47,804 nucleotides of DNA from a virus (lineage: Duplodnaviria > Heunggongvirae > Uroviricota > Caudoviricetes), in IMG/VR virus record IMGVR_UViG_2541047728_000005. One strand, 5' to 3'. Both the position numbers and the translations under genes were made by a program. Shown piece after piece: positions 1 through 47,804 of this stretch. A model generated the notes under the pieces. The model did no database searches. It was not told the origin of the DNA and saw only the letters and a list, made by a program, of their open reading frames with translations. How positions within the stretch are numbered: the first letter of the stretch is position 1; the number at the start of each line of letters is the position of its first letter.

Positions 1-95
1 CTTGCCGACTTTGCACTCTTGATACTTCTTAACGTATCCTCCAACATCTCTTTCGAAGGAACAGCACCATCAAAAGAGTTAATCGAAGCAACAAT
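1..95. repeat. Terminal duplication: 1..95 is identical to 47710..47804 (circular-assembly overlap; unique length 47709 bp)
   Basis: Direct reading: the 95 nt 'cttgccgactttgcactcttg...atcgaagcaacaat' occur at both window ends. Confidence 0.9.
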
Positions 96-479
96 TGAGG
101 CTGTATATGGTTCGCCAGGTGGTGATGTTTCAAACCATTCTGTTATGTTTACCTCTCCACCCAAGCTATTTACTACATCTTCAACCGCTGCCCTTGTACC
201 CTTTATTCGCTTTGTTCGTATTATTGATTTAAAAACAGAACGCTTTAACGATACAGGCCAACTATCCCTCCATGTATCAGCATTCCATTGCCAAGCTAAA
301 TGATCGAGAACAACTGAGTCCAGGTTATCAACAACGCTATATATTTCTGTCTTATATATTAAATTGTTAATTGCTTGTAGTTCATCATCAATAGCTTTCG
401 ACATAGCTATCACGTTGGGATCGCTAGCTAAGTTAGGAGGTAAAACATCCAACAAGCTAACATTAAAGATATCAGCCAT
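1..479 (-). CDS. Tail protein I (P2 gpI / Mu gp48-like), 5' part; ORF crosses the circular junction and continues at 47607..47709 (193 aa total)
   Basis: Minus-strand ATG at 479..477 overlaps stop of upstream J-like gene (ATGGCTGA); translation MADIFNVSLLDVLPPN...NITEWFETSPPGEPY resembles P2 gpI; frame continues into window end without stop. Confidence 0.7.
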   Translation of the reverse strand, partial: MADIFNVSLLDVLPPNLASDPNVIAMSKAIDDELQAINNLIYKTEIYSVVDNLDSVVLDHLAWQWNADTWRDSWPVSLKRSVFKSIIRTKRIKGTRAAVEDVVNSLGGEVNITEWFETSPPGEPYTASIVASINSFDGAVPSKEMLEDTLRSIKSAKSA

Positions 480-1596
480 CCTCTAACCCCGCATACTGGC
501 AATTTATATTTCTCTCTCTGGCGACCTGTGTCTCTCCAACCACATTAAAAACAGGACTTGATATTTCTAATCTTTTAGCCCCAGCATTTTTTAAACGTTG
601 AATAATTTCATCTGGATTTATATCTCTTCCCATAACCGAACGTTGCCATTGTTTATACTCATCAATAGCTTTCTCAACCTCACTTTGAATTAAAGTTGTT
701 CTGTTTTTGTCCGATGAGTTAATCCAGTATTTAATTATTATATCGTATTCAATGCTCTCTGGTTTCTTAACAAGAACTTTATCTGTGAATGGTCGAATAT
801 TAGTTGCAGAGAGAACGCTATTTATCTGCTCTAATAGTTCATCAGAAGGTATATCTCCGTTCTCTAACAAAGAACGGATTTCTACAATTCCGGGCGATGG
901 TGTATATACATTCACATCTTTTATATTCTGATTGGCTGTTCTTGTCCAATATTTATAAGAATCCTCCGGCCCTGCTGTAGACAGTTTTTCCGGCGACAGT
1001 TTTATTCTTTCAGCATAATTATCATCTGACTCCGTATCAGCACCAGAATTAGATGTTGTTACATTCCTTACTCTGGAAACATACGGCAACGGAGTCACCA
1101 ACTCATTTATTTGCCCTGGTAAAAAGCCATTCCCAGATAAACCAGGTATAACAGCATATCCTGAGACTGTACCAACTGTTTTCCCAGCAGGTATTTCCAA
1201 CAAAATATCTGTTTGGAAAATAACACCATTTCCAGTTGAAACTTGAGTGCCAGCAGGTATTGTATATATCCCCGATAATTTTGTTGACAGATTAAACTCA
1301 AATGTAGTCAAGGCAGATTGAGCTTCCAGCCTAGGCGTATCCGTCAGATAGCCTATATGGTCGAGATATTCACCTTCACCATATGTAAGAAGGTTTTGTT
1401 TTGCAGAAAAATCGATAGCTTTTCTTTGCTGTATAATAATCTCACACAATGATAAGATGAATAATCTACGTGGATCAGCAGGTGCTAATGTTTCACCTGT
1501 TATACTCTCAAAAGCCCTGATTGAACGAGTTGTTATATCAGTCGGGTTAGAATCTGCGAAAGTAATATCTGGCAAACCACCACGCGGCAACGTCAT
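472..1596 (-). CDS. Baseplate protein J-like (P2 gpJ / Mu gp47 family)
   Basis: 374-aa ORF between W-like and I-like genes in conserved V-W-J-I-H-G order; translationally coupled to gene I. Confidence 0.65.
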   Translation of the reverse strand: MTLPRGGLPDITFADSNPTDITTRSIRAFESITGETLAPADPRRLFILSLCEIIIQQRKAIDFSAKQNLLTYGEGEYLDHIGYLTDTPRLEAQSALTTFEFNLSTKLSGIYTIPAGTQVSTGNGVIFQTDILLEIPAGKTVGTVSGYAVIPGLSGNGFLPGQINELVTPLPYVSRVRNVTTSNSGADTESDDNYAERIKLSPEKLSTAGPEDSYKYWTRTANQNIKDVNVYTPSPGIVEIRSLLENGDIPSDELLEQINSVLSATNIRPFTDKVLVKKPESIEYDIIIKYWINSSDKNRTTLIQSEVEKAIDEYKQWQRSVMGRDINPDEIIQRLKNAGAKRLEISSPVFNVVGETQVARERNINCQYAGLEDG

Positions 1597-1913
1597 TCTC
1601 TAACTCCTATCACAAGTTTTGGCCTAATAAAACCATCAGAAACGTCCGTTCTTTCAAAAGTAACAGAATGGATAATCGCTCTAGGCTCAAACTCACTAAT
1701 TTTTTGAATTATTTCTCGTGTTGCTGTAGCAATAAAAATTGGACTAGGGCTATCAACAAGACTTGAATTAATTCCTAATTTTCTGGCATATGGTACAGTG
1801 CCAATTTGAGTATTAATAATAGTAGAGACATTTTGCAAAACTTCTTCTACAACTGTTTTGGGCGACCAATCAATCGAGTAAGAAGGTGATGATATGGTAA
1901 ACGTATTATTCAT
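1593..1913 (-). CDS. Baseplate wedge protein, GPW/gp25-like
   Basis: 106-aa ORF, size and position upstream of J-like gene; overlapping stop/start with neighbours. Confidence 0.55.
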   Translation of the reverse strand: MNNTFTISSPSYSIDWSPKTVVEEVLQNVSTIINTQIGTVPYARKLGINSSLVDSPSPIFIATATREIIQKISEFEPRAIIHSVTFERTDVSDGFIRPKLVIGVRE

Positions 1914-2377
1914 AATAATTTACCTAACGCACTTCTAGTTTTTGACTCTATATTGCCAGCAATATCAACTAATGCTTCTTTCAGAGAGGTCTGTCCGACT
2001 TCCTGTAATTTAATGCCGACGATAATCACTCGTGGATTCCCAGTTGGACCGAAATAAGTCCATGATTCCTCTATATCTGTAATTATAAAATTACCAAAAT
2101 ACTGAATACCAATTACAACAGGATTTACTTCCTGAATTGATTGCATTGTCCTAAGTAATGAAAGCGCAGCCAATGGAACAATGCCAAGTGTTGTATCCAA
2201 CCGCATATTAAAACTAACTTCATCCAGATCTGGACCTATATCCTCCAGAACAGGTTTAAGCCCAATAACATCATGGCGCGCTACACGACGCTTTGACGTC
2301 CTTTTAAAATTGTTGAACGTATTCACCACTATTGATGAGGCAACAAAAGGCATTGTACCAAGCATACCCACAATCAT
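1910..2377 (-). CDS. Baseplate-associated hypothetical protein
   Basis: 155-aa ORF translationally coupled inside baseplate operon. Confidence 0.4.
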   Translation of the reverse strand: MIVGMLGTMPFVASSIVVNTFNNFKRTSKRRVARHDVIGLKPVLEDIGPDLDEVSFNMRLDTTLGIVPLAALSLLRTMQSIQEVNPVVIGIQYFGNFIITDIEESWTYFGPTGNPRVIIVGIKLQEVGQTSLKEALVDIAGNIESKTRSALGKLL

Positions 2378-2994
2378 GCCTGAGCCTCCGTTGTCGGAGC
2401 GTATTCCCCCTGAGCTGTGTGATGGTGGCCTTTAGATTTAATCCCATCAACATCTATATCACCACCAACAACCTTAACATTCCCAGAAATTGTAGCTGCA
2501 ACACCTCCAGCAGAAGATCCTTTCATTCCACCTTTGAAGGTTAGTAATCCTTCAACTGTAGCATTTCCGGTAATGATGGTTTCTGGAGCATCAATAGTTA
2601 CGGTTCCTGTAGCCTTAATGGTTACATCTCCGACAGCATCAACAAGGAGTAAATTAGATTCTCTGTCTATCTCAATACGAGTTCCGTTATTAAATCTAAT
2701 GACGCGTTTATTAACAGTATTAGATGGCGGCTTCTGTGTTTCATCATAAAAACTACCAAGAATAAAACCTTGTTGCGGCCCCGCGGGATGAAAGATACAC
2801 AAAACTTGCTCACCAATATCTGGCATCCAGTAATCAGCATTCTTATCTGTATTTTTCACAATAACTGATAACTTTGCCGAAGTGACGTTATCCTGATCAT
2901 CGAAAGTAACTCTTGCTGTAACATCACCATCATCAATATCAGAAACAACGCCAACTCTTATAGTCTGACGTAATAATGTTTCTAAATCATTCAT
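2374..2994 (-). CDS. Baseplate spike / assembly protein V-like
   Basis: 206-aa ORF with Gly/Thr/Val-rich beta-helix-like C-terminus (GDVTIKATGTVTIDAP...), position after D-like gene. Confidence 0.6.
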   Translation of the reverse strand: MNDLETLLRQTIRVGVVSDIDDGDVTARVTFDDQDNVTSAKLSVIVKNTDKNADYWMPDIGEQVLCIFHPAGPQQGFILGSFYDETQKPPSNTVNKRVIRFNNGTRIEIDRESNLLLVDAVGDVTIKATGTVTIDAPETIITGNATVEGLLTFKGGMKGSSAGGVAATISGNVKVVGGDIDVDGIKSKGHHHTAQGEYAPTTEAQA

Positions 2995-2996
2995 AA

Positions 2997-3998
2997 TTAA
3001 TACCCATTAATTACTCTTCGGACATCAATCGAGGTGGTATAACCACTAGTCCCAATTGAATGCACAGCTTTCGATATAAGATATTTTCCAGAAAATGAAC
3101 CGAATCCCTCCAGATTTATAGTTACACCAGCTACCAATCTGGTGTCTCCAACCAATACTAAAGATCCGGTATTTTGATATCTATTTTTAAGCCGCAAAGC
3201 AGCCTTTGCCTTACGTTTTGCTTCATCTAAATTAGCTACCAGTTTTCTTATCTTAAGATTCGACCCTTCTTCTACGGATGGATCTACCCAAGTATACGAA
3301 AGCGACTTTCTTTTTTTAGGTACGCGATATTTGCACGTGCAACTTTTATACAAATCTGTAGATTGTGTGCTAAAGCTATATCTGATTATCTCATCAATAC
3401 CTAACGTAAGCGTAGCGATAGGATCTTTTTGCTCAAACATCTCTTGAGCAAATATTATTAATTGGCTATCAGTGACCTTTAACGACAACCCTTCATCCTG
3501 GCAAAGTCGATGGAGAAATTTTAAATCGCTTTCCTCCATTTGATCTTCACGCGCATAATATGGATTACTATCACCATCAATAAGAAACAACAGTTCAAGG
3601 TTAGCTAATTTAGCTATAGAAGTTGCTATATCTTTAAGAGTTGTTTTTTCCCATGCATTACTTTTTAAATCACGTCTAATGCCTGATGAAACAGGAACAG
3701 AAACAGCAGTTACCTCAACCACAGAAGGTGGTCCAGAGCAAGTTATGCCATCTACCTGGAATTTCCCGCACTCAAGGACGATTTGATTTATAGGCTTAAA
3801 GCTCAAATCAATAAAATCACCCTTTTTAGGTGTCCAGTCTCCAGACCATTTCCCATCATCATTTTTTAATATAATAGAAATATCATCGACCTGACCATCT
3901 TCATTATCTGTATAAGACATTGACAAAACATCAGGTGACATATGAGCGGTAATATTTACATTCTGATATATAACATCAAAAAGCGTTTTACGTAACAC
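2997..3998 (-). CDS. Tail protein D-like (P2 gpD / Mu gpP late control D family)
   Basis: 333-aa ORF downstream of tape measure and X-like gene, as in Mu/P2 tail operons. Confidence 0.55.
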   Translation of the reverse strand: MLRKTLFDVIYQNVNITAHMSPDVLSMSYTDNEDGQVDDISIILKNDDGKWSGDWTPKKGDFIDLSFKPINQIVLECGKFQVDGITCSGPPSVVEVTAVSVPVSSGIRRDLKSNAWEKTTLKDIATSIAKLANLELLFLIDGDSNPYYAREDQMEESDLKFLHRLCQDEGLSLKVTDSQLIIFAQEMFEQKDPIATLTLGIDEIIRYSFSTQSTDLYKSCTCKYRVPKKRKSLSYTWVDPSVEEGSNLKIRKLVANLDEAKRKAKAALRLKNRYQNTGSLVLVGDTRLVAGVTINLEGFGSFSGKYLISKAVHSIGTSGYTTSIDVRRVINGY

Positions 3999-4206
3999 TA
4001 TTGCGTCTCCACGGAGGAAAATTGTTTACTGATATTGGCATAACCGGAGCATCAGGAACTTTAAGAATAATTCCCGCAGAAAAAAGCACCGTAAAGCGGT
4101 GCTCAGTATTAGCATCAATAAGAAGATAAGACAGGTACTCATTACCATACAACTTTAAAGCGATACTATCCCATGAGTCCCCTTGAACCGTTCTATAATC
4201 ATCCAA
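3988..4206 (-). CDS. Small tail protein X-like (LysM-like)
   Basis: 72-aa ORF directly after tape measure gene; MDDYRTVQGDSWDSIALKLYG resembles LysM-type tail protein X. Confidence 0.45.
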   Translation of the reverse strand: MDDYRTVQGDSWDSIALKLYGNEYLSYLLIDANTEHRFTVLFSAGIILKVPDAPVMPISVNNFPPWRRNSVT

Positions 4207-6991
4207 AACTTAATCTCCGTTGTTGGAACATATGAGCACTCAATTTCTTCTCAAAATCAGAATATCCCGCATCTAATGCTCTTTTAGCTGCCGCCTCAGT
4301 TTCCTTTGGTGAACCAGCCGGAAGATTGATTACAGGTGAATAGGTTATTCCACCAGTCACAGCGTTAACGTTCTGGCGAGGTCCAGAAGTCCCAGCGGCA
4401 GATATCCCGTGAGGTGATAAATTTGATTGCCCGAACTTGCTTGCTATTGCATTCTGTAAGCTGTTATTCCTGCTAACACCTGATGCCAGAGTAGTCATTA
4501 TTGCACCACCTGACTTTGTTAGCTGTGAGAATGGACCTTTTTTCGCGTCAGAGAACGGTAAATACTCACGTACAGAAGAAAAAACGCCTTTCACTTCATT
4601 AATTAAAGCATTTGCTTTTGATTTTATCCCAGTGATTAACGTCTCAATTATTTTTGCGCCTGACTCACTCCAGTTTATTCCAGATAAATAAGTCGTTACA
4701 GATTGGAATGCTCTTATAAAGAGTCCAACTGGTGAAAAACGCATAAAAACAGATACCAGTGTATCTATGATTTTCTTTCCTGTTTCGCTCCAGTTAATGC
4801 CAGAAAGGTAATTTGTTGTAATTTTAAATGCTTTAATTAAGAACGGAAGCGGAGACATCCATTTAAAAGCACTAATTAATGTACTGTAAATTCTTACTCC
4901 TGCCGAACTCCAGTTTATGTTGGAAAGATAATCCCATGCTTTACCAAACATAGATATAATCCATCCATTGAGGTCAAAGTTTAAGATAAAGTTTTTTATA
5001 GCCTCAAATGATTTAACTGTATATTCCTTAACAGAAGGCCAAACTCTGACAGCATAATCTCTGATCTTATCCCAATTCTGATAGAGCAATATTCCTGCGG
5101 CAACCAGCGCAGATATAGCCATCTGAATCCACCCGAAGGGTGTTAGCTTTGTCGCTACAGATAAAGCCAGCATAGCTACCCTACACGCTATAACCACACT
5201 TTTCATGGTTAGAAACGCACCTGCCGCCATCACTATCTGAGACACAAAATTGGGGTTGTTAGCTACAAATTCACTAATTTTTGTAATCAGCGGAACCAAA
5301 ACACTAAGCGCGGCATTCAAAGCAGGTTGCAAGGCCTGACCAAAACTTAATGATGCATTGCTAGCCTGAATACGTAATTGTTTCAATCGCTCCGCATTAT
5401 CTTTCGTTATGTTGGCAAAATCGCGGTCAATAACAGCACTTCCAGCTCCAAGAGATGTTGCTTTGATTCTCTGGTATTCCTTCCAGTTTTGAATCATCGG
5501 ACGAACAAAGTTCTGAACCTGCATATCGCCAAATAGTTCACCAAGTAACTTCTGATCTCCGTTCTTAGTCATTTTCATGACAGAATGCATTGCAGCTTCG
5601 AATGGATTCTTCCCTTTTTTCTGCGCTGTTGTAACAATTTTATATAAATCTACACCGAAATTTTTCTTTGCTTTTTTTAGTGTTTCAGGGGAAAGTATTT
5701 TTGCCAAAAAGTTGTTCATATTATTAGCAGCCTCATCCGAAGTTGCAGCCCCCTTGCGAGCTATCTGCAAAGCTGCACCCATCGTCGCGGCTGCTTCTTT
5801 ACCTCCCATTTTTAATGCCTGGAACTGAGCACCAAGCACAGGAAGATTTTTGGCCATATCTTTAAATTCAAAGTTCCCCTCTTTCCCTGCCTGAACCAGA
5901 ATCCCCATTGCAGACTTCATTTGAGATGGATCAATCTTCAATGAGTCACTTAATGTAAATGATGCTTTCGAGACATCGAGGATATCAGAGCCAGTAGCTG
6001 TAGCTGTTCGCCCAATAGTTAGTAGATTCGCCTGAGCCTCTTTATAATCCTGCCCAGCAGCGACGAGAAAACCCTGAGCGGCCTGAATATCAGATGCAAA
6101 CTGGTTGGTAGCCGTTCCGGTAACAAGCATCGCCTGCCCCATCGCCTGAACTTCTTCCGGCTTCATATCTGCCGTAAGACCAATCATTTTGTTTTCACGA
6201 TTGAAATTTGCTGCATTGTTAGCAGCAGCAAATGCACCAGCCGCTACAGCACCAGTTTGTAATCCTGACCTTACAAGTTGACTCTTTGCCTCACCAAGAT
6301 GCTCTCGCTTCAATTCACGCTGCCTTTCCAACGCGCGGTTTAACTCCTCCTGAGCACGTTTTACTGCAAGAACATTTTTCCGTGCTTCAGCCAACGCATT
6401 TTTATAGCTGTTAATTTTATCAATACGTTGTTTTTCTAATGCCCGGTTAAGTTCCTCCTGCTGTTTTTTCACTTGCTGAACATTTGCTCTGGCTAAAGCC
6501 AAAGCCGTTCTGTAGCGGTTAACCTGCTCAACGCTACGGGCCTGAGCCTCACGATTACGATCAATGCTGGCTTTAAGCTCTTTCTCTCTTGAGGCCAAAG
6601 CTCTGGCAGATGTATCAGCTCCCTGATAGGCAGACTTTAAAGCGGCCAGTTCTTCACGCTGAGAACGTAGTGATGCTCGTAAATTTGATGAATGTGTTTT
6701 TGCCTTCTCAAAGTCACGAAGCATCGCTCTGGTTGGATTGGCCGTGTTTTTTATTTGCTTCTGTAACTCTTCAACGCGAGCGGCAGCTTTATGATATTCG
6801 AGGGCAGTCTGTCCAACCTTTACTTTTACAGATTGTAGCTTTTGAATTTCCCCATGTTCTTTCGTTAATCCAGCAAGCTCTGCATTTAATTTAGCAACAG
6901 CCTGATTAGCTGTAGTAAAACTTTTGGGGAGAGAGGCGGCAACTTTGCCGCCAATTTCAAAAGCCAGCTTAAAGTTCTTATTGCTGGCCAT
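4199..6991 (-). CDS. Tail tape measure protein
   Basis: 930-aa ORF; N-terminal coiled-coil with repeated AxLxRxxEE heptads, central hydrophobic segments, three tandem ~37-aa repeats ending in YLSGINWSE; follows chaperone gene. Confidence 0.85.
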   Translation of the reverse strand: MASNKNFKLAFEIGGKVAASLPKSFTTANQAVAKLNAELAGLTKEHGEIQKLQSVKVKVGQTALEYHKAAARVEELQKQIKNTANPTRAMLRDFEKAKTHSSNLRASLRSQREELAALKSAYQGADTSARALASREKELKASIDRNREAQARSVEQVNRYRTALALARANVQQVKKQQEELNRALEKQRIDKINSYKNALAEARKNVLAVKRAQEELNRALERQRELKREHLGEAKSQLVRSGLQTGAVAAGAFAAANNAANFNRENKMIGLTADMKPEEVQAMGQAMLVTGTATNQFASDIQAAQGFLVAAGQDYKEAQANLLTIGRTATATGSDILDVSKASFTLSDSLKIDPSQMKSAMGILVQAGKEGNFEFKDMAKNLPVLGAQFQALKMGGKEAAATMGAALQIARKGAATSDEAANNMNNFLAKILSPETLKKAKKNFGVDLYKIVTTAQKKGKNPFEAAMHSVMKMTKNGDQKLLGELFGDMQVQNFVRPMIQNWKEYQRIKATSLGAGSAVIDRDFANITKDNAERLKQLRIQASNASLSFGQALQPALNAALSVLVPLITKISEFVANNPNFVSQIVMAAGAFLTMKSVVIACRVAMLALSVATKLTPFGWIQMAISALVAAGILLYQNWDKIRDYAVRVWPSVKEYTVKSFEAIKNFILNFDLNGWIISMFGKAWDYLSNINWSSAGVRIYSTLISAFKWMSPLPFLIKAFKITTNYLSGINWSETGKKIIDTLVSVFMRFSPVGLFIRAFQSVTTYLSGINWSESGAKIIETLITGIKSKANALINEVKGVFSSVREYLPFSDAKKGPFSQLTKSGGAIMTTLASGVSRNNSLQNAIASKFGQSNLSPHGISAAGTSGPRQNVNAVTGGITYSPVINLPAGSPKETEAAAKRALDAGYSDFEKKLSAHMFQQRRLSFG

Positions 6992-6996
6992 TAGTA

Positions 6997-7179
6997 TTAA
7001 TCCTCATTAAACACGTCAATCCATGCGACGATTCGCCTCAACCGAAGCGAAAGCCAGTAGGATATAGGTGTTGATTGAGATGATTGAGATAGAGAACTCG
7101 CGGCCCTCATTATTTGCTTATCAATAGGTTTTTGCTCATCAAAACCTACGAGAGCAAAAAATTCTGTACCTTTTGACAA
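6997..7179 (-). CDS. Tail assembly chaperone frameshift extension (GT-like product via -1 frameshift)
   Basis: ORF in -1 frame overlapping 3' end of 7146..7427; slippery T_TTT_TTG on minus strand (plus 7155..7161). Confidence 0.45.
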   Translation of the reverse strand: MSKGTEFFALVGFDEQKPIDKQIMRAASSLSQSSQSTPISYWLSLRLRRIVAWIDVFNED

Positions 7180-7427
7180 ACTTTAACAAAGTCTTTCGCT
7201 GGTAATCCATTCAGATACTCTATTGGACGACCAATACAGCGAGCAGCCAAGGCTGCATGGACTTTATTATCAAGTGATGTTTGAACTGAAACATGCCCTT
7301 GAGATTGCAGTAAGTCCGATACCTCTAAAATATCACTGCCTTTTAGGTTGTCTAAATCAAGGTTGAGTTCAGTCACCGGCTCAAAGTCTTCAAAACGATA
7401 TTCTTTACTTAATTTAACGGTTTCCAT
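7146..7427 (-). CDS. Tail assembly chaperone (G-like), upstream frame
   Basis: 93-aa acidic ORF immediately upstream of tape measure gene; overlapped by -1 frame ORF. Confidence 0.6.
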   Translation of the reverse strand: METVKLSKEYRFEDFEPVTELNLDLDNLKGSDILEVSDLLQSQGHVSVQTSLDNKVHAALAARCIGRPIEYLNGLPAKDFVKVCQKVQNFLLS

Positions 7428-7436
7428 TTTGTCACC

Positions 7437-7958
7437 TTATAAACCTAAATCATCACGAACGCTTTTTAATATATCTTCACCATCAAAGATACAAATAAAG
7501 TTCAACTTATCAATTTCCAGGACTTCTTTTCCATCAATAAATAATTTGATATAGAGAACTTCAAATTCATTCTCTGAATCAGTAGCCTTTGCCACCTGTA
7601 GCGAACCTAAATCCAGTTTTTTAGGGTTTAGCTTCATTGAAGCCCGAATAGGAACCGTTTTATATTTTCCTGTTCCTGCATCATAAACCTGCTGGCTACC
7701 GCGAAAATCTACCTGATGCGATGAGGATAGAAATAATTTTGTACCAGCAGAGGTCAGAGTTCGCCATTTAAGAGAGACAGTCATTGGTTTGAAATGCCCC
7801 AGCGTTCCGCTCTCAAGCTCTCCAGCGATACCTGCACCACTAACAGTTTCTGTCATCATCTCAATTGATGGCAGCTTTGCGTCAGCAACACCGATAATAC
7901 GGTTTCCTTCACCGTATACTGTAAAGTTAATAAGTCTCTCAGGAATTTGATTGCTCAA
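7437..7958 (-). CDS. Tail tube protein
   Basis: 173-aa ORF between sheath and chaperone genes (Mu L-M order). Confidence 0.55.
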   Translation of the reverse strand: MSNQIPERLINFTVYGEGNRIIGVADAKLPSIEMMTETVSGAGIAGELESGTLGHFKPMTVSLKWRTLTSAGTKLFLSSSHQVDFRGSQQVYDAGTGKYKTVPIRASMKLNPKKLDLGSLQVAKATDSENEFEVLYIKLFIDGKEVLEIDKLNFICIFDGEDILKSVRDDLGL

Positions 7959-7974
7959 AGCAACCTCCTATTAT

Positions 7975-9438
7975 TTATTCAGAAAACAAGTTCAGCAGAT
8001 AATCAGGATTATATTCCATGACGAACTCTATATCTCTGGCAGGTGAGAATGGTGTCATTTTTACATGGAATTTAACAATCCCGTCCATCAATGACGTAAT
8101 CGTGTTTTCAGACTGATCAAAGGTAACAACACCACCTGCAATATCCTGATTACCAGTGAGGCCGTTAAGCCAAATATTCGCACTAGTAACAATCGATTCA
8201 ATTAATCGACGGTTTGCAGGATTGTCTATTTTTGACCAATGCGAAAGAATTAACGTATTACCCACCCAGTTAAACATACGTCGGCAAACACGAAATGCGT
8301 CTTTGGGGTCTGTAGATGTTGGATAAATAGCATTACGGTTTCCCCATGATTTCCAACCATCAAAATTAAGGCTTGTTACAATCCCCTGTCCATTTAAGTA
8401 GTTTGCCTGGCTAATGTTAAGCCATACCTCACTGCCATCTTTACGTACAGCACCGTCCATCTGTAGTTTTATATTTGACGGAGAACGTGATGGAATATCA
8501 CCATACTGACTATCCAGCAAGCATGTTGCTGCCGCTAAATGGGTTGAGTGATGGTAAATATTGTCACCAAGTTTCACCATCGGCCAGCACACTGTCTGGT
8601 TAGCTGCCATATGATTATTGTTCTGCTTCCATTCAGGAACAGCAGAATAATCACTGATAGTAGATTTATCAGTCGGCGCATCGGTGATAGCTTCTGCTTT
8701 GAACAATTCACTAATCAGCGCAGCTTTAGCCGCCATTAGCTGGCCAACTTCACTATCAGAACTAAATCCAGGCGCAATCACTTGTCCTGGAACTAGTTTG
8801 AAGCGGGGATAAACATCCGACAGTAACTCAAGCCCCGTATTCGCTTTAGTGTTGGAATCCACACCACCAATAATATCGTTTTTAGTTACAGCCCCGGGAT
8901 CAAGATGCGTATAACTAACCTTAAGAGTGGCGTCTTTTTCAGTAATTTTTCCTCCGCTAATAGCGGTAATGACCGTATAGCCATTATCATCCAGCGCCAG
9001 TACATAATCTGTATCAACCGTTAACCCTGGAGAATCACCATCTGCTTTTTTCACAACAACAGATTTATATAAGACACCATCGTTAGAGAGCGTACCTTTC
9101 CCGCCAGAAAGTTTTACTACCTCATCAGTTACGTCTTTCTTATGCTTTGCTGGATCAAGCACATTGATAAATACAACTGGCGCAACACCATATATTCCAA
9201 ATGCGACTTTAATTACTTCGCTTAAAGTATATTTCTCGAAGTTTGTGCTATATCCTATTTTAGATACGGCCTCTGCGTATGTATAAGCAATGATAGGTTT
9301 ATTTACCGCTGAGGCTGGATCTTCTAACTGATTAACAGGAGTTGTACCAAATGCGACAATCAACCCAGCACTAACTTGTACTGGAGGAGTTATAGATGTA
9401 GCCAGCTCAGATATATAAATACCGTGGCGATATCCCAT
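7975..9438 (-). CDS. Tail sheath protein
   Basis: 487-aa ORF, size and position typical of Mu/P2-type contractile sheath, upstream of tube. Confidence 0.65.
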   Translation of the reverse strand: MGYRHGIYISELATSITPPVQVSAGLIVAFGTTPVNQLEDPASAVNKPIIAYTYAEAVSKIGYSTNFEKYTLSEVIKVAFGIYGVAPVVFINVLDPAKHKKDVTDEVVKLSGGKGTLSNDGVLYKSVVVKKADGDSPGLTVDTDYVLALDDNGYTVITAISGGKITEKDATLKVSYTHLDPGAVTKNDIIGGVDSNTKANTGLELLSDVYPRFKLVPGQVIAPGFSSDSEVGQLMAAKAALISELFKAEAITDAPTDKSTISDYSAVPEWKQNNNHMAANQTVCWPMVKLGDNIYHHSTHLAAATCLLDSQYGDIPSRSPSNIKLQMDGAVRKDGSEVWLNISQANYLNGQGIVTSLNFDGWKSWGNRNAIYPTSTDPKDAFRVCRRMFNWVGNTLILSHWSKIDNPANRRLIESIVTSANIWLNGLTGNQDIAGGVVTFDQSENTITSLMDGIVKFHVKMTPFSPARDIEFVMEYNPDYLLNLFSE

Positions 9439-9728
9439 TATTTAATCTCCATGATAGAAGAAGAAACTCTAGAGTACATTACATACTCGACACTGGTTTT
9501 ATCAGAAAGTCTTTTTTCTGCATCTGAAAAATCACTGGTTGCCACAAACAAACACTTTGCACCAGGAATATGTGATATTAATTTTTCACACTCTGGAGAT
9601 AAGCCATTCTTAAATAGTTTATGCTTCAAAATTGAGAGTTGAGGGATTGTTGGCCCTATATATACAAATGTTTGAGCAACATCTTCCTTCTTTTCTATAT
9701 CTTCTTTACTACTTTTCTTATTAGCCAT
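9438..9728 (-). CDS. Hypothetical head-tail joining region protein
   Basis: 96-aa ORF translationally coupled (ATGA-type overlap) to sheath gene. Confidence 0.4.
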   Translation of the reverse strand: MANKKSSKEDIEKKEDVAQTFVYIGPTIPQLSILKHKLFKNGLSPECEKLISHIPGAKCLFVATSDFSDAEKRLSDKTSVEYVMYSRVSSSIMEIK

Positions 9729-10214
9729 TTAGATAAACTCCTGAGACTGAATATTCTGAGGCTTTAATACTAGCCACGTTCCAGTTGCTTCCGTTATCCA
9801 ATATGGATATGGTTGATCATCAAACATTCGCCATCTGATATCACCCTGAAAGAGAAATTTCTCTTCAAGTAAAGGCTTCTCCTGAAAATGAAACATCATC
9901 CTTTCAAGAAGAGCCATTACCCATTCATATCCAGTATGGTCCTCACAAAAACCACCTAGAAGAAACTTAACCTTAACTTCATCCGTTTCAGGCTGCATTC
10001 CTCCTTCCGTGGGCCTGATAATCACATGAGGAAATTCTGGCGGTTTATCTGGAGATGGTTGTGATTTAGGAGGCAAGTACCCTTTAAATATTGTTGGAAC
10101 AAACAATTTAATATCGCTGTCTGTTTCATCATAAGGAGGCCCCTGCACTAATAAATCATGGAAAACCTCATGTTCCAACCGATTTTTTATTGCATCTATC
10201 AAAAGATTAATCAA
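9729..10214 (-). CDS. Hypothetical head-tail joining / tail completion protein
   Basis: 161-aa ORF in structural operon. Confidence 0.4.
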   Translation of the reverse strand: MINLLIDAIKNRLEHEVFHDLLVQGPPYDETDSDIKLFVPTIFKGYLPPKSQPSPDKPPEFPHVIIRPTEGGMQPETDEVKVKFLLGGFCEDHTGYEWVMALLERMMFHFQEKPLLEEKFLFQGDIRWRMFDDQPYPYWITEATGTWLVLKPQNIQSQEFI

Positions 10215-10555
10215 ATCGGCATTCCTCTGTTAGTATTAACAGTGAGAGTTATTTCCAATACACCAACATTATCTGATACTTCATCAACAATATAATTTTT
10301 ACCGTTGATTTTCATTGACTGATCTTTGACAGGGAGAACAGGAAAATCTTTTCTTGAAACAAATAATATTATTTGCCCCTGATTTATTCCCTCTGCAAAC
10401 TCAGCATATGAGCGTTTATTCCGCTCATGAATAAGGTCTGTATCAATAACGGCAAGGATATCCTTGCCGTCTATGTTATATGTATCGGCAAACTCTTTTT
10501 CATTGAGGAATATTGCAGAAATATCTTGCGCTATAACCTCTTTGAAGGAGTTCAT
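10211..10555 (-). CDS. Head-tail connector / head closure-like protein
   Basis: 114-aa ORF between capsid and tail genes. Confidence 0.4.
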   Translation of the reverse strand: MNSFKEVIAQDISAIFLNEKEFADTYNIDGKDILAVIDTDLIHERNKRSYAEFAEGINQGQIILFVSRKDFPVLPVKDQSMKINGKNYIVDEVSDNVGVLEITLTVNTNRGMPI

Positions 10556-10947
10556 TACTTCTTATTACCTTTTTTTTGCGTTGATTTTTTCGCATTACTG
10601 GTATCAGAAGTAGCTACAGATTCAGATGAATCATCAGCAACCATTTCCTCATTGCCGCCATCATCCTCAAACTCAACCTCGAATACACAGCTACCCGCCT
10701 CCGTTCGCGTAATCAACCCCGCGTCCACAGCATCATTAACAGCAGATGCGTATCCATGCTCAAAAGCTAACTTAGCAGCATCATAGCCCCCAGCCGATGC
10801 CAAATCACCATCCTCTTCGGTGGCAATAGCATGTCCTGACGCAATCAGTTCGGCAATTCTGGAGTTATCCATTAGCCCATTAAGCAAACGGCCCGCTTTT
10901 AGCGAGCCGTGGCTTATCGTATCAATGTTTTTAATCAGTCTGGCCAT
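10555..10947 (-). CDS. Hypothetical head protein (acidic, Ala/Asp-rich)
   Basis: 130-aa ORF immediately downstream of major capsid gene. Confidence 0.4.
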   Translation of the reverse strand: MARLIKNIDTISHGSLKAGRLLNGLMDNSRIAELIASGHAIATEEDGDLASAGGYDAAKLAFEHGYASAVNDAVDAGLITRTEAGSCVFEVEFEDDGGNEEMVADDSSESVATSDTSNAKKSTQKKGNKK

Positions 10948-11991
10948 TTAAACCACCTTAGCCACCAGATAGGCATCAGCCACACCAGGATTAGGCAGTG
11001 GAGATGACTTCATGGCAACATAACGGCCAGCCGGCTTACGAGTTACCCAAGTGTCTGGAACTCGTGGTGACTCAACAATCGTTAGAGTCTTTTCGGCGTC
11101 ATCTACAAGCTCTACAGCACCATACAGCATCGTTCCTCGACCAGGAGAGCCAAAGAGGATCTTATCTTCCGGTACTAATGGTTCAGGTTTTCCTGTTTTA
11201 TCATTGCGAATAAGTTCGTCGTAACCATAAAAATCGACACCTTCAAGATTGCCATAATGAGTTACGCCTTCTTCTAACTCTTTAGGCTCAATATACCCAA
11301 GCTCTTTTCGGCGATTATCAAGATATTTAGTTACTGCTTCATTTTTAACGAAGGCATCAACAACTTTTGCGCCCATTACGGCAACACGAGGTGTAAAACC
11401 TGAAGTTAGTGATACCCGACGTTTCCAGTTGCGAACATTGACTAACGGATCTGATTTTGCTGCACTCCATAAATCATCACCTGTCAGTTCAAGATATGGT
11501 TTATCTCCTTCCTCTTCAGGCCAAAAATAAACTGTGTCATCCACTCCTTCACCAACAATATCAACCTGCCCCGTAAACAAGACTTGTGCACACATCCATT
11601 CTTCACGGCGGTTAACCATTTCATCAAGCTCAAGCAAATCTTTACCTAATTGCTCGGCGGCTCGTTCTGCTGGCGATTTTGCGTTGTAAATATTCTCACC
11701 CGGAAGCCTGTTTAAAAGCAGCTCGGCTGTTGTTACCAAATCAGGTGCAACAAGTGGTGGCTCCAGAGTTCTCGTTACAAAGCCGCGTCGCTCAACGGTT
11801 TTTGAGCCAAAACCTTTACCAACAAACGGAGCCATAGTACGGCCACCGCGAACAAAATCCAGATCAACTTTCTTTGTATTAAAGGTCTGAACACCAGGAA
11901 AAAAGGTACGAAGAAGAAAACGACGAGCCTTGAAATTCTGAATAACAGGCTCAAGCATCGTACGTCGTTCAAAAATATCAATATTCGGCAT
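10948..11991 (-). CDS. Major capsid protein, lambda gpE family
   Basis: 347 aa; N-terminal ...RRFLLRTFFPGVQTFNTKKVDLDF and C-terminal ...PDTWVTRKPAGRY...NPGVADAYLVAKVV resemble lambda gpE. Confidence 0.85.
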   Translation of the reverse strand: MPNIDIFERRTMLEPVIQNFKARRFLLRTFFPGVQTFNTKKVDLDFVRGGRTMAPFVGKGFGSKTVERRGFVTRTLEPPLVAPDLVTTAELLLNRLPGENIYNAKSPAERAAEQLGKDLLELDEMVNRREEWMCAQVLFTGQVDIVGEGVDDTVYFWPEEEGDKPYLELTGDDLWSAAKSDPLVNVRNWKRRVSLTSGFTPRVAVMGAKVVDAFVKNEAVTKYLDNRRKELGYIEPKELEEGVTHYGNLEGVDFYGYDELIRNDKTGKPEPLVPEDKILFGSPGRGTMLYGAVELVDDAEKTLTIVESPRVPDTWVTRKPAGRYVAMKSSPLPNPGVADAYLVAKVV

Positions 11992-12011
11992 AAAAATACG
12001 ACCTCTTTATA

Positions 12012-12395
12012 TTATGCAGATGGATTTTGTTGTGCGGTATTAAGGAATATTCCAACCTTCCGGCAAGCCAGATATACATCGGCAACTTTTGCTGATTCAG
12101 GAAGGATAACCGCATGTGCATTGAACATTCCGGTCAGCCATGCTGTTCCGACTTGCGCTGAATCAGTCGCATCAATATTGTGTTGAGCGATACAATACGG
12201 TTCTTTTGCCTCCCCTTCACCAGAGAGATTTATTGGCGCCACAGTGACAACATTTGTTGTCTGATCAATACTGACAAAAGCAAGTAACTCACCCCGTTTT
12301 ACTTTACCGCTGGCAAGTTTAATACTTGCTGGAATTGCTGGCATACCACCAGAAATAATCAGATTATCTGGTTCAAATGAAAAAGACTCTCGCAT
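12012..12395 (-). CDS. Head decoration protein (gpD-like position)
   Basis: 127-aa ORF directly upstream of major capsid gene. Confidence 0.5.
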   Translation of the reverse strand: MRESFSFEPDNLIISGGMPAIPASIKLASGKVKRGELLAFVSIDQTTNVVTVAPINLSGEGEAKEPYCIAQHNIDATDSAQVGTAWLTGMFNAHAVILPESAKVADVYLACRKVGIFLNTAQQNPSA

Positions 12396-12404
12396 AAACT
12401 CACC

Positions 12405-13493
12405 TTAATTTTTATCGCGGTTTTTAAATACTGACCCAATAACATTTTTTACTGCTTCAGCCTGTTTGTTGCCGTTGTTTTCTGGTTGATTAACATCAAC
12501 TGAATCATTCACCTCACTTGCGTCTTCTTGCCGTTGATTAAGAAAGTTTTTGTTACGCGCTCGCTCTGCATTCATAATTTCCAAAGCAAGTTCAGCCGCA
12601 GAAACTCCTGTTTTGAATTTTGCATTCTTAACCAGGTCGTCATGACCAGGAATCACGCTATTCTCGATTGTTTCAATGCGCTCGCGTTCTGATTTAACGC
12701 CCTCGTCTTTACCAGCATTAAAAACCTGATTGTATAATTCTGGATATTTATTTTTTAATTCATCAAGAGTCACAATATCGTCCTCATTTTGTTCATTTGA
12801 TTCAGTAGATAACTCATTTTTATTTTGCGGCAACTTTGCGAGTGAATCAGGTAATTTTGAAAACCTTGATGCTTCAAAAGTTATTCCATTAAGCGAAAGC
12901 ATCCCTTCCTTTATAGAAGCGGATAAGCGTATTGGTTTTTCAACTTCGTCAGCAAATCCAAGCTCTACAGCCTCTTCTGCATTTAGCCATGTTTCCTGAT
13001 CCATTAGTTCAATTAATTTATCCTCAGAAAGCCCTGTTTTCTCCTTATATGCAGATAAAATACTATTGCGTATCTTATCCATCATCTCAGCAATATCACG
13101 CAATTCATCCGCATCGCCAGCAGCAAATATCCACGGATTATGGATCATCATCATAGCATTAGATGGGATAATAATTTTATCACCCGCCATTGCAATAATA
13201 GTTGCAGCCGATGCAGCAATCCCGTCGATATAAACCGTAATATTCGCCTTATGACGCTTTAATGATGAAAGAATAGCTTGAGCAGTAAAAACAGAACCAC
13301 CATAACTATTAATTTTTACGTTGATAGTATTTGATGAAATATCCTTTAATTTATTAACTATGTCAGAAGAAGAAACCTCATCAAATTCACCAATATACCC
13401 GTAAATTAAAAGTTCAGCCGGAGAGTCATCTTCACCCGTGCTATTTTTTATTTCCCACCAATTAGGCATCATCAGTCTCCATATTTTGTTCAT
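12405..13493 (-). CDS. Prohead protease (ClpP-like serine protease domain) with C-terminal scaffold-like acidic region
   Basis: Motif INSYGGSVFTAQAILSSLK...YIDGIAASAATIIAMAGDKII typical of ClpP/S49 family; between portal and decoration genes. Confidence 0.8.
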   Translation of the reverse strand: MNKIWRLMMPNWWEIKNSTGEDDSPAELLIYGYIGEFDEVSSSDIVNKLKDISSNTINVKINSYGGSVFTAQAILSSLKRHKANITVYIDGIAASAATIIAMAGDKIIIPSNAMMMIHNPWIFAAGDADELRDIAEMMDKIRNSILSAYKEKTGLSEDKLIELMDQETWLNAEEAVELGFADEVEKPIRLSASIKEGMLSLNGITFEASRFSKLPDSLAKLPQNKNELSTESNEQNEDDIVTLDELKNKYPELYNQVFNAGKDEGVKSERERIETIENSVIPGHDDLVKNAKFKTGVSAAELALEIMNAERARNKNFLNQRQEDASEVNDSVDVNQPENNGNKQAEAVKNVIGSVFKNRDKN

Positions 13494-15036
13494 TTACCTC
13501 AGAAACAGGAGGTGTAATAAGCCCCAACTCACGGCGAGCATTCTCTTCTCTGCCACAGATTTGTGCGGTTTCTTCCCAGTTAAGACCTGACATTTCAGCC
13601 GCTTCTTTTTCACGGGTAGAGAATGTTTCCTCAACACGCAGTTTTGCAGCTTTGACTTCTTTAAGGGGATCTAATTGGCCTTGTGATGGGCCATACCATT
13701 GAGCGCCACTCCATGCAGCGCGATATTCAGGCCCATAAAAAAAACCAGGGGCAATAACACGACCTTTAGCAACGGCTTCGGCCAACCATTCCTCATAGAT
13801 CGGTTGGCAAAATGACTGAACCATCCAGTCACGTCGCATACGGAACATTTTCCAGGCTTCAAGTAATGCGGCCCTGCTTGCGCTATAACTTGCTGTAAAA
13901 TGCTTTACCAAGAGTTCGTAAGGGAGTTCTAAAGCAGCCCCAATTTGACGGCATATGGCGACAACAAAACCATCAAATGCCGTATTTGGTCGCCCGGGAT
14001 TTGCTGTATCTATCGACTCACCTTCACCCAAACTTACTATGGAGCCATTCCCCATTTCTTGGGTGTTATTATCATGGTTATCGATCTGCTCGTACTGAGG
14101 GATACCCGATTCACCGACTGGCCCATCAGGAGCGTCTGTTTTAATAAAGACAGTAAACATCCCTGACACAACCGCAGCAACCAATTCAGCATCGGTGTAT
14201 CGTCCTAACTGCTTCAATGCTTCAATTACAGGAGCAAGGACAGGAACGCCACGGCGTTGCCCAGGCCTTTCAAAATCCTGCATGACATGCAGAATATTTC
14301 TTCTTCCTGTTTTACTCCCATATGCGGGAATACGTTCCCACTTGCGGGTTACAAAACCAGAAGTCCCGGCTGGGTGATGTTTTGCAACCCAGTACGCCAC
14401 AGGCTCGCTAAATTCACCAACCTCTACGCCACCGTAAAGATTTGGTATAAAACGATCCTCTGGATTGCAAACACGATCACCTTCAATTAAATAGACGCAC
14501 AAATCATATATAACACCCTTACGCTTAATAACTGGTAGCGCAGCAAATATATCGCCAGATGTTAACGCAGATATTTGGACCAATGATTGCAATTGTCCAA
14601 AAGTACACATTCTTGATGCATCACAATTTGGAGAATCAGCCCATAATCTAAACTCACGCTCAACATGCTTTTCCCATGCTCGCGCTTCTTCCTGCGTCAT
14701 CCCCAAGAAATCGGCATCAATGTTCGCATTTAGTTTTAAACCGGAACCAACAACGTTTGTCCTGATAGTTTTTATTGCGCCAACAGATAGCGGGTTTCCC
14801 ATGAAGAGATCACGAGAACGCTCACGCAATTTATCTATATTTTTAACAATATCATCATCAGGAGAACCAGCTTTACTAAACCAACCCCTTAATGATTTTT
14901 TATGAGTGCTTGCACCATGACGTGAATATCCAAGGTTATTAATACCTTCAAGTGCTTCTAACCGTTTTCTTGCCAAAGCTCGATTTAATGCCCTCTGAGG
15001 TGAAAACGGCGCAATAACTCGATCAAGAATATTCAT
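13462..15036 (-). CDS. Portal protein (lambda gpB family)
   Basis: 524-aa ORF between gpW-like and protease genes, lambda-like order A-W-B-C. Confidence 0.8.
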   Translation of the reverse strand: MNILDRVIAPFSPQRALNRALARKRLEALEGINNLGYSRHGASTHKKSLRGWFSKAGSPDDDIVKNIDKLRERSRDLFMGNPLSVGAIKTIRTNVVGSGLKLNANIDADFLGMTQEEARAWEKHVEREFRLWADSPNCDASRMCTFGQLQSLVQISALTSGDIFAALPVIKRKGVIYDLCVYLIEGDRVCNPEDRFIPNLYGGVEVGEFSEPVAYWVAKHHPAGTSGFVTRKWERIPAYGSKTGRRNILHVMQDFERPGQRRGVPVLAPVIEALKQLGRYTDAELVAAVVSGMFTVFIKTDAPDGPVGESGIPQYEQIDNHDNNTQEMGNGSIVSLGEGESIDTANPGRPNTAFDGFVVAICRQIGAALELPYELLVKHFTASYSASRAALLEAWKMFRMRRDWMVQSFCQPIYEEWLAEAVAKGRVIAPGFFYGPEYRAAWSGAQWYGPSQGQLDPLKEVKAAKLRVEETFSTREKEAAEMSGLNWEETAQICGREENARRELGLITPPVSEVNEQNMETDDA

Positions 15037-15272
15037 AAATCTCTTATCACCACTCGTTTAATTCGTGGGCCTCGGCGTACACCTGCTGATAATCTTTCTA
15101 CTTCATTACGCCAGTAATCCATCTCTTTTCTGACTTCTGATAAATCCGCACGAGTTAACTGCCGCGTACCAAATTTATATGACTGACCGCCAATAGCAAT
15201 AGCGCGATATGCTTCCCGCCAGACAGATAACATCTCTCTGGCTTCAGTCAGAGAAAATGCTTCATTGTTCAT
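15033..15272 (-). CDS. Head-tail joining protein gpW-like
   Basis: 79-aa ORF between terminase large subunit and portal. Confidence 0.5.
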   Translation of the reverse strand: MNNEAFSLTEAREMLSVWREAYRAIAIGGQSYKFGTRQLTRADLSEVRKEMDYWRNEVERLSAGVRRGPRIKRVVIRDL

Positions 15273-15283
15273 TTATATTTCCT

Positions 15284-17140
15284 CTATATGGTTACGCCTT
15301 TACTTATAACTCTACGGCGTCTTCTACGTATACCTGACGAGTTCTGCACATACACATTACCTCGCATTTCCTGTTCGGCAAGCCAGTTAAAATTAGGGTT
15401 CAGAATTTCCATCGCGGCAGTTGCATAGTTACGGCAATCAAGAGGCTCGTTACGCTCGTAGACTTTCACCCACTTTTCTTTTGTCTGCCCATTTTTATAT
15501 TCAAATATTTTTTTCTCTGATAATAATCCTTTAAAGTATTCGGTATCATATCCTCTGTCAGAATCTAATGGGAAATGCATATAACCAGGACCAGGATCAT
15601 GTAGTTTAATTCTTGCCATGATGGTCCCTTTACCATCATCAACCCCCAAATTAAACAACATAGCACCCACACGGTTATTATTACTTGGCTTTCCTATAAA
15701 TGGTAAACCTACCCCACCACGCCCCCTGATAGAGTATATTCGCCTTGATTCTCTCGGCTTAGTAAAGCGATATACCTCTGTCGTAAAATGCCCACCAGAG
15801 TCAATACAAACGGAAGAAATCTGTAATTTTCGACCGTCACGGAATGACCAGCTACGGAGTAAGTATTCATCAAGTTGTTTCCAGACAACATCTTGTGCGG
15901 GATCACCTGGGAATATTTTATATTCTATCCCCCATGACTCCTTACCTTTTCCCCAACCGACCAATTCACAAACTAAATACGTGTCCTGTACGTCAACACC
16001 AGCACTTAACAATAAAACATCATCTGGTAAAAACTCTTCAAACCTTATTCTGCGTTGCAACAAGTATTCAGGATCGATATCGTCTTTAGCATCCTCTTTC
16101 CATGGCTCACCCAGCTTAAGGTTAATAAACTCCATTAATCCATTTTTATCGCGGTTTCTGGTTGCTTCCGTAAATTCTTCAACCAGCTCTGACAATGCAA
16201 CCCACGGGGAGTAAAGACTGTTAATATGAAAACCAACAATACCTTTAACTCCAGTATGTTCAGCTATCCATACCCCCTTCGCCAACCAATCAACGTCTGG
16301 TTTACCAGATCCGCGCATAATCCCGCCGCACTCACAGCACTCATATCTGGCCGTTTCCGGTAACGCCTCACCTGAATCGCTCTTATCCCATCTGACTTGC
16401 GACCATTTCATCACCTGCATGGTGCCACAACATGGGCAAGGAACATGGTAGTAACGCTGATCGGAGAGCTTAAACCACTTGTGGATTTTGCTTGTTTCCT
16501 CCAAAACAGGAGTAGAAACAAAAACTTTCTTACGATTATGAAAGTTGGTAGTACGCTGAATACCTAGTTTTAGTGGGTCGCCCTCCTGCGTCACACCGTA
16601 ACGATCAATCTCATCAGCTAACAGTATTCGAATTGGCCTGGATGCAAGACCTGCTGGGGAATTAGCACCAACAAGTGCTATATATCCACCAGCGTAATGC
16701 TTCATACGTATAGTCGTGCTGGACTTTTTGGCTGCACCGCGCCCCTCTTTCCCTTCATGCAGCTTGTGTTTCAAACCAGGGGAATATTTGAACGTCGGAT
16801 CAATACGCTCTTTTGAAAAAGCCTCAGCCGCCTCTACCGTTGGATAAATCATCAACTGAGGAGATGGCTCCTGATCTGCAAAGTAACCCATAACATTTAG
16901 CTGTAATTCGGATTTACCAATTTGCGAGCTACATTGCATCACTACTGTTTCTGTATCAGCGTCACCAATAACATCCATTGGTTCACGCAAATATGGCACT
17001 CGGCTTGTACGCCACGGCCCTGGCTCTGGAGACGTTCCCGGCGCTACATGACGATACTTATCAGCCCATTCGGAAACAGTTAGCCGTGATTTAGGGCGAA
17101 GCGCACGGAAAAAAGCGGTGCTCCATACTGTTTCGCCCAT
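15284..17140 (-). CDS. Terminase large subunit (lambda gpA-like)
   Basis: 618-aa ORF; position upstream of gpW/portal; size typical of GpA-type terminase. Confidence 0.8.
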   Translation of the reverse strand: MGETVWSTAFFRALRPKSRLTVSEWADKYRHVAPGTSPEPGPWRTSRVPYLREPMDVIGDADTETVVMQCSSQIGKSELQLNVMGYFADQEPSPQLMIYPTVEAAEAFSKERIDPTFKYSPGLKHKLHEGKEGRGAAKKSSTTIRMKHYAGGYIALVGANSPAGLASRPIRILLADEIDRYGVTQEGDPLKLGIQRTTNFHNRKKVFVSTPVLEETSKIHKWFKLSDQRYYHVPCPCCGTMQVMKWSQVRWDKSDSGEALPETARYECCECGGIMRGSGKPDVDWLAKGVWIAEHTGVKGIVGFHINSLYSPWVALSELVEEFTEATRNRDKNGLMEFINLKLGEPWKEDAKDDIDPEYLLQRRIRFEEFLPDDVLLLSAGVDVQDTYLVCELVGWGKGKESWGIEYKIFPGDPAQDVVWKQLDEYLLRSWSFRDGRKLQISSVCIDSGGHFTTEVYRFTKPRESRRIYSIRGRGGVGLPFIGKPSNNNRVGAMLFNLGVDDGKGTIMARIKLHDPGPGYMHFPLDSDRGYDTEYFKGLLSEKKIFEYKNGQTKEKWVKVYERNEPLDCRNYATAAMEILNPNFNWLAEQEMRGNVYVQNSSGIRRRRRRVISKGVTI

Positions 17141-17145
17141 GAGGT

Positions 17146-17706
17146 TTATTCTTCCTGCTTAATAAATCGGGATTCCTGGAGCGCCTGAAGCGCAAAATTA
17201 ATCTCGTCTTCAATAATGCGCTCGATCTCCCTGGCTGTTTTGCCTTCACAACGGGGAGCTGCTCTTGGAGCAATACTAAATAAGCGGCTACGCAATTCAT
17301 TAGCTGCCAGAAATGCATCATCCCTGACCGCATCTTTAGCGATGAGAGAGCCTTCCTTTTCTTCAAATTCAAGGCGTTTCAGCTTTGCCTGATAAATTTT
17401 TTCTGCGGTCTTAGCCTTGTTGAATTGCACCGCAACACCGGAAGTACCACCAGCTAATCCGGCATCATCAGCGGGTAACTCTGGTTGTTCCGAAGATATC
17501 CCATGCCCTCTTTTTCCATTTTCAGCAGATACCTCACGACCAACCTGTCGGCTCGCTTCATAAGCCGCACTGGCTTTATCAAAATCCAGCTTGCCGCTTT
17601 TCAGCACTGGAATGCGACCGGAACGACAGAGCTTCGTAACCATTGCCGGAGAAATACCTTTCCGGCGGGCAAACTCTGACTTACTGACGATGGCCATTAC
17701 TTGCAA
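17146..17706 (-). CDS. Terminase small subunit (HTH DNA-binding)
   Basis: 186-aa ORF immediately upstream of TerL; N-terminal HTH-like ...ARRKGISPAMVTKLCRSGRIP... Confidence 0.6.
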   Translation of the reverse strand: MQVMAIVSKSEFARRKGISPAMVTKLCRSGRIPVLKSGKLDFDKASAAYEASRQVGREVSAENGKRGHGISSEQPELPADDAGLAGGTSGVAVQFNKAKTAEKIYQAKLKRLEFEEKEGSLIAKDAVRDDAFLAANELRSRLFSIAPRAAPRCEGKTAREIERIIEDEINFALQALQESRFIKQEE

Positions 17707-18287
17707 CCATTAGCAAGATACTGAACAAATCCCTCATGCGTTTCATGCGCGTCGTGGTACTGACGATAAACATCCAGCAACAATGCAATTTCCATATCCG
17801 TCGCGGGAATACGTTCTTTATCAATAGCCAGGTACTTAATTTGAACAACAGGGGAAGAATTATCGTCTTCTTCCTGCGGCTGTTCATCGCTTAACATTTC
17901 GTCAAGCTCTGCATCATTAAACCCAAGCAGATCAATATCAAAATCATCATCCATTAACTCTTTGACTTCTTCGGCCAGAAGCTGCATATCCCAGCCAGCA
18001 TTTAAGGCCAGCTTGTTATCTGCAATCCTGTAAGCCTTCTTCTGTTTTTCAGAAAGGTTACTCAACCGAATCGCCGGAACTTTATCCATTTCCAGAATTT
18101 CGGCTGCTGCAAGCCGCCCATGCCCCGCAATCAGTTCATTCTTTTCATCGATCAGCACAGGATTAGTGAAACCGAACTCACGGATACTGTTCACCAACTG
18201 TTCAACTTGCTCATCTGAATGAGTCCGTGAATTTTTGGCATATCTGAGCAACTTACCGACTGGTAAATATTCGATTTTTAGAGCCAT
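17697..18287 (-). CDS. ParB-like nuclease (ParB N-terminal domain) protein
   Basis: 196 aa; motif LIDEKNELIAGHGRLAAA typical of ParB/Srx fold; paralog of 20953..21576. Confidence 0.75.
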   Translation of the reverse strand: MALKIEYLPVGKLLRYAKNSRTHSDEQVEQLVNSIREFGFTNPVLIDEKNELIAGHGRLAAAEILEMDKVPAIRLSNLSEKQKKAYRIADNKLALNAGWDMQLLAEEVKELMDDDFDIDLLGFNDAELDEMLSDEQPQEEDDNSSPVVQIKYLAIDKERIPATDMEIALLLDVYRQYHDAHETHEGFVQYLANGCK

Positions 18288-18843
18288 TTTTTAACCGCCA
18301 TAACACAACAGGTTAAAGAAAACTGTTTAACTTATTGATACTAAAAGAGAAAAATGACGATCTTTTTACTCATGAAAAATCACACAAACCAGCATAATTA
18401 TCTGATTTTATTAAGTTTTTATAAGTAAAAAGGATCTTGCGATGGTGTTTTGGTTAAAAGATTGGATGTATTTGCATGATTTATAACGATTTTTATCAGA
18501 ACAACATCACATTGGTTAAAGATCTGCGCGTATCTTGATGATCTAAAAGAAAATTTTCCACTTTCTTTTTACCAGCACAAATACAGAAAAAATCACGTTT
18601 TCCCGATATTTTTCAATGAGATGAGTAAATTTCTTTTACCGCAACTTTTAACCTAACTTTTTTCACGTTTAGCTAGCCGAATATCGGGGTTCGAATGACC
18701 CGCATCCAACGCTTTTGTCCAGAAGGACCCAATTCTGCCGGACGATGAAACGATGCTCGTGCTCCCCCACAGACAGCCAGCGAGCGACGCTACAGAACAC
18801 AGTGAATACACTCTGCATAACAACACCATCAACCACACGATGA

Positions 18844-19563
18844 TTAACGAGAGAAGGTCTTGGAAAGAATGTCATCAATAGCCTTTGTGACTTCATCAGC
18901 AAACGCATCCTCACCAGCACGCAGCGCCACGCCATGCCAATCAAGACGCTGCGAATAGTTAGGTTGCTGGATAAACGTAAGGATCAACGTAGGACGCCGC
19001 CCAACGCGCTGCCAGACGCCTGGTTGAAGCGGGTTACTTGTACCAGGTCGAACAACAAAAAACTCCGTAGGCTTGCCCTGACGGCGATTTTGATGCGCAT
19101 CTCGCTGAACTCTTAGGCCAGATAAGACCTGCTGTAATTGCCCCCGCGAAATATTCCCGTATTTGTCCAGCTTTGCGCCGGGACCAGGAGCAATCTGCCA
19201 GCCGTTAGGCAAATATCCACCAGCCCTTAGCGCCCCTTCTGAGCGTTTGTACTGTCGTTGGCCACCTTCGATTTGCGGAGTCAACGTTACAGGGGCTGGC
19301 GTTCCTCCCCATTCACGAGCATACACAATGGCTGTAGGATCACTCTTCTTTGCGGCCAAAACGTAAGTAGAGTTCTGAATCCACGGCGTGGGCCTGTCAA
19401 ATACCCGATTAATTTCATTCTTAATCGCAGCCTGAGAAGCCTTTGCCGTTCTGGTTGCCGCAAGCGCCATTGCGAACGGCAATTCGCGTTCTTCAAGGCG
19501 CTGGAGTTGTCGTTGAATATCCTGAGAAGAAAAATCCATCTTTATCTCAATTCTGTCAGCCAC
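18844..19563 (-). CDS. Hypothetical protein (Gln/Arg-rich, unrecognised)
   Basis: 239-aa ORF between two ParB-like genes. Confidence 0.45.
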   Translation of the reverse strand: MADRIEIKMDFSSQDIQRQLQRLEERELPFAMALAATRTAKASQAAIKNEINRVFDRPTPWIQNSTYVLAAKKSDPTAIVYAREWGGTPAPVTLTPQIEGGQRQYKRSEGALRAGGYLPNGWQIAPGPGAKLDKYGNISRGQLQQVLSGLRVQRDAHQNRRQGKPTEFFVVRPGTSNPLQPGVWQRVGRRPTLILTFIQQPNYSQRLDWHGVALRAGEDAFADEVTKAIDDILSKTFSR

Positions 19564-19579
19564 CAGCGCCTCCTACACA

Positions 19580-20959
19580 CTACTTAATCAACGGCCGGAA
19601 AGCCGCCAGCACATCATCAGATCGTCCGATTGTTGAACCACCAGGCAACGGCAACTCAAACTCAAAACGAACAGCTTTCTCCAGACTCGCCCAACTAAGG
19701 GAATCATCGTTAATGACGTGCAAATACCAGCTCTTACAGTTGAATATTGACCGCTTAATCCTGAAACCATGTACACGACACAACTGCTTCACTTCCTCAT
19801 CAGAGTGAAACTTCTGGTAAAACCAGTGCCCCTTCCGGTACAACGCGGTAAAACCGTCATGATCAATAAAATAAAGCCGGCTTTTGGAACTCGCCGCTTG
19901 TGTTTGCTTCAGGACTGTTTCCAGTTCTCCACGGCTACGGCCAGAAAAGAATATTGACCCACCAGCTTTACACAGGCCTTTCAGAACCGTCAGAACGGAC
20001 CATTCAGCCTCGACACTATCGACCGAGTTCAAAACGCTATCGCAAATCACGTAGTCGTAACGCCCTCGCGTTTTTAAGTCGTCCACCAGCGTATCAATCA
20101 TCCGGTTTGTTGCGGCCCTATCCAGAGTGTTTCCAGCGCCCTTACGGCGGAAAAGCTCGAGATCATGCAGGTTATATCCCTTTGCCCTGAGCATTCGCGC
20201 GTAGTCTCCCTGCCCCGAACCAAAATCAATTCCTCTTGGCGTCTTGGCAATGATCGGGAGGATCAACGACTCATACAGATTTGATTTCAGGCTGCCACCA
20301 TTACGCAACCGCATAAGCTGCGCATACGTCTGGATGTATGTTGTTTTCTCCAGATGAGAATACTCAAATACACCATAAGTTTTATTCAGATAACTTTGGT
20401 ATTTTTCCTTCTCAACATCAGGGATCACAAACACCGTTAGCGGTGTGCGCGTCATTTTCGCTGCTAATGCATACTGAGCACAGTGAATAACCTCACCAGA
20501 CTGAGTAGCAACACAACCACCCCACGGACCATACTTGATAACCAGTTCCGCTATGTTCTTTCGAACATATGCCATTTTCGCGCGCATATTGCCTGAGATC
20601 TGGCTTGCCGATACCTGAACAAAACCATGCTTATCTTCCAGACCGGACACCCTGCAACGCTCATCTCCGCTATCAAAATCCGTTCCGTTATGCAGTTGGT
20701 TAAACCGTACTTCGTCGTATACCGTCGTTTCACAGGGCAACACATACACCGCAGCACGCGTTATTCCCAACTTACGTAGCGCCTTCGTCCTTTGGTGTCC
20801 CGCCACCAGCAAATCGCCGCGCACTATCAATGGCTTCACAAGCCCCAGCTCCCTGACGCTTTCCGCCAGCCTCGCAAGATCATCCTCACCGATAAAACGC
20901 GGGTTATATTCCGCGCCGCGTAGGTGCGTTATGTCGTAATTGAGGTGAAGCATCAGCAC
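19580..20959 (-). CDS. ParB-N domain fused to class I SAM-dependent methyltransferase
   Basis: 459 aa; N-terminal LIVRGDLLVAGHQRTKALRKLG (ParB-N) and central IDFGSGQGDYARMLR (SAM-binding motif I); no DPPY/NPPY-type motif seen. Confidence 0.7.
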   Translation of the reverse strand: MLMLHLNYDITHLRGAEYNPRFIGEDDLARLAESVRELGLVKPLIVRGDLLVAGHQRTKALRKLGITRAAVYVLPCETTVYDEVRFNQLHNGTDFDSGDERCRVSGLEDKHGFVQVSASQISGNMRAKMAYVRKNIAELVIKYGPWGGCVATQSGEVIHCAQYALAAKMTRTPLTVFVIPDVEKEKYQSYLNKTYGVFEYSHLEKTTYIQTYAQLMRLRNGGSLKSNLYESLILPIIAKTPRGIDFGSGQGDYARMLRAKGYNLHDLELFRRKGAGNTLDRAATNRMIDTLVDDLKTRGRYDYVICDSVLNSVDSVEAEWSVLTVLKGLCKAGGSIFFSGRSRGELETVLKQTQAASSKSRLYFIDHDGFTALYRKGHWFYQKFHSDEEVKQLCRVHGFRIKRSIFNCKSWYLHVINDDSLSWASLEKAVRFEFELPLPGGSTIGRSDDVLAAFRPLIK

Positions 20960-21576
20960 ACCTCCCCAGCCAGCAATGCGGATACAAATCCGATATAGCT
21001 GCCATTATCATCAACATAACGAGACACCGCGCAGTCAAAACGATCCGCTTCCTCATCCGTTGCCGGGATTTTATGACCTCCAAATGACAGGTACTGAACT
21101 TTTACGCCTGATTTGGCCTCATCCTTCTCAAATGGGATATCCATACCCTCTGTGTCATCGTAGACTGCCGCACTCAATAAGTTATCCAGTTCGCGCTGAG
21201 TAAAACCAATTGAGTCCAGAGCAAAATCATCGGCCGCAAGATCTGCAAGCTCCGCGCTTAACAACTCTTCATCCCAACCAGCATTCAGCGGAATACGGTT
21301 GTCGGCCAGACGATATGCCTTCTTCTGATTCTCCGTTAGCCCAGCCAGAACAATGCAGGGAACATCATCCATCCCCAACTGAGTGGCCGCAGCAATTCGA
21401 CCATGACCAGCAATTACAACGTTGTTCTCGTCTATCAGGATCGGATTAGTCCATCCGTACTCCTGTATGCTGGCAACAATCTGATCTACCTGCTCCACGG
21501 AGTGTGTGCGAGCGTTCTTTTCATAACCAATCAACACAGAAAGTGGTAAAGAAACCACATTAAGATGTTTTGTCAT
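20953..21576 (-). CDS. ParB-like nuclease (ParB N-terminal domain) protein
   Basis: 207 aa; motif ILIDENNVVIAGHGRIAAA; paralog of 17697..18287. Confidence 0.75.
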   Translation of the reverse strand: MTKHLNVVSLPLSVLIGYEKNARTHSVEQVDQIVASIQEYGWTNPILIDENNVVIAGHGRIAAATQLGMDDVPCIVLAGLTENQKKAYRLADNRIPLNAGWDEELLSAELADLAADDFALDSIGFTQRELDNLLSAAVYDDTEGMDIPFEKDEAKSGVKVQYLSFGGHKIPATDEEADRFDCAVSRYVDDNGSYIGFVSALLAGEVC

Positions 21577-21810
21577 GCCGTTTATCCGCTAAAATCCCCT
21601 CGCTTGTGCAAGCAAGTGGGCCTCGGTTTGTATCCACGGCACCCTGTGGGTATGAATGACTGTCGTCAGGTCGCAACTGACGGCGGTCGCCCACCTTCCA
21701 GTAATAAAAAAGCCACCAGCATTAACTCCACAGCGAGCAGGAGTTAATGAGGCAGCTTTGGTTTGCGCATTATCGCAGCCCCTGATTAGCACAAGAGCTG
21801 CTGTAATGCG

Positions 21811-22221
21811 TTACGCAGGGATCAAACAGATGTGGCCGTTATTTACCTCAATACGGGAATATTCCGGCTTACCATCCACGATTCCGGTAATGACAAGTTC
21901 GCCATCAGGCGACCATTCTTCTTTGTCGTCTTCAAGTACCGCGCCTTCTGGCAAATCAATACAGGCAAAAACAGGGCAGCCAGGATGACGTTTATCCTCC
22001 ATCGCAATCAGCATCGACTCACCGAACCACTCTGTGGTAGCACGGCCATCAGCCGCCTGATAGTGAATCAGATACTGGTTTTCGCCATTTGCATACTGAG
22101 CACGGGCTTGAACTTCTCCCCACTCTTCACTGATACGCATTGTTACCAGTTGGGATAATTCAAACTTAAACGGAACAGACTCTGCACCAATGGCAATCGG
22201 TTTATCTTCTTTCTTTTCCAT
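21811..22221 (-). CDS. Hypothetical protein (start placed at internal Met after upstream terminator)
   Basis: Track ORF 21811..22290; terminator hairpin lies inside its N-terminal extension and AGGTGA RBS precedes ATG at 22221. Confidence 0.45.
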   Translation of the reverse strand: MEKKEDKPIAIGAESVPFKFELSQLVTMRISEEWGEVQARAQYANGENQYLIHYQAADGRATTEWFGESMLIAMEDKRHPGCPVFACIDLPEGAVLEDDKEEWSPDGELVITGIVDGKPEYSRIEVNNGHICLIPA

Positions 22222-22232
22222 AACATCACCTG

Positions 22233-22262
22233 AAAATAAAAAGCCCCGCGACACCGCGAGGC
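22233..22262 (-). terminator. Rho-independent terminator (minus strand)
   Basis: Minus-strand hairpin CCTCGCGG-tgt-CGCGGGG followed by CTTTTTATTTT. Confidence 0.6.
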
Positions 22263-22419
22263 TGTAAGAGTTACTTTCGATATAAATCAAGGCGCATTTG
22301 CTCCCGCTTAAGCCGAAAAGCCCTCTGCGCCACTAAGATGCGCCACAGGACACCAGCGATAACCACCAGCGAGATACAAAAACACACGGCCACAACCATC
22401 AGAAAAATGCCAACACCAT

Positions 22420-22632
22420 TCATGAAACTATCCATTCTTCAATGAATATCTCCAGTAATGTCAAGAGATACGCCGTCCCCAGCGCGGTTCCTACCGATAT
22501 AGCTAAGACAAACCTCAAAGATAACGAGGTGTCTTTCGCTTTTCTCCAGACGTAAGCGCCAGCTAGAAATACCAACAAATCTCTTATTGGAAGCGGAAAC
22601 CAGAACAAATCACTCGGCATAAGCACGATCAT
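22420..22632 (-). CDS. Small membrane protein
   Basis: 70-aa ORF with two hydrophobic segments. Confidence 0.4.
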   Translation of the reverse strand: MIVLMPSDLFWFPLPIRDLLVFLAGAYVWRKAKDTSLSLRFVLAISVGTALGTAYLLTLLEIFIEEWIVS

Positions 22633-22909
22633 CTTCCGCTGCTGATTTACATGCCGCAGTTACTGATATATTGATAACCGGTGCGCTAATCGTGATGGAC
22701 GACGCTGTCGGTTGACGCGATATAACTGAACGATGGCTATCAATGAAGTCCACAATCTCATTCAGGCACTCTTTAGCTGCCTCATCGTGACTTTTTCCGT
22801 ATGCTTCATGGAGGACTTTCATCCTCATCATTGCTCCGTCACATATAGTCGAAAGCGCGTAAAGCACATCACTAACCGCCATTTCTTTTTTGGTGCTTGT
22901 CGAAGGCAT
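22610..22909 (-). CDS. Hypothetical protein
   Basis: 99-aa ORF in operon downstream of cassette copy 1. Confidence 0.4.
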   Translation of the reverse strand: MPSTSTKKEMAVSDVLYALSTICDGAMMRMKVLHEAYGKSHDEAAKECLNEIVDFIDSHRSVISRQPTASSITISAPVINISVTAACKSAAEDDRAYAE

Positions 22910-23180
22910 CCCATGTTCTCCTTTGTCTGGATGTAAAAAAGCCCCGGCAATTGCCGAGGCTCGTTGTTCGTTATCGTTACGGTTTAATGCTCGCGTCGTC
23001 CGGCGACAACTTCGGATTTGTATTTCAGGTCGCCCAGCAAGAATTGCAGTTTAAGCATCTTTGCCGCCGTGTAGTTTCCTGATTCCACAACCTCTTTCAT
23101 GAGGTCATAAACGGCCGCAACATCATCAGCCAGGAACTATTTGCGTTGCTGCTCAGTCGCACGTTTGAAGGAAATACGCA

Positions 23181-23450
23181 TCACTCATCATCTCCTGCCG
23201 CACATACAACCTCACAAAAAACATCAGCGGAATGTTTCTTTTTGAATGAATGGCGCTCAAAACCGCACTCAATATCAGGCGCAAAAACATCCACCACATA
23301 CGGTCTTTCAGAATGTTTGTTTTCCCAACGATAAACCGTAGTGACGTTGAAATGTTTTAACGCTTCACGGAACTCAACGCTGCCCGTCAGGTTTTTTGAG
23401 GTCAGGTATTGCAGGAGGTTTTTTACTACTTCACGGTCTTGTACTTTCAT
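23181..23450 (-). CDS. Hypothetical protein, first gene behind conserved promoter-leader cassette copy 1
   Basis: 89-aa ORF; ATG preceded by conserved CCGGAGATAACCCG leader/RBS. Confidence 0.5.
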   Translation of the reverse strand: MKVQDREVVKNLLQYLTSKNLTGSVEFREALKHFNVTTVYRWENKHSERPYVVDVFAPDIECGFERHSFKKKHSADVFCEVVCAAGDDE

Positions 23451-23457
23451 CGGGTTA

Positions 23458-23562
23458 TCTCCGGTTTAACCAGGGCGGGTATCGCTCGGTTTCGGGTATA
23501 ACCATAGGAAATTTTTTCCCACCTGTAAAGCACTTTTTATATAAATATATAATTATATAATT
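23458..23562 (-). promoter_or_regulatory. Conserved promoter-leader cassette, copy 1, with upstream palindromic TATA-rich array
   Basis: ~105 bp near-identical to 30406..30520 and 39875..39985; contains TTTACA-N17-TATGGT on minus strand and TATATAATTATATAA palindrome. Confidence 0.6.
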
Positions 23563-24144
23563 CTATGCCACTTGCCAGAGAGCATCATGCAACTGGATAC
23601 CTCCATTGCACTGGTTGCCCCAGCCATGCCAACCATCAGGTAAATCACCGCGAGCAAACAGCTCAATACGAGGAACATCACCTAACAGCCTTACCAGCTT
23701 GTCACGAACCACATCAGGCTTCCGAGAATGCTCCAGACGAGGCGATGTAAACGACTGAATGATCCCCGCATCAAGGCGGGTCGGCAATTTGCCTTTTACC
23801 GCAAACAAGCAATCTTCACTGTTTGCACGAGTCATATGCCCCATCCCCAGCTTATCTGGTTGTCGGCTACCACATTTGTTCCATGTGAAGCCCTTCATGG
23901 TCATAAGCCTGAATCCCCATGCTTTCACCACCAGCAACGCTTCTTCTGGCTGAGTCGGAACCCACCACATGGCCAACAAACACGATTCAGGATTAGCAAG
24001 CTGCCAGACAGGAATACGAGCAATATCCTCAGCTTTCATCGTTGAATACTTAAAACCAGCTCCACGATTCCCATCCTTACACTTATCTTTGTATTCCCAG
24101 GGGGGATCTGCATAAATCAGATTAAACAATGCAATTGCCTCCAT
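23563..24144 (-). CDS. DNA N6-adenine methyltransferase, MT-A70 family
   Basis: 193 aa with N-terminal catalytic motif IYADPPWEY. Confidence 0.8.
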   Translation of the reverse strand: MEAIALFNLIYADPPWEYKDKCKDGNRGAGFKYSTMKAEDIARIPVWQLANPESCLLAMWWVPTQPEEALLVVKAWGFRLMTMKGFTWNKCGSRQPDKLGMGHMTRANSEDCLFAVKGKLPTRLDAGIIQSFTSPRLEHSRKPDVVRDKLVRLLGDVPRIELFARGDLPDGWHGWGNQCNGGIQLHDALWQVA

Positions 24145-24452
24145 GTTAGTTGTGCCTCCGGCGCTTATCTCCGGCAGTCATAACGCTGGCCAGCTCTACA
24201 GCAGACGCAACGAAAAGGGCACTAACCAGACTGATTAATGCCCTTGCCTGTTGTGTGCCGGATATCGCCCGACAACGCTGTTTTGGTAACACGGCTACAG
24301 TTCCGTGCCGCTCCAGCTTTTACCCCTTTGCGGATAACAGGCCCTGCCTGTAACTTAGCCCCACGTTCGCCCGAAATGCGCACCAGGCACGCATAAAGAT
24401 GAGCACGAAGGAAGTAACTCCACCGCGCTTATCTTTATGTGTGAGAGTGAAT

Positions 24453-24528
24453 TGGTGGCCCCTACCGGATTTGAACCGATGACCGTGCGATTATGAGTCG
24501 CCTGCTCTAACCACTGAGCTAAGGGGCC
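24453..24528 (-). tRNA. tRNA with CAT anticodon, tRNA-Ile2 (lysidine)-like; could alternatively be Met
   Basis: Minus-strand GGCCCCTTAGCTCAGTGGTTAGAGCAGGCGACTCATAATCGC...GGTTCAAATCCGGTAGGGGCCACCA; cloverleaf with 7-bp acceptor stem, encoded CCA; 5' 42 nt match my recollection of E. coli ileX. Confidence 0.85.
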
Positions 24529-24539
24529 ATATTTGATCT

Positions 24540-24621
24540 GTTTGTCTGGTGTGGCGCCGCGCACGAAAATCCCAGCCAATAAATTCAGGATTTTTGGGCG
24601 CGGCGGCATATCAGACAAACA
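24540..24621. repeat. Nested inverted repeats flanking upstream side of tRNA gene
   Basis: gtttgtctg...cagacaaac (9 bp) enclosing gcgccgcgc...gcgcggcg and aaaatcc...ggatttt. Confidence 0.5.
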
Positions 24622-24667
24622 TGGTTGATGCGTGCGCCCATGAGAAAAGCGCATAGAATGTTGTAAC

Positions 24668-24700
24668 TATATATTTATATAATTATAGAAATATATATTA
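24668..24700. promoter_or_regulatory. TATA-rich palindromic repeat array (same family as parA-upstream repeats)
   Basis: tatatatttatataattatagaaatatatatta between spanin genes and tRNA. Confidence 0.45.
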
Positions 24701-24907
24701 CTTGGGGCAGTTGATTTCCCATGCCCTGTTATGAGCCAGAATATCTTTCTTTGTCTGGCGGTCCATAACATCGATATCGTGATCAGTCAGGTAGATGGGC
24801 TTTACCCAATCACAGGCGGTATCAACCACCACCGGGACGCTTCCACGACTCCCGCAGCTCGCGATCAACATCGTCATCAGCCATATGGTTAACACTCTGC
24901 TGTACAT
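24698..24907 (-). CDS. o-spanin (Rz1-like outer membrane lipoprotein)
   Basis: 69-aa ORF with signal peptide and lipobox LIASC; overlaps 3' end of i-spanin gene. Confidence 0.6.
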   Translation of the reverse strand: MYSRVLTIWLMTMLIASCGSRGSVPVVVDTACDWVKPIYLTDHDIDVMDRQTKKDILAHNRAWEINCPK

Positions 24908-25100
24908 TGCCCACCTCTTTTGTCACTTCTATACGCCGCTCCGCAGTGGCTTTTACGGCGGCTGCATTCTCATTTATGCGCTGCTTTTCAGCTTCATCTT
25001 CGGCCTTTTCTCGCCCCTTCATACGACCAAAACCAAACGCGCCGAATGCAACCAATATAATTGTGCCAATAAATGACAAAACGGCCTTCAAACCAGTCAT
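24822..25100 (-). CDS. i-spanin (Rz-like)
   Basis: 92-aa ORF, N-terminal TM helix then charged coiled-coil; directly downstream of endolysin. Confidence 0.6.
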   Translation of the reverse strand: MTGLKAVLSFIGTIILVAFGAFGFGRMKGREKAEDEAEKQRINENAAAVKATAERRIEVTKEVGNVQQSVNHMADDDVDRELRESWKRPGGG

Positions 25101-25639
25101 ACCACCACTCGCTCTTTCATCCAGCCGTAGACAAACGACTCATTCGCCTCGCGCTTCTCCGCCAGCTCCAGATAGCGTTCGCCCTGCGTACAGTTCAGCG
25201 ACGTCAGCATCACCCGTTCGCCGTCTTTTCCCCGATTCCCAAGATAAGCACGCAGCGCATTAATGGTACGTGGACCGATTCGTCCATCTGCATCCAAATC
25301 GGGATACAGCTTCCCACGCAGATTGAACACATTCAGCCAGCGTTGAAGCATTTTGGACGCCACTGTTGGCCCCATATTCACACCGGTATCACACAGCTCT
25401 GCGGCAATATCAGAGGATAATGCGGCCACCTGATCAAAGCGTGGTCCGTACCAGTAATCAGCCTCAAGGATTTCTAGTGCCTGTTCGCGGGTTAAATCGC
25501 GCATATCGCCACGGTATCCATGAGCACGGGCAGTGTTCTGAGTAATGCCCCACTTTGTTGGGCCTCCCTTGTCGTCAGGGTGATCCACATAGCCGCCCTC
25601 TTTTCCAAGAATGCTGTTAAAAATCTCATCTTTGGTCAT
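25097..25639 (-). CDS. Endolysin, GH108 N-acetylmuramidase with peptidoglycan-binding domain
   Basis: 180 aa; motif GGYVDHPDDKGGPTKWGIT characteristic of GH108 family. Confidence 0.8.
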   Translation of the reverse strand: MTKDEIFNSILGKEGGYVDHPDDKGGPTKWGITQNTARAHGYRGDMRDLTREQALEILEADYWYGPRFDQVAALSSDIAAELCDTGVNMGPTVASKMLQRWLNVFNLRGKLYPDLDADGRIGPRTINALRAYLGNRGKDGERVMLTSLNCTQGERYLELAEKREANESFVYGWMKERVVV

Positions 25640-25958
25640 GATTAAATCCTAATGCGTCAACTATCCGCGCCAGATTGCCCCTGAAATACAGAACAACGAT
25701 GCAGATAATCAGATTTCCAATAACCACCAGCCAGTGGGATTCTTGATAAAGACCGAACACATAACGGAAGGGAACATTGGCGTATACAATGACGTAGATA
25801 TAAGCCAGAAAGGAAACAAATGGACGATGCCTGGAGTCTTTCCGTTGATAAAGCATCAGCGCCATTACTATTACTGTGCAAAGCACCGCATTAATCAGTG
25901 CTGACGGGTCACTGCTTACCATTTGAACCCCCTCCACGTAAGCGGGAAAGCATTCCAA
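25626..25958 (-). CDS. Membrane protein in lysis cassette (holin/antiholin-like)
   Basis: 110-aa ORF with three hydrophobic segments between holin and endolysin. Confidence 0.45.
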   Translation of the reverse strand: MECFPAYVEGVQMVSSDPSALINAVLCTVIVMALMLYQRKDSRHRPFVSFLAYIYVIVYANVPFRYVFGLYQESHWLVVIGNLIICIVVLYFRGNLARIVDALGFNHDQR

Positions 25959-26304
25959 AGATGCTACCGAGATCCTGGCTGTTTACGAACGTGAGGATTT
26001 TAATTGTCAATGCAGCCACAATAACCGCACCAAGCGCATCAAGAGGTCGATCGTTGTAGCTGGTCCATTTGGCAAGAAATGAGCCAACTAACGGCGCTCC
26101 AATCACTCCAACAATGAACGATGTAAAGAAATAGCCAATCAGCTTGAGACGGCTAATATTCACCGCTGTAGCAACATAGAAAACAGCGCCAGCAAATGCC
26201 CCGAATACAACGCCGTAATCAATACCAGTTGCAATACCAAAAACGCTGGCACCCATCAGGCCACCAGCAGCAACGGCCGTACCGGAAATTGGTTCTGCTG
26301 ACAT
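25909..26304 (-). CDS. Holin-like multi-pass membrane protein
   Basis: 131-aa Gly/Ala-rich hydrophobic ORF, first gene of lysis cassette, GAGG RBS. Confidence 0.55.
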   Translation of the reverse strand: MSAEPISGTAVAAGGLMGASVFGIATGIDYGVVFGAFAGAVFYVATAVNISRLKLIGYFFTSFIVGVIGAPLVGSFLAKWTSYNDRPLDALGAVIVAALTIKILTFVNSQDLGSIFGMLSRLRGGGSNGKQ

Positions 26305-26317
26305 TGAAATCCTCGTT

Positions 26318-26351
26318 AAAAAAAAAGCCCCGCCGAAAAAGGCAGGGCTTC
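26318..26351 (-). terminator. Strong rho-independent terminator immediately upstream of holin RBS (tR'-like)
   Basis: Minus strand: GCCCTGCC-tttttc-GGCGGGGC followed by nine T. Confidence 0.7.
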
Positions 26352-26690
26352 ATAAAGCAACAAATTACGCGGTAATCGCTTAACGCAGTTTTACTACGTT
26401 AAATGAAACACTACACCCAGTTACCATCTAAAACAAGGTTTTTCCATAAAAAAACCTTCATATCGTGGTTAATCGATCAATAAAAAAACAATGTTCAACT
26501 TTTTACCAACCGAACATCCCGACCAGGACTTCCATAATATTCGCCGATATGCCACTGCTTAAGTTGAGTAATCTTCTCCAACTTAGCTCCCATAGAGTCC
26601 AGTTTCTGCCATGTTTTCGGTTGTATGTGCTTCATTACCCGCTCTGAATATCTGAATACTGCTCGTAATCGCATGGATTCTCACTACAGC

Positions 26691-27098
26691 TTATATATGT
26701 TCACGACTGGACTTCCAGAATATCCACGCCAGATCAACATTCGGGTCCTGGTAATTCATCCCTTCGTTGGCACGAATCAATAATGTTTCATGGTTTTTAT
26801 CACCCGCATGAAACCTGACAAGTGCTTCGAACTTTTCGCGCCCATCATCCGGCACTACCACCGTTGGCGGCGCGGAGAATAGAGGTTTAGGTGATATTTC
26901 CGCACGTTTTGCGTATGCTTCAACTGTGTCAGGGTTAAACAGGATTATGTTTTCACCGCATTCCCACGCTACCGGCTCTGCTTCCAGTGATGCCAGAGCA
27001 ATTTCATAAGCACGGCGCTCAATATTGTCTCGGACGTCCAGGCTGCCTATGCGCTCTTTGATTTCTTTAATCAGTTCTTTGTCGGTTAAAGTGGTCAT
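26691..27098 (-). CDS. Hypothetical protein
   Basis: 135-aa ORF in minus-strand operon. Confidence 0.4.
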   Translation of the reverse strand: MTTLTDKELIKEIKERIGSLDVRDNIERRAYEIALASLEAEPVAWECGENIILFNPDTVEAYAKRAEISPKPLFSAPPTVVVPDDGREKFEALVRFHAGDKNHETLLIRANEGMNYQDPNVDLAWIFWKSSREHI

Positions 27099-27304
27099 TT
27101 GTTAATCCTCAAAACTTTATGCCCGGGCGCAAAAGCACGCGTTTTGTCGGCGCTTATTCGCCACCCATCTTTACGTGCCTCTTTTGCACAGCCAGCCCAT
27201 GACGTACCGATATATTCACCGAAGTCTGGTACTGGATATACACCTTCCGTACACTGGCGGCAGTCACAATAGAGATGCATGGTGTAACTTGCGGCAACAG
27301 CCAT
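27095..27304 (-). CDS. Small Cys-rich hypothetical protein (start at internal Met with AAGGAGA RBS)
   Basis: 69 aa from MAVAASYTMHLYCDCRQC...; strong RBS upstream of ATG at 27304. Confidence 0.4.
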   Translation of the reverse strand: MAVAASYTMHLYCDCRQCTEGVYPVPDFGEYIGTSWAGCAKEARKDGWRISADKTRAFAPGHKVLRINK

Positions 27305-27483
27305 ATCACTCTCCTTTAGTACGCAAGTGGTTTTTCCAGCGGTTTTGCGCCGCGCTGCGCTTATCTTTGACTCCCTCTCTGGCAATTCCAGAAAATGAAA
27401 ACAACACCACACGGCGATTGCTAACTCTCAACCACTGGCTGGGGTAGCAAAGTCTGTATACACGGGAAATAAGCATCTTTGCT

Positions 27484-27771
27484 TTACGGTTTTTCATCGT
27501 TTGCCCCCTGCTTTTCTGCCCTTAACACCATGCGAGAACCATCATCCAGCTCCCAATTGATTTCACCGCCTTCTGCCATGACAAGATGCCAAACGAGTTG
27601 TGCGGCCTCGTTGGTTACATCACGACCGCGATCATTGCCTACACGGCGTTTTGTTCCGTCACCTAAATCGCGCATTTTGGCCAACACGATGGTTTTTGAT
27701 AGCGGTGAAAAACCAAGCTGTAGCCGTGCGGAATTACTCACTGGTTGCCCCCTGAATACGTTTAAACTCAA
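27484..27771 (-). CDS. Hypothetical protein
   Basis: 95-aa ORF. Confidence 0.3.
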   Translation of the reverse strand: MSLNVFRGQPVSNSARLQLGFSPLSKTIVLAKMRDLGDGTKRRVGNDRGRDVTNEAAQLVWHLVMAEGGEINWELDDGSRMVLRAEKQGANDEKP

Positions 27772-28426
27772 TTACCCATACCCACGGGTTAGATAGCCAG
27801 TTCTCTTGCCCGTAAATACCGCGCCAGATATCACCAAAGCCAACGCGATAAACAGCTTCCGGCGGTGTAATCTTGTACGTCGCCGGAGATGCGCCTTCCG
27901 CTTTAGCATCTGCCTCGCTCATGTCATGCAGCCGTTCCACACGCACGTCGGTAATTTCCAGCAAAATACGTGAAGCCCAGCGCGGCATGTGAATTGATGG
28001 ACGCCACCCGCCATCAAACTTTTCATTCACAGTGTGAGGTTTCCAGTCGGCATCATCGGGTATCGACCATAAACCGTAATCACCAGACTTTTGCTCACAA
28101 CTGGCCCGATAAATCCTTGCTGCGTTCTTCTCATCGCCACGACAAAGGTTGTCGTTCCAGTCCACACTGCAACCATCCTCATTGCCTAATATCGCCCACG
28201 CTTCACGGACCCATATGCGATCACCAACGTTACCGAACGGGCATAAACCATGTTCCGGTGCATCCATAACGTGGGTATAGACACCATTGCGTTTCTTTGT
28301 CGGTTTACGGATAACCAGGCAGTTATCGGCCCTGACATTTTTTACAGGTCGGCGAGTCTGCGTCTTCCTTCCTTCGAGGATGGCCCTAACCATATCGTCA
28401 TTAAAAACAACACCACGTTCTTTCAT
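27734..28426 (-). CDS. Hypothetical protein, possible ASCH-like domain
   Basis: 230-aa ORF; N-terminal FNDDMVRAILEGRKTQTRRP pattern. Confidence 0.4.
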   Translation of the reverse strand: MKERGVVFNDDMVRAILEGRKTQTRRPVKNVRADNCLVIRKPTKKRNGVYTHVMDAPEHGLCPFGNVGDRIWVREAWAILGNEDGCSVDWNDNLCRGDEKNAARIYRASCEQKSGDYGLWSIPDDADWKPHTVNEKFDGGWRPSIHMPRWASRILLEITDVRVERLHDMSEADAKAEGASPATYKITPPEAVYRVGFGDIWRGIYGQENWLSNPWVWVIEFKRIQGATSE

Positions 28427-28677
28427 TTAGAAGCCACCTTGTTCAATTTCCGGCGACAAGACACGCAATCATCAGGACTCTCAAAAGTGTCTGGCTCACG
28501 GTAATCACCAAAATACATCCAACGGCCGCAAATGCTGGTTACTTCACCTTCATTAAAATAATGATGTTTATTCGCCTTCATTGGCCTGACCCATCCGGCA
28601 TTTTTCTTGCTCACTTCAACTCCTCCCGACGACGTTCCTGAAGCTCTAGCATTGCGGCTCGGAAATCCTGCCACCAT
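28423..28677 (-). CDS. Small Zn-ribbon-like protein
   Basis: CxxC...CxxC pattern (ICGRW...CVSCRRK); true start may be internal Met at 28581. Confidence 0.35.
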   Translation of the reverse strand: MVAGFPSRNARASGTSSGGVEVSKKNAGWVRPMKANKHHYFNEGEVTSICGRWMYFGDYREPDTFESPDDCVSCRRKLNKVASK

Positions 28678-28976
28678 TCCTCATCTGCAACGGGGGTGTT
28701 CCGCTCCAGCACCTTGTCCGCATCGGCGATCAGGTTTGCCAGACTCTTGTCTGAAATCTTCGTTACCGGAGTCGTTGGTTGCTCAACCTGCCCGATAGGT
28801 TTTATCGTGCTCAAAAGGAGGCGACGGCGGGAAAGTGGTGCCCCACAACGACGGCCATCTTCCTTGCGATATGTTTCTTTCGGACCAACACACCAGGTTG
28901 TCGGCGTCTCGCGCAACTTCACTTTTTTCTCACCATCATTGGTAATGATTATTCCGGTATGTGTTTTGATGCTCAT
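28611..28976 (-). CDS. Hypothetical protein
   Basis: 121-aa ORF. Confidence 0.35.
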   Translation of the reverse strand: MSIKTHTGIIITNDGEKKVKLRETPTTWCVGPKETYRKEDGRRCGAPLSRRRLLLSTIKPIGQVEQPTTPVTKISDKSLANLIADADKVLERNTPVADEEWWQDFRAAMLELQERRREELK

Positions 28977-29275
28977 GCCACAGCCCCTCTCAACGGCTTA
29001 ACTTTGGCTAATAAGGTGTTAAACAACATGGAGTTAGGATTCATGCCAAATGGCAATTCCGGTTTAGCGGAGTAGTACAGGCAACCATTTATTTTCCTGG
29101 TTGTTATCTGTCCTTCGGCAACCATGCTTCTCAGTCTGCAACGCATAGAGTTCTGCGACACACCAATGTGCTCCGCGATTACGTCCACTTTTGAACATGG
29201 GTGATCGGTCAGGAAATTAATCACATCTTGGGGGTTAATAATTTTGCGTTTCATTGTCGAGGCGTCCTTATACAT
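28973..29275 (-). CDS. Putative winged-helix DNA-binding protein
   Basis: 100 aa; segment DVIAEHIGVSQNSMRCRLRSMVAEGQI resembles wHTH; preceded by TATA-rich array. Confidence 0.4.
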   Translation of the reverse strand: MYKDASTMKRKIINPQDVINFLTDHPCSKVDVIAEHIGVSQNSMRCRLRSMVAEGQITTRKINGCLYYSAKPELPFGMNPNSMLFNTLLAKVKPLRGAVA

Positions 29276-29301
29276 TTATATAAATATATAATTCTATATA
29301 C
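29271..29301. promoter_or_regulatory. TATA-rich palindromic repeat array
   Basis: tacatttatataaatatataattctatatac. Confidence 0.45.
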
Positions 29302-29320
29302 GGCGGGAGACATCCCGCCG
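29301..29320 (-). terminator. GC hairpin, possible terminator or protein-binding palindrome
   Basis: cggcggga-gaca-tcccgccg, 12 nt after stop of 29332..30399; weak U-tract. Confidence 0.35.
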
Positions 29321-29331
29321 TAGGCTTACTG

Positions 29332-30399
29332 TCAGGCTTTCAATAGCGATTCTTTCAGATATCGGGCATCAGCCAGGGCGTTTGGAGTAATCTTGCGAAC
29401 CCATGCATTACGGGTTGGACTCCACTTAAAGGCGCGTGATTTAAGCAGCGAACGAATGTTTGCCTCTGGTTTGCCAGGGAAATAAAACAGGATGCGGTTA
29501 TCCTCTGGATCTATCTCCATAGAAAAGCCGTCGTATTCTTCGCGCTGTGCTCCTGTTACAGACTTGACCGATTCAAGCTCCTTAATACGGCTCTGTAGTC
29601 GTTTGATTTCGGCGTTATTGTTGCTCAGTGCGTATGAAGGGAATCCGATGCGCCCACAGAAATCTCCGGCCAGTAACTCTTTGGCTTCGCTTTCTGTAAA
29701 CCTGAGATCGATTAATGCAGAAAGCTGCTGTATTTGGTCTTTTTTGTATTTGCGAATGGCCTTATTTGCGGCCTTCATTTTGACGTGTGACTTCATGCAG
29801 CCTTGCAGCTTACGAAGCAACTTAAATAGCGCATCAGGATCATCAGACGAAATTCCATTACGACCAACACCTGCGGCTTTGCTCTCGTAGTGTGATGCTT
29901 TACTTTCGCATTCAACAAACGCTTTTCTGAATAACGCATCAGCTTTAGACAAACGGCGGCGATGGCCTTTCGCGCTATAATGGTCAACTAAAATCGGCTG
30001 GCCTAACGGGATCACATCCAACAGGTCATGCGCTCGCTTATGCGCTACCGCACCTTCTTTTCTGGCTTTTTCTGCACGAGCAATATATCGGGCAAGACGC
30101 GCGTTCTGGCGTTCCTGATAGGTGTTTACGTAATCATCTCCGCGCTGCTGCTGTTCAAGCCATGCTTTGCGCAGATCTTCTGTTACATCCACCAGCTCCG
30201 CAGGGATACAACCAGTTTGGGCTTCATAAGAGTAACCATCCTCATAGATACGCCCATCGTCTTCAACAAAGAAAAAGGTTTCGTGCTCATCGCTTTTGAC
30301 CATACGACCATTAACATGGCGTAATAGGTAGCCAGTATCAGTGCTTAACAGGCTGTTAGGGTTGTTGATCCAGTCAGAAATAATTACTTGTTTATTCAT
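29332..30399 (-). CDS. Hypothetical 355-aa protein (possibly DUF3560-like), first gene behind cassette copy 2
   Basis: Track ORF starts inside conserved leader; start moved to ATG at 30399 preceded by CCGGAGAAATCTG. Confidence 0.5.
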   Translation of the reverse strand: MNKQVIISDWINNPNSLLSTDTGYLLRHVNGRMVKSDEHETFFFVEDDGRIYEDGYSYEAQTGCIPAELVDVTEDLRKAWLEQQQRGDDYVNTYQERQNARLARYIARAEKARKEGAVAHKRAHDLLDVIPLGQPILVDHYSAKGHRRRLSKADALFRKAFVECESKASHYESKAAGVGRNGISSDDPDALFKLLRKLQGCMKSHVKMKAANKAIRKYKKDQIQQLSALIDLRFTESEAKELLAGDFCGRIGFPSYALSNNNAEIKRLQSRIKELESVKSVTGAQREEYDGFSMEIDPEDNRILFYFPGKPEANIRSLLKSRAFKWSPTRNAWVRKITPNALADARYLKESLLKA

Positions 30400-30405
30400 C
30401 AGATT

Positions 30406-30520
30406 TCTCCGGTTTAACCAGGGCGGGTATCGCTCGGTTTCGGGTATAACCATAGGAAATTTTTTCCCACCTGTAAAGCACTTTTTATATAAATCTATAA
30501 TTATATATTTATAGATTTTC
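30406..30520 (-). promoter_or_regulatory. Conserved promoter-leader cassette, copy 2, immediately downstream of Q-like gene, with palindromic ATCTATAA...TTATAGAT array
   Basis: Near-identical to copies at 23458..23562 and 39875..39985. Confidence 0.6.
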
Positions 30521-30568
30521 GATGTTCCCGATGTCTACACACCATCAAAACAGCTCAAAATGACACTT

Positions 30569-30946
30569 TTACTCTCTTCGCTTTTTCAAATAGTCGACAA
30601 CATACGCCCTGGCTTTTGCCAGCTTCCGGCGATACTGTCTGAGGCTAAGAGAAAGGGCGTGGGCTTTATCAATATGCGGTGCATTTATGTCGAGGCCCCG
30701 AATCTCCCACGCCCCGTATTCAATTCGGACAACCAGCGCCGCAGTCTCATCAACTACCGTGAGGGCCGTCACCGCTCCCTCTATACTGGTTTCCAGTGAG
30801 TCATTTGGTGCGCCGCCCCCTCCGGTAAACTGGCAGCGCGTAACCATCATCATTTCTAACATCGACGCGAAACCGCTACGGGCGTTGCAGCCATTGCGCA
30901 CCCACAGCGCCCATAGCTCAAACAAGCTATCCAGATCGCGTCTCAC
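30569..30946 (-). CDS. Putative antitermination protein Q-like
   Basis: 125 aa; N-terminal MRRDLDSLFELWALWVRNG...SGF pattern reminiscent of 21/82-type Q; position after nin-like genes. Confidence 0.45.
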   Translation of the reverse strand: MRRDLDSLFELWALWVRNGCNARSGFASMLEMMMVTRCQFTGGGGAPNDSLETSIEGAVTALTVVDETAALVVRIEYGAWEIRGLDINAPHIDKAHALSLSLRQYRRKLAKARAYVVDYLKKRRE

Positions 30947-30949
30947 TGT

Positions 30950-31282
30950 TCAGATCTCCCGTATCGTGACGGGATAAAGCGCCTCTACCTGCTTTTTCTT
31001 CATGATGTAGACGTCTGTTCGCACACCTTTAGTGTCGACACAATCAATCGTCCCATCGTCATAAAACACCATGAAATCAAGTTTATAAACGACACCACCT
31101 GGCAGATGAAAAGGCACCTGCATAAGAAACGTCACAACGCGGCCAGCTTTTCTCAGTAGCTTCAGTTCGCAGTAGTAATCAGCCTCTTTTTTGCTATCAA
31201 AAGCGATATCATCGACAACCGTTTTTTTATTGCCGTATTTGCTTTTCCTTGTCGCTGGTTTGCGAAAGCCGGTATATCTCAT
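30950..31282 (-). CDS. DUF1064-like phage protein
   Basis: 110 aa with GNKKT...FDSKKEADYY...VDTKG pattern. Confidence 0.5.
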   Translation of the reverse strand: MRYTGFRKPATRKSKYGNKKTVVDDIAFDSKKEADYYCELKLLRKAGRVVTFLMQVPFHLPGGVVYKLDFMVFYDDGTIDCVDTKGVRTDVYIMKKKQVEALYPVTIREI

Positions 31283-31683
31283 TTGGTATCCCCTGGTACT
31301 TCACCAAGACTAAGATCAAACCCAATTTCGTCTTTAACTGACTGCGGCAACAGCTCCCACGTCTGCGCACACAAAAATTCATCTGTGCCATAACGCTCAA
31401 CAAAGCGAGCACAATTACTCAGGGGAGGGTGACGAACGGCAATATGCGGAGGCACACGCCCACCACCAGGCACAACACCGCGATGATGTGGTGCGCACAA
31501 CCCAAAGCTATGGAAGTGGCAATTCTCATCAACGCTGCCGTAATCAGGATCGTGATGTAGCTCCGTCCACAGCTCTGGATTCTCAATTTCACGGCCATCA
31601 ATAATGCAAGCTATGCAACCCACGTGAGTGAGCACCGCTTGTATATAAAGTTTCTCTTTCTTCGTTGGTGTACGTCCGTTCAT
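31279..31683 (-). CDS. Zinc-binding nin-region protein (HNH/Ref-like or YbcO-like)
   Basis: 134 aa with HVGCIACIIDG...HH...HFHSFGLCAPHH Cys/His clusters. Confidence 0.4.
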   Translation of the reverse strand: MNGRTPTKKEKLYIQAVLTHVGCIACIIDGREIENPELWTELHHDPDYGSVDENCHFHSFGLCAPHHRGVVPGGGRVPPHIAVRHPPLSNCARFVERYGTDEFLCAQTWELLPQSVKDEIGFDLSLGEVPGDTK

Positions 31684-31916
31684 CAGCGCCCCTTACCATT
31701 GATAAAGAGGTTGAACTCGTTGATTAACTGGACATACATGCTTCTGGCCGCGTAGTTCTTTGCCAGCTCTTTACGGGATGAGATCCCGCAAAACTCACGC
31801 AGAATCACAGAGGCCTCAGAACTGTTTGAAACGTTCTTCCCTGTTTTACTGACCAGAAAGCGCCAGAATTGGGGATTCTGGCAATGCATCGCAGCACCGC
31901 GAACATAACTACTCAT
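31683..31916 (-). CDS. Hypothetical protein
   Basis: 77-aa ORF in early-right-like operon. Confidence 0.35.
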   Translation of the reverse strand: MSSYVRGAAMHCQNPQFWRFLVSKTGKNVSNSSEASVILREFCGISSRKELAKNYAARSMYVQLINEFNLFINGKGR

Positions 31917-32428
31917 TGATGGCCCCCGTCATTTCTGGTGCTTTTCACCGTGCGGCTTCTTAAAAACCTGCCATCACGAACAACAGACACTTCTCGTTTA
32001 CCCAACCTCATTTCACGGCGGTAACATTCAGAAAATGCCTCGTCCGGCATCATATAAATGCGACGCTTCGCCTCCGTATCCAGAAGGGAACGGCTTGGGG
32101 TTACATATAAGAACGACTCATCAATAGGGACAAAACCACGAGCAAGAATTGCTGGCAGAATACCAGGAAGAACGCAGAAAACAGCTCCACGATGCAGCAA
32201 CATCTGGTACTCCATGACCTCCGTAATCCCCGTAACGACTGTTACGGTGTCACGTCTGTTACGGCTGGCAACCAGTCGCTGCACACCTCCAATTTTCTGC
32301 TCTACAGATAGACGTTTGCTATCGTTATCAATATGATCGATAACAAATCCTTTAATCGTTTGATCAAGGTAGTGCACCACCTGCGATTGAATCTGGTGAT
32401 TATCACCAAAGAAGGCCAGAATCATCAT
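31913..32428 (-). CDS. Hypothetical protein
   Basis: 171-aa ORF translationally coupled to neighbours. Confidence 0.4.
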   Translation of the reverse strand: MMILAFFGDNHQIQSQVVHYLDQTIKGFVIDHIDNDSKRLSVEQKIGGVQRLVASRNRRDTVTVVTGITEVMEYQMLLHRGAVFCVLPGILPAILARGFVPIDESFLYVTPSRSLLDTEAKRRIYMMPDEAFSECYRREMRLGKREVSVVRDGRFLRSRTVKSTRNDGGHQ

Positions 32429-32919
32429 TCCTCAAGCCTCCCAAGTGCTGAACGCCGGGCGTTGCTAATCTCCTTATGAATCAGCTCGATATCGCTGGAA
32501 TCTTTATTCTTAAGCTCCAGCACGGTAATCGCATCACGAACCTCTGAAACGGTTACATGTGAGTGTTTCCAGCGAGCAATGAATCGCGGACCGCGTAGAT
32601 TGCAACGCTCCGCAGGCATCCCCAGCTCAGAGAAAACCGCTTTCAGCCTTGATAAGCAGTTAACAGGGAGATTCCCTTTGATCTTGTTCTGCCGAACCGA
32701 TGTGCCATCGCTACGCTGGCGCTGACGTTCGGCAAAATCTGCCGCCCATTGCTGGACGTTAATCCGGCCTTCCGAATACGCCACCAGCAGCGTCAGGTTA
32801 TCCGCACGAGGGAATCTCTCGAAGCGATACCAGGCACCAATCAGTGATGACGTAAAGCCAAACTTTCTGGCAACACCAATTTGGCCTCCATTTTCGTCAA
32901 CCCACTCCTGAAAGGTCAT
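32425..32919 (-). CDS. Putative Cro/CII-like early regulator (HTH), divergent from repressor gene
   Basis: 164-aa ORF with GGAG RBS; first gene of minus-strand operon leaving the operator region. Confidence 0.4.
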   Translation of the reverse strand: MTFQEWVDENGGQIGVARKFGFTSSLIGAWYRFERFPRADNLTLLVAYSEGRINVQQWAADFAERQRQRSDGTSVRQNKIKGNLPVNCLSRLKAVFSELGMPAERCNLRGPRFIARWKHSHVTVSEVRDAITVLELKNKDSSDIELIHKEISNARRSALGRLEE

Positions 32920-32938
32920 TTAACGAACTCCAGTTAAA

Positions 32939-33056
32939 ACCACGATATGTGGTATTAAAACCACATATCGTGAGTTTTTCAATGGGCGAAACAAAAAATA
33001 ACCTTCTATTTGTGGTCCACCTCTCGTCTTACCATGTGAAAACCACTAAATGTGGT
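32939..33056. promoter_or_regulatory. Divergent operator/promoter region with three ACCAC-N5-GTGGT operators (32939..32953, 32960..32974, 33042..33056)
   Basis: accacgatatgtggt, accacatatcgtgag, accactaaatgtggt between divergent repressor and cro-like genes; minus-strand TTGAAA-N17-TTTAAT overlaps O2. Confidence 0.65.
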
Positions 33057-33093
33057 AATGTATAAATAACCCACCATTCACGATTGATGAGAC

Positions 33094-33750
33094 ATGAAAA
33101 GCAACGACGAGAACATCAAGAAAGAAATAGGTCTGCGCATTCAGACTCTACGGAAACAATCCGGCATGACTGCCGGAGATCTCCAGCAAGTCACTGGAAT
33201 AGGCTTAAGCACCTTGCAGAACTATGAGGCCGGATTAAGACAACCATCTATACCTGCCATCAAGAAAATCGCGCACGCCCTGAAAGCATCAGCGCCTTAT
33301 ATCGCGTGCTTAACAGATAACCCGTTCCCACCCCAGAATACTAACGCTCCTGTTATTCCTGGGCTTGTAGCTATAAAAAATGACATAGCATCGCACGCCG
33401 GAGAAAAGCCAGTGCTGGCGATAGAACAGGAGATTCTACGAAGCAAGAACATCAACCCATCGTCTCTGTCAGTTCTCCAGAGCAACGATGAGTTAATGTC
33501 ACCAACAATATCCCCAGGCTCCCAAGTCCTGATTAATACAGACGATACAGAGATTCATGAGGGGATCTATGCCCTTGAAGACAGAAATGGCCTGGTTGTT
33601 TTGAGGCACTGTAGAGTCATACCGGGTGACAATGCTGTTATGCTGTCAACCGAAAGGGATGCTGAAATGAACACTAAGCATCTGAATAACGAGGAATTTA
33701 AGCGTTATAAAGTTCTTGGCCGCGTAGTTAGTGTTGTCAACTGGTTATGA
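33094..33750 (+). CDS. cI/LexA-like repressor (HTH_XRE plus S24-like C-terminal domain)
   Basis: 218 aa; N-terminal HTH (TAGDLQQVTGIGLSTLQNYEAG); C-terminal MSPTISPGSQVLINTDD...KVLGRVVSVVNWL resembles lambda cI/LexA C-domain. Confidence 0.8.
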   Translation: MKSNDENIKKEIGLRIQTLRKQSGMTAGDLQQVTGIGLSTLQNYEAGLRQPSIPAIKKIAHALKASAPYIACLTDNPFPPQNTNAPVIPGLVAIKNDIASHAGEKPVLAIEQEILRSKNINPSSLSVLQSNDELMSPTISPGSQVLINTDDTEIHEGIYALEDRNGLVVLRHCRVIPGDNAVMLSTERDAEMNTKHLNNEEFKRYKVLGRVVSVVNWL

Positions 33751-33792
33751 TACACAGCACGGCGAAAGCCGTGCATTTCTACGCTCAAAAAA

Positions 33793-33807
33793 ACCACATT
33801 TTGTGGT
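33793..33807. promoter_or_regulatory. Fourth operator ACCAC-ATTTT-GTGGT downstream of repressor gene
   Basis: accacattttgtggt, perfect palindrome adjacent to TTGACA. Confidence 0.55.
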
Positions 33808-33842
33808 TTTGACAACATGTAAAAGTATAAAAGAGGCTACGC

Positions 33843-34217
33843 ATGGAATTACATACAGCCAATAAAAACGAAACTCTGATCACTGCTGGAATCGAAATCC
33901 AAGCGTTGAACATAGCGATTGAGTGTATGTTATGCCAAATCATTGATAATGAGAAAGATATCGACTGGATAGAATCTATCCTTCATCTGGCATCAGAACA
34001 AAAAGTCTGCCTCAAAACGGCCTTACAATACGATGTGCCAGCGATATCGAAGCTGTGCCAGCCATTGATGGCATATAACAGGGCTATTATTTCTGTATGC
34101 CTCATGATTCTTGATGAAAACACCCCTCTTAGCGACCGCTCAGAAGCTGCTCTCACCCTCTCACGTAAACAGCGACAGCTAGCAAATCAACTGATATCAA
34201 CGATAGCTGACCTCTGA
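33843..34217 (+). CDS. Hypothetical protein downstream of repressor
   Basis: 124-aa ORF. Confidence 0.4.
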   Translation: MELHTANKNETLITAGIEIQALNIAIECMLCQIIDNEKDIDWIESILHLASEQKVCLKTALQYDVPAISKLCQPLMAYNRAIISVCLMILDENTPLSDRSEAALTLSRKQRQLANQLISTIADL

Positions 34218-34221
34218 CTGA

Positions 34222-34241
34222 AAGCGGGCTAACGCCCGCTT
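34222..34241 (+). terminator. Hairpin after 33843..34217, possible terminator
   Basis: aagcgggc-taac-gcccgctt. Confidence 0.4.
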
Positions 34242-34245
34242 ACAT

Positions 34246-34346
34246 GATTATAGATTTATATAATTATATAAAACGCTTTTCATCCGCCAAAAAGTTGGTT
34301 ATGCTTACCTCGTTCTATAAATATAGATTTATAGAATTATATAACC
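34246..34346. repeat. Two TATA-rich palindromic repeat arrays upstream of parA (candidate centromere/operator)
   Basis: gattatagatttatataattatataaaacgc and ctataaatatagatttatagaattatataacc; related arrays at seven other loci. Confidence 0.55.
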
Positions 34347-34367
34347 AAACACATGGAGTCTCGACAA

Positions 34368-35021
34368 ATGACTATCTCTGTAGGTATTTTCAACGGAAAA
34401 GGCGGCGTAACCAAATCAACAATTGCCCGTGCTTTAGCAGTTGCTTATGCAAAGGCCGGCTGGAATGTATGCCTGATCGATATGGATGTGCTTAACGGAA
34501 CGGTAACGCGTTGGGTACAACGCAGAATGGCCAACAATATCGAACCTGCAATCGCGGCGCAGCCGTGCGGCACGCCATCACAAGTCCAGAAAATCATCGA
34601 ATCAGAAGTATACGACCTGGTTATCGTCGATGGCGGTGCCTACGCATCTGAATCAGTACCGAAGCTCTCTGAATTTCTGGATATGGTTATTTTGCCAACC
34701 AGATTCTCTACCGATGACCTAGAAACCACCGTTAACACAGCTCACGGCATCGTTAAAAAGGGTGTGCCAATCAAGAAAATTTGCATGGTGTTCTCAGGCG
34801 CGGCTGAAAACGAAGCCGACTACATTGAAGCCCAAGAGTACCTAGCTAATACGCCATACTTTGTTGTCGATAAGTACATTCCCCACAAGCCAGCTCTGAG
34901 CAAAGCTCAGGATAAGGGCTTAAGCCTCATTGAATGCTCATACGTTGCGCCACGCAAAAAGGCAGACGACGTTATTCAGGGGATTATCAACCAGCTTGAG
35001 GCTCTGACTACTGCCGCGTAA
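34368..35021 (+). CDS. parA: ParA-family partition ATPase (small, type Ib-like)
   Basis: Deviant Walker A GKGGVTKST; ~217 aa from GGAG RBS-supported ATG at 34368. Confidence 0.85.
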   Translation: MTISVGIFNGKGGVTKSTIARALAVAYAKAGWNVCLIDMDVLNGTVTRWVQRRMANNIEPAIAAQPCGTPSQVQKIIESEVYDLVIVDGGAYASESVPKLSEFLDMVILPTRFSTDDLETTVNTAHGIVKKGVPIKKICMVFSGAAENEADYIEAQEYLANTPYFVVDKYIPHKPALSKAQDKGLSLIECSYVAPRKKADDVIQGIINQLEALTTAA

Positions 35022-35056
35022 TATATAATTATAGTTTTATAGATTTATATAAGAGG
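35021..35056. promoter_or_regulatory. TATA-rich palindromic repeat array between parA and RHH gene
   Basis: atatataattatagttttatagatttatataagagg. Confidence 0.45.
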
Positions 35057-35064
35057 GGATACAC

Positions 35065-35313
35065 ATGGCCGGACCATCAAAACCACCAAAGAAGAACAGC
35101 AAAGGCGTACCGCCATCGATCGAACAACCGCAGGTTTTCGACCCGACTGAAACGCCAACCAGAACCAAATCAGGTGGGGCACAAATGGCGTTTAACGTCG
35201 ACCCTGAATTTAAACGCGAGTACAAAACGTTCGCCAGCTCAATGGATATGTCATTGAAAGAAGTGCTGACAAAATCTTTTGAGTTACTCAAGGCTCAATA
35301 CAACCAGAAGTAA
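35065..35313 (+). CDS. Ribbon-helix-helix centromere-binding protein (ParG-like)
   Basis: 82 aa; flexible basic N-tail then AFNVDPEFKREYKTFASSMDMSLKEVLTKSFELL RHH-like fold; AGAGGGG RBS. Confidence 0.55.
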   Translation: MAGPSKPPKKNSKGVPPSIEQPQVFDPTETPTRTKSGGAQMAFNVDPEFKREYKTFASSMDMSLKEVLTKSFELLKAQYNQK

Positions 35314-35342
35314 GAGAAGGTGACGGCCTCCAGCGCCAACTG

Positions 35343-35525
35343 TTGGCCGTCGCGACACAACAAGGGGAATTTGTTATGTCCGAGCAACAATATACACGGT
35401 TACTGAAAACTCGTCTAACCGACCTCAAACGGCTGAAAGCTGGTCGCTTATTTGCCCTGCTATCCACCAGGCCAGAATGGGTACGTGAAGCAGTTCTGAA
35501 AGGCTTAATGCGCTCCAGCGTTTAA
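35343..35525 (+). CDS. Small hypothetical protein
   Basis: 60-aa ORF after parG-like gene. Confidence 0.3.
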   Translation: MAVATQQGEFVMSEQQYTRLLKTRLTDLKRLKAGRLFALLSTRPEWVREAVLKGLMRSSV

Positions 35526-35534
35526 ATTCAACCA

Positions 35535-35557
35535 TAAAAAAGGCCCCCGAAGGGGCC
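35535..35557 (-). terminator. Rho-independent terminator oriented for minus-strand transcripts
   Basis: Minus strand GGCCCC-ttc-GGGGGCC followed by TTTTTTT; 7 nt after stop of small ORF 35564..35686. Confidence 0.65.
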
Positions 35558-35563
35558 TAATCG

Positions 35564-35686
35564 CTACTTGCTGCTAATGTTTATCGTCACATTCAGAGCG
35601 TTATCAGTAATCTTCCAACCCTCCCCATGTGGCGTAAACAAAGCCCCAGTAACAACGATAAAAATACACATACAGTATTTTTTCAT
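35564..35686 (-). CDS. Small hydrophobic peptide (40 aa), candidate type I toxin-like or small membrane protein
   Basis: MKKYCMCIFIVVTGALFTPHGEGWKITDNALNVTINISSK; AAGGG RBS 7 nt upstream; strong terminator immediately downstream. Confidence 0.45.
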   Translation of the reverse strand: MKKYCMCIFIVVTGALFTPHGEGWKITDNALNVTINISSK

Positions 35687-35917
35687 TGTATGGCCCTTAC
35701 AGGCCGTTTCACGGCATCCCCACCGACGAAAACAACGCGAGAGCAAGCACGGCTGCTTGTGCTTGCATGTACGGCAACGGAGAATCCTCCCCTAAAGTCG
35801 GTGCCCGGGTGCGAATCGGCGGGAAGGTCCACAGGTATTTTACGATTATTTTAAGATTAGTAATAGGAAAGAAATTAAACGAAAAAACTCGTTTATTTTC
35901 ACAAAATCAGTAACCTA

Positions 35918-35932
35918 CCCACAATCTGTGAG
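35918..35932. promoter_or_regulatory. Operator-like site related to O2
   Basis: cccacaatctgtgag vs O2 accacatatcgtgag. Confidence 0.35.
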
Positions 35933-36004
35933 TTTGCAGGCACAACAAGAACCACAATTTTTTGAAGCATAATAGTGGACTATTATTACCTTTTGGGTAA
36001 AATT

Positions 36005-36111
36005 AACTTGCTGCTTGTGCTTGCGTGGTTGTTTATACAACGACGTTATGCTGAAAGGACCGCGAATCCGATCAGCACGAAAGAACCGTCCTCAATAGGG
36101 CGGTTTTTTTG
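36005..36111 (+). ncRNA. Candidate small RNA ending at intrinsic terminator; carries 15-nt repeat complementary to the opposite-strand transcript region at 35753..35767
   Basis: TAAAAT -10-like at 35998..36003; gctgcttgtgcttgc at 36010..36024 repeated at 35753..35767; hairpin CCGTCC-ucaaua-GGGCGG plus T7 at 36084..36111. Confidence 0.35.
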
Positions 36112-36179
36112 TTTCTGCCTACCAATAAACCCACGCTATGTGGTTGTCTCTGTTAAAATCCCGCCGTATTGACATGAAT

Positions 36180-36279
36180 GCGCCATTGGTGGACACTTTC
36201 CGAGCCGTAGCAAAATCTACGGTCGGGATTGGAACCCCGATAATCATCATGGCGCATACCGCGTTAGCGGTTTTTTTAT
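36180..36279 (+). ncRNA. Structured RNA segment ending at intrinsic terminator in antirepressor operon leader
   Basis: Hairpins CCGTAG-caaaat-CTACGG, CGGG-attggaa-CCCG, terminator ACCGC-gtta-GCGGT plus TTTTTTT at 36259..36279. Confidence 0.35.
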
Positions 36280-36442
36280 GCGTAAAGCACTGCTACACCC
36301 AAATTATGGTGGGGCGTGCGGGGGAGTCGTAAGACTCGCCGGATTCCATGGTGACCGGTAGTTCCAACCCTGTACGTCTCACCACCCAATGATTGGAACC
36401 AGACGGTGGTGAGTATCCTTAACCTTTAAGGGAACTATCACC

Positions 36443-36634
36443 ATGACAAACTTACCCCATGACTATTACGTCAACCTCGTAAAGATCCTTCTCAAGAAAG
36501 CCTCATACGCCGATAAATTCCGCCTAGCTGAAATCATCGAGCGCGAAGCTATGCGCATCGCCAGCAACGATAACGCTGTTTCTGACGCAAAAATCTCCCT
36601 CGTAACCAAAGTAGTTATGGGAGGTGCAAAATGA
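36443..36634 (+). CDS. Small protein preceding antirepressor (icd-like position)
   Basis: 63-aa ORF overlapping start of antirepressor gene (ATGA); AAGGGA RBS. Confidence 0.45.
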   Translation: MTNLPHDYYVNLVKILLKKASYADKFRLAEIIEREAMRIASNDNAVSDAKISLVTKVVMGGAK

Positions 36635-37773
36635 AAACGCTTCCGACCGTTAACACCCTACAGCCTATCTTGCATAACCAGATCCCCGTTATTACAACTG
36701 AACTTCTGGCGCAGTTATACGGAACAAAAATCAAAAACATTTCTGATAACTTTCTGAACAACACGACGCGATTCATAGCCGGAAAGCATTACTTTAAAAT
36801 TGAAAAAAACGAATTACGCGAGTTCAAGAACAGACCTGAAACAATCGGGTTAGTTGGTAAAAATGCCCGCTCCCTCATTCTCTGGACAGAACGCGGGGCT
36901 GCACGTCACGCCAAAATGCTCGAAACCGATCAGGCGTGGGATGTATTCGAACGGCTGGAAGACTGCTATTTCAGCCAGAACGCGCAAACGGCCGCGACCG
37001 TAACCGTCTCGCCAAACAATGCTCGTGAGGTTGTCGATACGCTCAACGCCAAACCGATGTTTTACATTAAAGTGTGCAACAACGAGCCACTCACAACCTC
37101 AGCCGATGTTGCCCAAGCATTCAGCACCACAAACAATTCCATCGTTATGGCCATCGATGCGCTACGCATTCCTCGCACGGCTGCGGCGCGTCACTTCTTT
37201 AAAGAGCAACGACCGCTGGAAGGAAGCGACCGCGAAATAACAATCTATCGCATGACAAAAGACGGATTTACCTTGCTCATGGAGAGCATCGACGGTCCAA
37301 GCGTGAAAGATATCAAGCTGGCCTACATTGAAGCCTTTAACGCTATCAGCAGCGTGTTAAAAACACAGTACGAGCGTGATCTGGCTAAACGACTGTACCA
37401 GGAAAAAACGATTATCCGCGCGGCAACAGAGCATAATCGGCTATTAACGGAACCGAACTACAGGAAGGAACTAATCAAGGCGTTTGACAAGGCAACAGGG
37501 AAAACCAAAGCGGCGCTAAATCTGCCAGCAATGACTCAGGAAAATGTGATATCAGCCTTACTTCTTGATCTGCTCAGAAACGCCAGAGCACTTATCAGCT
37601 TTGACGAAAACCTGAATCCTCAGCTCAAGCTACTACCACCGACAGGCAAAGTAGTCGACCAAGCTGATCACAACAGCATACTCAGCGTACTGGATGCAAA
37701 CCTGCCAGCCAAGACACTACAGGATCTGATAAAAACATGTGCTGATAAGCTGGCACAGAAAAGCAGACCATAA
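36631..37773 (+). CDS. Antirepressor-like protein (ORF6N/KilA-N-type N-terminal domain)
   Basis: 380 aa; N-terminal ITTELLAQLYGTKIKNISDNFLNNTTRFIAGKHYFKIEKNELREFK...LWTERGAARHAKMLETDQAWDVFERLEDCYF matches ORF6N-type antirepressor pattern. Confidence 0.65.
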   Translation: MKTLPTVNTLQPILHNQIPVITTELLAQLYGTKIKNISDNFLNNTTRFIAGKHYFKIEKNELREFKNRPETIGLVGKNARSLILWTERGAARHAKMLETDQAWDVFERLEDCYFSQNAQTAATVTVSPNNAREVVDTLNAKPMFYIKVCNNEPLTTSADVAQAFSTTNNSIVMAIDALRIPRTAAARHFFKEQRPLEGSDREITIYRMTKDGFTLLMESIDGPSVKDIKLAYIEAFNAISSVLKTQYERDLAKRLYQEKTIIRAATEHNRLLTEPNYRKELIKAFDKATGKTKAALNLPAMTQENVISALLLDLLRNARALISFDENLNPQLKLLPPTGKVVDQADHNSILSVLDANLPAKTLQDLIKTCADKLAQKSRP

Positions 37774-37778
37774 CTACA

Positions 37779-37797
37779 AGGGGCTACGGCCCCTTAC
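37779..37797 (+). terminator. Terminator hairpin after antirepressor gene
   Basis: aggggc-tac-ggcccct followed by T-rich tactcttttctctctt. Confidence 0.5.
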
Positions 37798-38507
37798 TCT
37801 TTTCTCTCTTATCAACGCCAGAGACTTTCTGAAAATCCTTCCGAATAGCGTCAGCATCACGCGCCAAGCCCATACTGGAACGCGTCGCCATATGACGAAA
37901 ATGATCAACTGCCGGAAACAAAGAAATAATGGACCCAATAGCTTGCAGCAAACTCGCTTTTCTACGCATCATAATTCCACCATAACCGATAACCACCCTT
38001 CAGACACAACCCCCCCTCCCCCCATACAGGGTGCCCTTTACCGGAGTTCCGGCCCCTTCTCAAAAGCATCAAAAAAAGCTCGAGATCGAGTACCGGAACT
38101 CATGCCACCAGATAGCTCCACATTGTTTCCAATGCTTCGCCGCCGTGTGCGCCCTGTGGCCCACAATCATGCCATTGGTCGTCTGATATACCTTCTTCTG
38201 CTCATAGAGCACAGGCGAGTTGTCGCACTCCTGCCTTTCTCAGACTCGACTTAGTTTAGATCGCTGTTCCTGGCTTGCGTCAGCACACTTTCCCCTTGTA
38301 CGCATACCCGCGCGCCACTTCGCCCAAAAACACCGAACCCAACGAAGTGGCAAAGACAACGACGCGAGCGTGAGTCTGAAATGGGCACCAGTAAAAAAGG
38401 GGTTGCAGGCGCAAAAAGATTTGATTATCTTTAGACGCAAGAAAGCCGCCCCAATCAAGAGGTGTCTTTTTAAATCCAGCCTACCAAGCAAGATTTAAAT
38501 TTCAGAC

Positions 38508-38535
38508 TGAAAACCGCCCGGCAAGGCGGTTTTTG
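38508..38535 (+). terminator. Rho-independent terminator (plus strand) at end of coding-poor structured region
   Basis: AACCGCC-cggcaa-GGCGGTT followed by TTTGTCTTT. Confidence 0.55.
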
Positions 38536-38594
38536 TCTTTCTGGCGCTTACATTACACCACCATAAAACGATCCGTAAAGGATCATTTGATCCC

Positions 38595-38855
38595 TTATTC
38601 CAATTCTGACGACACTTTAACCTTTTCCCATACAAGGGTTTGCAGCCTTAACAGAATCACATCTTTATCAAGGTGTGAAAGATCCTTAACCATATCGTCA
38701 AACGACAGAACGCGAATGGCCATCTCAATGACCCTCGGCGGCTCACCCTTCTCATATCGCTTATATGTAGCCAACGATATCCCAAACTCTTCGGCGGCTC
38801 GCTCCTGCGTCCAGTTCATCCCACGACGCCATAATTTCAATTCGTAACCCGTCAT
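38595..38855 (-). CDS. XRE-family HTH transcriptional regulator
   Basis: 86 aa; WTQERAAEEFGISLATYKRYEKG HTH motif. Confidence 0.65.
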   Translation of the reverse strand: MTGYELKLWRRGMNWTQERAAEEFGISLATYKRYEKGEPPRVIEMAIRVLSFDDMVKDLSHLDKDVILLRLQTLVWEKVKVSSELE

Positions 38856-38956
38856 TACATCCTCTACCTTTCCCTAGATATTCAATAAATTAGACATAGC
38901 CACTCACGACAAAATAAGATGTATTAACAATCCAATCTTTAGGCTTTAGGTAAAAA

Positions 38957-39382
38957 ATGAGTTCATCTGCTTTTGTCACCGTGGTCACTGGTGTAAGTGT
39001 TTTTGTTCTAGGCCAACTCATCGTCAAAGGAGCTATTGAGCCTTACATTTCATTCAGGGAACAGCTAGGGAAAATATCCAATCTGTTATTGTGTAACCAA
39101 GCAAAAATAGTGAATCCTGGCTCGAACTTAAAGCCAGAAATCATTCATGATCTAAAAGATTCCGCAGCACAGTTAATGGCGAAATATTCCACTTTACCTT
39201 TCTATATCAAAAAGTTACATATCGGCTTTCGTCTTGTTCCATCAGCCACCGAGATTCTTGGGGCAGCTCAAAATTTGAACTATATAGCGTCAATACATGA
39301 AGGTAAGACTGGGGAGAATCCATCTAAGCATCTCGAAGAGATTGGCCATATGCTCAAAATACCAACTACCTATTCAAGCTAA
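38957..39382 (+). CDS. Membrane-anchored hypothetical protein (N-terminal TM helix), divergent from HTH regulator
   Basis: 141-aa AT-rich ORF; N-terminal SAFVTVVTGVSVFVLGQLIV hydrophobic helix. Confidence 0.45.
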   Translation: MSSSAFVTVVTGVSVFVLGQLIVKGAIEPYISFREQLGKISNLLLCNQAKIVNPGSNLKPEIIHDLKDSAAQLMAKYSTLPFYIKKLHIGFRLVPSATEILGAAQNLNYIASIHEGKTGENPSKHLEEIGHMLKIPTTYSS

Positions 39383-39451
39383 CCCAATGTAAGTTATCGG
39401 CTTGCCCCACAATAAGTTATCTATCTTCAAACGCCCCCTATATTAACACTC

Positions 39452-39476
39452 GCAAAGTGTCATTTTGACACTTTGC
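39452..39476. terminator. Perfect 11-bp inverted repeat between convergent genes
   Basis: GCAAAGTGTCA-ttt-TGACACTTTGC. Confidence 0.4.
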
Positions 39477-39485
39477 GCATTGTGT

Positions 39486-39866
39486 TTACTTAACGAGGAA
39501 TAAAAATGGTTTATCGTTCGGCGGTGTAATCGGGGCTGGCTCGCTTTTGCTCATGCGATCAGTGTACCAGGCCAACTCCTTGTCAAAGTAAGCCTGATTA
39601 AAATAGGCCATGAATGTGGTTTCAAATCCATAACGACCGCTAATACGGAGCATCTGATTGCCGTTCTCTGTTTCCAGATATACCTGGGCACGTTCCTGAT
39701 TCTCCTTCAGCCAGGTTAAAGCCTCATCGCACGAGGACAAACGATACTCATCATCGTAGCCGTCATCGATGCGGCTTGAAGAAGAACGGCAAATCACGCC
39801 AACAGAACCAGCCAGGATAGTTTGAATTTTAAGGAAAGCGTTTTTGCGGATTTTAATCATGCTCAT
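39486..39866 (-). CDS. Hypothetical protein with N-terminal signal-like hydrophobic segment, first gene behind cassette copy 3
   Basis: 126-aa ORF; ATG preceded by conserved CCGGAGATAACCCG leader. Confidence 0.45.
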   Translation of the reverse strand: MSMIKIRKNAFLKIQTILAGSVGVICRSSSSRIDDGYDDEYRLSSCDEALTWLKENQERAQVYLETENGNQMLRISGRYGFETTFMAYFNQAYFDKELAWYTDRMSKSEPAPITPPNDKPFLFLVK

Positions 39867-39874
39867 CGGGTTAT

Positions 39875-39985
39875 CTCCGGTTTAACCAGGGCGGGTATCG
39901 CTCGGTTTCGGGTATAACCTTAGGAAATTTTTTCCCACCTGTAAAGCACTTTTTATATAAATCTATAATTATATAATTCTATGAG
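39875..39985 (-). promoter_or_regulatory. Conserved promoter-leader cassette, copy 3, with TATA-rich array
   Basis: Near-identical to 23458..23562 and 30406..30520 (single a/t difference in 'aaccttagg'). Confidence 0.6.
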
Positions 39986-39988
39986 CGC

Positions 39989-40013
39989 AAAAAAGCCCCT
40001 TTGCAACAGGGGC
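39989..40013 (-). terminator. Rho-independent terminator after higA
   Basis: Minus strand GCCCCT-gttgcaa-AGGGGC followed by TTTTTT. Confidence 0.65.
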
Positions 40014-40029
40014 TTATCATTCGTTCTGA

Positions 40030-40329
40030 TCAGATGTTAAACGCTATTCGTTTTCCTGTGGGAAGCTCAACATCCAGGCTTAATTTGCCTCCCATAGCTT
40101 CAACGTAACGCTTTAATGTCGCCAGCTTTAAATCATTTCCGCGCTGCTCCAGCTTTGTTACTGCTGGCTGGCTTATACCCATCGCCTCAGCAACCTGTTT
40201 TTGTGATAACTGGAGTTCTTCACGCATCATCTGCAAGCCGACCTCAAGAATCATCTCATCTGCCATTTCTTTAATTCGCGCCTGGCTTTCAGGTGAACGG
40301 CTGGCAATCGCCTCATCTAATGTTCTCAT
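40030..40329 (-). CDS. higA: HigA-like antitoxin (XRE HTH)
   Basis: 99 aa; HTH LSQKQVAEAMGISQPAVTKLEQ; directly downstream of and overlapping toxin gene. Confidence 0.7.
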   Translation of the reverse strand: MRTLDEAIASRSPESQARIKEMADEMILEVGLQMMREELQLSQKQVAEAMGISQPAVTKLEQRGNDLKLATLKRYVEAMGGKLSLDVELPTGKRIAFNI

Positions 40330-40682
40330 TACTTGCTCTCCAGTGTGTTCAGATGTGCTGCAAACTCATCCTCAGCTATACGCACCAGTTTTTCATAAAA
40401 CCGCTTATCGTTACTTTTGTCTCCTGCACAAAGAACGATGGCCCGGCGAATCGGATCGAACGCATAAAAGGCTCTTATCGGACGGCCAGAAAACTGAACG
40501 CGAAGCTCTTTCATATTTTTGTACCGAGAACCTTTTACGGTATCGGCATATGGCCTGGGTAACTCAGGTCCGTAAACCTGTAGCTTTTTCAAATCAGCCA
40601 AAACCTTTTCCTGAAGAGCGTCTTCTTGCTCATTTAGCCAGTCGTCAAATCGCTGGCTAAAAAGTACCGTCCACATGCTCAA
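40329..40682 (-). CDS. higB: HigB-like toxin (RelE/ParE superfamily, Gp49-like addiction module killer)
   Basis: 117 aa; toxin-first order with XRE antitoxin; pattern ...DWLNEQ...KNMKELRVQFSGRPIRAFYAFDPIRRAIVLCAGDK. Confidence 0.7.
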   Translation of the reverse strand: MSMWTVLFSQRFDDWLNEQEDALQEKVLADLKKLQVYGPELPRPYADTVKGSRYKNMKELRVQFSGRPIRAFYAFDPIRRAIVLCAGDKSNDKRFYEKLVRIAEDEFAAHLNTLESK

Positions 40683-40686
40683 TCCT

Positions 40687-40732
40687 ATAACCTGTAGTTT
40701 ATATCACTAACTATATAACCTGTGAGTTATAA
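40687..40732. promoter_or_regulatory. Tandem palindromic operators upstream of higBA
   Basis: tataacctgtagtttata and tataacctgtgagttataa. Confidence 0.5.
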
Positions 40733-40920
40733 TTTCAAGAAAAACGGGGCTATTTAACATAATGGACGTTATCGGCACCACCGGATCACCGTTCATTGTC
40801 GGATCTAAAAAATCCGCTCAAAAGATCATGTTTTCCTGGGCGTTTTCCACCGTTTTTTATGTTGCTTATTTGTTAATGAAATCTCGTTTTCAGTTTCGCC
40901 TCATTTTCGACGCGAAAGCC

Positions 40921-41211
40921 CTATTTTTGTGACTTTACTCCTGGCATATGGACTTCCCAGCGACGAATCCCCATAGCTGCGCAAAAATCAGCCACATAAT
41001 TCAATCCCGCCCATTCGCGGATACCACCACGGGCTTTTTCAATGAAAACGGCAATCCCTTTTTTATTGAGAGCAAAAAGCCGCCAGCTTTTTGTCACTTC
41101 GTCCTGGGTAGCCACAACACAAGTGAAAGCTCCCATGCGATACAGGTCCAAGAACTCTTTGCGTGTTTTGCGTACAAGTTCCATAACAAACCTCATATTT
41201 GCATGTTTCAA
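40921..41211 (-). CDS. Hypothetical protein
   Basis: 96-aa ORF downstream of replication region. Confidence 0.35.
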   Translation of the reverse strand: MKHANMRFVMELVRKTRKEFLDLYRMGAFTCVVATQDEVTKSWRLFALNKKGIAVFIEKARGGIREWAGLNYVADFCAAMGIRRWEVHMPGVKSQK

Positions 41212-41507
41212 ACATCTGTTTTGTTATCAATGAAGATTAACCCTAACCCAGCGAAGTAACACAGCAGCGCCCAGGCTGCATACGGAATGCTGGATCTGGA
41301 TGTGGACTCCTTTAACATCTGCCAGTTGCGAACATTGCGACTATCTTTTAAGCCTAGTTTTTTGGCTAACTGCGAGCCGCTCATTCCGGTCAGGCCAATG
41401 ACTGCCCGAACTTCTCCACATGTAGGAGATTCCCATTCATCCGCTTTTTTTAAACAAGCCGGATTCAACATTTTTAAAACAGTATCTTTATCCATAACCA
41501 TCTCCAT
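41208..41507 (-). CDS. Putative HTH DNA-binding protein
   Basis: 99 aa with IGLTGMSGSQLAKKLGLKDSRNVRNW HTH-like segment. Confidence 0.4.
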   Translation of the reverse strand: MEMVMDKDTVLKMLNPACLKKADEWESPTCGEVRAVIGLTGMSGSQLAKKLGLKDSRNVRNWQMLKESTSRSSIPYAAWALLCYFAGLGLIFIDNKTDV

Positions 41508-41859
41508 TTATTATATCTACGATGGTAGGAAATCTTTTCCTATGTGGCAATAGAAATTTACTACATTGCGTATAAGACAAGTTTTCTATGTCTAATAGGA
41601 AATGATGTTTCTTACATTTTATCGCGTTCTGATGGCTACTGTGTGCGTATTTATCGACGTTTATTGATAAGGCTCGCCCCTTCCTCCTGCAAAGCCCGGC
41701 CGTAGGCCTTATTTCGGCCTTATATAAATTGATTTTGTATAGTTCGAAACGTGCCGTTTCGAAAAGGATGATCAGGCTGCTCCATGCCTCCGGCAAGTGC
41801 CGGAGGAGGTATATTTGAGCGTAGCGACTCGAACCGGCGCGAGCTTTAGCTCGCTGCAA

Positions 41860-42138
41860 GGGCGAACATATTCACAGGCAAAGCCTGCGTAAGTTAAATA
41901 AAGAAAGTCTTAATAAAAGAAAGTGATTTTGCATTTATTTGTTTAGTGCATCTATTATAAAAAACCATTTGCATATACATATCAGAACTGTGGATAACTT
42001 TATTAGCCGATGCCTGTAAAGGCGATATTTTTGCTGTGTTCAGGTTTAGAGAAAATTAATTTAGATTGTTTTTTGAACAGATATTTTATTGCGACGTAGA
42101 TAATCCTCCGGTAAAACCGGATTCATCATTCAGGTGGG
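41860..42138. other. Candidate plasmid origin region downstream of repA (AT-rich, DnaA box TTATCCACA at 41989..41997 on minus strand)
   Basis: Perfect DnaA box consensus; location immediately 3' of repA as in IncFII oriR; flanking hairpins at 41746..41762, 41781..41804, 41841..41856. Confidence 0.45.
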
Positions 42139-43119
42139 TTAATGTTGGAGTGATTTCCAGGTCTTTCTTAACCTGTTATAACGCTGCTCAACGAGGGATC
42201 GTAAATATGCAAGGTCAGCACCAGGATACATGCCATCAGCAAATTCCTGACTAACCTCTCTGGTGATTTGATGACGAAGTTCGGCCTCTCCCTTTTCCCG
42301 AACAAGACGCGCAGCTCTCTCCGCTGCTTTCTGTTTTGCCTTTATCTCTCTGGCCGTCTTCCTCTGACGCCATACATTCTCCATCTGCTCCTGAATAACA
42401 ATACGCTTATAATCAGCCTCCGTTATCGCTTTTTTAAGCCGTTCGCTATTCTTCGCATTGAAGTAATTAAGTTTCTGGCTAACCGCACGTCTCCATGCTT
42501 GTTCAGTAATACCAACGGTTTCCAGCAGTTGATCACGAATCTCTATTTTCGCTGGCCAATACTGTTTATTCACCCGATCCCAGCGACGTTCATAATCAAT
42601 AAAACCTAACGCTTTCAGTTGCGACAACGCCCTTGTACAGCGCGTTATAGACTTGTTCCCAGCTTCGGATACGGTAGACAGGCCGCAAAAATCAGCCAAC
42701 GCCTCAGCACTAGCCAGAACCCGCTTAGAAATGATGTTTACATGGTGCAAAATCGCAGCGATCACAGCATTAATCGCCCGACGACGATGCTCGTTTATCC
42801 GGCGCTTCCGCTCTGACGGTTGATTAACGTAGAACGCAACCTCACACGTAAGATCACGCCCATTAATGCGCTGTAAAGCATCAGATAACACCAGCGGCAG
42901 CTTGTGCGTATGGTGCTTTGGAGGCTGGAACTCCGGCGACAAATTACAAACGTAAGCTGAACGTAGAGACGGCATTGGTCTATCCATATGTTCGCTCTTG
43001 CGTCCACGGAAAACCAACGTATAATGGGAGTTGTCGAGGCGCCCATGGATTGTTGTTGTTGGTTTTCCGTGGATGTCGCAAGAAGCCCGCAGATTTATCT
43101 GCGGGCTTTTTGTTTCCAT
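42139..43119 (-). CDS. repA: Replication initiator RepA (IncFII RepA1 family); true start possibly internal Met at 42987
   Basis: Segment RRRAINAVIAAILHHVNIISKRVLASAEALADFCGLSTVSEAGNKSITRCTRALSQLKALGFIDYERRWD closely parallels my recollection of R100/R1 RepA1. Confidence 0.8.
   Translation of the reverse strand: METKSPQINLRASCDIHGKPTTTIHGRLDNSHYTLVFRGRKSEHMDRPMPSLRSAYVCNLSPEFQPPKHHTHKLPLVLSDALQRINGRDLTCEVAFYVNQPSERKRRINEHRRRAINAVIAAILHHVNIISKRVLASAEALADFCGLSTVSEAGNKSITRCTRALSQLKALGFIDYERRWDRVNKQYWPAKIEIRDQLLETVGITEQAWRRAVSQKLNYFNAKNSERLKKAITEADYKRIVIQEQMENVWRQRKTAREIKAKQKAAERAARLVREKGEAELRHQITREVSQEFADGMYPGADLAYLRSLVEQRYNRLRKTWKSLQH
43031..43112 (+). ncRNA. CopA-like antisense RNA candidate in repA leader
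   Basis: Plus-strand TTGCGT-N16-TATAAT (42998..43025) followed ~60 nt later by 11-bp GC hairpin agcccgcagat...atctgcgggct and TTTTTGTTT (43084..43115), antisense to repA 5' region. Confidence 0.5.
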
Positions 43120-43585
43120 ATCTGGTCACTTTCCAACCAGACACCCACAATCATAACCACGTTACGTGGTTTTAAGAGAACTCTACCACAACACTTTCGG
43201 TCATGCACGAAGTCTCTCACTGATCGAACGATAATCCACCAGTAAAAGGATCTAAATTGGATCTCGTTTTGCGAGCATCATACTACTGGCCTAACTCCAG
43301 TCAATGATTCCCAGCCAGAAACCTGCGGTAAACTCATCGTTCAGCAATATGCTGTCCGGCTTCAAAGATAAGGTGACATCATCCCTTAACAGCGCGGCCA
43401 GTTCAGTTAAAGGGCTGTTCTGATTTAATGCTGGCCACTCATACCTGGTAATAAGTGGTCAGTCTTAACACTCACTATTTGATTGCACCCGTGTTGACGA
43501 TTTGTTACTGGATATCAGACACGCTGGATAGCCAGTAGAAACATACCATTAAAATTATTACAATAATTGGTCACATGATTATCTT

Positions 43586-44149
43586 ATGCTGAATAATAAA
43601 GATATGAATATTAATGAACTTAAAGACTGTATTCACTATGAAGTAATCGGTAGCGAGCGTCCTTTCTCCTGGCGAAAGGCAATTGTTCGCGCAATAAAAC
43701 ATAGAAGGGTTCGTTATTTATTTTGGTGGCGCATAGCCAAATACCTTTTTGATAAAGGCGGATACTGTCGGAAGATTGCGGGAAAAATAGAACGTTTCAT
43801 TCTTGATAAATATAATGTAACAGTCCCTTTAACTGTAAATATAGGGAAAGGCTTTGATATTTCTTATCTCAACAGTGTTGTTATCGGTCACAAAGTAACA
43901 ATCGGTGAAAATTGTTCAATTAAGCCCGGAGTAACTATTGGACTTCGCGGGGAATTTAATGATATGGATATTGTTATAGGGCATAATGTGACCATTGGTT
44001 GTAATGCCACCATTCTTGGTGGCAAAGTGCGTATAGGAAACAATGTCACAATAGGTGCTCATGCATTGGTATTGCATGATATTCCTGATGATTCAACATT
44101 CATCACTAAATTTCAGTCTGAAGTTATCTGCTCGTCCTCCCGAACATAA
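43586..44149 (+). CDS. Hexapeptide-repeat (left-handed beta-helix) acetyltransferase, moron-like
   Basis: 187 aa with tandem [LIV]-G-x-x-x-x-I-G repeats ([21 protein letters not shown]...[32 protein letters not shown]); AT-rich; convergent with and overlapping 3' end of tfa. Confidence 0.8.
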
Positions 44150-44730
44150 CCCTGATTCATCAGCTCTGGCCATACGATATCCGGAGCTGTACTGGTGTCA
44201 ATTCTACTCACTAATACTCTGTATTTTCTCCAGGAATCCAGTTGTGAATTTTCCTCGTTTGTTGCTATTTCAAGATTAACTGCATCCTGCAGAATTGCGA
44301 TGTTATCTGTTGCTTCCTGGATCAACCTTGCCTTTTTCTCTTCCGCTTCCCGTATCCGAAACAGTTTTTCTGCTTCCTCATCATTCACCCAGGATACGCC
44401 GTCCCACTTCTGATACTCCCCTGCTGGCGACAACCAGGTGACATTCTCTGGTAGCGGTCCGAGTTCAGAAATAAACAATGCGTCCCCCGACGCCACGTCA
44501 TAGACCGTTTTACCACGATGGTCTTCAACAATATTCCACGATTCATTTTCACTGTTAAAAACTGCCACAAAGCCAGCAGGAATTTCCGGTGGGGCGATAT
44601 CTGTAGAATTAGCTGGCAGCCCTGTATGAGGTGGAATATATGCGTCACCTTCACCAATAAACTCATTAGTTCCGGCCAGCAGGTTATAAATTTTTACGGT
44701 ACGTGATTGTTCACTCATTCTGAATGCCAT
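44113..44730 (-). CDS. Tail fibre assembly protein (Tfa family)
   Basis: 205 aa beginning [58 protein letters not shown], closely resembling E. coli prophage Tfa proteins; TAATG overlap with fibre gene. Confidence 0.85.
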
Positions 44731-47576
44731 TATGCAAGCCTCACAATATAATTAAATGCGATGTTTTTAACGGTGTTTTCCGCGTTACCAGCAGCGTTAA
44801 CGGTGATGGTGTGTCCATGTGAACCAATCGCAACAGAGTGCGTATGAGCGCCAATACCAACAGTGTGTGCATGTGCCCCAGCACTTGTAGCGGTACCTGA
44901 TACTGAGTGGGTATGTGCGCCAGAAGAAGGCACAGTTCCATTCCCCACCACCGTGCCACTTGATGAACCATCCAGCCAGTCGAAATTCATACCGCCACTG
45001 TTTGGTCTCCTTAATGGAACGGTATGAGTATGTGCGCCAGCACTATTTGCAGTACCAGATACATTATGGGTATGTGCACCTGTGTTATTCGTTGATTTAG
45101 TACCGTAATCAAACGACGATGTGGTTTTCGTACCCAAATCCGTATTGGATGCGCTGGCACTGTGGGTGTGCGATTTAATGCCATCCTGTTCCTGAGACAA
45201 TACGGCCCGACCACTGGCGGGTTTGCCCTTGATTGTCCAGCCGCGCATATCTGGAATAACACCAGAAGGATAGGCAATAGCCAGTTTCGGATATGCTGCC
45301 TTATCAAACGTCTGCCCCAGCATGATTGCATAACCTGCAGGTGGCGTATCTGATGGCCACGGCAGCGGAACACCTGGCGGAAACGCTTCAATATTTGCCG
45401 AGCCGTCAAATTTTACGCCGTTAATTGTCCTTGCCGTTTTCAGCTTTGTTGCTGTAGCAGCATTGCCGGATAGTTCGCCTGAAAGACCACCGCTGAATGT
45501 CTGTTTCGCCATCCATGTCTGAGCTTCGTCGATAATTGGCACACGTCTTGTCGTGATCGTGCGGCTTCCCGGATTTCCTGAAATGCGAACCATAAAAAAG
45601 CGGTAGTTGGCTTTACTTACAGTGCTGCGCCATACATGCATTGAGCGTCCCGAACCAGAATCATCACTCGGACCGACTGAGATGTTTATCAGGTTGCCAT
45701 CAATGACGCCCCAGTCCATACCGTCGGGAATATTGGTCATGTTATCAAGCCGAACGGTTATCAGACTGCCCGGCACAAAATCGTAGGTCTGCCAGTCCAG
45801 GCTGGTGAGCTTTGCCACAGCACCGCCGATACCCAGATTCAGGGGAAGTGAATACGAGGTGTAGACTTCCCGCCATTCGCTCCATGAGCTGCCGGTAAAG
45901 ACGCGCTCAAAGGTGCGGCCTTTAAGGGTTGTACCTGTTCCGGCAGTTGTATAACGCTGCCATACATTAACACCATCAAAGCGCCTCAACACCTCCAGAA
46001 TACCGAGGACTGTCACGCCGTTTCCGTCCAGTATTGGACCGTTGGTCGCTTTACCTGTAACGCTGTAAATACCTGGTGAGGTTACATCATTCAAATCACC
46101 GTCGTAATAACGACTCTCTGACTGATGACCGACTCTTAACCACGGTTCCCACTGCGGATTTGATGCATCCCAGCTTGCCGCAAGACAGCGGACATACATA
46201 TTTCCACGGCGAGTGGTATAACGTTGCGTTCTTCCATAATTTCCGCCTTCGAGGATCTCAAGCATCCCCTGAGCAAAGCCGCCTTCCTCTGGATAATTGC
46301 GTTCATATGAAGCTATAGCTGAGCTACTGTTACGCCATAAACCAAGATGCTCGGCGGCTCCAAGCGTATTCAGGTCTATAGTCGTACTCAAAGGGCGGGT
46401 AGCAGATTGAGTGTGACGCCATACGCCCCACGGACCATCAGTGCCATTCCACTTATTGGCGAGTTTACGCATGTATACATTGCCGTCTCTCGTGGTAAAG
46501 CGTTGCGTACCTGCAAAATTGCCGGCAGCAAAAACCTCAAGCACACCGACAGCATTATCTTCCGGGAAATTTTTCTCCAGTGTTGCGTTGGTGGATGTTG
46601 CTTTAGACCAGATACCTGAATAAGCCTTAACAGGACCAAACGTATTCAGATCAGCATCAAGCGGCATTTCGCCATTGTTTTTCATAAACGTCAGGCTGGT
46701 AACGCCAACATTGTCCAGAAAAGCTGATTTATCCTGGATATCTGCACCGTTCTGATTTTTCGCCAGACGTGAATTTGCGTTGTCATTTGCTGCCTTGACC
46801 GCTTTTGGCGTTGCCGCCTGCGTTTCAGACGTACTGTTAGTGGCACTACTGAGCTGAACAATCCCTTTTCGCGCCGTGGTAGCGTCCTGTGCGGTGTATT
46901 TAGCGTTAGCCAGGTCATATGCAGCCTTAACAGCCTTAGGCGTCGCTGCGAGCTTTTCAGACGTGCTATTGGTGGCATTACTGAGTTGAACAATGCCTTT
47001 TGATGTTAAAGTTGCATCAGGATGATTACGTGATTGCTCATGTTTTACAATAGCTTGCTTAAGCCGCTTTGCTGAAACAGCCAAGGAATCATCTGTACCT
47101 GCATCAATTTCTTGTTCATTAGCAAATCTTGCTACTCCAACAACAGTTTCGGTTGCGGGAGGGTTAATAAACTCAACATCACCAAATGTAATGTTTTTAG
47201 TATCAAGATTTTTAATTGCTATATCACTTGATATTAAAGCAATTGTAGAAGATGCTTTATTTATTATTACTTGTTCTTGCGAGTATACAGCAAACAATGT
47301 TCCTTTATTTGTATACAAACCTATTGTATGGACAACATACTCATCTTTACTATCATCCTTCGCAGTTACATGAATGGTATCAGGAGAAACGACTTTGCCT
47401 CCTATTGTGGTAAGTCGCTTTATTTCATCTGTTATTTTTGTTTGTGTGGTTGATGTGGCATAATATCTACTACCTAAACCAACAGAAACGATCTCAACTT
47501 TATTTGTTCCAGTCTTGTTGGCATTAACCAGCGCCTTACGCCCGGCGTCAGTCATCGTAAATAATAATTTACTCAC
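44730..47576 (-). CDS. Tail fibre protein (P2 gpH / lambda Stf-like) with C-terminal HxH repeat tip
   Basis: 948 aa, GTG start with AAGGAA RBS; duplicated [27 protein letters not shown] motif as in P2 gpH; C-terminal GAHTHxV repeats. Confidence 0.85.
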
Positions 47577-47606
47577 GCTTAATTCCTTGGATTAACAAAT
47601 CGCAAA

Positions 47607-47804
47607 TTAGCACTCACCAATTAATCGTACATAAGACACAGGCTGGAAAGCACCGACAATACCAACACCACCTGAAACATTGGTTGCTTGCGAAAATGTA
47701 AATAGTGTTCTTGCCGACTTTGCACTCTTGATACTTCTTAACGTATCCTCCAACATCTCTTTCGAAGGAACAGCACCATCAAAAGAGTTAATCGAAGCAA
47801 CAAT
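47607..47804 (-). CDS. Tail protein I (gpI-like), 3' part continuing from 1..479 across the circular junction
   Basis: Reading frame from 479 continues through 47709 to TAA at 47609..47607; 47710..47804 duplicates 1..95. Confidence 0.65.
   Translation of the reverse strand: MVASINSFDGAVPSKEMLEDTLRSIKSAKSARTLFTFSQATNVSGGVGIVGAFQPVSYVRLIGEC

Follow-up and report, generated by a model that had tools for sequence, protein, structure and literature searches.

The antirepressor gene of this phage-plasmid is preceded by a structured interval (positions 35940-36442), and the question raised by the locus is how this interval is organized and whether it could control the antirepressor at the RNA level. 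The window, i.e. the whole stretch of 47,804 nucleotides that was analysed, is an E. coli phage-plasmid of ~47.7 kb, a myovirus with RepA and ParA. The initial annotation had read the interval as a single leader of ~450 nt with two internal terminators and had compared it with immI of P1/P7 and with sar of P22. The sequence features behind that reading were all present, at or within 1 nt of the positions given to them; the end of a 9-bp hairpin, placed at 36414, should be 36413.

The interpretation as one leader was wrong. The interval holds two independent RNA modules, and in relatives a HTH gene lies between them. Module 1 (~35976-36111) encodes a TimR-like antitoxin sRNA, which has a promoter of its own and is unrelated to the antirepressor operon. 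Module 2 (~36169-36445) is a complete cassette of the P1/P7 immI type, with a promoter, an IsrK-like a1/b1 RNA, C4, a2, and b2. The stretch 36169-37773 is very probably an immI-type secondary immunity operon of the phage-plasmid, and this reading, together with the TimR-like part, was the best explanation of the whole.

The ryfA/TimR-like module

The features of the first module and of the gene it faces are as follows:

35536..35832, minus strand: ryfA/timP-like type I toxin mRNA (Rfam RF00126), just outside the flagged region
35564-35686, minus strand: 40-aa ORF in this mRNA, translated as MKKYCMCIFIVVTGALFTPHGEGWKITDNALNVTINISSK
35976..36003, plus strand: promoter-like site of the TimR-like sRNA (TGGACT, 16-nt spacer, TAAAAT), predicted start ~36010
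36010..36111, plus strand: TimR-like antitoxin sRNA of ~100 nt, ending in terminator 1 (36084-36111)

The ryfA match scored 141.8 bits (gathering score 80) over the full model (1-296), and the N-terminal half of the 40-aa TimP-like ORF was hydrophobic. [quoted passage not shown] The same arrangement as in timP/timR of Salmonella and E. coli was found here, with a ryfA-family RNA containing a short hydrophobic-peptide ORF, and a divergent sRNA that is complementary to its 5'UTR and runs into an intrinsic terminator; the copy described here differs in being plasmid- or phage-borne.

At its 5' end the sRNA carries GCTGCTTGTGCTTGC (36010-36024), a complement of positions 35752-35766 in the ryfA mRNA. 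This 15-nt direct repeat occurred in the window only at 35752 and 36010, giving perfect complementarity over 15 nt and 18/19 when extended. The repeat pair covaries in relatives, where both copies read CCGCTTGTGCTTGCGT in JE86_p3 and CTTACTTGTGC.TACGAG in L013. Terminator 1 has a stem at ~36077-36104 followed by U7 ending at 36111. It was not listed by the simple consensus scan, though it is clear in the fold, and the 105-nt RNA enclosing it showed a folding energy of −43.6 kcal/mol with z = −5.6 against 200 shuffles. The promoter-like site showed 9/12 consensus matches in the consensus scan, and its TGGAC and −10 region were kept in six related plasmids whose flanks had diverged, which suggests that 35976-36003 acts as a promoter.

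Relatives separate the two modules. An oppositely oriented HTH gene of ~0.55 kb lies between terminator 1 and the IsrK promoter in vB_YpM_39, the ATCC 25922 plasmid, and E. albertii plasmids, and three loci (L010, L016, and L017) carry the IsrK-C4-ORF63 cassette while ryfA and TimR are absent. The TimR-like assignment is made because of the unique 15-nt repeat, the fold z-score, the covarying copies, the gene inserted after the terminator, and the published features of TimR.

A BLASTN search with 35536-36116 gave matches in 72 of 5426 complete E. coli genomes, and 73 of the 74 places were on plasmids. Only the plasmid family was recovered in these genomes, so the search showed no sequence homology of the TimR-like sRNA to the chromosomal TimR; the assignment is based on the ryfA homology, the arrangement, and the covariation. 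The chromosomal ryfA locus, if those genomes carry it, is too diverged to be detected by BLASTN. The TimR-like sequence had no Rfam family. Sub-threshold Rfam matches in 35989-36115 (RNAI 26 bits, Phe leader 23 bits, and rnk leader 17 bits) were far below their gathering scores, and the hairpins and terminator of the TimR-like RNA account for them.

The C4 cassette and its target sites

The second module and the genes it leads into consist of the following features:

36169..36197, plus strand: predicted promoter for IsrK-like RNA, C4, ORF63, and ant (−35 TTGACA 36169-36174, 17-nt spacer, −10 GACACT 36192-36197)
36204..36279, plus strand: IsrK-like RNA, the equivalent of the P1 a1/b1 segment (Rfam RF01394, covariation)
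36302..36389, plus strand: C4 antisense RNA gene (Rfam RF01695)
36393..36399, plus strand: a2 target TTGGAAC, 7 nt past the predicted C4 3' end and a perfect complement of a' (7/7)
36428..36446, plus strand: ORF63 translation initiation region, with SD AAGGGA (36428-36433), b2 TCACCATG(A) (36438-36446), and ATG (36443-36445)
36443..36634, plus strand: 63-aa leader ORF (ORF63, PHROG 7886), in the position of P1 icd and non-homologous to it
36631..37773, plus strand: antirepressor gene of 380 aa with ORF6N and Rha domains, its start overlapping the ORF63 stop (ATGA)

The TTGACA at 36169 is the point where homology among the cassettes begins, and all 14 leader variants have it in the same place, including those whose upstream sequence is unrelated. 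The place of the predicted promoter relative to a1/b1 is that of P1c4/P51b. The consensus scan did not call it because the weak −10 box, GACACT, matches at just 3/6 positions; the −10 boxes of relatives were better (TATATT, TATCTT, and TAGATT). From these observations we infer that TTGACA-17-GACACT is the operon promoter. The ORF63/ant transcript most likely starts near 36204 and has a leader of ~240 nt.

The IsrK-like RNA scored 70.2 bits on isrK RF01394 (gathering score 50) over model positions 1-77. The match to c4-a1b1 (RF03163), which overlaps the isrK match, stayed under its gathering score (38.2 vs. 46.7 bits). Hairpin 1 (36204-36223) is followed by hairpin 2 (36224-36239), whose loop shows a1 TTGGAAC (36229-36235), and by b1 TCATCATGG at 36244-36252; the hairpins were supported by covariation in a 51-sequence alignment. 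The RNA ends in terminator 2, ACCGCGTTAGCGGT followed by T7, found by the consensus scan at 36258-36278. Both plus-strand terminators first placed in front of the antirepressor operon were thus found, and of these terminator 1 belongs to the separate TimR-like sRNA.

The C4 gene scored 84.3 bits on RF01695 against a gathering score of 45 (model 1-87, E = 3e-15), and P1's own C4 was lower, at 68.8 bits. By homology with the annotated 77-nt P1 C4, the mature RNA is predicted at ~36308-36386 (79 nt); its 5' flank, AAUUAU|GGUGGGG, is identical in P1. The fold of C4 had an energy of −44.3 kcal/mol, and the region 36196-36460 showed a fold z of −4.6. Within C4, the loop of hairpin 2 contains b' CCATGGTGA (36346-36354), and the single-stranded joint contains a' GTTCCAA (36361-36367). 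The public annotation held none of the C4, IsrK-like, ryfA, and TimR-like RNAs.

The covariance analysis across related elements, suggested at the outset as a check, was run on 51 sequences and supported the fold. The 17-bp basal stem of C4 was 99.1% paired, with seven pairs changed on both sides. Hairpin 1 was 96.8% paired with 5/5 pairs covarying, and hairpin 2 was 98.8% paired. The combined C4 and IsrK fold was 96.1% paired with 20 pairs showing double-sided changes, and 0/500 shuffles reached the observed values.

Perfect complements of a' were found in the window at 36229 and 36393, i.e. at a1 and a2. Complements of b' were found at 36244 (9 bp, one G-U) and at 36438 (8 bp, covering the ATG), the latter being the pairing of b' 36347-54 with b2 36438-45 (8/8). 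The a'-a2 and b pairings were measured alignment-free with cross-allele controls; MAFFT put the a2 region out of register. The three-way match of a', a1, and a2 held at 104/105 distinct loci with 16 alleles, with 0/6956 cross-allele matches. In the 51-sequence alignment, a1 to a' was 98.4% paired and 5/7 pairs covaried. The complementarity of b', b1, and b2 was likewise allele-specific over 36 loop alleles, with own-target helix scores of 7.8 and 9.3 vs. 5.6 and 6.1 for cross-allele pairs. Sister elements carried the a/b alleles GTTCCAA/CCATGGTGA, ACGCCAA/TCATGATGA (the pair of vB_YpM_41), and AGGCTAA/GTCATTGTG, plus recombinants. An extended pairing of C4 36357-36365 with GGAACTATC at 36431-36439 in the SD region was also considered; it is probably coincidental, because one locus (L004) keeps GGAACTATC despite a different a' allele.

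The small ORF had been called icd-like. Its position is that of P1 icd, but the 63-aa product had no detectable similarity to P1 Icd, with which it gave no alignment (PHROG 7886 vs. 1426). The differences of ORF63 from its relatives by codon position (3/3/20, 7/4/30, and 19/7/37) indicate purifying selection. All 14 loci with an ORF63 homologue carry IsrK and C4 upstream, or an Xcc1-type RNA, and a scan of genome contigs with ORF63 gave a single locus, in Yersinia similis. The ATGA junction of ORF63 and ant was kept in all intact homologues. The antirepressor matched Pfam PF10543 (4.5e-21) and PF09669 (1.5e-12) and the PHROG anti-repressor families; compared with P1 Ant1 it showed no similarity (E = 5.2).

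Proposed control of the antirepressor and relation to known systems

As C4 with its target sites and an IsrK-type terminator were found, antisense control by C4 and terminator-based attenuation of the IsrK type are both plausible here, in agreement with the RNA-level control of the antirepressor first suggested. Hartmann et al. reportedly described in 1995 that P1 C4 is excised from a precursor, its 5' end being made by RNase P, as a stable ~77-nt RNA.

In the mechanism we propose, the promoter TTGACA-17-GACACT would start transcription near 36204, and many transcripts would end at the terminator at 36258-36278, giving an IsrK-like RNA of ~75 nt which displays a1 and b1. Read-through transcripts would hold C4, which may be excised as a stable tRNA-like RNA of ~79 nt, with its 5' end cut by RNase P as in P1. 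The exposed b' in the hairpin loop and a' in the adjacent joint would then pair with a2 (36393-36399) and b2 (36438-36446) of the mRNA. Since b2 covers the ORF63 AUG, this pairing would block translation of ORF63. The ATGA overlap, with the analogy of P1 and of Gifsy-1 orf45-anrP, suggests that ant depends on ORF63 by translational coupling, probably with Rho polarity as in P1. No antirepressor would then be made, and the CI/LexA-like repressor at 33094-33750 (HTH_3 and weak Peptidase_S24), its putative target, would stay active. The short IsrK-like RNA, with a1/b1 as decoys, may titrate C4 or remodel the read-through RNA, as Gifsy-1 IsrK does. The a/b sequences would set immunity specificity, in line with the other alleles of sister elements. 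The published mechanisms on which this model draws are those of c4 (PMC12197685, PMC8198154) and of IsrK with the processed STnc1160 (PMC4825925).

In Gifsy-1 the same RNA family gives net activation by the short IsrK RNA (PMC4825925), and positive control of this type might also dominate here. The read-through RNA would then be silent until the short IsrK-like RNA opens the C4-containing long RNA in trans, with C4 mainly a structural part or by-product and not a repressor. This reading is favoured by the score of the isrK model, terminator included, and by the Gifsy-1 precedent, where IsrK in trans activates orf45-anrP >100-fold and the processed STnc1160 sits at the place of C4 (PMC4825925). 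It is also consistent with folding, as the leader alone hides the SD and abuts the AUG (−19 kcal/mol), and minimum-energy folds of the whole precursor have a1/b1 paired with a'/b' in cis and the C4 stem disrupted. However, the leader ORF here follows C4, an arrangement shared with P1, whereas Gifsy-1 orf45 overlaps the C4-like RNA; moreover, a2/b2 are perfectly conserved and covary with C4. Such covariation fits repression of the mRNA by C4, whereas an interaction of IsrK with C4 alone would not need it. We consider dominant positive control rather unlikely for this locus, though a serious alternative; the C4 repressor model and the IsrK activator model are compatible, with IsrK as anti-antisense.

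Far less probable is a literal single leader of ~450 nt starting at ~35940-35980, in which the two terminators would act as successive attenuators of antirepressor transcription. Both terminators are indeed on the plus strand and 5' of ORF63, and some transcription may pass the TimR-like terminator and enter the operon. However, the TimR-like unit is preceded by a separate promoter-like site, and its 5' end is a complement of the divergent ryfA mRNA, the two copies of the repeat covarying. The HTH gene found between terminator 1 and the IsrK promoter, the three cassettes that lack ryfA and TimR, and the start of cassette homology at the TTGACA also argue against one leader, which we regard as very unlikely. 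Regulation of the sar type would need a short opposite-strand RNA in the leader or early ORF that pairs with the ant mRNA. P22 sar is a known regulator of ant, an antisense RNA limiting antirepressor translation (PMC12197685), and the analogy is a general one. It differs from C4 in being cis-antisense off the opposite strand, and a consensus scan of 36000-36700 found nothing comparable, with neither a promoter-like nor a terminator-like site on the minus strand. No minus-strand Rfam match in this region reached its gathering score (the sub-threshold ones all lie at 35526-35664, around the ryfA terminator), and all conserved covarying structure was on the plus strand. The comparison with P22 sar is not supported, and regulation of this kind is extremely improbable here.

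The preferred reading, repression by C4 in an immI-type operon, follows the organization of P1/P7. The order is the same, i.e. promoter, a1/b1, C4, a2/b2, a small ORF, and ant overlapping it by ATGA (4 nt). C4 is homologous, and its two elements sit at the same places, a' in the single-stranded joint and b' in the hairpin 2 loop. In both systems b1 and C4 are separated by a terminator-like hairpin, and the 3' strand of C4 can pair with downstream sequence to enclose a2 in a further hairpin. They also share specificity alleles, as in P1/P7 heteroimmunity, and a plasmid prophage as host. The c4-a1b1 and isrK models match the P1 locus as well, the terminator-like hairpin included. The analogy with P1/P7 immI was therefore confirmed by the full-length C4 gene, the a1/b1 and a2/b2 sites, and the small ORF overlapping by ATGA, and the resemblance is a true homology at the RNA level. 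The a/b sequences differ, and b2 here covers the AUG, not the SD. ORF63 and the ORF6N/Rha antirepressor have no homology to Icd and Ant1. In place of P1 C1, the primary repressor is a CI/LexA-like HTH-S24 protein, and the phage-plasmid, a myovirus of ~48 kb, is unrelated to P1.

The Salmonella Gifsy-1 operon isrK-orf45(STnc1160)-anrP shares an IsrK-family RNA with a terminator, read-through into the antirepressor operon, and a C4-family RNA downstream, which is processed in Gifsy-1 and probably also here. Translational coupling through the small ORF, which we infer for the present locus, is another common point, and the N-terminal region of the antirepressor showed ~90% DNA identity over ~300 nt. 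In contrast, orf45 overlaps the C4-like RNA and abuts anrP, whereas a separate 63-aa ORF follows C4 here, and the published Gifsy-1 model is activation by IsrK, not repression by C4 at a2/b2. IsrK is characterized by partial terminator read-through into the mRNA of a small ORF and the antirepressor, by action of the short form in trans, and by Hfq binding; the gene order at the present locus fits this, and the function has been shown for Gifsy-1 only (PMC4825925). The C4 cassettes of lambdoid, Stx, and APSE phages, located 5' of ant/BRO genes, have IsrK and C4, the GGTGGTGA element, and a2/b2. They differ in lacking a leader ORF; the SD that b2 overlaps there is the one of the antirepressor gene. 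The CI RNA of P4 with seqA/seqC, a structural analogue of IsrK (PMC4825925), appears similar, being an antisense RNA that is processed out of the leader of its own target operon and has complementary sites on both sides; it acts by transcription termination, unlike C4.

The locus is a clear addition to the known C4 system. The understanding of C4 systems is unchanged, so its value lies in annotation and cross-family comparison. It gives a testable map of a secondary-immunity switch for a ~48-kb phage-plasmid family which, counted by the adjacent ryfA/TimR-like module, was detected in 72/5426 complete genomes of E. coli, the reference strain ATCC 25922 among them. The different a/b alleles predict heteroimmunity groups like P1 vs. 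P7, which bears on superinfection, plasmid co-residence, and induction. The C4 cassette appears as a portable RNA module, placed before unrelated antirepressor genes either directly or via an unrelated leader ORF.

The 9-bp hairpin

The hairpin in front of the ORF63 initiation region has this extent:

36378..36413, plus strand: 9-bp hairpin, with 5' arm CTCACCACC (36378-36386), 3' arm GGTGGTGAG (36405-36413), and an 18-nt loop with a2

The hairpin is real and conserved, but it is not the free-standing stem first described, since its 5' arm belongs to C4, where it forms the 3' strand of the basal helix. The predicted mature C4 ends with the 9 nt of this arm, seven of which lie in the 3' strand of the basal stem, and the hairpin and the lower C4 stem are mutually exclusive. 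Isolated, the hairpin showed −16.1 kcal/mol, and the precursor folds with native C4 and with the forced hairpin were 2.8 kcal/mol apart. The 3' arm can alternatively pair with TCACC (36438-36442) just 5' of the AUG. In the fold of the leader alone (−19.0 kcal/mol), the SD is enclosed by an inner hairpin, and the outer helix reaches as far as the AUG.

These alternatives raise the speculative and rather doubtful idea that the conserved GGUGGUGA element 3' of a2 is an undescribed cis toggle found throughout the family. In the unprocessed precursor, GGUGGUGA would take up the 3' strand of the C4 stem as its partner and show a2 in the loop; after folding or excision of C4, it would pair beside or over b2, the SD, and the AUG. 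If this were true, maturation of C4 would be coupled to how its own target is presented and masked from translation, and the hairpin would be a functional switch, not a by-product, in P1 too.

Perfect 9-bp stems are common in the window (35, vs. 5.5 ± 2.9 expected from Markov-simulated sequence), so the significance of this hairpin comes from its conservation and not from its existence. An equivalent helix was found in ~103/106 related sequences, with a mean of 8.6 pairs. In the 51-sequence alignment, 89% of the cells were paired and 7/9 pairs showed at least one double-sided change. Compensatory variants of the two arms included CCACCACC/GGTGGTGG, GTCCATCACC/GGTGATGGGT, and, in P1, CCTGCCACC/GGTAGCAGG.

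RNA genes of the phage-plasmid

The queried 2.3 kb of the window was 100% identical to the E. coli circular plasmid pMB9698_3 (NZ_CP103471.1, 47,715 bp), whose annotation includes RepA, ParA, a RelE/ParE toxin-antitoxin pair and the Ref nuclease; the region was present on ~69 PLSDB plasmids. The first ~22 kb showed 99.7% identity to the structural module (terminase, portal, sheath, tape measure) of Escherichia phage vB_EcoM-613R2. Against Yersinia phages vB_YpM_39, 41, and 44 the identity of this ~22 kb was 98.7%. These matches make the element a phage-plasmid of myovirus type. An Rfam scan of the window at gathering thresholds gave four matches, three of them in or beside the stretch 35940-36442. 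The main features were:

24453-24528 (-): tRNA-Met gene, CAT anticodon, on the phage-plasmid
33094-33750 (+): CI/LexA-like repressor, HTH_3 and weak Peptidase_S24, just upstream of the stretch
34353-35021 (+): ParA gene, just upstream of the stretch
35536-35832 (-): ryfA (RF00126), 141.8 bits
about 35976-36111 (+): TimR-like antitoxin sRNA module, with promoter-like site, 15-nt repeat and T-run end
about 36169-37773 (+): P1-type immI cassette, by homology to the annotated P1 locus
36204-36277 (+): isrK (RF01394), 70.2 bits
36302-36389 (+): C4 antisense RNA (RF01695), 84.3 bits, whole model

The c4-a1b1 model overlapped isrK with 38.2 bits, slightly below threshold. From these matches, the 503 nt consist of known RNA genes in two modules. 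Every feature listed in the initial annotation was present, namely both terminators, the 9-bp inverted repeat and the structured stretch; its treatment of the whole as one leader was wrong, as terminator 1 lies in a toxin-antitoxin unit. Terminator 1 consists of a long stem with a U7 run behind it (3' end 36111), and the 105-nt RNA carrying it folded with −43.6 kcal/mol (z = −5.6). A consensus scan gave terminator 2 as ACCGCGTTAGCGGT followed by T7 (36258-36278), and the stretch 36196-36460 had a fold z of −4.6.

The timP/TimR-like module

timP is the current name of ryfA, a type I toxin mRNA, which is repressed by the divergently transcribed sRNA TimR; this arrangement stands beside all enterobacterial timP genes examined (PMC7667032). 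The window matched it at each point compared. Its ryfA RNA holds a 40-aa ORF, hydrophobic in the N-terminal half. The consensus scan found a promoter-like site, TGGACT-16-TAAAAT (35976-36003), with a predicted start at ~36010. The 15 nt starting there, GCTGCTTGTGCTTGC, had their sole other copy in the window at 35752, in the ryfA 5' region; both copies are on the same DNA strand, and the ryfA and TimR-like RNAs are therefore complementary. The two copies changed together among six related plasmids and phages. JE86_p3 showed CCGCTTGTGCTTGCGT in both copies, and the related locus L013 showed CTTACTTGTGC.TACGAG in both.

The module ends in a T-run, and directly after it a ~0.55-kb opposite-strand HTH gene was inserted in vB_YpM_39, the ATCC 25922 plasmid, and E. 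albertii plasmids. Three related loci (L010, L016, and L017) carried the downstream cassette and had neither ryfA nor TimR. Terminator 1 is therefore part of the toxin-antitoxin unit and not of the antirepressor leader. The HTH gene lies at 4618-5157(-) in vB_YpM_39 (L002) and at 1750-2322(-) in the ATCC 25922 plasmid (L145), corresponding to about 36112-36168 of the window. In some family members its insertion point is exactly between the TimR-like terminator and the predicted IsrK/C4 promoter, and its product could also regulate that promoter.

Of 5426 complete E. coli genomes, 72 carried the module (35536-36116), ATCC 25922 among them, and 73 of its 74 places were plasmids. In the 30 records listed, no gene was annotated for either RNA at the match. 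A plasmid- or phage-borne, timP/TimR-like type I toxin-antitoxin is seated here, with the par genes on one side and the immunity operon on the other.

The immI-type cassette and its antisense pairings

The P1 record has the order operator, promoters P2c4 and P1c4, a1, b1, c4, a2, b2, icd, and ant1. Both a1 and a2 are TTGACAG, b1 is GTTAGTGC, c4 has 77 nt, b2 (GTTAGTGA) lies over the SD, and the ant1 start lies in a 4-nt overlap with the icd stop. The analogy with P1/P7 immI, central to the initial annotation, was correct: the C4, the a/b target sites and the ATGA-overlapping ORF of the window follow in P1 order. The P22 sar parallel was judged wrong.

36229-36235 (+): a1, TTGGAAC, loop of IsrK hairpin 2
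36244-36252 (+): b1, TCATCATGG
36258-36278 (+): IsrK terminator
36302-36389 (+): C4
36346-36354 (+): b', CCATGGTGA, loop of C4 hairpin 2
36361-36367 (+): a', GTTCCAA, single-stranded joint of C4
36393-36399 (+): a2, TTGGAAC
36438-36445 (+): b2, TCACCATG, over the ATG (36443) of the 63-aa ORF (ORF63)
36631 (+): start of ant, 380 aa, inside the ATGA stop of ORF63

The cassette is a further case of a known system, found by standard Rfam models yet unannotated in public records. Its remaining novelty is a conserved toggle-like element, the placement of b2 over the AUG, downstream of C4, with a non-Icd leader ORF, and an Xcc1-type RNA in the C4 slot of two relatives. The P1 locus itself matched the c4-a1b1 model with 51 bits and the isrK model more weakly (35 bits), its terminator-like hairpin included, which makes terminator 2 an ancestral component of the cassette. 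In the leader comparison, otherwise unrelated upstream sequences became alignable at a conserved TTGACA (36169-36174). Across a 17-nt gap from it stands a weak −10 (GACACT), where relatives carry TATATT-like boxes. This pair is the putative promoter of the operon; transcription would begin near 36204, where the isrK match has its first base, and the real leader would then be ~240 nt.

ORF63 is a real gene by its third-position bias, with differences from relatives of 3/3/20, 7/4/30, and 19/7/37 by codon position, and its AAATGA junction with ant was conserved. It belongs to PHROG 7886, a family of unknown function, and similarity to P1 Icd was not found; "icd-like" thus holds for its position and not for homology. 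Ant has ORF6N and Rha domains and matched anti-repressor PHROGs, and similarity to P1 Ant1 was likewise not found. The homology to P1 therefore lies in the RNA cassette and operon logic, not in the proteins. Lambdoid, Stx, and APSE phages have no leader ORF, and in them the same cassette directly precedes the antirepressor gene. Of Ant, whose ORF is intact in the window, the public record of the identical plasmid (L001:7558-8274) annotates just the C-terminal 'Rha family' part. In E. coli strain 222 (L146:2276-2961) the annotation splits the gene into two pseudogene fragments, and Ant may thus be lost in some family members.

The pairings were compared in 106 distinct sequences from a pattern scan of viral contigs and from annotated phages. 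In 104 of the 105 with a placeable C4 3' end, a perfect reverse complement of the C4-joint heptamer stood in the IsrK region upstream, and another no more than 30 nt downstream. Sixteen alleles occurred, and none of 6956 cross-allele combinations gave such a match; CTGTCAA (P1) and GTTCGAA are two further alleles. The C4 hairpin-2 loop had 36 alleles, with helix scores of 7.8 (b1) and 9.3 (b2) for own targets against 5.6 and 6.1 for cross-allele pairs. Aligning 51 sequences gave 96.1% pairing for the IsrK and C4 fold, with 20 pairs changed on both sides, values reached by 0 of 500 shuffles. The a1/a' helix was 98.4% paired, with covariation in 5 of 7 pairs.

The window's own family showed several a/b combinations, recombinants included: GTTCCAA with CCATGGTGA (window, vB_YpM_39), ACGCCAA with TCATGATGA (vB_YpM_41, locus L004), AGGCTAA with GTCATTGTG (loci L005, L013), and mixed combinations (loci L007, L008). 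Such a pattern would be expected of immunity-specificity determinants, as in P1 and P7 (PMC12197685). In most family members b2 lay over the SD, 15-20 nt 5' of the ATG, and in the ORF63 subfamily over the ATG itself. In this allele only, an SD-proximal GGAACTATC (36431-36439) is complementary to C4 GGTAGTTCC (36357-36365), overlapping a', and together with b' forms a bipartite 15-nt complementarity from SD through AUG. It is probably coincidental, because L004 keeps the target despite a different a'. The viral contig L132 has two IsrK-C4 cassettes ~1 kb apart (2305-2534 and 3310-3539), with different a' alleles (GTTCCAA, GTGCAAA) and an identical b' loop; they are tandem immunity cassettes within one element.

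The 9-bp hairpin, proposed regulation and Xcc1-type RNAs

The inverted repeat consists of CTCACCACC (36378-36386) and GGTGGTGAG (36405-36413). Perfect 9-bp stems are not unusual in the window (35 against 5.5 expected), and the case for the hairpin must rest on relatives. An equivalent helix was found in ~103 of 106 sequences (mean 8.6 pairs), with compensatory arm variants CCACCACC/GGTGGTGG and GTCCATCACC/GGTGATGGGT. The P1 arms, CCTGCCACC/GGTAGCAGG, have three pairs exchanged relative to the window and one mismatch. In the alignment the hairpin was 89% paired, with at least one double change in 7 of 9 pairs. On this evidence the hairpin is real and conserved across the family.

The 5' arm is the final 9 nt of the predicted mature C4, whose ends were set by homology to the annotated P1 C4; seven of these form the 3' strand of its basal stem. 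The loop contains a2. The hairpin and the lower part of the 17-bp C4 stem compete with each other, and precursor folds with native C4 and with the forced hairpin differed by only 2.8 kcal/mol. In leaders folded without the C4 3' strand, the state expected after processing, the 3' arm paired in 76 of 77 distinct cases with a downstream partner that adjoins b2 or overlaps it. In the window this partner is UCACC just before the AUG, and the helix encloses an inner hairpin that hides the SD (−19.0 kcal/mol). We hypothesize that the hairpin is a toggle coupling C4 folding or excision to target presentation.

Work by Biere et al. in 1992 is said to have found that P1 c4 acts by translational repression, then premature termination. 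Reviews cover the P1 c4 mechanism (PMC12197685, PMC8198154). In Gifsy-1, orf45-anrP is activated by IsrK in trans, and the processed RNA STnc1160 maps at the C4 position (PMC4825925). In the window, transcripts from ~36204 would mostly end at 36278 as an IsrK-like RNA, and read-through RNA would be processed to C4. Pairing of a'/b' with a2/b2 would block initiation at the ORF63 AUG, and with ORF63 untranslated the overlapping ant would be silent through presumed coupling and polarity. The CI-like repressor (33094-33750), the likely target of the antirepressor, would then remain active. The IsrK-like RNA carries the C4 sites as a putative decoy and, by analogy with Gifsy-1, may oppose repression. 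The analysis itself demonstrates the RNA homologies, the folds, the pairings with their covariation and the arrangement of the genes; we infer the sign and strength of this regulation.

IsrK and C4 were upstream of ORF63 homologues at all 14 loci, except that two had sRNA-Xcc1 at the C4 position. In these, L014 (1279-1497) and L015 (1273-1497), an RNA of this family (RF02221; 76 and 70 bits) occupies the C4 slot, and their ORF63 homologues showed 71-73% identity. Each Xcc1-type RNA has two internal elements (GTTTCGA and CTTTTGC in L014; GTTTCTAG and CGTGAAG in L015) with complementary copies upstream and downstream, the downstream copy lying over the SD. Elements and targets differed jointly between the two loci, and this points to Xcc1-type RNAs as functional analogues of C4.

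Follow-up and report, generated by a model that had tools for sequence, protein, structure and literature searches.

The region of around 600 nt between the antirepressor gene and an HTH gene of this 48-kb, myovirus-type phage-plasmid of E. coli is probably a highly diverged ColE1-type origin that is primed by RNA from the minus strand. It covers positions 37997-38600, together with around 50 nt inside the HTH gene, of the window (the whole stretch of DNA that was analysed, 47,804 nt). Sequence comparison indicates that both ends of the region are homologous, colinearly, to those of genuine ColE1-type origins, and folding models give a short plus-strand RNA the architecture expected of RNA I; transcripts with the predicted ends presumably exist, and the origin presumably fires. 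The preliminary description, made from the letters of 37779-38594, had supposed that the region might encode a non-coding RNA. This idea holds insofar as the region is non-coding, conserved, and structured at the RNA level, but it missed that the minus strand carries the main RNA and that homology to the RNA II / RNA I origin of ColE1-type plasmids extends over the whole region. The features that were assigned are as follows.

38595-38855, minus strand: 86-aa HTH gene (Pfam HTH_3 and HTH_31; coding periodicity 45:11:26)
37997-38650, minus strand: conserved non-coding block, delimited by identity to relatives and read as a ColE1-type origin region
38548-38592, minus strand: putative primer-RNA promoter region, with three GATC, a -35-like TTTACG, and a -10 of TGTAAT/TAATGT (38556->38548)
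38589-92, 38581-84, and 38570-73, minus strand: GATC sites in the primer promoter, from the sequence
38036-38541, minus strand: predicted RNA II-like preprimer, around 505 nt from its start to the predicted switch
38438-38538, plus strand: predicted RNA I-like antisense RNA, around 100 nt, with three stem-loops, ending at the terminator 38508-38535
38403-38431, plus strand: candidate antisense promoter, TTGCAG and TATCTT with a 17-nt spacer, read from the sequence
38314-38351, minus strand: dispensable stem-loop (second inverted repeat), with covariation and a deletion in relative L033
38033-38163, minus strand: origin-proximal 3' domain of the RNA II-like primer, with a GNRA hairpin, a long-range helix, and a G-rich segment
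38120-38135, minus strand: GAAA-capped hairpin, GCAUUG-GAAA-CAAUGU here and GUGCUG-GAAA-CGGCGC in Salmonella-type relatives
38044-38101, minus strand: long-range helix (first inverted repeat), equivalent to GGGUUUCGCC / GGCGGAGCCU of ColE1 and enclosing a small hairpin and a U-run
about 38043->38033, minus strand: predicted RNA-to-DNA switch, CCGGUAAAGGGC
38010-38023, minus strand: G6AG7 run in the RNA-like strand (a C-tract on the plus strand), 10-25 nt past the predicted switch
37784-37972, minus strand: orphan 62-aa ORF, RefSeq hypothetical protein WP_004105254.1 in relatives
37778-37795, both strands: bidirectional hairpin terminator from a terminator scan, closing the plus-strand antirepressor gene

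The block is non-coding and is under constraint at the nucleotide level. Comparison with related elements, which had been proposed as a check, revealed strong conservation: between E. coli-type and Salmonella-type relatives, the identity of the block is 89-91%, whereas that of the flanking genes is 69-79% (around 74% for ParA, the toxin-antitoxin pair, and RepA, 77-79% for the terminase gene, and 69-71% for the HTH gene). A recombination boundary lies at 37996/37997; on the other side, the conserved feature, although real, extends beyond the right limit first given to it, to about 38650, and the last 18 or so codons of the HTH gene (its 3' end) fall within the block. In PLSDB, 62 enterobacterial plasmids match the block and 62 match the terminase gene, and the genus breakdown is also the same. 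Substitutions in the block are spread evenly over the three codon phases (22:21:22 and 16:19:18 against two Salmonella-type relatives), as opposed to 45:11:26 and 37:14:25 in the adjoining HTH gene of the same two relatives, and codon periodicity is absent in every sub-window. Relatives differ in the block by indels of 1, 22, and 50 nt; the 22-nt deletion in L037 and the 50-nt deletion in L033 are both inside 38079-38357, a segment that is free of indels between the window and L004/L014. ORFs of 42-92 aa are present on both strands, and a Pfam search with the ORFs inside the block returned no match, nor did PHROGs recognise any ORF of the region. None of the marks of a protein gene or pseudogene (phase bias, triplet indels, or a family match) was therefore found in the block. 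Consequently, the earlier label of "coding-poor" is appropriate for 37997-38594, with its flat phases, non-triplet indels, and lack of Pfam matches, while 37784-37972, with its 62-aa ORF in RefSeq, is not settled. The other suggestion, that of a remnant of a disrupted gene, is not borne out, given the absence of codon periodicity and of a protein-family match and a conservation above that of the neighbouring genes, which is the opposite of what is expected for a decaying pseudogene.

The assignment of the functional RNA to the minus strand is based on compensatory changes, G.U pairs, and the GNRA hairpin. Eight pairs change on both sides, compared with 3.8 +/- 1.3 in shuffles (0 of 500 reach eight) and with 0-2 when the partners are slid; these changes are concentrated in the hairpins 38314-38351 and 38120-38135. 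The consensus fold has an energy of -194.9 kcal/mol on the minus strand versus -131.2 on the plus strand. In the stem-loop 38314-38351, four pairs change on both sides and several become G.U, and these G.U pairs work only on the minus strand, which argues for a minus-strand structure; all 11 pairs are kept in L029 despite 7 substitutions, and the deletion in L033 (38304-38353) removes exactly this stem-loop. An inverted repeat had been described here at 38321-38358, and it is real, but its arms GCCACTTCG/CGAAGTGGC are at 38314-38322 and 38343-38351, about 7 nt away.

At the 5' end, the preprimer start was set by alignment to a ColE1-type HMM and to ColE1 itself, and its end by covariance-model alignment. 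The HMM was built from 11 genuine ColE1-type origins without the present sequence, and its top nhmmer match in the window (38586->38510, minus strand, E 1e-8) corresponds to the RNA II promoter and first stem-loop, although a generic-looking terminator hairpin supplies part of this score (9.5 bits alone, on the opposite strand), and the same HMM gives 12.6 bits to a similar hairpin at 36050-36116. The promoter and 5' stem-loop homology expected of a ColE1-type origin is thus found. When 38600->38500 was aligned by Smith-Waterman to the whole of ColE1, on both strands, the alignment fell on the promoter and start of RNA II (z 4.9; 0 of 200 shuffles). A blastn search at relaxed settings with 38440-38600 found about 1,700 weak matches among 72,556 plasmids, mostly in small ones; the 11 matched plasmids that were fetched (L040-L050) all carry a ColE1-type origin and, in the two in which RNAI was located with Rfam (L041 and L042), the match falls on the RNA II promoter and the RNA I terminator. 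Moreover, the pattern GATY-N4-GATC-N7-GATC is found at a single place in the window (expected 0.00), the primer promoter, and the RNA II promoters of ColE1 and L041 carry it too, the spacing (8 and 11 nt) being identical. In a consensus promoter scan, neither the proposed primer promoter nor the proposed antisense promoter passed.

The strong plus-strand terminator noticed in the preliminary description is present at 38508-38535 (11 pairs followed by TTTTTGTCTTTCT in a terminator scan), but it belongs to a short antisense RNA that had been overlooked. This RNA would be complementary to about nt 5-105 of the primer RNA. Folding of the plus strand of 38436-38541 gives three consecutive stem-loops (z = -3.6), as does ColE1 RNA I (z = -4.6), and the predicted RNA corresponds to the antisense RNA of around 100-110 nt, with three stem-loops and its own terminator, that characterises ColE1-type origins. 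The candidate antisense promoter is weak, matching the consensus at 7/12 positions; TTGCAG and TATCTT are invariant in all relatives, and the spacer varies. The differences between the E. coli and Salmonella types cluster in the loops of the first two stem-loops; in ColE1-type replicons, it is these loops that make the first contact with RNA II. The Rfam RNAI family (RF00106) gives 18.1 bits, as compared with 56-79 bits for genuine ColE1-type plasmids and a gathering score of 47, so that the RNA falls outside this family as Rfam delimits it; nothing was found at E<=1 in the relatives L004, L029, and L033. The plus-strand promoter and terminator had originally been read as those of a stand-alone Hfq-type sRNA, a reading that was dropped in favour of the antisense partner.

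For the 3' end, a covariance model (R1) of the origin-proximal domain was built from 10 ColE1-type plasmids only; its E-values are rough owing to a shortened calibration. With this limit, the model matches 38163->38033 on the minus strand over its full length (22.4 bits, E 7e-4; the next best in the window has 0.86), and it matches the same position in L004, L015, L029, L033, and L037 (22-42 bits, with a maximum of 41.7; E 3e-8 to 1.5e-3), while nothing below E 1.4 was found in seven unrelated control loci. A 3' RNA II domain is thus found on the same strand and around 500-550 nt downstream, as in ColE1-type origins. The GAAA-capped hairpin, with two pairs that are altered on both sides and another three that become or cease to be G.U, has a homologue in all of the ColE1-type plasmids aligned. 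The first inverted repeat of the preliminary description is also real, with GAGTTCCGG/CCGGAACTC at 38044-38052 and 38093-38101, but not quite at the 38046-38101 given; it is helix 24 of the consensus fold, its changes in relatives give minus-strand G.U or C-G, and it aligns to the long-range helix of the covariance model. The C-rich tract was correctly noticed (CCCCCCCTCCCCCC at 38010-38023), and the G6AG7 run that it represents on the other strand is nearly invariant in all relatives and may stabilise the RNA-DNA hybrid.

A mechanism can be proposed on the model of the RNA II preprimer and RNA I antisense of ColE1-type origins (PMC5043065). Host RNA polymerase would initiate near 38541, at a promoter that three GATC sites overlap, and would make a structured, RNA II-like preprimer of around 505 nt, the 3' domain of which (38163->38033) would form a persistent hybrid with the template near CCGGUAAAGGGC; RNase H would cut the hybrid, and DNA polymerase I would extend it leftwards. 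The antisense RNA of around 100 nt (38438-38538) would pair with the 5' end of the preprimer, and this pairing would set the frequency of initiation and incompatibility. The HTH gene lies directly upstream of the primer RNA, in the same orientation, and its protein is a possible regulator of the origin. Serratia, Pantoea, and other relatives found via this protein have a different context in which the block is absent, and they are uninformative. GC skew is uniformly negative across the window, which fits unidirectional replication in the direction of the primer; however, it can equally be accounted for by gene orientation and the RepA origin, and it was not used.

The origins of ColE1/pMB1/ColRNAI-type plasmids are the nearest known counterparts. 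As in those origins, no initiator gene adjoins the block and no protein-family ORF lies inside it; a long structured primer RNA is predicted to start around 500 nt upstream of the switch (around 505 here versus around 550 in ColE1); the primer promoter has the GATC/GATY triplet, and the first stem-loop mirrors the antisense terminator; there is a predicted antisense RNA of around 100 nt with three stem-loops, which in ColE1 covers nt 2-110 of the preprimer (PMC5043065) and here would cover about nt 5-105; and a GAAA-capped hairpin and a long-range helix are found in the 3' domain, where a G-rich segment precedes an A-run. Unlike those origins, which are 70-75% identical among themselves, the present one is only about 50% identical to them; it is below the Rfam RNAI threshold, its primer is around 50 nt shorter, the switch motif is GGUAAAGGG rather than GGAAAAACG, there is an extra G6AG7 run just downstream of the switch, and the host element is a 48-kb phage-plasmid, with the block beside an IncFII-type RepA, rather than a small multicopy plasmid. 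It also lacks a rop gene (no Pfam match to Rop/Rom in the 62/70-aa ORF downstream or in any ORF of the block), although rop is also lacking in many members of the ColE1-type family, such as L045 and L049. A reciprocal nhmmer with an HMM of the block found no match in ColE1, and blastn of the 3' 334 nt against all plasmids gave only chance matches outside the phage-plasmid family, with none in small plasmids.

One could suppose that the block is descended from a ColE1-type origin that no longer primes and that its antisense pair survives in a different role. The pair might, for instance, terminate or attenuate transcripts that enter the cargo slot from the HTH operon, or it might regulate the HTH or cargo genes. 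The element has its own IncFII-type RepA, so that an RNA-primed origin is not obviously required; moreover, a regulator gene on one side and a variable cargo slot on the other flank the block, the three being on the minus strand, several minus-strand hairpins in the block are followed by U-runs, and the promoters are weak. Even so, such a change of function is improbable, since the 3' domain, although not involved in antisense control, is conserved and recognised by the covariance model in every relative, many relatives are without cargo and yet always keep the block, and the constraint spans the entire 600 nt or so, beyond the antisense overlap.

A more radical explanation would be that one or more structured non-coding RNAs have nothing to do with replication and resemble ColE1 by convergence or chance. 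The low overall identity to ColE1 would be accounted for, as would the failure of both the reciprocal nhmmer and the Rfam RNAI model, and a terminator hairpin is a common motif. However, two independent models match the two ends, colinearly, on the same strand and with ColE1-like spacing, relatives outscore the window (up to 41.7 bits), the spacing of the GATC triplet is identical to that in ColE1, and the GAAA hairpin and long-range helix are in homologous positions, all of which makes this explanation very improbable. That a protein-coding gene was missed in the block, or has decayed there, is scarcely credible: ORFs of 42-92 aa do exist on both strands, and 38079-38357 is indel-free against L004/L014, but the deletions in L037 and L033 fall in this very segment, neither codon periodicity nor a Pfam match is found, indels are of 1, 22, and 50 nt, conservation exceeds that of real genes nearby, and the substitutions are compensatory in RNA helices. 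Other candidates were rejected: group I/II introns, ribozymes, retron RNA, OMEGA/reRNA, and a pac or cos site (no Rfam support, no RT, TnpB, or terminase gene adjoining the block, and an unlike architecture), and iterons or origin-like or centromere-like repeats (only short two-copy repeats were found). An Rfam scan of 37700-38900 gave no family at gathering score, nor did permissive thresholds. The only gathering-score matches to Rfam in the window, all of them elsewhere, are ryfA, isrK, C4, and one tRNA.

If the preferred reading of a ColE1-type origin is adopted, the question arises of how it shares the element with RepA. One speculation, which is rather unlikely, is that the RNA-primed origin is an induction-responsive (lytic or copy-up) origin, with the IncFII-type RepA maintaining the low-copy prophage; that vegetative DNA synthesis needs nothing but host RNA polymerase, RNase H, and Pol I to start; and that the upstream HTH gene, together with Dam methylation at the three GATC sites of the primer promoter, controls when the origin fires, with G6AG7 stabilising the R-loop. 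Dual replicons are found in P1, where oriR/RepA serves plasmid maintenance and oriL serves lytic growth and needs the phage protein RepL, oriL being under the control of the C1 repressor. Like P1, the present phage-plasmid would have two distinct origins, the second of which lies just downstream of the c4-icd-ant immunity module (compare kilA-repL in P1); unlike in P1, this second origin is predicted to be RNA-primed, and it has no adjoining initiator gene. A single-A-interrupted G-run in the RNA-like strand of an RNA-primed origin is also found in human mitochondrial CSB II, where it promotes a stable RNA-DNA hybrid and primer formation; the two systems are unrelated, the likeness is limited to a motif of around 14 nt, and its role here is speculative. 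We know of no sequence relationship between the present origin and the RNA-based origins of mycobacteriophages. Extrachromosomal mycobacteriophage prophages, which mostly lack repA, have RNA-based origins with an experimentally shown function (PMC7157519); they too are temperate phages maintained as plasmids with an origin that acts via RNA rather than a phage-encoded Rep, but their hosts are Actinobacteria, whereas in the present element, repA is present and the function of the origin is inferred.

A second, protein-free replicon thus appears to be present across a phage-plasmid family of E. coli, Salmonella, and Klebsiella, members of which have also been isolated as Yersinia phages. (Yersinia phage HQ103, with 32 kb, is a different phage.) It is reported neither by gene callers nor by Rfam at gathering score, and the three relatives inspected are listed in PLSDB with no MOB-suite replicon. 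If the origin fires, copy number and incompatibility with the very common small Col plasmids would be affected, as would the replicon typing of these elements and phage replication after induction. The sequence range of the ColE1-type origin family would be widened well past its cluster of 70-75% identity, and comparing non-coding conservation with that of flanking genes would be a way to expose hidden origins of this type.

On its left, the origin is followed by a variable cargo slot, in which the 62-aa ORF sits and which is excluded from the origin. L004, L005, and L033 lack this ORF, and L006 has a 211-aa gene in its place; neither Pfam nor PHROGs gave a match for it, and since the only homologues found for it among 5.8 billion proteins share at least 95% identity with it, it remains a putative gene, neither confirmed nor refuted. 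In relatives without cargo, the hairpin 37778-37795 directly adjoins the conserved block; on the minus strand, this hairpin would halt unprocessed read-through of the primer RNA or of the cargo ORF. In the plasmid NZ_CP009073 of the lysogen E. coli ATCC 25922, the block is located at about 17021-17847, and this region is 98.3% identical to the window.

The window is essentially a complete phage-plasmid of about 48 kb. Its genes include phage structural, lysis and terminase genes as well as one for a CI-like repressor, and it has the following features:

35536-37773, P1/Gifsy-like immunity module
35536-35832, minus strand, ryfA-like RNA
36204-36277, isrK
36302-36389, C4 antisense RNA
36443-36634, icd-like 63-aa ORF
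36631-37773, antirepressor, 380 aa
37784-37972, minus strand, 62-aa ORF, hypothetical in RefSeq
38595-38855, minus strand, HTH gene, 86 aa
40030-40682, HigB/RelE-type toxin and HTH antitoxin
42139-43119, IncFII-type RepA (Pfam PF02387), accompanied by ParA

A match to 37774-38600 is present in 72 complete E. coli genomes, almost invariably on plasmids of about 47-50 kb, and the Yersinia phages vB_YpM_39/41/44 are 98.4-98.5% identical to the window over 37700-38700. A search around repA gave no clear iterons, and the three relatives inspected in PLSDB have no MOB-suite replicon listed. RefSeq annotations of some relatives show the antirepressor as two parts, ORF6N and Rha, either split or pseudogenised.

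The region between the antirepressor and the HTH gene had been described as coding-poor and perhaps the remnant of a disrupted gene. The first point holds for the block from 37997 onwards, where substitutions are spread evenly over the codon phases (22:21:22 versus 45:11:26 in the HTH gene), but is less certain for the leftmost 190 bp, which hold the 62-aa ORF. The comparison with related elements revealed strong conservation: the block (37997-38594) is 89-91% identical to its Salmonella-type relatives, versus 69-71% for the HTH gene, about 74% for ParA, the toxin-antitoxin pair and RepA, and 77-79% for the terminase gene. Indels within it include 1-nt changes and deletions of 22 nt (L037) and 50 nt (L033) in two metagenomic relatives. 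Among enterobacterial PLSDB records, 62 match the block and 62 the terminase gene, with the same split in both cases (58 Escherichia, 3 Salmonella and 1 Klebsiella). The high identity, flat codon phases, indels and terminase-like distribution argue that the block is a core, non-coding, functional element and not a pseudogene.

A comparison of relatives places a recombination boundary at 37996/37997. To its right, about 650 bp are kept in every relative; to its left lies the 62-aa ORF in the window, a 211-aa gene in L006 (3316-3951), and nothing in L004, L005 and L033. In relatives without cargo, the antirepressor terminator abuts the boundary. The 62-aa ORF has no match in a family search, and all the homologues found for it share at least 95% identity with it. 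The interval 37784-37996 is a variable cargo slot, a short way downstream of where leading-strand synthesis is predicted to begin. A direct repeat, CCCATACAGGG / CCCATACAAGG, is located some 20 nt in from either end of the block (38021-38031 and 38627-38637), with both copies kept in relatives; it may be fortuitous, bind a protein, or mark the borders of an ancestral insertion.

What, then, is the block? The arrangement of its parts pointed to a ColE1-type origin: three GATC sites overlap a promoter on the minus strand, the first minus-strand stem-loop mirrors the plus-strand terminator, a promoter-like site on the plus strand is predicted about 100 nt inside the minus-strand transcript, and a G-rich sequence follows about 500 nt downstream. 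This hypothesis was tested against real ColE1-family sequences. When 38600->38500 was compared with both strands of the whole of ColE1 by Smith-Waterman alignment, the best match was ColE1 590-658 (z 4.9, a score reached by none of 200 shuffles), which is the promoter and start of RNA II, the preprimer, given that RNA I lies at 645-749 on the other strand according to Rfam. A relaxed blastn search of 38440-38600 against 72,556 plasmids gave about 1,700 weak matches, mostly to small plasmids. All 11 of those fetched carry a ColE1-type origin (HMM E <= 1.5e-30), and several have genes for Rop and Mbe/MobC proteins or are ColRNAI-typed; in the two where RNAI was located with Rfam (L041 and L042), the match falls on the RNA II promoter and the RNA I terminator. 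An HMM of 11 genuine origins, run against the entire window, had its top match on the minus strand at 38586->38510 (E 1e-8).

Part of this 5' score is owed to a common-looking terminator hairpin. The mirror image of another plus-strand terminator hairpin (36050-36116) weakly matches the ColE1-type RNA II 5' stem-loop (nhmmer E 1.8e-4); this is probably just a similar hairpin, indicating how much of the 5' score can come from a terminator alone. The motif GATY-N4-GATC-N7-GATC occurs once in the window (expected 0.00); it recurs in all block-carrying relatives except L029, and the RNA II promoter has it in both ColE1 and L041. Two of the three GATC sites fall within GGATCA-nn-TGATCC (38580-38593), a perfect palindrome of 14 bp just upstream of the primer-promoter -35, which could be the operator of the adjacent HTH protein or a site of SeqA/Dam control.

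The 3' end was addressed with a covariance model of the 136-nt origin-proximal domain, built from 10 ColE1-type plasmids only, with their own RNAalifold structure. Run unfiltered over the whole window, it gave a single significant full-length match, 38163->38033 on the minus strand (22.4 bits, E 7e-4; next best E 0.86). At the same position in relatives it scored 41.7 (L029), 33 (L015), 33 (L033), 32.2 (L004) and 22.2 bits (L037), and in seven unrelated loci it found nothing under E 1.4. The 5' and 3' matches are colinear on the same strand, with a gap of 347 nt versus about 385 nt in ColE1. The model's ...AUGGAAAAACG, the site of the RNA-to-DNA switch in ColE1, aligns with CCGGUAAAGGGC at 38043->38033. 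The first inverted repeat, found again with a small shift in coordinates (38044-52 / 38093-101), forms the 3' domain's long-range helix, whose ColE1 counterpart is GGGUUUCGCC / GGCGGAGCCU, with compensatory differences. The C-tract (38010-38023) reads in the RNA-like strand as a G6AG7 run 10-25 nt past the predicted switch; that it helps hold the RNA-DNA hybrid is speculation.

Folding of the minus strand, based on an alignment of 16 distinct variants, points to the same strand and yields hairpins that persist through many substitutions. The hairpin 38120-38135 is GCAUUG-GAAA-CAAUGU in E. coli types and GUGCUG-GAAA-CGGCGC in Salmonella types, with two pairs changed on both sides and three more to or from G.U, and the hairpin 38314-38351 keeps 11/11 pairs in L029 despite seven substitutions. 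Read on the minus strand, several of these pairs are G.U; on the plus strand they would be C.A mismatches. The consensus fold energy is -194.9 kcal/mol for the minus strand versus -131.2 for the plus strand. Both-side pair changes number 8, against 3.8 +/- 1.3 in column shuffles (0/500 reaching 8) and 0-2 with partners slid, although these are not independent events, because most variation separates two clades, and the structure was predicted on the same alignment. The natural deletions each fall inside a single predicted helix of the primer RNA: that in L037 (38227-38248) is one arm, and that in L033 (38304-38353) takes out the hairpin 38314-38351 almost exactly. Both would mark dispensable parts of the primer RNA, and the second inverted repeat (38314-22 / 38343-51, again slightly shifted) would be a dispensable RNA II stem-loop.

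The plus-strand terminator, confirmed at 38508-38535, is predicted to close an RNA I-like antisense RNA of about 100 nt (~38438-38538), which folds into three consecutive stem-loops (z -3.6), as does ColE1 RNA I (z -4.6). In ColE1-type replicons, the loops of the first two RNA I stem-loops make the first contact with RNA II, and are therefore where divergence is expected if variants are to coexist; differences between E. coli and Salmonella types cluster in these loops.

The block differs from the classical family in several respects. It is about 50% identical to it, compared with 70-75% among the ColE1-type plasmids compared, and it has no Rop. In the Rfam scan proposed in the preliminary description, it falls below the RNAI threshold, unlike the genuine family. 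A reciprocal nhmmer search missed the block, and blastn of its 3' half missed the origin homology. Both promoters are weak by consensus, ColE1's own -10 (TAATCT) being no better. Taken as sequence homology, the relationship to ColE1-type origins is nonetheless very probable; the full explanation, including the mechanism, namely a cryptic, diverged ColE1-type RNA II/RNA I origin core to this phage-plasmid family, is likely. The feature noted earlier is real and explained. Beside the IncFII-type RepA, such an origin might have a role in plasmid maintenance, copy-up, lytic growth or host range. The ColE1 replication mechanism has been summarised (PMC5043065), and RNA-based origins are known in extrachromosomal mycobacteriophage prophages (PMC7157519); our literature search found no paper describing a ColE1-type RNA-primed origin in enterobacterial phage-plasmids. 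The block would be an outlying addition to a well-known origin family, in an unusual host element.

GC skew is negative over the whole window (1-47804), the plus-strand gene cluster 33000-37800 included, which is consistent with replication running one way, in the minus-strand direction, but gene orientation is a confounding factor. Between the HTH gene and a 126-aa ORF, the window has an inserted 141-aa ORF (38957-39382, plus strand) without a Pfam match; it is missing from L004 and L005, where the two genes adjoin. Elsewhere are a gene for an MT-A70-family DNA methyltransferase (23563-24144) and a tRNA gene (24456-24528); should the methyltransferase target GATC, the GATC sites clustered in the primer promoter would make it of interest.

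Follow-up and report, generated by a model that had tools for sequence, protein, structure and literature searches.

The divergent gene pair at positions 38595 to 39382 of the window, as we call the whole 47,804-nucleotide stretch of viral DNA analysed here, is probably a chance juxtaposition of an HTH unit that belongs to the backbone of a phage-plasmid and an inserted moron equipped with its own promoter. A sequence-only reading had described the arrangement correctly: the gene of an 86-aa XRE-type regulator (38595..38855, minus strand) and that of a 141-aa membrane protein (38957..39382, plus strand) are divergent and separated by a 101-bp spacer (38856-38956). Its further suggestion that the two resemble a regulator-effector module is not supported. 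Of 72 E. coli genomes with the HTH gene, 59 lack the membrane protein gene, as does every relative from another genus that was examined; conversely, the membrane protein gene is unaccompanied by the HTH gene in all 33 homologue-bearing loci examined outside the phage-plasmid lineage. In a tblastn search with both proteins that covered 49 loci, the two were found together only in elements of the window type, which form one phage-plasmid lineage. With the false module call removed, the XRE gene becomes a backbone regulator and the 141-aa gene an independently acquired moron.

The phage-plasmid and the backbone unit of the HTH gene

The window is a myovirus-type phage-plasmid of E. coli with a size of about 47-50 kb, as indicated by its relationship both to circular plasmids with RepA and ParA and to myoviruses. 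In PLSDB, the region is 98.6-100% identical to 12 E. coli plasmids, all circular, non-mobilizable and 47-50 kb in size, and 50 more plasmids of the same family match the region only partially (62 related plasmids in total). The related plasmids carry genes for RepA, ParA, tail fibres and an invertase. Close relatives of the region are also the myoviruses Yersinia phage vB_YpM_39/41/44 and Escherichia phage vB_EcoM-613R2. Assignment of the phage-plasmid to the pSLy3 group was considered and dropped, as that group is SSU5-related. The flanks named in the sequence-only reading were recovered by their domains, with the antirepressor Ant (ORF6N+pRha, 36631-37773) on one side and higBA (40030-40682) on the other, the latter composed of higA (40030-40329) and higB (HigB/Gp49, 40329-40682). 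No known RNA family was detected between 37700 and 39500 at E ≤1.

The HTH gene forms part of the backbone of the phage-plasmid family, in which it has been retained across five genera. A survey of 5,426 complete E. coli genomes located it in 72, and in 71 of these on plasmids of phage-plasmid size; the HTH-bearing relatives in Salmonella, Citrobacter, Klebsiella and Yokenella are more distant members of the phage-plasmid family. The gene family comprises 46 homologous clusters, and one homologue with 53% identity is located within a quite different operon. Its usual form encodes 90 aa. The allele of the window is four codons shorter owing to a TAA/CAA polymorphism seen in the alignments.

The assignment of the 86-aa protein to the XRE/Cro-C1 type was borne out by Pfam HTH_3 (PF01381), which scored 29.9 bits (cut-off 23, E 5.8e-7) and was matched by 18 of 19 family members, and by HTH_31, with 27.6 bits just above its cut-off of 27. 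The protein also matches phrog_6962 (E 1.3e-45), the function of which is unannotated in PHROG. The AF2 model (pLDDT 86) has a five-helix XRE (lambda-repressor-like) fold with helices at residues 3-12, 17-24, 28-36, 41-60 and 64-85. Foldseek returned HipB, SinR and P2 C with probabilities of 0.99-1.0, the E values being only about 0.03, as well as HigA and Aca2, and a scan against PADLOC-DB v2 returned only mad1 (E 0.025).

The loci examined in Salmonella and Citrobacter have the gene order RepA, HigB, HigA, an optional 126-aa gene and HTH, all co-directional and with no membrane protein gene. In the window the 126-aa gene (39486..39866, minus strand) matches phrog_8090 with an E value of 3.1e-89; its product has a hydrophobic N-terminus and no Pfam, NCBIfam, PADLOC or PDB match. 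At the empty sites, i.e. the corresponding loci that lack the membrane protein gene, 63 bp separate the 126-aa gene from the HTH gene, which follows it on the same strand. The interval between the two holds a perfect 12+12-bp palindrome, CGCAAAGTGTCA-ttt-TGACACTTTGCG, about 25 bp ahead of the ribosome-binding site of the HTH gene; this backbone element, detected in a terminator scan, occupies 39451..39477 in the window and is not assigned to a strand. The RNA of the palindrome folds with -20.5 and -21.0 kcal/mol (z -6.3 and -5.8). The palindrome is kept in the relatives with its loop flipped, and its half-site recurs nowhere else in the window as an operator would. A T-rich run comes after it on the plus strand, where it can therefore terminate the moron transcript; on the minus strand no U-run follows, which makes read-through past the palindrome into the HTH gene plausible. 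A second hairpin (38508..38535, minus strand), likewise detected in the terminator scan, follows the HTH gene; it resembles an intrinsic terminator, folds with -18.2 kcal/mol (z -3.1), precedes UUUU on the minus strand and closes the minus-strand unit. The ancestral layout, as preserved at the empty sites, would be a minus-strand unit consisting of the 126-aa gene, the palindromic hairpin, the HTH gene as the last gene, and the terminator. Within the 575-bp insert described below, the promoter scan revealed no minus-strand promoter that could convincingly serve the HTH gene. Most likely, the HTH protein regulates its own backbone unit, possibly via the palindrome, and not the moron.

The sequences of this unit also bring to mind an anti-defence operon in which the 126-aa gene precedes the gene of an Aca-like autoregulator and which was later interrupted by the moron. 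The best PDB match of the HTH family profile is indeed Aca2 (7ezy), with an E value of 2e-4 over Met1 to residue 67, Foldseek aligned the protein with Aca2 at 30% identity over 81 columns, and at the empty sites a small ORF stands 63 bp upstream on the same strand with the perfect palindrome in between. However, Pfam Aca2_YdiL (PF08965) was matched by only 2 of 19 family members, with a best E value of 0.22, the C-terminal domain of Aca2 is missing, and the Citrobacter relatives lack the 126-aa gene. In addition, the hydrophobic N-terminus of the 126-aa protein, which has no known homologue, would be unusual among the known Acr proteins. We consider such an operon unlikely and treat the similarity to Aca2 as a lead only.

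The inserted cassette

Alignment of the window with plasmid pZ0117EC0148-4 and phage vB_YpM_41, which provide empty sites, delimits a cassette of 575 bp (38865..39439, plus strand) that comprises the 141-aa ORF with a promoter ahead of it and a tail of 57 bp behind. The cassette takes the place of 8 bp of the empty site, CTCGCACA, a short way upstream of the ribosome-binding site of the HTH gene; in the BLAST alignments the junctions fall between 38864 and 38865 and between 39439 and 39440. All three sequences share the HTH gene together with its start codon and the GAGGA ribosome-binding site. The empty-site sequence of vB_YpM_41 is intact, and an unrelated Tn3-type MITE of 318 bp, with 38-bp Tn3-type inverted repeats and a 5-bp target duplication, lies 9 bp away from it and 3 nt upstream of the HTH start codon. 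The divergent arrangement would result from the insertion of the 575-bp cassette in front of the HTH ribosome-binding site.

The cassette is carried by 12 of the 62 related PLSDB plasmids, whereas the remaining 50 match in two pieces, and it is present at ≥99% identity in 13 of the 72 HTH-bearing complete E. coli genomes. This presence and absence across plasmids, genomes and genera identifies the HTH gene as backbone and the 141-aa gene as an insertion, and parsimony across the genera suggests that the cassette entered within one E. coli sub-lineage rather than being deleted elsewhere. The location of the pair in an "accessory backbone", as formerly stated, thus combines two different things: accessory applies to the membrane protein gene, but the HTH gene is conserved backbone. 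Likewise, the description of the membrane protein gene as AT-rich is correct in direction but the difference is mild. The GC content is 39.9% in the ORF and 38.8% in the cassette as compared with 44.5% in the window, and the cassette is at the 15th percentile of 577-bp windows.

Upstream of the 141-aa gene, the promoter scan identified a sigma-70-like promoter, TAGACA-18 nt-TAAGAT (38891..38920, plus strand), with 9 of 12 matches. The two hexamers, with the consensus TAGACA-N17/18-TA(A/G)GAT, recur at an unchanged distance from the ATG in 9 of the 10 unrelated genomic contexts compared. Nucleotide homology between the contexts begins about 70-85 nt before the ATG, and the sequences further upstream are unrelated; downstream, the homology stops within about 40 nt of the stop codon. 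A conserved convergent partner gene downstream of the 141-aa gene, which had been considered as a companion of the cassette, was dropped for this reason.

According to the proposed course of events, the cassette became lodged, facing the other way, between the hairpin and the ribosome-binding site of the HTH gene, and would constitute a classical moron with its own sigma-70 promoter, a single ORF and an end at the backbone hairpin. The traits of a moron seen here are the presence/absence polymorphism in syntenic genomes with sharp junctions and, in silico, a promoter and a terminator of its own. Judged from these signals, transcription of the moron would start at its own promoter while the element is a plasmid-prophage and would not depend on the HTH protein.

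A dedicated module, in which the XRE protein represses the divergent gene of a membrane protein acting as a superinfection-exclusion or abortive-infection effector, is very improbable. Its attraction lies in the divergent orientation of the genes across an AT-rich spacer (101 bp, 31.7% GC), in the membrane anchor and accessory nature of the supposed effector, and in the general experience that XRE regulators frequently control divergent neighbours. By contrast, the distributions of the two genes are independent, the junction of the insert falls between them, and the promoter of the supposed effector is kept in contexts that lack the HTH gene. Moreover, no operator-like palindrome or repeat common to the spacer (38856-38956) and the backbone was found. 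With backbone HTH unit and self-promoted moron as the preferred reading, a fortuitous regulatory interaction may still have arisen from the juxtaposition, through antisense or convergent transcription or through binding of the HTH protein in the spacer.

The 141-aa protein, its homologues and their surroundings

The 141-aa gene (38957..39382, plus strand) encodes a putative single-pass membrane protein. The N-terminal transmembrane helix noted earlier was confirmed as one hydrophobic segment, residues 5-23, where the Kyte-Doolittle 19-residue maximum reaches 2.23, and there is no second segment. The helix is common to 58 of 58 aligned family members, all above 1.6 on the Kyte-Doolittle scale. 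Since the mean number of K+R over these members is low before the helix (0.14) and high in the 15 residues that follow it (2.45), the predicted topology is N-out/C-in. The product would then be a type-III-like single-pass protein of the inner membrane, with a very short periplasmic N-terminus and one anchor helix, and its bulk would form a cytoplasmic four-helix-bundle domain of about 115 residues. In the AF2 model (pLDDT 79, pTM 0.71), a long helix of residues 4-46 and three further helices (60-78, 97-114 and 123-133) pack as a four-helix bundle. The family keeps the motifs GQ..LK..EP after the anchor, Q.KITN, LP, LN.I and, at the C-terminus, L.IPTTY.

Neither the protein nor the 58 family members match Pfam, NCBIfam or PADLOC, and the defence models of PADLOC-DB v2 were not matched by the protein at E ≤1. 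The profile search of the family against the PDB yielded only noise (Mediator Med9, E 0.014), and Foldseek against viral structures nothing below E 0.9. Remote homology searches and structure prediction thus assign the XRE fold to the HTH protein and no characterised match to the 141-aa protein. The former statement that neither protein belongs to a recognised family is upheld for the latter as far as Pfam, NCBIfam, PADLOC and the PDB are concerned; however, it matches phrog_7512 (E 2.8e-74; function unannotated in PHROG), and the regulator is covered by phrog_6962 and HTH_3.

A full profile search assigned 705 clusters at 50% identity to the 141-aa family, nearly all of 135-180 aa and of the same architecture, and a word-indexed search returned 37 close clusters, all enterobacterial and all annotated as hypothetical. 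Comparison with six homologues gave dN/dS values of 0.14-0.20, indicative of purifying selection. These values, the homologous clusters of uniform length and architecture, and the confident AF2 model refute the notion of a spurious open frame in AT-rich DNA, in favour of which only the lower GC content can be cited.

Homologues are present in 333 of 5,426 complete E. coli genomes (about 6%), and 336 of the 340 copies are located on plasmids. They are solitary in at least 13 different contexts, which are variable slots of mobile elements. The locus scan, for which family alignment A3 was used as A4 was too diverse, yielded 5 loci in genome contigs and 9 in viral contigs. On plasmids, homologues are found on Salmonella plasmids, adjoining Phd/ParE or directly after AbiD, in an IncX-like backbone, on IncF plasmids, on microcin-C-type plasmids, on the ColV-type plasmid of ATCC 11775 and on p1540-4 near CcdAB and microcin J25. 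In P1/D6-like phage-plasmids they lie between humD and phd/doc. Two types of lambdoid prophage harbour them in the nin region, where they are encoded on the opposite strand and placed between ninB and the replication genes. In Chromohalobacter, a P2-like prophage has a homologue in the Z-region, with the sheath gene FI on one side and tail-fibre genes on the other; P2 itself carries the exclusion gene Z/fun there, and the region is known to collect genes gained by horizontal transfer (PMC3091744). Further homologues reside in a P2-like region of Pseudoalteromonas, in a cyanobacterial island with a transposase and toxin-antitoxin genes, and on a metagenomic contig, where a single DUF1810 gene separates the homologue from an upstream gene for a ThsA-like macro-domain protein. 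A literature search with the phage names and protein accessions returned nothing.

A separate observation concerns plasmid-borne homologues of the 141-aa gene that are bracketed by a site of about 36 nt with the consensus CCGCGCCAACCTGGACATTCAGGTAATTCTGTCCAG and the arms CTGGACA/TGTCCAG. At least 1,226 PLSDB plasmids contain the site; 939 of these are conjugative, and almost all of the plasmids are from enterobacteria. Among the matches listed (25 records), it lies under no annotated feature. On the IncX4 plasmid NZ_CP056167, eleven copies in the same direction tile an accessory region at 20.9-31.9 kb, and 265 bp separate the end of the last copy from the downstream gene of a 271-aa tyrosine recombinase. 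The intervals contain one or two genes each, among them the 141-aa homologue, the DqlB toxin and several unknowns; matches within these cassettes include AbiD (8.5e-61), PD-T4-4 A (1e-262) and B (3e-108) and an Argonaute-associated REase-like protein (1.7e-28). The same cassettes occur in differing order on different plasmids, and the blocks of homology end within the sites. The site, which we take to be neither dif/cer-like nor attC-like, does not flank the cassette of the window, where the best PWM score is 5.8 bits as compared with 27-50 bits for real sites. A literature search for the site sequence or a similar plasmid cassette system revealed no match to a described system. Such arrays may represent a general route by which defence genes are shuffled in enterobacterial plasmids.

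What the 141-aa protein does can be approached only by guilt by association, from the moron and defence slots in which the gene is found and from its neighbours. The slots and neighbours of the homologues elsewhere render a role in exclusion or defence plausible. Defence-linked settings include AbiD directly upstream of the homologue in Salmonella plasmids, the IncX4 array with AbiD, PD-T4-4 and the REase-like protein, the P2 Z-region, the lambdoid nin regions and the vicinity of the ThsA-like protein. Against such a role, many neighbours are toxin-antitoxin or uncharacterised genes. The most likely role, to be assigned tentatively, is that of a lysogenic-conversion factor that may act at the inner face of the inner membrane and exclude or abort incoming phages or mobile DNA. 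Possible, but less likely than not, is the broader proposition that the family represents a hitherto undescribed membrane-anchored factor, encoded by one gene, that bars the entry of phages or DNA or brings about abortive infection and that circulates as a self-promoted cassette. If it is true, the cassette shuttles between plasmid cassette arrays, phage-plasmids and the moron slots of prophages.

Alternatively, the protein might be another accessory membrane protein outside defence, either addiction- or toxin-like, anti-defence, or a modulator of the host membrane. The homologues often adjoin toxin-antitoxin loci (ParE/Phd, CcdAB, Phd/Doc, HigBA and DqlB), and similarity to known defence proteins is lacking. 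However, the 141-aa gene is not accompanied by a conserved partner gene or an antisense RNA, and the strong purifying selection and the structured soluble domain of 115 residues are unlike small type I toxins. We regard these functions as improbable, less so than the dedicated module discussed above. The moron belongs to a sizeable family that is annotated in no database; about 6% of the complete E. coli genomes contain it, almost always on plasmids. Its recurrence in exclusion and defence slots makes the 141-aa family a cheap and well-defined candidate for phage challenge.

Comparison with known regulators, morons and exclusion proteins

The HTH protein shares HTH_3 and the five-helix fold with the XRE/Cro-C1 regulators HipB, SinR (N-domain), P2 C and the controller C-proteins, and differs from them by a C-terminal helical extension of its own of about 35 residues. 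The alignment with Aca2 (PDB 7ezy) begins at the initiator Met (MTxYEL...YExG) and extends over the N-terminal 67 residues, and the profile match is confined to the HTH part; with 86 aa as compared with 125 aa, the HTH protein does not extend to the C-terminal domain of Aca2. The setting is Aca2-like in that the HTH gene is located downstream of a small ORF with an inverted repeat close by, but no acr gene was identified.

The 141-aa gene resembles the phage morons, such as lambda bor and lom, HK97 gp15, and P2 Z/fun, tin and old, in being a single self-promoted gene with a terminator between backbone genes. Like them it is polymorphic in syntenic genomes and lower in GC than its surroundings, and it is transcribed against the adjacent backbone genes, both here and in the lambdoid prophages. 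The protein itself has no sequence or fold similarity to the characterised moron products.

The small superinfection-exclusion proteins of the inner membrane, T4 Imm, P22 SieA, HK97 gp15 and P1 Sim, provide a functional analogy, as they too are small, membrane-anchored, encoded by prophages or plasmids, and found in accessory slots. No homology of the 141-aa protein to them was detected by way of Pfam, PHROG annotation, PADLOC or the PDB, and the 141-aa protein differs from them in that its bulk is predicted to be cytoplasmic.

A true homologue in a known phage is the hypothetical protein orf109 of phage D6 (YP_009914786), with 74% identity over the full length and, in a second alignment, 71% over residues 18-141. 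In this P1-like phage-plasmid the gene occupies the slot between humD and phd with no XRE neighbour, i.e. an element and a slot other than those of the gene in the window.

The HTH gene and its flanks

The backbone XRE-type regulator gene (HTH gene; 38595-38855, minus strand) carries TAA at window positions 38595-38597, where relatives have CAA, and this allele is therefore four codons short, with 86 residues against the usual 90 (...ELEQGIK). On the other side of the gene, beyond the inserted cassette (38865-39439), lies a conserved 12+12-bp palindrome (39451-39477), whose loop sequence is TTTT here and AAAA in cassette-less relatives. The loop is flipped between the two, as expected of a hairpin-mediated inversion.

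In the related Yersinia phage vB_YpM_41 (locus L003) the insertion point of a 318-bp miniature element (4460-4777) lies 3 nt before the start codon of the HTH gene, such that the ribosome-binding site is displaced. The element is bounded by 38-bp inverted repeats of the Tn3-family type (GGGGTTCCGTGGG...) and by a 5-bp duplication, ATAGC. Related copies occur in 166 E. coli genomes, where they are mostly plasmid-borne. Since the phages that bear the element are plaque-forming isolates, lytic growth may not require the HTH protein.

Cassette arrays in enterobacterial plasmids

A site of approximately 36 nt (consensus CCGCGCCAACCTGGACATTCAGGTAATTCTGTCCAG) forms same-orientation arrays in enterobacterial plasmids, in which the sites bound cassettes of one or two genes. 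Eleven copies are present in the IncX4 plasmid NZ_CP056167.1 (locus L049; 20941-31933), with a gene for a 271-residue tyrosine recombinase 265 bp downstream of the array end, and the observation extends to the loci L004, L005, L014, L016, L022 and L023. The cassettes include genes for AbiD, PD-T4-4, an Aga REase-like protein, DqlB and a homologue of the 141-aa membrane protein encoded in the window at 38957-39382 (plus strand). Breakpoints of homology between plasmids are located within the sites, and the site has matches in at least 1,226 PLSDB plasmids. In their layout the arrays resemble integrons; the site itself is presumably neither attC-like nor dif-like, and in the literature searched no description of this site and cassette layout was found.

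Other genes in the window

The N-terminus of the 126-aa backbone protein (phrog_8090; 39486-39866, minus strand), for which no known homologue was found, is hydrophobic and resembles that of a signal-bearing protein or a lipoprotein (…ILAGSVGVICRSSSS). The 126-aa protein may be an envelope-targeted accessory protein. A hexapeptide-repeat O-acetyltransferase gene (43586-44149, plus strand; EpsC/CysE/WcaB-like, E 7e-23) adjoins the tail-fibre assembly and tail-fibre genes and is a candidate surface-polysaccharide-modifying conversion gene. The phage-plasmid also contains a tRNA-Met (CAT) gene (24453-24528, minus strand).

The immunity region and its surroundings

Between the antirepressor gene Ant (ORF6N+pRha; 36631-37773) and the HTH terminator, approximately 700 bp (37774-38500) contain no convincing ORF and no Rfam match. 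The stretch is strongly C-rich in its strand skew. Relatives retain a gap of similar size, in which only a 62-aa ORF is annotated (37784-37972, minus strand), and the sequence is conserved among them from position 38400 on.

On the other side of Ant, a ryfA RNA (35536-35832, minus strand) is strongly matched in Rfam (141.8 bits; gathering score 80) and is flanked by the ParA-side genes on one side and by the immunity RNAs on the other. The latter, isrK (36204-36277; 70 bits) and the C4 antisense RNA (36302-36389; 84 bits), lie directly upstream of a 63-aa ORF (36443-36634), the 3' end of which overlaps the start of Ant. Positions 36204-37773 constitute an immunity module whose arrangement resembles the immI region of P1 (c4-icd-ant) or the isrK module of Gifsy.

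Follow-up and report, generated by a model that had tools for sequence, protein, structure and literature searches.

Whether the small gene pair behind two short palindromes in the window (the whole 47,804-nucleotide stretch of viral DNA that was analysed) is a toxin-antitoxin operon controlled through these palindromes, and whether it helps the element that carries it to persist in its host, are the questions raised by this locus. The pair very probably forms a type II toxin-antitoxin operon that is self-contained and of the Gp49 'HigBA/Tad-Ata' kind; it would be autorepressed and would aid retention of a phage-plasmid. The operon is read from the minus strand, with the toxin gene 5' and the antitoxin gene 3', and consists of the following features, given in the direction of transcription.

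40733-40738, minus strand: predicted -35 hexamer TTGAAA, sigma-70-like; relatives have a TTGAnn motif at the corresponding place, directly 5' of their distal palindrome
40714-40731, no strand assigned: putative distal operator, on the minus strand TATAACT-CACA-GGTTATA, which fills the spacer between -35 and -10 and overlaps the -10 hexamer by 2 nt
40710-40715, minus strand: predicted -10 hexamer TATAGT of the same sigma-70-like promoter match
40686-40703, no strand assigned: putative proximal operator, on the minus strand TATAAAC-TACA-GGTTATA, which spans from the expected transcription start, predicted near 40703, to the Shine-Dalgarno sequence
40683-40686, minus strand: Shine-Dalgarno sequence AGGA, read from the sequence, 6 nt 5' of the toxin ATG
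40329-40676, minus strand: toxin gene with ATG start, encoding a Gp49-family RelE-fold protein of 115 amino acids, a probable ribosome-dependent mRNA endonuclease
40030-40329, minus strand: antitoxin gene encoding an XRE-type helix-turn-helix protein of 99 amino acids, with an ATG that overlaps the toxin stop codon
39989-40015, minus strand: predicted intrinsic-terminator-like hairpin, GC-rich, AAGCCCCU-GUUGCAA-AGGGGCUU followed by a U run

The toxin stop codon and the antitoxin ATG share one base (TAATG). An in-frame TTG at 40682 is an alternative start, taken by the mechanical ORF call, and gives a toxin of 117 amino acids. A consensus scan of positions 39850-41000 rendered a single sigma-70-like promoter at 40738-40710, with 10 of 12 matching positions and a 17-nt spacer. 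The hairpin lies 15 nt past the antitoxin stop codon with an RNA fold of -16.5 kcal/mol and a z-score of only -1.9, and a hairpin at 39998-40012 was picked up by the promoter scan too. Because it has its own promoter and its own terminator hairpin, the operon looks transcriptionally self-contained. The span first given for the module, 40329-40732, contains the toxin gene and both palindromes but leaves the antitoxin gene, the -35 hexamer (40733-40738) and the terminator (about 39989-40015) outside. The gene order had been described correctly, with the toxin (40676-40329) first and an XRE-type antitoxin with an HTH_3 domain (40329-40030) second. Searches for known RNA families in 39400-41300 gave no match at E<=1. 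The gene pair upstream was considered as a third component of the module and rejected, as it has no family match and its weak model shows a generic eL38-like fold.

The toxin matches the Pfam family Gp49 (PF05973) with 81.2 bits against a gathering cut-off of 23.9 and an E-value of 5.7e-23, where residues 14-107 cover positions 1-89 of the 90 in the profile. No second Pfam family was matched at E<=0.01, neither PF05015 nor the ParE family PF05016, and PF06296 was not matched either. The protein also matches PHROG 3445, 'toxin' (2e-33), and an NCBIfam RelE/ParE model below its threshold. Solved toxin structures were not found by sequence, either with the single protein in phmmer or with profiles of 33 and 60 sequences in hmmsearch, at E-values up to 10. 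According to an AlphaFold2 model built with 33 homologues (pLDDT 90.5), the toxin is composed of an N-terminal strand, three short helices, a three-stranded sheet and a long C-terminal helix of residues 91-114, and this predicted structure is the RelE/BECR fold with a long C-terminal helix, a feature that is typical of 'Gp49-like' toxins (PMC9098466). The top matches of the model in the PDB (Foldseek) are all RelE/HigB-type toxins; the closest folds are Streptococcus pneumoniae HigB and Mycobacterium tuberculosis HigB1, and neither Rts1-type HigB nor ParE is the closest neighbour. The best matches are ribosome-dependent RNases that share the long C-terminal helix, with alignments of about 100 residues compared with 79.

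Five residues (E57, R59, R68, K87 and Y94) are invariant or nearly so in 60 homologues with identities down to 35%, and G64 is conserved in the window toxin as well. The spacing of E57-x-R59...R68...K87 equals that of the catalytic residues E66, R68, R77 and K95 in M. tuberculosis HigB1 (PMC9098466), a match made by spacing and conservation. The toxin most likely cleaves mRNA on the ribosome. It belongs to the Gp49 clade and the HigBA/Tad-Ata group, where it shares a sub-clade with the systems of the IncC and Acinetobacter plasmids. The family is large, with 2,385 clusters at 50% identity found at E<=1e-3 in a full scan of 1.84 billion representative sequences.

The antitoxin matches Pfam HTH_3 (E 3.9e-10), and its sequence finds M. 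tuberculosis HigA3 (6LTY, 4.8e-5) and HigA2 (7EWC, 2.5e-4) and S. pneumoniae HigA (6AF3_B, 4.6e-3) in the PDB, so that it is related, as an XRE/HTH antitoxin, to the HigA proteins that partner Gp49-like toxins. At least 1000 contigs carry the identical antitoxin sequence. In comparisons of the pair with relatives close to saturation at synonymous sites, pN/pS ranges from 0.07 to 0.24 for the toxin and from 0.09 to 0.21 for the antitoxin. These ratios indicate that both genes are under purifying selection, which is equally strong on the toxin as on the antitoxin.

The two palindromes are present exactly as originally quoted, TATAACCTGTAGTTTATA at 40686-40703 and TATAACCTGTGAGTTATA(A) at 40714-40731(2). 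They are nearly identical, as claimed (15 of 18 positions, starts 28 nt apart), and do lie in the promoter region, the distal one over the spacer and the -10 hexamer and the proximal one from the expected +1 to the Shine-Dalgarno sequence. The pattern TATAAC-N6-GTTATA with at most one mismatch has two matches in the 47,804 nucleotides, both at this locus, where 0.09 are expected by chance; two matches were reached in 1 of 100 shuffled sequences. A better description is a 7-4-7 palindrome, TATAA(A/C)(C/T)-N4-GGTTATA, in which 6 of 7 arm positions pair in each copy. No further operator copy exists elsewhere in the 47.8-kb element at this threshold of one mismatch. When two mismatches are allowed, the whole element has 14 matches compared with 1.9 expected, and 7 of the 12 additional ones fall within copies of one AT-rich repeated promoter cassette. 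These matches were rejected as further operators because they differ at the specificity positions and sit in the repeated cassette. The cassette occurs in seven copies in the element, one of them directly downstream of the operon.

The same arrangement is found in related loci. Eighty such loci were collected from contigs of one genome per species, with toxins 52-98% identical, and a homologous HTH gene of about 99 codons directly follows or overlaps the toxin gene in 78 of them; in the remaining two (L046 and L057) the toxin frame is truncated. Palindromes of the 7-4-7 type with at least 6 of 7 pairs were counted within 110 nt 5' of the toxin gene in the window and the 80 loci, and are 6.5-fold enriched there (0.0157 per position compared with 0.0024 in the remainder of the same loci). 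Their positions concentrate at about -55 and at about -28 relative to the start codon. In the relatives TTGAnn is found directly 5' of the distal site, and the 3' arm of this site runs into a TATAAT-like -10 hexamer. The spacing of the operators varies between 21 and 29 nt among relatives with two sites, and thus no fixed helical phasing is implied.

The outer TATA of the half-site is constant while positions 5-7 vary by clade (TATAAGC, TATAAAC, TATAGAC and TATAGCn, with TATAACC in the window). In 32 non-identical loci with two sites, both sites of a locus have the same letter at these three positions in 77% of comparisons; permuting the loci lowers this to 51%, and none of 5000 permutations reached the observed value. 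The half-site class also tracks the variant of the recognition helix in the cognate antitoxin, as the following examples show.

Helix ...SQPAVTKLEQ: half-site TATAACC
Helix ...SQPAITQ[IL]EQ: half-site TATAAGC
Helix ...KQPSLSAIEN: half-site TATAGAC
Helix ...KQP[ST][LV]A[KR][IM]EQ: half-site TATAGC

This co-variation of helix and half-site is confounded by shared ancestry, which inflates such associations. The comparison of 80 loci nevertheless provides evidence suggesting that the operators and the recognition helix of the antitoxin co-evolve. That two separate sites change in concert with the helix that reads the DNA is as expected if the antitoxin binds them, and argues for autorepression. 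Judged from these sequence comparisons, the two promoter palindromes are almost certainly binding sites of the antitoxin.

Several known systems resemble the locus. HigBA of the IncC plasmids has a Gp49-type toxin of the same length that is 54-55% identical to the window toxin, with G64 common to both, and its antitoxin is an XRE protein of 100 amino acids that is 46% identical to the window antitoxin. The toxin-first order and the plasmid location are also alike. The IncC toxin is toxic, neutralised by its antitoxin and inactivated by G64V, and the pair is an addiction module (PMC8265657). The two systems differ in several respects: the IncC genes are 4 nt apart whereas the window genes overlap, and the IncC replicon is a conjugative plasmid whereas the window is a phage-plasmid. 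In the IncC promoter one 7-4-7 palindrome of the TATA type is seen (TATAGGT-TTGA-ATCTATA) compared with two in the window, and its half-site TATAGNT differs. A non-canonical SOS box has been proposed for the IncC promoter (PMC8265657), together with induction by ciprofloxacin, but no counterpart was detected in the window promoter. An SOS/LexA box was rejected here because CTGT-N8-ACAG with at most one mismatch has no match in 40680-40760, and the window-wide count of this motif is at chance level.

A HigBA pair on an 11-kb Acinetobacter plasmid is 57-59% (toxin) and 62% (antitoxin) identical to the window pair. Its identity to the IncC pair (52% and 51%) is in line with the published value of 51% between pAB120 and IncC, and the Acinetobacter pair therefore appears to be equivalent to HigBA2 of pAB120. 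HigB2 of pAB120 is a ribonuclease that degrades RNA in vitro, and HigA2 acts as repressor of the promoter, with stronger repression by the complex (PMC5906591). The module stabilises an unstable plasmid, but deletion of higBA2 from the native pAB120 did not cause plasmid loss (PMC5906591). The Acinetobacter plasmid pair is a reverse-order operon with an HTH antitoxin like the window pair, but has a single palindrome, TATAGAC-TGTA-ATCTATA at -31, where the window has two.

The gene pairs gp49/gp48 of N15 and Tad-Ata of the Paracoccus plasmid pAMI2 are the founders of the Pfam family Gp49 (Dziewit et al. 2007, cited in PMC5906591). A stabilising function for both was reportedly described by Dziewit and colleagues in 2007. 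Both are like the window pair in family, toxin-first order and HTH antitoxin, and N15 is also a phage-plasmid. The relationship to N15 gp49 is distant, with an hhalign probability of 92.5%, an E-value of 4.9e-7 and 26% identity over 84 columns, and gp48 is 35% identical to the window antitoxin over 57 residues. N15 gp49 is shorter (103 amino acids compared with 115), and no palindromes of the TATA type are visible upstream of it.

HigBA of S. pneumoniae (6AF3/6AF4) and HigB1 of M. tuberculosis (7NBU/7AWK; PMC9098466) are 15-19% identical to the window toxin and undetectable with HMMER. S. pneumoniae HigBA and the M. tuberculosis TAC system are encoded on chromosomes, and TAC depends in addition on a SecB-like chaperone that is absent in the window. 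HigBA of Rts1/Proteus vulgaris, the original 'hig' (PMC12266136), has the toxin-first order, the XRE antitoxin and two palindromic operators overlapping the promoter in common with the window. HigB of Rts1 is a ribosome-dependent RNase of the RelE fold (PMC12266136), and the locus works like Rts1 HigBA without strict family membership, as the window toxin has no PF05015 match. The HigB/HigA type proposed originally is thus right in the sense of the Gp49 HigBA kind (PF05973, RelE-fold model), but not in the sense of the Rts1 HigB family (no PF05015, distant fold). Similarly, the HigB2 type of Vibrio cholerae belongs to PF06296 (PMC11980606), which the window toxin does not match despite the label 'higB2' on phage homologues. 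The phd-doc module of P1 is a functional analogue in that it is an addiction module on a phage kept as a plasmid (PMC7969092), but its proteins, with Doc a Fic-fold kinase, are unrelated to those of the window, and the antitoxin gene comes first.

The phage-plasmid nature of the element, which the original prediction had assumed, is borne out by its relatives. The window corresponds to the circular 47,715-bp plasmid pMB9698_3 with 99.97% identity over the full length. This plasmid has repA and parA as well as a complete phage gene set of the contractile-tail (myovirus) type: terminase, portal, capsid, sheath, tube, baseplate, holin and endolysin. The repA gene is 1.4 kb from the toxin-antitoxin module, which RefSeq annotates on pMB9698_3 as a RelE/ParE-family toxin and an HTH protein. 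The isolated Yersinia phages vB_YpM_39, vB_YpM_41 and vB_YpM_44 match as well, with 99.2-99.3% identity over the 1-kb module region and the toxin labelled 'higB2'. Membership of the pSLy3 phage-plasmid group was rejected, as pSLy3 belongs to the SSU5 supercommunity, whereas the window is 48 kb long and has the gene set of a contractile-tail phage.

Among 5,426 complete Escherichia coli genomes the 711-bp operon is present in 100, and 103 of its 104 places are on plasmids. These plasmids are mostly 46-52 kb like the window, and some range from 6.7 to 161 kb. A tblastn search of a plasmid collection rendered 1,982 matching records, the majority being conjugative plasmids from Acinetobacter, Klebsiella, Escherichia and Salmonella.

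In the proposed mechanism both genes would be transcribed from one promoter, the toxin gene first, with the antitoxin gene translationally coupled to it. The RelE-fold toxin would most likely cleave mRNA on the ribosome, and the antitoxin would neutralise it through direct binding. A dimer of the antitoxin would bind the two 18-bp palindromes, either by itself or, probably, assisted by the toxin in the role of co-repressor, as in Acinetobacter baumannii. When these are occupied, from the -35/-10 spacer and the -10 hexamer to the stretch between +1 and the Shine-Dalgarno sequence, RNA polymerase would be blocked and the promoter switched off. If the plasmid or the supply of antitoxin is lost, the labile antitoxin would decay and the toxin would arrest growth, so that plasmid-free segregants are penalised. 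A role in maintenance of the phage-plasmid, as suggested from the outset, is plausible, and the share of the module in it may be small because the phage-plasmid also has ParA. A further and improbable idea is that the antitoxin is not just an autorepressor: it, or its complex with the toxin, might have a weak effect on the AT-rich TATA-type palindromes in the seven-copy cassette, which would couple the toxin-antitoxin status to gene expression of the phage-plasmid or to defence against other phages, beyond segregational killing, with the operators being part of a family-wide recognition code in which helix variants match TATA-N3 half-sites.

The proposed mechanism depends on a toxin that is active and acts on mRNA. 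The toxin could instead be inactive or weakened, and the pair would then be kept largely for its HTH regulator, with the toxin gene as a passenger. Members of Gp49 that are not toxic do exist, namely HigB2 and HigB3 of M. tuberculosis (PMC9098466), and among the relatives there are disrupted toxins, the two truncated frames mentioned above and the Yersinia pestis protein P0010 with a scrambled segment in a core strand. The window gene, however, is intact, with purifying selection as strong as on the antitoxin; it has kept the five nearly invariant residues of the 60 homologues, and also G64, whose mutation abolishes the toxicity of IncC HigB (PMC8265657). Loss of activity is therefore improbable. 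Poisoning of gyrase in the manner of ParE, in place of mRNA cleavage, is very improbable, in that the best and longest structural alignments are to ribosome-dependent RNases with a long C-terminal helix, the toxin has no match to the Pfam ParE family at E<=0.01, and A. baumannii HigB2, the apparent equivalent of the 57-59% identical relative, degrades RNA in vitro (PMC5906591). The palindromes might be something other than antitoxin operators, either AT-rich promoter sequence or sites for LexA or a repressor of the phage-plasmid. Their arms do hold TATA words that resemble -10 elements, the pattern also matches the AT-rich cassette elsewhere in the element at two mismatches, and an SOS box was proposed for IncC (PMC8265657). 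On the other hand, nothing like a LexA box matches in 40680-40760, the palindromes accompany the gene pair in many genera without this phage, on chromosomes as well as on plasmids, and the specificity positions change together in both sites and with the recognition helix. There is hardly any probability left for this explanation.

The toxin and antitoxin could also work as described but in another role, as anti-phage defence (abortive infection or exclusion) or in stabilisation of lysogeny and not in the killing of segregants. The element is both a plasmid and a temperate phage, and the PHROGs category of the toxin family is 'moron, auxiliary metabolic gene and host takeover'. There is a weak match of the toxin to the C-terminal part of NsnC, a candidate defence protein in PADLOC (E 6e-7), defence toxins of the RelE/ParE superfamily are discussed in a review (PMC11980606), and the native pAB120 remained stable after deletion of higBA2 (PMC5906591). 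However, no complete known defence system was matched, and both of the tested relatives stabilise test plasmids (PMC8265657, PMC5906591). Moreover, near-identical copies are found on unrelated plasmids of 6.7-161 kb and distant homologues mostly on conjugative plasmids; this spread fits a general plasmid-addiction cassette and favours addiction over a role in defence or lysogeny. Such a role is accordingly considered unlikely, though it deserves some weight.

The locus is a routine, already annotated and ordinary toxin-antitoxin pair: it carries labels in RefSeq and in the GenBank phage records, and two relatives with 46-62% identity have been characterised experimentally. Published work on this locus itself was not found. 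The operators are not described for the two relatives: the words 'palindrom' and 'inverted repeat' are absent from the IncC study (PMC8265657), and in the A. baumannii study 'inverted repeat' is absent and the sole 'palindrom' is in the title of a reference (PMC5906591). The operator map and its co-variation are the only new detail. What is added to the annotation is a precise map of the operon with two putative operators placed over the promoter and leader, the placement of the toxin in the Gp49 clade and not in the Rts1 HigB family, and the comparative evidence from 80 loci for co-evolution of operator and recognition helix. The significance beyond annotation is small. The operator map could nevertheless guide the design of EMSA experiments, or work on specificity and cross-talk among the HigA-like antitoxins of enterobacterial plasmids.

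A repeat of about 121 bp is present in the window in three copies, which share one orientation and are 95-99% identical. In every copy a promoter-like part, rich in AT and containing the perfect 12-bp palindrome AATTATATAATT, is accompanied by a conserved leader (about 70 nt), a ribosome-binding site and the start codon (ATG) of a gene on the minus strand. Hairpins are predicted in the leader, three copies being too few for covariation analysis. The AT-rich core of the repeat (about 28 bp) is found at four additional sites.

Copies of the repeat and of its core in the window
39863-39983, repeat copy, begins the hypothetical gene 39486..39866 (minus strand)
23447-23567, repeat copy, begins a hypothetical gene starting near 23450 (minus strand)
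30395-30512, repeat copy, begins a DUF3560 gene starting near 30398 (minus strand)
24669-24697, AT-rich core
29275-29298, AT-rich core
34240-34263, AT-rich core
35023-35052, AT-rich core

No Rfam family matched the repeat when 39400-41300 was scanned (E<=1). The cassette appears to be targeted by a regulator working across the whole phage-plasmid.

The toxin-antitoxin operator pattern, TATAAC-N6-GTTATA, gave 14 matches in the window when two mismatches were allowed, compared with 1.9 expected. Of the 12 additional matches, seven are TATA-type 7-4-7 palindromes within the AT-rich repeat cassette, for example TATAAATCTATAATTATA.

Operator-like palindromes in the window (two-mismatch search)
23540-23557
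24662-24679
30488-30513
34316-34333
35024-35041
39956-39973

Positions 6-7 of the half-site set the cassette palindromes apart from the toxin-antitoxin operators. The antitoxin might cross-recognise these cassette sites weakly.

A 7-4-7 palindrome, TATAGGT-TTGA-ATCTATA, was also observed in the promoter of the IncC higBA module, upstream of higB in plasmid pSH111_166 (locus L083, 548-567). It adjoins, on the upstream side, the "non-canonical SOS box" proposed for this promoter in PMC8265657, where palindromes go unmentioned. Judged by the analogous palindromes at the other loci of this analysis, it is the likely HigA operator.

The module was also seen in a Firmicute assembly, on Scaffold15 of Amphibacillus jilinensis Y1, with a toxin 98% identical to that of the window. 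Upstream of the module, this scaffold and locus L004, on a contig of Yersinia pestis NCTC5923, have identical sequences, and the Amphibacillus module is probably a contamination of the assembly.

Modules of this kind are known to keep the antitoxin while the toxin decays, and some relatives have damaged toxin genes. In the Y. pestis protein P0010 a stretch within a core strand is scrambled, with FESDSSGYRS replacing FDPIRRAIVL, as a double frameshift would give. In two related loci the toxin frame, walked from the start of the match, ends early, after 29 codons in L046 and after 21 in L057.

NsnC, a candidate defence protein in PADLOC, is matched over its C-terminal 100 residues by the window toxin (40329-40676, minus strand) with an E-value of 6e-7. 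The match suggests that NsnC ends in a Gp49-like RelE domain.

Follow-up and report, generated by a model that had tools for sequence, protein, structure and literature searches.

The closest described systems are the origins of the IncFII plasmids R1 and R100 (NR1) and of I-complex plasmids, namely R64 and ColIb-P9 of IncI1 and pMU720 of IncB. In R1/R100, oriR lies downstream of an IncFII-family repA and is co-oriented with it, an antisense RNA is encoded upstream of repA, and the spacer preceding the origin carries a post-stop hairpin and an A-run. A TTATCCACA DnaA box marks the repA-proximal edge and is followed, in this order, by a TGCAA site, an AT-rich stretch with TCTTTTAA-like motifs, a hairpin (H1), an ATATG motif and a further hairpin (H3). 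Replication of R1 and R100 is generally known to proceed in one direction, away from repA; the G site, a primase start, is located about 400 bp past oriR, and Ter sites lie beside the origin.

In R64, the DnaA box is situated 166 nt past repZ, and behind it come direct repeats that share an NGCAA core. Four of these boxes fit the consensus AANCNGCAA (positions 1664, 1688, 1702 and 1710, spaced by 24, 14 and 8 nt), and beyond them are found TCTTAA (1724-1729), an H1-like hairpin, CTGTGAA, an H2-like CTTGCAGCG hairpin and H3. In work ascribed to Betteridge et al. in 2003/2004, RepA reportedly protects the RepA boxes of IncI1/IncB plasmids, and TCTTAA is said to be the opening site. Another relevant system is the complementary-strand origin of phage G4, in which a GC-rich hairpin of the template strand, with further hairpins on its 5' side, is followed by CTGCAA(A/G)G; the annotated primer start reads GGACGGCG-AAA-GCCGCCGTCC CTA CTG CAAAGCC.

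Here we analysed a 47,804-nt stretch of DNA, referred to as the window, in which the initial annotation had placed a candidate origin 3' of repA, where the oriR of IncFII plasmids lies. Every comparison that was run agrees with this placement, whether based on the RepA family, on the strand and distance of the DnaA box or on a conservation island.

A conserved island downstream of repA

The region 41830..41997, together with the adjacent CIS-like spacer, is very probably the plasmid-mode (theta) origin of a 48-kb E. coli phage-plasmid whose replicon belongs to the IncFII superfamily (Table 1). Its design is that of the classical R1/R100 and IncI1 origins. Judged from its sequence, the origin is a fresh example of an already known type, and its location beside repA is an expected feature and no surprise because it is built like the R1/R100 and IncI1 origins. 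The interval first proposed, 41860..42138, did fall on the origin region; its exact limits had to be changed, since it consisted mostly of the CIS-like spacer, which is outside the predicted core, and cut off the H2 hairpin.

Table 1. Coordinates of the features of the predicted origin and of the repA region in the window.
Feature	Coordinates	Strand	Remarks
repA, IncFII-family replication initiator	42139..43119	-	Pfam IncFII_repA PF02387, E = 1.3e-43
Predicted countertranscript (antisense RNA) to the repA leader	43030..43112	+	Stem with 16-nt loop, then intrinsic terminator
CIS-like spacer, repA stop to DnaA box	41998..42138	-	141 nt; post-stop hairpin and conserved run
DnaA box TTATCCACA, repA-proximal origin edge	41989..41997	-	Sole perfect match in the window
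Candidate RepA boxes, three direct repeats T-A-N-A-T-G-C-A-(A/C)	41929..41977	-	Read from sequence
First repeat, TATATGCAA	41969-41977	-	
Second repeat, TAGATGCAC	41946-41954	-	
Third repeat, TAAATGCAA	41929-41937	-	
AT-rich stretch, presumed unwinding element	41890..41928	-	GC 22-25%; function inferred
H1, CAGGC-AAA-GCCTG	41868..41887 (hairpin 41875-41887)	+	Compensatory variants in relatives
H2 module, CGAACCGGCGCG-AGC-TTTA-GCT-CGCTGCAAGGGCG	41830..41866	+	Pattern scan and covariation; candidate primase (G4-type) start
Hairpin of H2, GCGAGC-TTTA-GCTCGC	41839-41854 (arms 41839-41844 / 41849-41854)	+	CTG at 41854-41856
H3, CCTCCGGCA-AG-TGCCGGAGG	41787..41806 (arms 41787-41795 / 41798-41806, 9 bp)	+	Positional homologue of a superfamily element
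H4, TTCGAAACG-TGC-CGTTTCGAA	41743..41763 (arms 41743-41751 / 41755-41763, 9 bp)		Lineage-specific

A RepA-based scan of genome contigs gave 0 relatives, and intermediate relatives were taken from viral contigs and from the contigs encoding RepA protein homologues. Among those with a RepA 60-85% identical to that of the window, a 168-bp island was 72-94% identical and its flanks 37-47%. The DnaA box is the first element of this island, followed in order by three ATGCA(A/C) repeats, a stretch of 22-25% GC, H1 and H2. In the same relatives, mean pairwise identity was highest in the DnaA box (94%), followed by H1-H2 (80%), the repeat region (74%) and the AT-rich part (72%); outside the island it was 38% in the remaining spacer and 37-40% beyond 41786. 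The island also occurs in non-phage plasmids and, partly, in R100 and R64. Two further replicons, a plasmid contig with TrbC (L016) and the mobilizable pKPC_CAV1857-43, carry the core beside their repA as well, which indicates that the core accompanies repA and is independent of the phage genes.

The latter plasmid (NZ_CP037739, MOB-suite rep_cluster_1367) is the nearest non-phage replicon that we found, with a RepA 37% identical over 85% of the length. It has the first repeat, as ATGCAAATGG(C/T)TTTT, the H2 module and H3 at equal distances, but, unlike the window, it represents a mobilizable resistance plasmid with no phage-plasmid character, and its H1 is reduced. R100 differs as well: its RepA is only about 29-40% identical to that of the window, in partial alignments, it has neither H2 nor a layout of three close ATGCA motifs, and in R100-like origins the box is about 200 nt from H2 instead of 135 nt in the shorter core of the window. 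No alignment was obtained by BLASTP between the window RepA and the RepZ of R64.

The repA gene, its control region and the spacer

RepA scored 231.5 bits against the NCBIfam model NF040977 (RepA_IncFII_LM, cutoff 70) and under the cutoff of the strict NCBIfam incFII_RepA model; the gene is annotated as repA in identical plasmids. The open reading frame encodes 326 amino acids and homologues are annotated with 277, so that translation may in fact begin at M45 (42987) or M49 (42975). The predicted antisense RNA folds with -41.1 kcal/mol (z = -5.8) and is preceded by TATAAT at 43020-43025, a promoter read from the sequence. An Rfam scan of 39500-44500 gave no CopA or RNAI match, and the antisense RNA was hit only by sub-gathering, terminator-like parts of unrelated families.

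The spacer contains a hairpin, TCCGGT-TTT-ACCGGA (42107-42121), which covaries in relatives (TCCAGT/CTGGA), and TGTTCAAAAAAC at 42068-42079, of which TGTATAAAAAA is kept in relatives. In R100, the repA stop is followed by aatCCGGcctgcgCCGGagg and then ATACAAAAAAC, the same order as the hairpin and A-run of the window.

Candidate RepA boxes and the AT-rich stretch

The three repeats, spaced from start to start by 23 and 17 nt (24 and 14 nt for the first repeats of R64), have ATGCA cores that are invariant at RepA identities of 60-85%, and 2/3 persist at 37%. They resemble the RepA boxes of IncI1/IncB plasmids, by analogy with which RepA would bind them, and their layout parallels that of the R64 boxes with TCTTAA behind them, but they do not fit the consensus AANCNGCAA, with mismatches at positions 1 and 4. 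They also differ from the four boxes of R64 and the I-complex in being three, of the form TA-N-ATGCA, and farther from the DnaA box: the first begins ~11 nt past it, against ~2-6 nt in R64 and R100-like origins.

The surroundings of the DnaA box had been described as AT-rich, and indeed have a GC content of 22-28% over 41880..41999. The putative unwinding element holds two 15-nt direct repeats (41894-41908 and 41910-41924) and TCTTTTA/TTAAGA motifs related to the IncI1/IncB TCTTAA, although TCTTAA itself is absent in the same orientation; in R100-like origins, CTTCTTTTAAA is the counterpart of the TCTTAA-type motif.

Hairpins H1 to H4

The region containing the four hairpins folded better than shuffled sequences on both strands (z = -3.8 and -4.2; 0/200 shuffles as good). 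Three palindromes had been reported there previously, and all three exist, with coordinates that were off by 2-6 nt; the fourth hairpin, that of H1, had been overlooked. They had been placed upstream of the DnaA box, which holds in terms of lower coordinates, while seen from repA and along the predicted direction of the fork they are downstream of it. H1 overlaps an inverted DnaA-box-like 9-mer, ATATTCACA (41868-41876). Its variants in relatives are CAGAC/GTCTG and CAGCT/AGCTG, with ATATCCACA in the group with 60% RepA identity, and R100-like origins have CTGTCC-TGTG-GACAG at its position. H3 is the positional homologue of an element, 'GTA(C/G)C(T/A)CCC + hairpin', which comes behind H2 superfamily-wide, and is carried by R100 and R64 as well. 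H4 was kept only at RepA identities of 81-100% and was absent from the 60% group, and whether it is part of the origin is uncertain.

A pattern scan recovered the H2 module in 74 contigs, about 67 of them from Enterobacterales, typically 277-637 nt past an IncFII-family repA and on the same strand. Some 65 plasmid contigs of Enterobacterales have both H2 and H3 downstream of a repA of the IncFII family, and dozens of plasmids, IncFII-like and I-complex-like, show the pair behind repA and its DnaA box; one such contig, from Yersinia pestis, encodes a RepA 78% identical to that of R100. In most IncFII-superfamily origins, H2-H3 abuts the presumed unwinding region on the predicted leading-strand template. 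The inner 3 bp of H2 covary, 99% of cells pair and 4/4 non-Watson-Crick cells are G.T on the plus strand. For H3, 88% of cells pair, double changes occur in 6 pairs, and G.T cells number 38 on the plus-equivalent strand versus 3 on the other. The covariation score of H2/H3 was 0.347 versus 0.119 after shuffling (0/500 reach it), and 0.03-0.07 when the partners were slid. Both hairpins pair more stably on the strand opposite to that of repA, and the G site of R100, used as a control, showed the same polarity. At the sequence level, the covariation and the G.T asymmetry thus show that the hairpins are under strand-specific structural selection on the plus strand. H2-H3, in which CGAACCGGCGCG-hairpin-CTGCAAGGGCG precedes a second hairpin, may represent an uncharacterised conserved single-stranded-DNA signal.

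Is H2 a start for leading-strand priming?

On the strand antisense to repA, H2 (CCTTGCAGCG-hairpin-CGCGCCGGTTCG) precedes CTGCAAGG, which resembles the start of the G4 primer. As in G4-type priming signals, the hairpin lies on the template strand, here the predicted leading-strand template, with 5'-CTG-3' on its 3' side (GCGAGC-TTTA-GCTCG CTG CAAGGGCG) and further hairpins on its 5' side. To free the CTG flank from ascertainment bias, viral contigs were scanned with a looser pattern, CGCGCCGGTTCG-N8-38-CYCCC; this returned near-exclusively chance matches in high-GC contigs and one true module (L209), and was therefore uninformative.

The R1/R100 G site and origin-proximal Ter sites were not found in the window; they are traits of R1/R100 and not superfamily-wide. 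The G site of R100 (L004 6240-6385) gave no blastn match to the window and its close relatives, nor has it overall similarity to H2 by blastn, and R64 differs from the window in carrying an R100-type G site. No Ter core was detected near the window origin, against two in R100; the sole Ter-like site of the window (24651-24673) is oriented to pass a fork moving to lower coordinates.

By analogy with G4, we tentatively consider H2-H3 as a primase entry site with the leading strand starting at the CTG of H2, a reading that is possible but rather unlikely to be correct. If true, H2-H3 would be the only leading-strand start in a lineage devoid of the R100-type G site and of origin-proximal Ter. It is quite conceivable, though still doubtful, that H2/H3 is a signal of the single-stranded leading template with another purpose, namely PriA-type primosome assembly or binding of RepA or of a host protein. 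In this sense, the CTG of H2 overlaps the stem base, while the corresponding triplet is 3-13 nt beyond the stem in G4 and G sites (3 nt in G4), R100 has a mapped origin without H2, and more than 40 plasmids with H2 also have an R100-type G site 250-300 nt further on. The absence of such a site from the window lineage speaks for priming instead, as do the strand polarity that H2/H3 share with the G-site control and the conservation of the CTG in 9/9 H2 copies that were retrieved via RepA or accession and not by pattern, in which neighbouring bases vary. H2 is not simply a replacement of the G site, because more than 40 loci carry both, and it was rejected as a general substitute for the distal R100-type site; in the window lineage, which has H2 alone, such a substitution is possible.

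Terminators or single-strand signals?

The initial annotation had left the choice between single-strand initiation and terminator structures. That H1-H3 serve as terminators or belong to a small RNA, and in this way shield the origin from transcription, is improbable. H3 is followed on the plus strand by AGGTATATTT and was flagged as terminator-like, and an RNA transcribed from one strand would likewise be expected to bias pairing towards it. However, this T-tail is marginal and the only one: H1 and H2 are devoid of T-runs on both strands, H3 lacks one in most other members of the family, and so do the hairpins that are conserved family-wide. Moreover, no plus-strand gene or promoter is aimed into the region, the Rfam scan of 39500-44500 gave no match for the origin or the hairpins, 41700-41900 included, and the invariant flanks CGAACCGGCGCG and CTGCAAGGGCG exceed what a terminator needs. 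Single-strand initiation is the better, if still putative, reading of the hairpins, and the strand-specific covariation lends it support.

The DnaA box

The perfect DnaA box reported at the edge of the region is present, on the minus strand, which is that of repA, and the relaxed motif TTATNCACA has no other match in the window. Its count is unremarkable, since shuffled windows contained on average 0.46 perfect boxes, with at least one in 38/100. The improbable part is its placement: by our estimate, a box in the right orientation within 300 nt past the repA stop is expected at ~300/4^9, or ~0.001. Position and strand were kept in 7/7 relatives, two of them with 1-nt variants (TTATTCACA in L011, TTATCCACT in L016). 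Boxes at the equivalent position are found in R100 (L004 5846-5854) and R64 (L019 1653-1661), and the distance from the repA stop is 141 nt in the window, 175 nt in R100 and 166 nt in R64, on the same strand throughout. In pKPC_CAV1857-43, with its RepA of 37% identity, the core is kept but the box is degenerate (TTATGAACA), and therefore the DnaA box may be dispensable; dispensability has been reported for R1/NR1 (PMC5883639).

It is very improbable that the box is a chance 9-mer of an intergenic control region and that the true origin lies elsewhere, for instance inside or upstream of repA. One box per 47.8 kb is what the shuffles would lead one to expect by chance, and a promoter-like site and a palindromic operator are indeed located nearby (41522-41550), but chance would not account for a position and strand constant in all relatives, R100 and R64, nor for an island that starts exactly at the box and is conserved far above the spacer or the promoter region of the next gene. 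As for an origin elsewhere, no iterons or other tandem repeats were found near repA, and in roughly 55 plasmid contigs that are unrelated to the window, repA is followed by the module. It is also very improbable that the element is a phage function (a lytic origin, packaging or recombination site) and not a plasmid origin: the window does encode head, tail and lysis genes and near-identical genomes are deposited as Yersinia phages, but the conserved core always adjoins an IncFII-family repA and occurs in plasmids without nearby phage genes (L016 with TrbC, pKPC_CAV1857-43, R100-like and R64-like plasmids). A literature search found neither this family of phage-plasmids nor the Yersinia phages described in any publication.

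A model for initiation

In the model that we propose, RepA would be produced from the adjacent minus-strand gene under the control of the predicted antisense RNA, and by homology would act in cis over the spacer and its conserved hairpin. It would bind the three conserved repeats past the DnaA box, and host DnaA would occupy the single adjoining TTATCCACA box. As in the homologous systems, RepA and DnaA would together open the AT-rich stretch, where DnaB would be loaded, and a single fork would then move off to lower coordinates, leaving repA behind, as it does in R1. The exposed plus strand would then extrude H1-H3, in line with the strand on which covariation and G.T pairs indicate selection, and, more speculatively and with rather low probability, primase may begin the leading strand at the CTG just 3' of H2.

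Unidirectional replication away from repA is what is expected of an origin of the R1/R100 type (PMC4999828). The GC skew of the element has a single sign over its whole length, with a G-rich minus strand; this fits one fork moving toward lower coordinates and is confounded with gene orientation. As a locator of the origin the skew was rejected, since it changes sign nowhere and gives no position.

Significance

These results provide a precise predicted origin for a widespread family of 47-49 kb phage-plasmids of E. coli, Salmonella and Klebsiella, which includes the Yersinia phage deposits. In public records repA is annotated and the origin is not, and MOB-suite gives no replicon type; the origin call would be useful for replicon typing, prediction of incompatibility and vector design. 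From R100-like through I-complex-like plasmids to the window lineage, the comparison shows a shared ground plan made of a DnaA box, NGCA(A) repeats, an AT-rich site, H1, H2 and H3. The old question of where and how IncFII-type replicons prime their leading strand would thereby become testable in a lineage without a distal G site.

Conserved island downstream of repA

The initial annotation had placed a candidate IncFII-type origin at 41860-42138, around a perfect DnaA box. This box was confirmed on the minus strand, 141 nt past the repA stop, as compared with 175 nt in R100 (L004; stop 5670, box 5846-5854) and 166 nt in R64 (repZ stop 1486, box 1653-1661), and it is also the sole match in the window to the relaxed pattern TTATNCACA. 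The count carries no weight, since one perfect match per 47.8 kb is expected by chance (shuffles give 0.46 each); its placement is what counts. The AT-rich surroundings also held, with a GC content of 22-28% over 41880..41999.

Relatives were taken at several RepA identities: the viral contigs L011 (85%) and L012 (81%), L016 (63%), which bears TrbC and NusG-like genes in place of phage genes, the phage-plasmid contigs L015, L017 and L018 (60%), and the mobilizable plasmid pKPC_CAV1857-43 (37%). Judging from the identity profile of the segments in a seven-sequence alignment, the functional unit is predicted to be an island of ~168 bp, 41830..41997, one edge of which coincides with the DnaA box. 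A large part of the originally proposed interval, 41998..42138, is spacer and falls outside it.

Features of the repA-origin region and of the remaining window; identities are mean pairwise values in the seven-sequence alignment
Feature	Coordinates	Strand	Description	Identity
Predicted countertranscript to repA leader	43030-43112	+	stem, 16-nt loop, terminator; TATAAT before it	
repA	42139..43119	-	Pfam IncFII_repA, E = 1.3e-43	
repA, last 19 nt				22%
Post-stop spacer hairpin	42121..42107	-	TCCGGT-TTT-ACCGGA, directly after repA stop	
Spacer, bulk				38%
DnaA box	41989..41997	- (repA strand)	TTATCCACA; sole perfect box in window	94%
Box to third repeat	41925-41988			74%
Direct repeats	41977..41969; 41954..41946; 41937..41929	-	TATATGCAA; TAGATGCAC; TAAATGCAA; spacing 23 and 17 nt	
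AT-rich stretch	41928..41890	-	GC 22-25%; two 15-nt direct repeats; TCTTTTA/TTAAGA motifs	
AT-rich part	41890-41924			72%
H1 hairpin	41875-41887	read on repA strand	CAGGC-TTT-GCCTG; compensatory variants CAGAC/GTCTG, CAGCT/AGCTG	
H2 module	41830..41866	read on repA strand	CGCCCTTGCAGCG-AGC-TAAA-GCT-CGCGCCGGTTCG, after H1 and ATATG	
Segment with H1 and H2	41830-41889			80%
Next segment, up to H3				51%
H3 hairpin	41806..41787	read on repA strand		
Segment beyond H3	beyond 41786			37-40%
H4 hairpin	41763..41743	read on repA strand	lineage-specific	
Ter-like site	24651-24673	+	AGAATGTTGTAACTAT; ~17 kb from origin; within an intergenic stretch that is kept in 61 plasmids	
TTATATAA-like arrays	23537-23566, 24664-24697, 30485-30513, 34247-34271, 35029-35049, 39953-39982			

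Anatomy of the putative origin

The post-stop hairpin covaries in the group with 60% RepA identity (TCCAGT/CTGGA) and is followed by TGT(A/T)(T/C)AAAAAA(C/T). R100 presents aatCCGGcctgcgCCGGagg and then ATACAAAAAAC, the order of the hairpin and A-run of the window. The window spacer resembles the CIS region, which lies between repA and the origin in R1 and in I-complex plasmids (IncI1 R64/ColIb-P9, IncB pMU720).

The ATGCA cores of the three direct repeats are unchanged in relatives with 60-85% RepA identity, and two of three are kept at 37%. Straight after its DnaA box, R64 carries AATCCGCAA, AAGCTGCAA, AAACAGCAA and AACCTGCAA, spaced by 24, 14 and 8 nt, and then TCTTAA. Betteridge et al. (2003/2004) reportedly identified repeats and a hexamer of this type as RepA boxes and opening hexamer in the closely related IncB origin. 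R100-like origins show CTGCAA five to six nt past the box. Taken together, the window repeats, the R64 boxes and this CTGCAA show that the superfamily as a whole has an NGCA(A) core beside the DnaA box; the three window repeats are the obvious candidates for RepA sites. No iterons were found near repA.

The three palindromes listed in the initial annotation exist, at positions shifted by 2-6 nt, and a fourth hairpin, H1, had been missed. An inverted DnaA-like 9-mer, which reads ATATTCACA here and ATATCCACA in the relatives with 60% RepA identity, shares bases with H1. Shuffled versions of the hairpin region fold less well, whichever strand is taken (z = -3.8 and -4.2).

Distribution and strand polarity of the H2/H3 module

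Scanning one genome per species with the exact pattern CCTTGCAGCG-N8-14-CGCGCCGGTTCG returned 74 contigs. Seven of them, high-GC and non-enteric, have no inner palindrome and look like chance matches; the others are plasmid-like and belong to Enterobacterales (Citrobacter, Pantoea, Erwinia, Serratia, Klebsiella, Yersinia pestis, Photorhabdus, Morganella and others). An IncFII-family repA, R100-like (54-80% identity), R64-like (35-70%) or CAV-like, was detected by tblastn upstream on the same strand in about 55 contigs, ending 277-637 nt before the motif, and about 35 of these carry TTATNCACA 146-205 nt upstream of it. The H2/H3 module is superfamily-wide.

In an alignment of 72 sequences, the inner three base pairs of H2 covary (GC/AT; AT/CG/GC; CG/GC) and 99% of cells pair; these pairs are unconstrained by the search pattern, which fixes the outer stem and flanks, and the unbiased evidence consists of them, H3 and the RepA-retrieved copies only. 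For H3, 88% of cells pair, with double changes in six pairs. The covariation score was 0.347, against 0.119 for column shuffles (0/500 reaching 0.347) and 0.03-0.07 with partners slid; as the aligned sequences are phylogenetically related, the score is not a probability, and the shuffle and Wilcoxon figures make the sequences look more independent than they are. Non-Watson-Crick cells were one-sided, with 42 C.A/A.C on the repA-sense strand, i.e. G.T on the complement, and 3 G.T on the sense strand, and 69/72 modules were more stable on the antisense strand under DNA folding parameters. This double asymmetry indicates selection for the H2/H3 structures on the repA-antisense strand, which is the plus strand of the window. 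As a control, the same antisense polarity was found in 41/41 homologues of the R100 G site. This priming signal is common to R100 and R64, in which it is almost identical, and was reportedly recognized by Masai and Arai in 1989 as the site at which primase starts the leading strand of R1.

R100 (L004 6020-6050) is devoid of the ~57-nt H2 module between '...AATG' and 'CCTCCC + H3'. At the same position, the module is present in almost all of the remaining R100-like (77-80% RepA identity) and I-complex-like origins, so that the textbook oriR is the atypical one in this respect.

Possible role of H2

The plus strand of the H2 module reads 5'-CGAACCGGCGCG AGC TTTA GCT CG CTG CAAGGGCG-3', and the annotated complementary-strand origin of phage G4 reads GGACGGCG AAA GCCGCCGTCC CTA CTG CAAAGCC, with this CTG as its primer start. 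All 9 H2 copies retrieved via RepA or accession rather than by pattern retain the CTG, with variable neighbours (L011 CTGCTAGG, L016 CTGGAAGG, R64 CTGCAAGCG). A primer begun opposite T41855 would be extended to lower coordinates, away from repA, which is the direction of R1 replication (PMC4999828). H2 might tentatively be viewed as a primase start; it seems about equally likely that it serves in single-stranded form for something else, e.g. to assemble a primosome or to bind a protein. A simple equation of H2 with the G site is opposed by more than 40 H2-bearing plasmids in which a G site of the R100 type follows 250-300 nt later, by R100, which has lost H2 (...GATATG/CACCTCCC-H3) and yet has a mapped origin, and by the overlap of the CTG with the base of the H2 stem. 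The R100-type G site is absent from the window lineage.

Replication forks and Ter sites

GC skew stays below zero in all 2-kb windows, the minus strand being G-rich throughout with no switch of sign. This is compatible with a single fork to lower coordinates and/or a minus-strand gene bias; being confounded with the strong minus-strand gene orientation bias, it has no power to locate the origin.

The conserved TAGTTACAACAT following H3 in most IncFII-like contigs is a Ter core. R100 has two Ter sites between oriR and the G site, seen in its sequence too (PMC4999828). Beside the window origin, no Ter sites were found. The Ter-like site at 24651-24673 (gcatAGAATGTTGTAACTATata) is an excellent one and holds the sole perfect GTTGTAACKA of the window. 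It agrees with E. coli Ter sites at G6, at A8 and throughout the T9-A19 core, TerC being the closest. With polarity assigned from TerB, which blocks clockwise forks, this site would stop forks that run to higher coordinates and allow the predicted fork through.

The phage-plasmid and its repA

At 47,804 bases, the window amounts to an essentially complete phage-plasmid. Its 41500-43300 region is 100% identical to non-mobilizable 47-50 kb E. coli plasmids, e.g. NZ_LT985302 (ECOR 39 plasmid RCS82_pI) and NZ_CP032259, and the Yersinia phages vB_YpM_39/41/44 match it at 98.5-99.3% identity. Elsewhere, the window encodes terminase, portal, capsid, lysis and tail-fibre genes. The matching plasmid and phage records annotate repA and no origin, and MOB-suite gives no replicon type. 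RepA passes the NCBIfam RepA_IncFII_LM model (231 bits, cutoff 70) and scores under the cutoff of the strict incFII_RepA (equivalog) model.

The annotated 326-aa RepA has an N-terminal extension of 44-49 residues (42973-43119, minus strand), absent from 277-aa homologues and exactly overlapped by the predicted antisense RNA at 43030-43112, whose structure appears typical of a countertranscript to the repA leader. For these two reasons, the real start may be M45 or M49; the extension may be a leader in frame here by chance.

About 1.2 kb from the origin, 40030-40682 (minus strand) encodes a HigB/RelE-like toxin of 117 aa (Gp49/DUF891) and, overlapping it by 1 base, an HTH antitoxin of 99 aa; the pair is probably a plasmid-maintenance module. 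A palindrome at 41523-41539 (TAGGAAATCTTTTCCTA) lies on a promoter-like site upstream of a 99-aa gene (41208-41507, minus strand), with an imperfect copy near 41591-41610; its TAGGAAA..TTTCCTACCATC motif is kept in relatives with 81-85% RepA identity, and it looks like an operator outside the origin. Short arrays of a TTATATAA-like 8-mer, at six places with 2.6-4.2 copies each, may be binding sites of a phage/plasmid regulator or promoter elements. A sub-threshold Rfam IS009 match (44189-44387, minus strand; 81.5 bits, gathering score 117) inside the tail-fibre assembly gene is most likely due to coding-sequence homology with tail-fibre regions of prophages and not to an sRNA.

Place among known origins

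By several testable sequence criteria, the element belongs to the IncFII-superfamily origins (R1/R100 oriR, I-complex ori) and would work like them, function being inferred throughout from sequence and homology. An R1/R100-type oriR in the narrow sense was rejected, given the sub-cutoff RepA score, the absence of the G site and of origin-proximal Ter sites, the presence of H2 and a more compact core. The repeats also depart from the RepA-box consensus of the I-complex. The nearest non-phage relative found was the rep_cluster_1367 replicon of pKPC_CAV1857-43. Plasmid biologists would expect an origin at this place; the part worth following is the strand-specific, superfamily-wide H2/H3 module.

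Follow-up and report, generated by a model that had tools for sequence, protein, structure and literature searches.

The replication region of this phage-plasmid raises the question of which control system governs the synthesis of its RepA protein. The window, by which we mean the whole stretch of DNA analysed, is 47,804 nucleotides long and comes from a virus of the Caudoviricetes (IMG/VR record IMGVR_UViG_2541047728_000005). A sequence-only reading had called its replicon IncFII-type, with a CopA-like antisense unit in the repA leader and perhaps a tap-like leader sequence.

Gene content, as given in the annotated record, is that of a myovirus-type phage-plasmid: capsid, terminase, portal, sheath, baseplate, tail fibre and lysis genes are accompanied by the plasmid-type genes for ParA and a RelE/ParE toxin-antitoxin pair, and by a single repA. 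The replicon region (41900-43600) is 100% identical in circular E. coli plasmids of 47.5-50 kb (NZ_CP032259.1 and NZ_CP103471.1), and the Yersinia phages vB_YpM_39, vB_YpM_41 and vB_YpM_44 have ~99% identity across 84% of it. The leader was present in 71 of 5,426 complete E. coli genomes, always plasmid-borne (phage-plasmids of ~47-49 kb), with no chromosomal occurrence; other hosts of these phage-plasmids are Salmonella, Klebsiella, E. albertii and E. fergusonii, and in Yersinia they appear as phages. MOB-suite gave no replicon type for these plasmids, and literature searches found no description of the group or of its replicon. One apparent match in the literature, pSLy3, was rejected as it belongs to the SSU5 supergroup, which is unrelated. 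Genome contigs were scanned once by protein pattern and once by DNA pattern, with zero matches.

Some features elsewhere in the window should be recorded. A tRNA gene at 24456-24528 (minus strand) has the anticodon loop CUCAUAA and anticodon CAU; the matching plasmid record NZ_CP103471.1 has one annotated tRNA, a tRNA-Ile. Rfam matches above the gathering score were ryfA (35536-35832, minus strand), isrK (36204-36277, plus strand) and C4 antisense RNA (36302-36389, plus strand), the last presumably part of a P1/P7-type immunity region that controls an antirepressor. Similarity to most relatives ends at ~43333. Beyond that point a hexapeptide-repeat acetyltransferase gene (43586-44149, plus strand) stands where many relatives have a Hin/Pin-type DNA invertase. 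A 96-nt fragment (43333-43428) matches tail protein genes of P88-like prophages and looks like the remnant of an invertible tail-fibre segment.

The gene under control and the block downstream of it are as follows.

42139 to 42975, minus strand: repA, 278 aa from the conserved start (282 aa if the ATG at 42987 is used); matches to PF02387 and NF040977; start kept in 12 homologues.
41860 to 42000, no strand assigned: putative origin block downstream of repA, with a DnaA box, an AT-rich stretch and ATGCAAA repeats; conserved in position and sequence.

The repA open reading frame (42139..43119, minus strand) matches PF02387 (IncFII_repA) with E = 1.3e-43 over profile positions 2-272 of 275, but in the 326-aa protein the match begins only at residue 53. 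PGAP annotates this 326-aa form, which starts at 43119. The suggestion that the first 44 codons are leader was borne out by the relatives: those from Salmonella have ATC in place of ATG 43119, their "extension" is interrupted by stops in frame and by indels of lengths not divisible by three, and RepA in relatives is 274-283 aa long. Sequence comparison thereby confirms that the opening 44-48 codons of RepA, as annotated at 326 aa, are a non-coding leader. The accompanying proposal, that RepA starts at 42987, survives in part. This ATG is in frame in the window lineage and in one other sequence, L025, but in the remaining lineages the corresponding AACAUGGA AUG precedes the start by 13 or 17 nt, which puts it out of frame. 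Conservation points instead to ATG 42975, as the 12 RepA homologues (58-86% identity, 274-283 aa) begin with M[PSI]LRS at the corresponding place; ATG 42987 remains a candidate in the window lineage. An AAGAG upstream of ATG 42987 is doubtful as its Shine-Dalgarno sequence, since it is taken up in a conserved hairpin loop (CGC-AAGA-GCG) and in the outer helix CGCAAG/CUUGCG described below.

The public protein WP_224158527.1 (326 aa) represents a cluster of 525 member sequences on 505 contigs, and is probably over-extended by 48 leader codons; RepA homologues from Salmonella and others are annotated at 277 aa. In L003 (CP053324.1, an S. salamae plasmid whose record is without annotation) repA ends after 183 codons, and is either a pseudogene or the product of a sequencing error.

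By family, RepA passes NF040977 (RepA_IncFII_LM; 232 bits, cutoff 70) and fails TIGR03474 (incFII_RepA; 79.3 bits, cutoff 446.9). Good alignment with RepA1 of R100/R1 had been noted, but similarity to genuine IncFII RepA1 is weak, with 40% identity across 97 residues, and RepA has no significant similarity to RepZ of R64. The origin-like block downstream is conserved in all relatives and has a perfect DnaA box, TTATCCACA, at 41989-41997 (minus strand); we read it as a putative origin because the layout is that of IncFII and IncL/M replicons.

The antisense unit lies across the leader, on the strand opposite to repA.

42998 to 43025, plus strand: antisense promoter TTGCGT-N16-TATAAT, identified from sequence; hexamers and spacing invariant in 15 leader variants.
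43031 to 43115, plus strand: predicted antisense RNA of 79-87 nt (start 43029-43033, end 43111-43115), from fold, RNAalifold and covariance model.
43038 to 43077, plus strand: recognition stem-loop SL1 (lower stem 43038-41/43074-77, core stem 43043-49/43066-72), from pairing and energy.
43085 to 43115, plus strand: intrinsic terminator of the antisense RNA (9-bp GC stem, TTTA loop, T-run), from sequence and pairing.

The promoter reported by the sequence-only reading can be read directly, with TTGCGT at 42998-43003, a 16-nt spacer and TATAAT at 43020-43025. Its description as near-consensus fits the -10 hexamer, which is perfect, but not the -35, where only 3 of 6 bases (TTG) agree, and for this reason the consensus promoter scan did not list the site. 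The motif TTGNNN-N16-18-TATAAT occurs twice in the window against 2.3 times expected in shuffles, which is not significant; at chance frequency, the promoter by itself proves nothing. The GC hairpin and T-run claimed downstream are likewise present, as GCCCGCAGA-TTTA-TCTGCGGGC at 43085-43106 followed by TTTTTGTTT at 43107-43115. This terminator was missed by the consensus scan because, we infer, its stem can extend into the T-run.

An RNA of 85 nt (43031-43115) has a predicted fold of -41.1 kcal/mol (z = -6.2), in which a 5′ tail leads into a recognition stem-loop (loop of 16 nt) and the GC-rich terminator forms a hairpin of its own. The loop of SL1 (UUGUUGUUGUUGGUUU, 43050-65) contains UUGG. 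Sub-threshold Rfam matches on 42700-43600 at E<=10 were Thr_leader, CsrC and trpB, which were set aside as reflecting the hairpin-plus-terminator shape only.

Leaders of relatives were gathered from PLSDB, IMG/VR, metagenomes and Logan contigs. Among them are 17 distinct variants, 15 of them used in the alignment, from about six lineages; a remoter group (L017, L018 and L021) brings the lineages to about seven. The 15 aligned variants are not independent of one another. The two hexamers of the promoter, with 16 nt between them, do not vary among the 15, nor do the 5′ tail UGUCGAGGCGCC and the terminator, while the antisense loop differs in length and sequence, is U-rich, and contains UUGG. In SL1 and terminator together, 99% of cells are paired and four pairs are changed on both sides, three of them in SL1; the terminator, with 100% of cells paired, has one A-U to G-C double change, found in 4 sequences. 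The covariation score of the antisense structure is 0.122 as against 0.063 in shuffles (0/500), slid controls are 36-49% paired, and RNAalifold independently predicted the same structure.

The strongest sign that this structure is selected on the plus strand RNA is the strand asymmetry of SL1. Three conserved G.U pairs become C.A mismatches in the mRNA sense, and the energy of SL1 is -13.4 kcal/mol on the plus strand compared to -6.5 for the complement, an asymmetry present in every one of the 15 variants. A covariance model of the antisense RNA also finds a homologous unit in the distant group (30 bits, E~1e-7), whose RepA is 60% identical: TTGCAT-N18-TATAAT at the same position and the same 5′ tail are followed by a different stem-loop and the terminator GGCCCGCUAAUUCGUUAGCGGGCC. 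An antisense copy-control RNA in the repA leader is very probably real. The ~80-nt RNA that had been predicted across the leader is thus supported as a prediction, by fold, conservation and compensatory changes.

The mRNA opposite has its own promoter and a long structured leader.

43277 to 43304, minus strand: putative repA promoter, TTGACT at 43304-43299, 16-nt spacer, TATGAT at 43282-43277; 10/12 in the consensus scan.
42976 to 43270, minus strand: structured repA leader of ~295 nt; fold z = -6.8, with conserved blocks and covarying hairpins in the alignment.
43058 to 43072, minus strand: proximal element of the mRNA, CCACGGAAAACCAAC, inside the antisense target; perfect 15-bp complement of the distal element.
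43004 to 43018, minus strand: distal element of the mRNA, GUUGGUUUUCCGUGG, identical to a portion of the antisense loop and 3′ arm.
42973 to 42990, minus strand: start region, CAUAUGGAUAGACCAAUG, with both candidate starts (42987 and 42975); alternative partner of the distal element.

Transcription of repA is predicted to start at ~43270. TTGACT and TAT[GC]AT are kept in relatives, and L017/L018/L021 have the homologous TTGACG-N17-TAGAAT. GATC sequences at 43249-43252 and 43260-43263 follow closely on the predicted start, and nearly all relatives, including L021, have two or three GATC sites at the same place, which hints at an influence of Dam methylation or SeqA on the repA promoter or leader. 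The leader hairpins include AACCACG/CGUGGUU at 43155-43171 and a covarying hairpin at ~43122-43142. In the minus strand RNA the former has the form AACCACG-N3-5-CGUGGUU, conserved with a variable loop; in the Salmonella relatives a G.U pair is possible in it on the mRNA strand only.

A long-range helix joins the proximal and distal elements of the leader and is prolonged by the outer CUUGCG/CGCAAG helix. It is 97% paired across the alignment, with 18 cells changed on both sides. In L025 it reads CCACCGGAAUCCAAC/GUUGGAUUCCGGUGG, with three compensatory changes, and proximal:distal duplexes within a lineage reach -28.7 (window) and -31.5 kcal/mol (L025) compared to -8.6 to -18.7 with foreign partners. 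In L021 the helix has been wholly rewritten yet kept (GUCAGCC-UAA-GCCACAC / GUGUGGC-CCU-GGCUGAC). Wobble pairs do not distinguish the strand on which this helix forms. The sequence common to the antisense loop and the distal element is GUUGG[UA]UU. On the DNA, the complement of the distal element is the spacer of the antisense promoter, and the element can therefore change together with the target without touching the hexamers.

The distal element has an alternative partner in the start region. When the antisense-complementary stretch is blocked in folding, the two pair in 10 of 10 relatives, and accessibility of the start site drops in 8 of the 10. In the window, the mean unpaired probability of positions -14..+6 drops from 0.57 to 0.28, the predicted closed hairpin covers both AUG 42987 and AUG 42975, and the start region:distal duplex has -16.2 kcal/mol compared to -7.9 +/- 2.6 in shuffles. 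In seven relatives the corresponding probabilities, 0.54-0.62 when unblocked, come to 0.13-0.41 on blocking, and in L015 0.40 becomes 0.26; the mRNA of L022/L023 is predicted to be closed even without antisense RNA, and blocking changes accessibility little in L017/L018/L021 (0.60 to 0.54). The start regions of six lineages differ, each being complementary to its own distal element, with shuffles as good in a fraction of 0.000-0.052 per lineage. Distal:start-region energies do not discriminate own from foreign partners (-14.4 and -13.5 kcal/mol), so that the closed hairpin, as opposed to the long-range helix, is without covariation support.

We regard the region as probably the copy-number control unit of a RepA_IncFII_LM-type replicon, in which an antisense RNA opposes an internal activator strand and so switches the start site. 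The plus strand promoter at 42998-43025 would be constitutive and give an RNA of ~80-85 nt, fully complementary to the repA leader. In the open state of the mRNA, the distal element would pair with the proximal element (43058-43072), aided by CUUGCG/CGCAAG, and leave the start region free; in the closed state it would pair with the start region (42973-42990) and bury both candidate AUGs. Because its loop has the sequence of the distal element, antisense RNA arriving at its target would compete for the proximal element and leave the mRNA in the closed form. As copy number went up, more of the mRNA would be closed and less RepA would be synthesized. Three steps of this scheme are inferred: the antisense RNA would be transcribed, translation would be switched on by the long-range helix, and the closed hairpin would shut it off.

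Control of the R1/R100 type would work otherwise, with the antisense RNA blocking translation of a leader peptide that is needed to open the repA start (the CopA/CopT/tap logic). The candidate leader frame runs from AUG 43046 in the target (MGASTTPIIRW...) through the distal element; its AUG is inside the antisense-complementary stretch and is present in most lineages, and ribosomes on this frame would unwind both the distal element and the start-region hairpin. However, it is without a Shine-Dalgarno sequence, its stop lies at +26, +97, +121 or +178 from the repA AUG depending on the lineage, CUG replaces its AUG in L022/L023, it has no NCBIfam Tap match, and the CopA model has no match in the region. 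With its varying stops and start it was rejected as a leader peptide, and R1/R100-type control, which we consider unlikely, is kept only as a minor rival. A tap-like frame at 43150..42980, whose TAG overlaps ATG 42987, was also rejected, having no start codon in the conserved part and a frame that is not kept. No leader open reading frame among the relatives ends at a conserved place near the repA start, and none has a conserved start and stop; a search of NCBIfam with two candidate leader frames gave no match, Tap included. The tap-like leader sequence of the sequence-only reading was accordingly dropped.

A genuine antisense RNA whose main action takes a different route, either RNase III cleavage and decay of the leader duplex or premature termination of repA transcription, with the helix serving mRNA stability, seems to us improbable. 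In antisense systems a duplex of ~85 nt with full complementarity would be a substrate of RNase III, and the complementarity here is of that extent; the mRNA strand also has UUCUU after the terminator hairpin. Yet downstream of the target the mRNA strand has no terminator-like hairpin with a U-run, and a decay or termination route leaves unexplained why the distal element is complementary to both target and start region in every lineage. Most improbable of all is that there is no functional antisense RNA, the hairpin serving as a terminator in both directions to shield repA from the tail-fibre operon upstream, and the conserved structures acting in repA mRNA only. The chance-level promoter motif with its weak -35 and the symmetry of the terminator hairpin would fit, but the hairpin accompanies the repA leader whether the gene upstream encodes an acetyltransferase, an invertase or a tail-fibre assembly protein, neither TATAAT nor its spacing varies, even in the group with 60% identity, and the G.U pairs of SL1 are kept though mismatched on the mRNA strand.

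The start-site switch that we prefer can be set beside the known replicon systems. The search of Rfam for CopA/RNAI-like families that had been proposed as a check was run: CopA, PK-repBA and PK-repZ had no match in the window at the gathering score, nor at E<=10 on 42700-43600. Positive controls behaved as such, with CopA (RF00042) scoring 106 bits on the real IncFII locus L041, PK-repZ 194 bits on R64, and PK-repBA 49 bits on L020 and 57 bits on L005. The PK-repBA and PK-repZ models had no match in L004 or L025 either.

With IncFII R1/R100 the window shares the Pfam family PF02387 of its RepA, an antisense RNA (in the window a predicted one) of similar size, ~85 nt, with two stem-loops transcribed within the repA leader, and a DnaA-box origin (putative in the window) downstream of repA. 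The differences are that the CopA model has no match in the window, that its RepA scores 79 bits where the IncFII model asks 447, that the recognition loop is in the 5′ hairpin rather than in a large terminal hairpin, and that tap and copB, both part of R1/R100, were not found in the window. There is no copB-like gene upstream and no small open reading frame conserved between the repA promoter and the neighbouring gene, which itself varies (acetyltransferase or invertase). The IncFII/CopA/tap label is wrong at the family level.

IncL/M replicons are closer. In pMU604, RNA I ties up bases needed to form the pseudoknot that makes repA translatable (summary in PMC8125031). The IncL/M replicons pMU604 and pCTX-M3 repCBA (RF01089, PK-repBA) have the RepA family NF040977 (RepA_IncFII_LM) in common with the window, and the layout is the same: promoter, leader with countertranscript gene, repA, and origin downstream. 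Translation in IncL/M depends on the pairing of leader bases with a distal sequence beside the repA start, and it is these bases that the antisense RNA occupies (PMC8125031); we propose likewise for the window, where pairing between antisense target and a distal sequence near the rep start is present as the covarying 15-bp helix and would have an activating role.

The window leader nevertheless matches neither of the models for IncL/M, IncB and IncI-alpha (RF01089, and RF01087 PK-repZ). Its recognition stem-loop and terminator are two separate hairpins, where those systems have one. Its activator pairing takes the form of a 15-bp helix (plus 6 bp) made with one stem arm and part of the loop, unlike the short loop-to-distal pseudoknot of IncL/M. 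UUGG is in the antisense RNA and distal element of the window, whereas IncL/M has rUUGGCG in the mRNA target loop; the window mRNA target reads AAAACCAAC, with UUGG on the antisense strand and no rUUGGCG in the target. A leader peptide of the repB/repY type with a fixed stop at the repA start, which is an IncL/M-type feature, was not found in the window family; in L005 an 18-codon open reading frame, read from the sequence, ends just after the repA GUG.

Classical PK-repBA leaders, with a single stem-loop containing UUGGCG and a distal CGCCA, were found in L020 (2369-2489) and L005 (1855-1969), the nearest relatives with a control region built on another plan, whose RepA proteins have 63% and 37% identity to that of the window. 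Closely related RepA proteins are thus served by two control-region architectures. In L021 (2016-2504; also in L017 and L018) the antisense unit and repA are separated by a 162-aa open reading frame, with a 4-nt overlap (2501-2504) between this frame and the start of repA. Its product shares 28% identity (E = 2e-10) with the N-terminal half of RepA, of which it is a paralogue, and has weak winged-helix matches; in these sequences the antisense switch would control this frame first.

Our best reading of the element is a variant of the antisense-plus-activator-pairing control of IncL/M and IncB type, absent from Rfam and undescribed in the literature searched. More tentatively, the window family together with L017/L018/L021 may form a distinct, undescribed class of replication control, a three-element RNA switch free of leader peptide in which the antisense RNA mimics and displaces the activator strand, so freeing that strand to close the start site, and the recognition hairpin is split from the terminator. 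On this reading, loops and helices diverge from lineage to lineage under constant hexamers since the covarying strand occupies the promoter spacer.

No principle of plasmid biology is overturned here, and the control principle itself is well known. The work corrects a widely propagated annotation, the 326-aa RepA of the 525-member cluster, and would give Rfam an RNA family that is now missing there. Once defined, the control RNA would offer a marker for typing and incompatibility of a replicon that MOB-suite leaves untyped, and the locus offers a compact system for the study of antisense control without a leader peptide. If the class is indeed distinct, the divergence of loop and helix around fixed hexamers could mean that incompatibility specificities diversify fast among co-circulating phage-plasmids.
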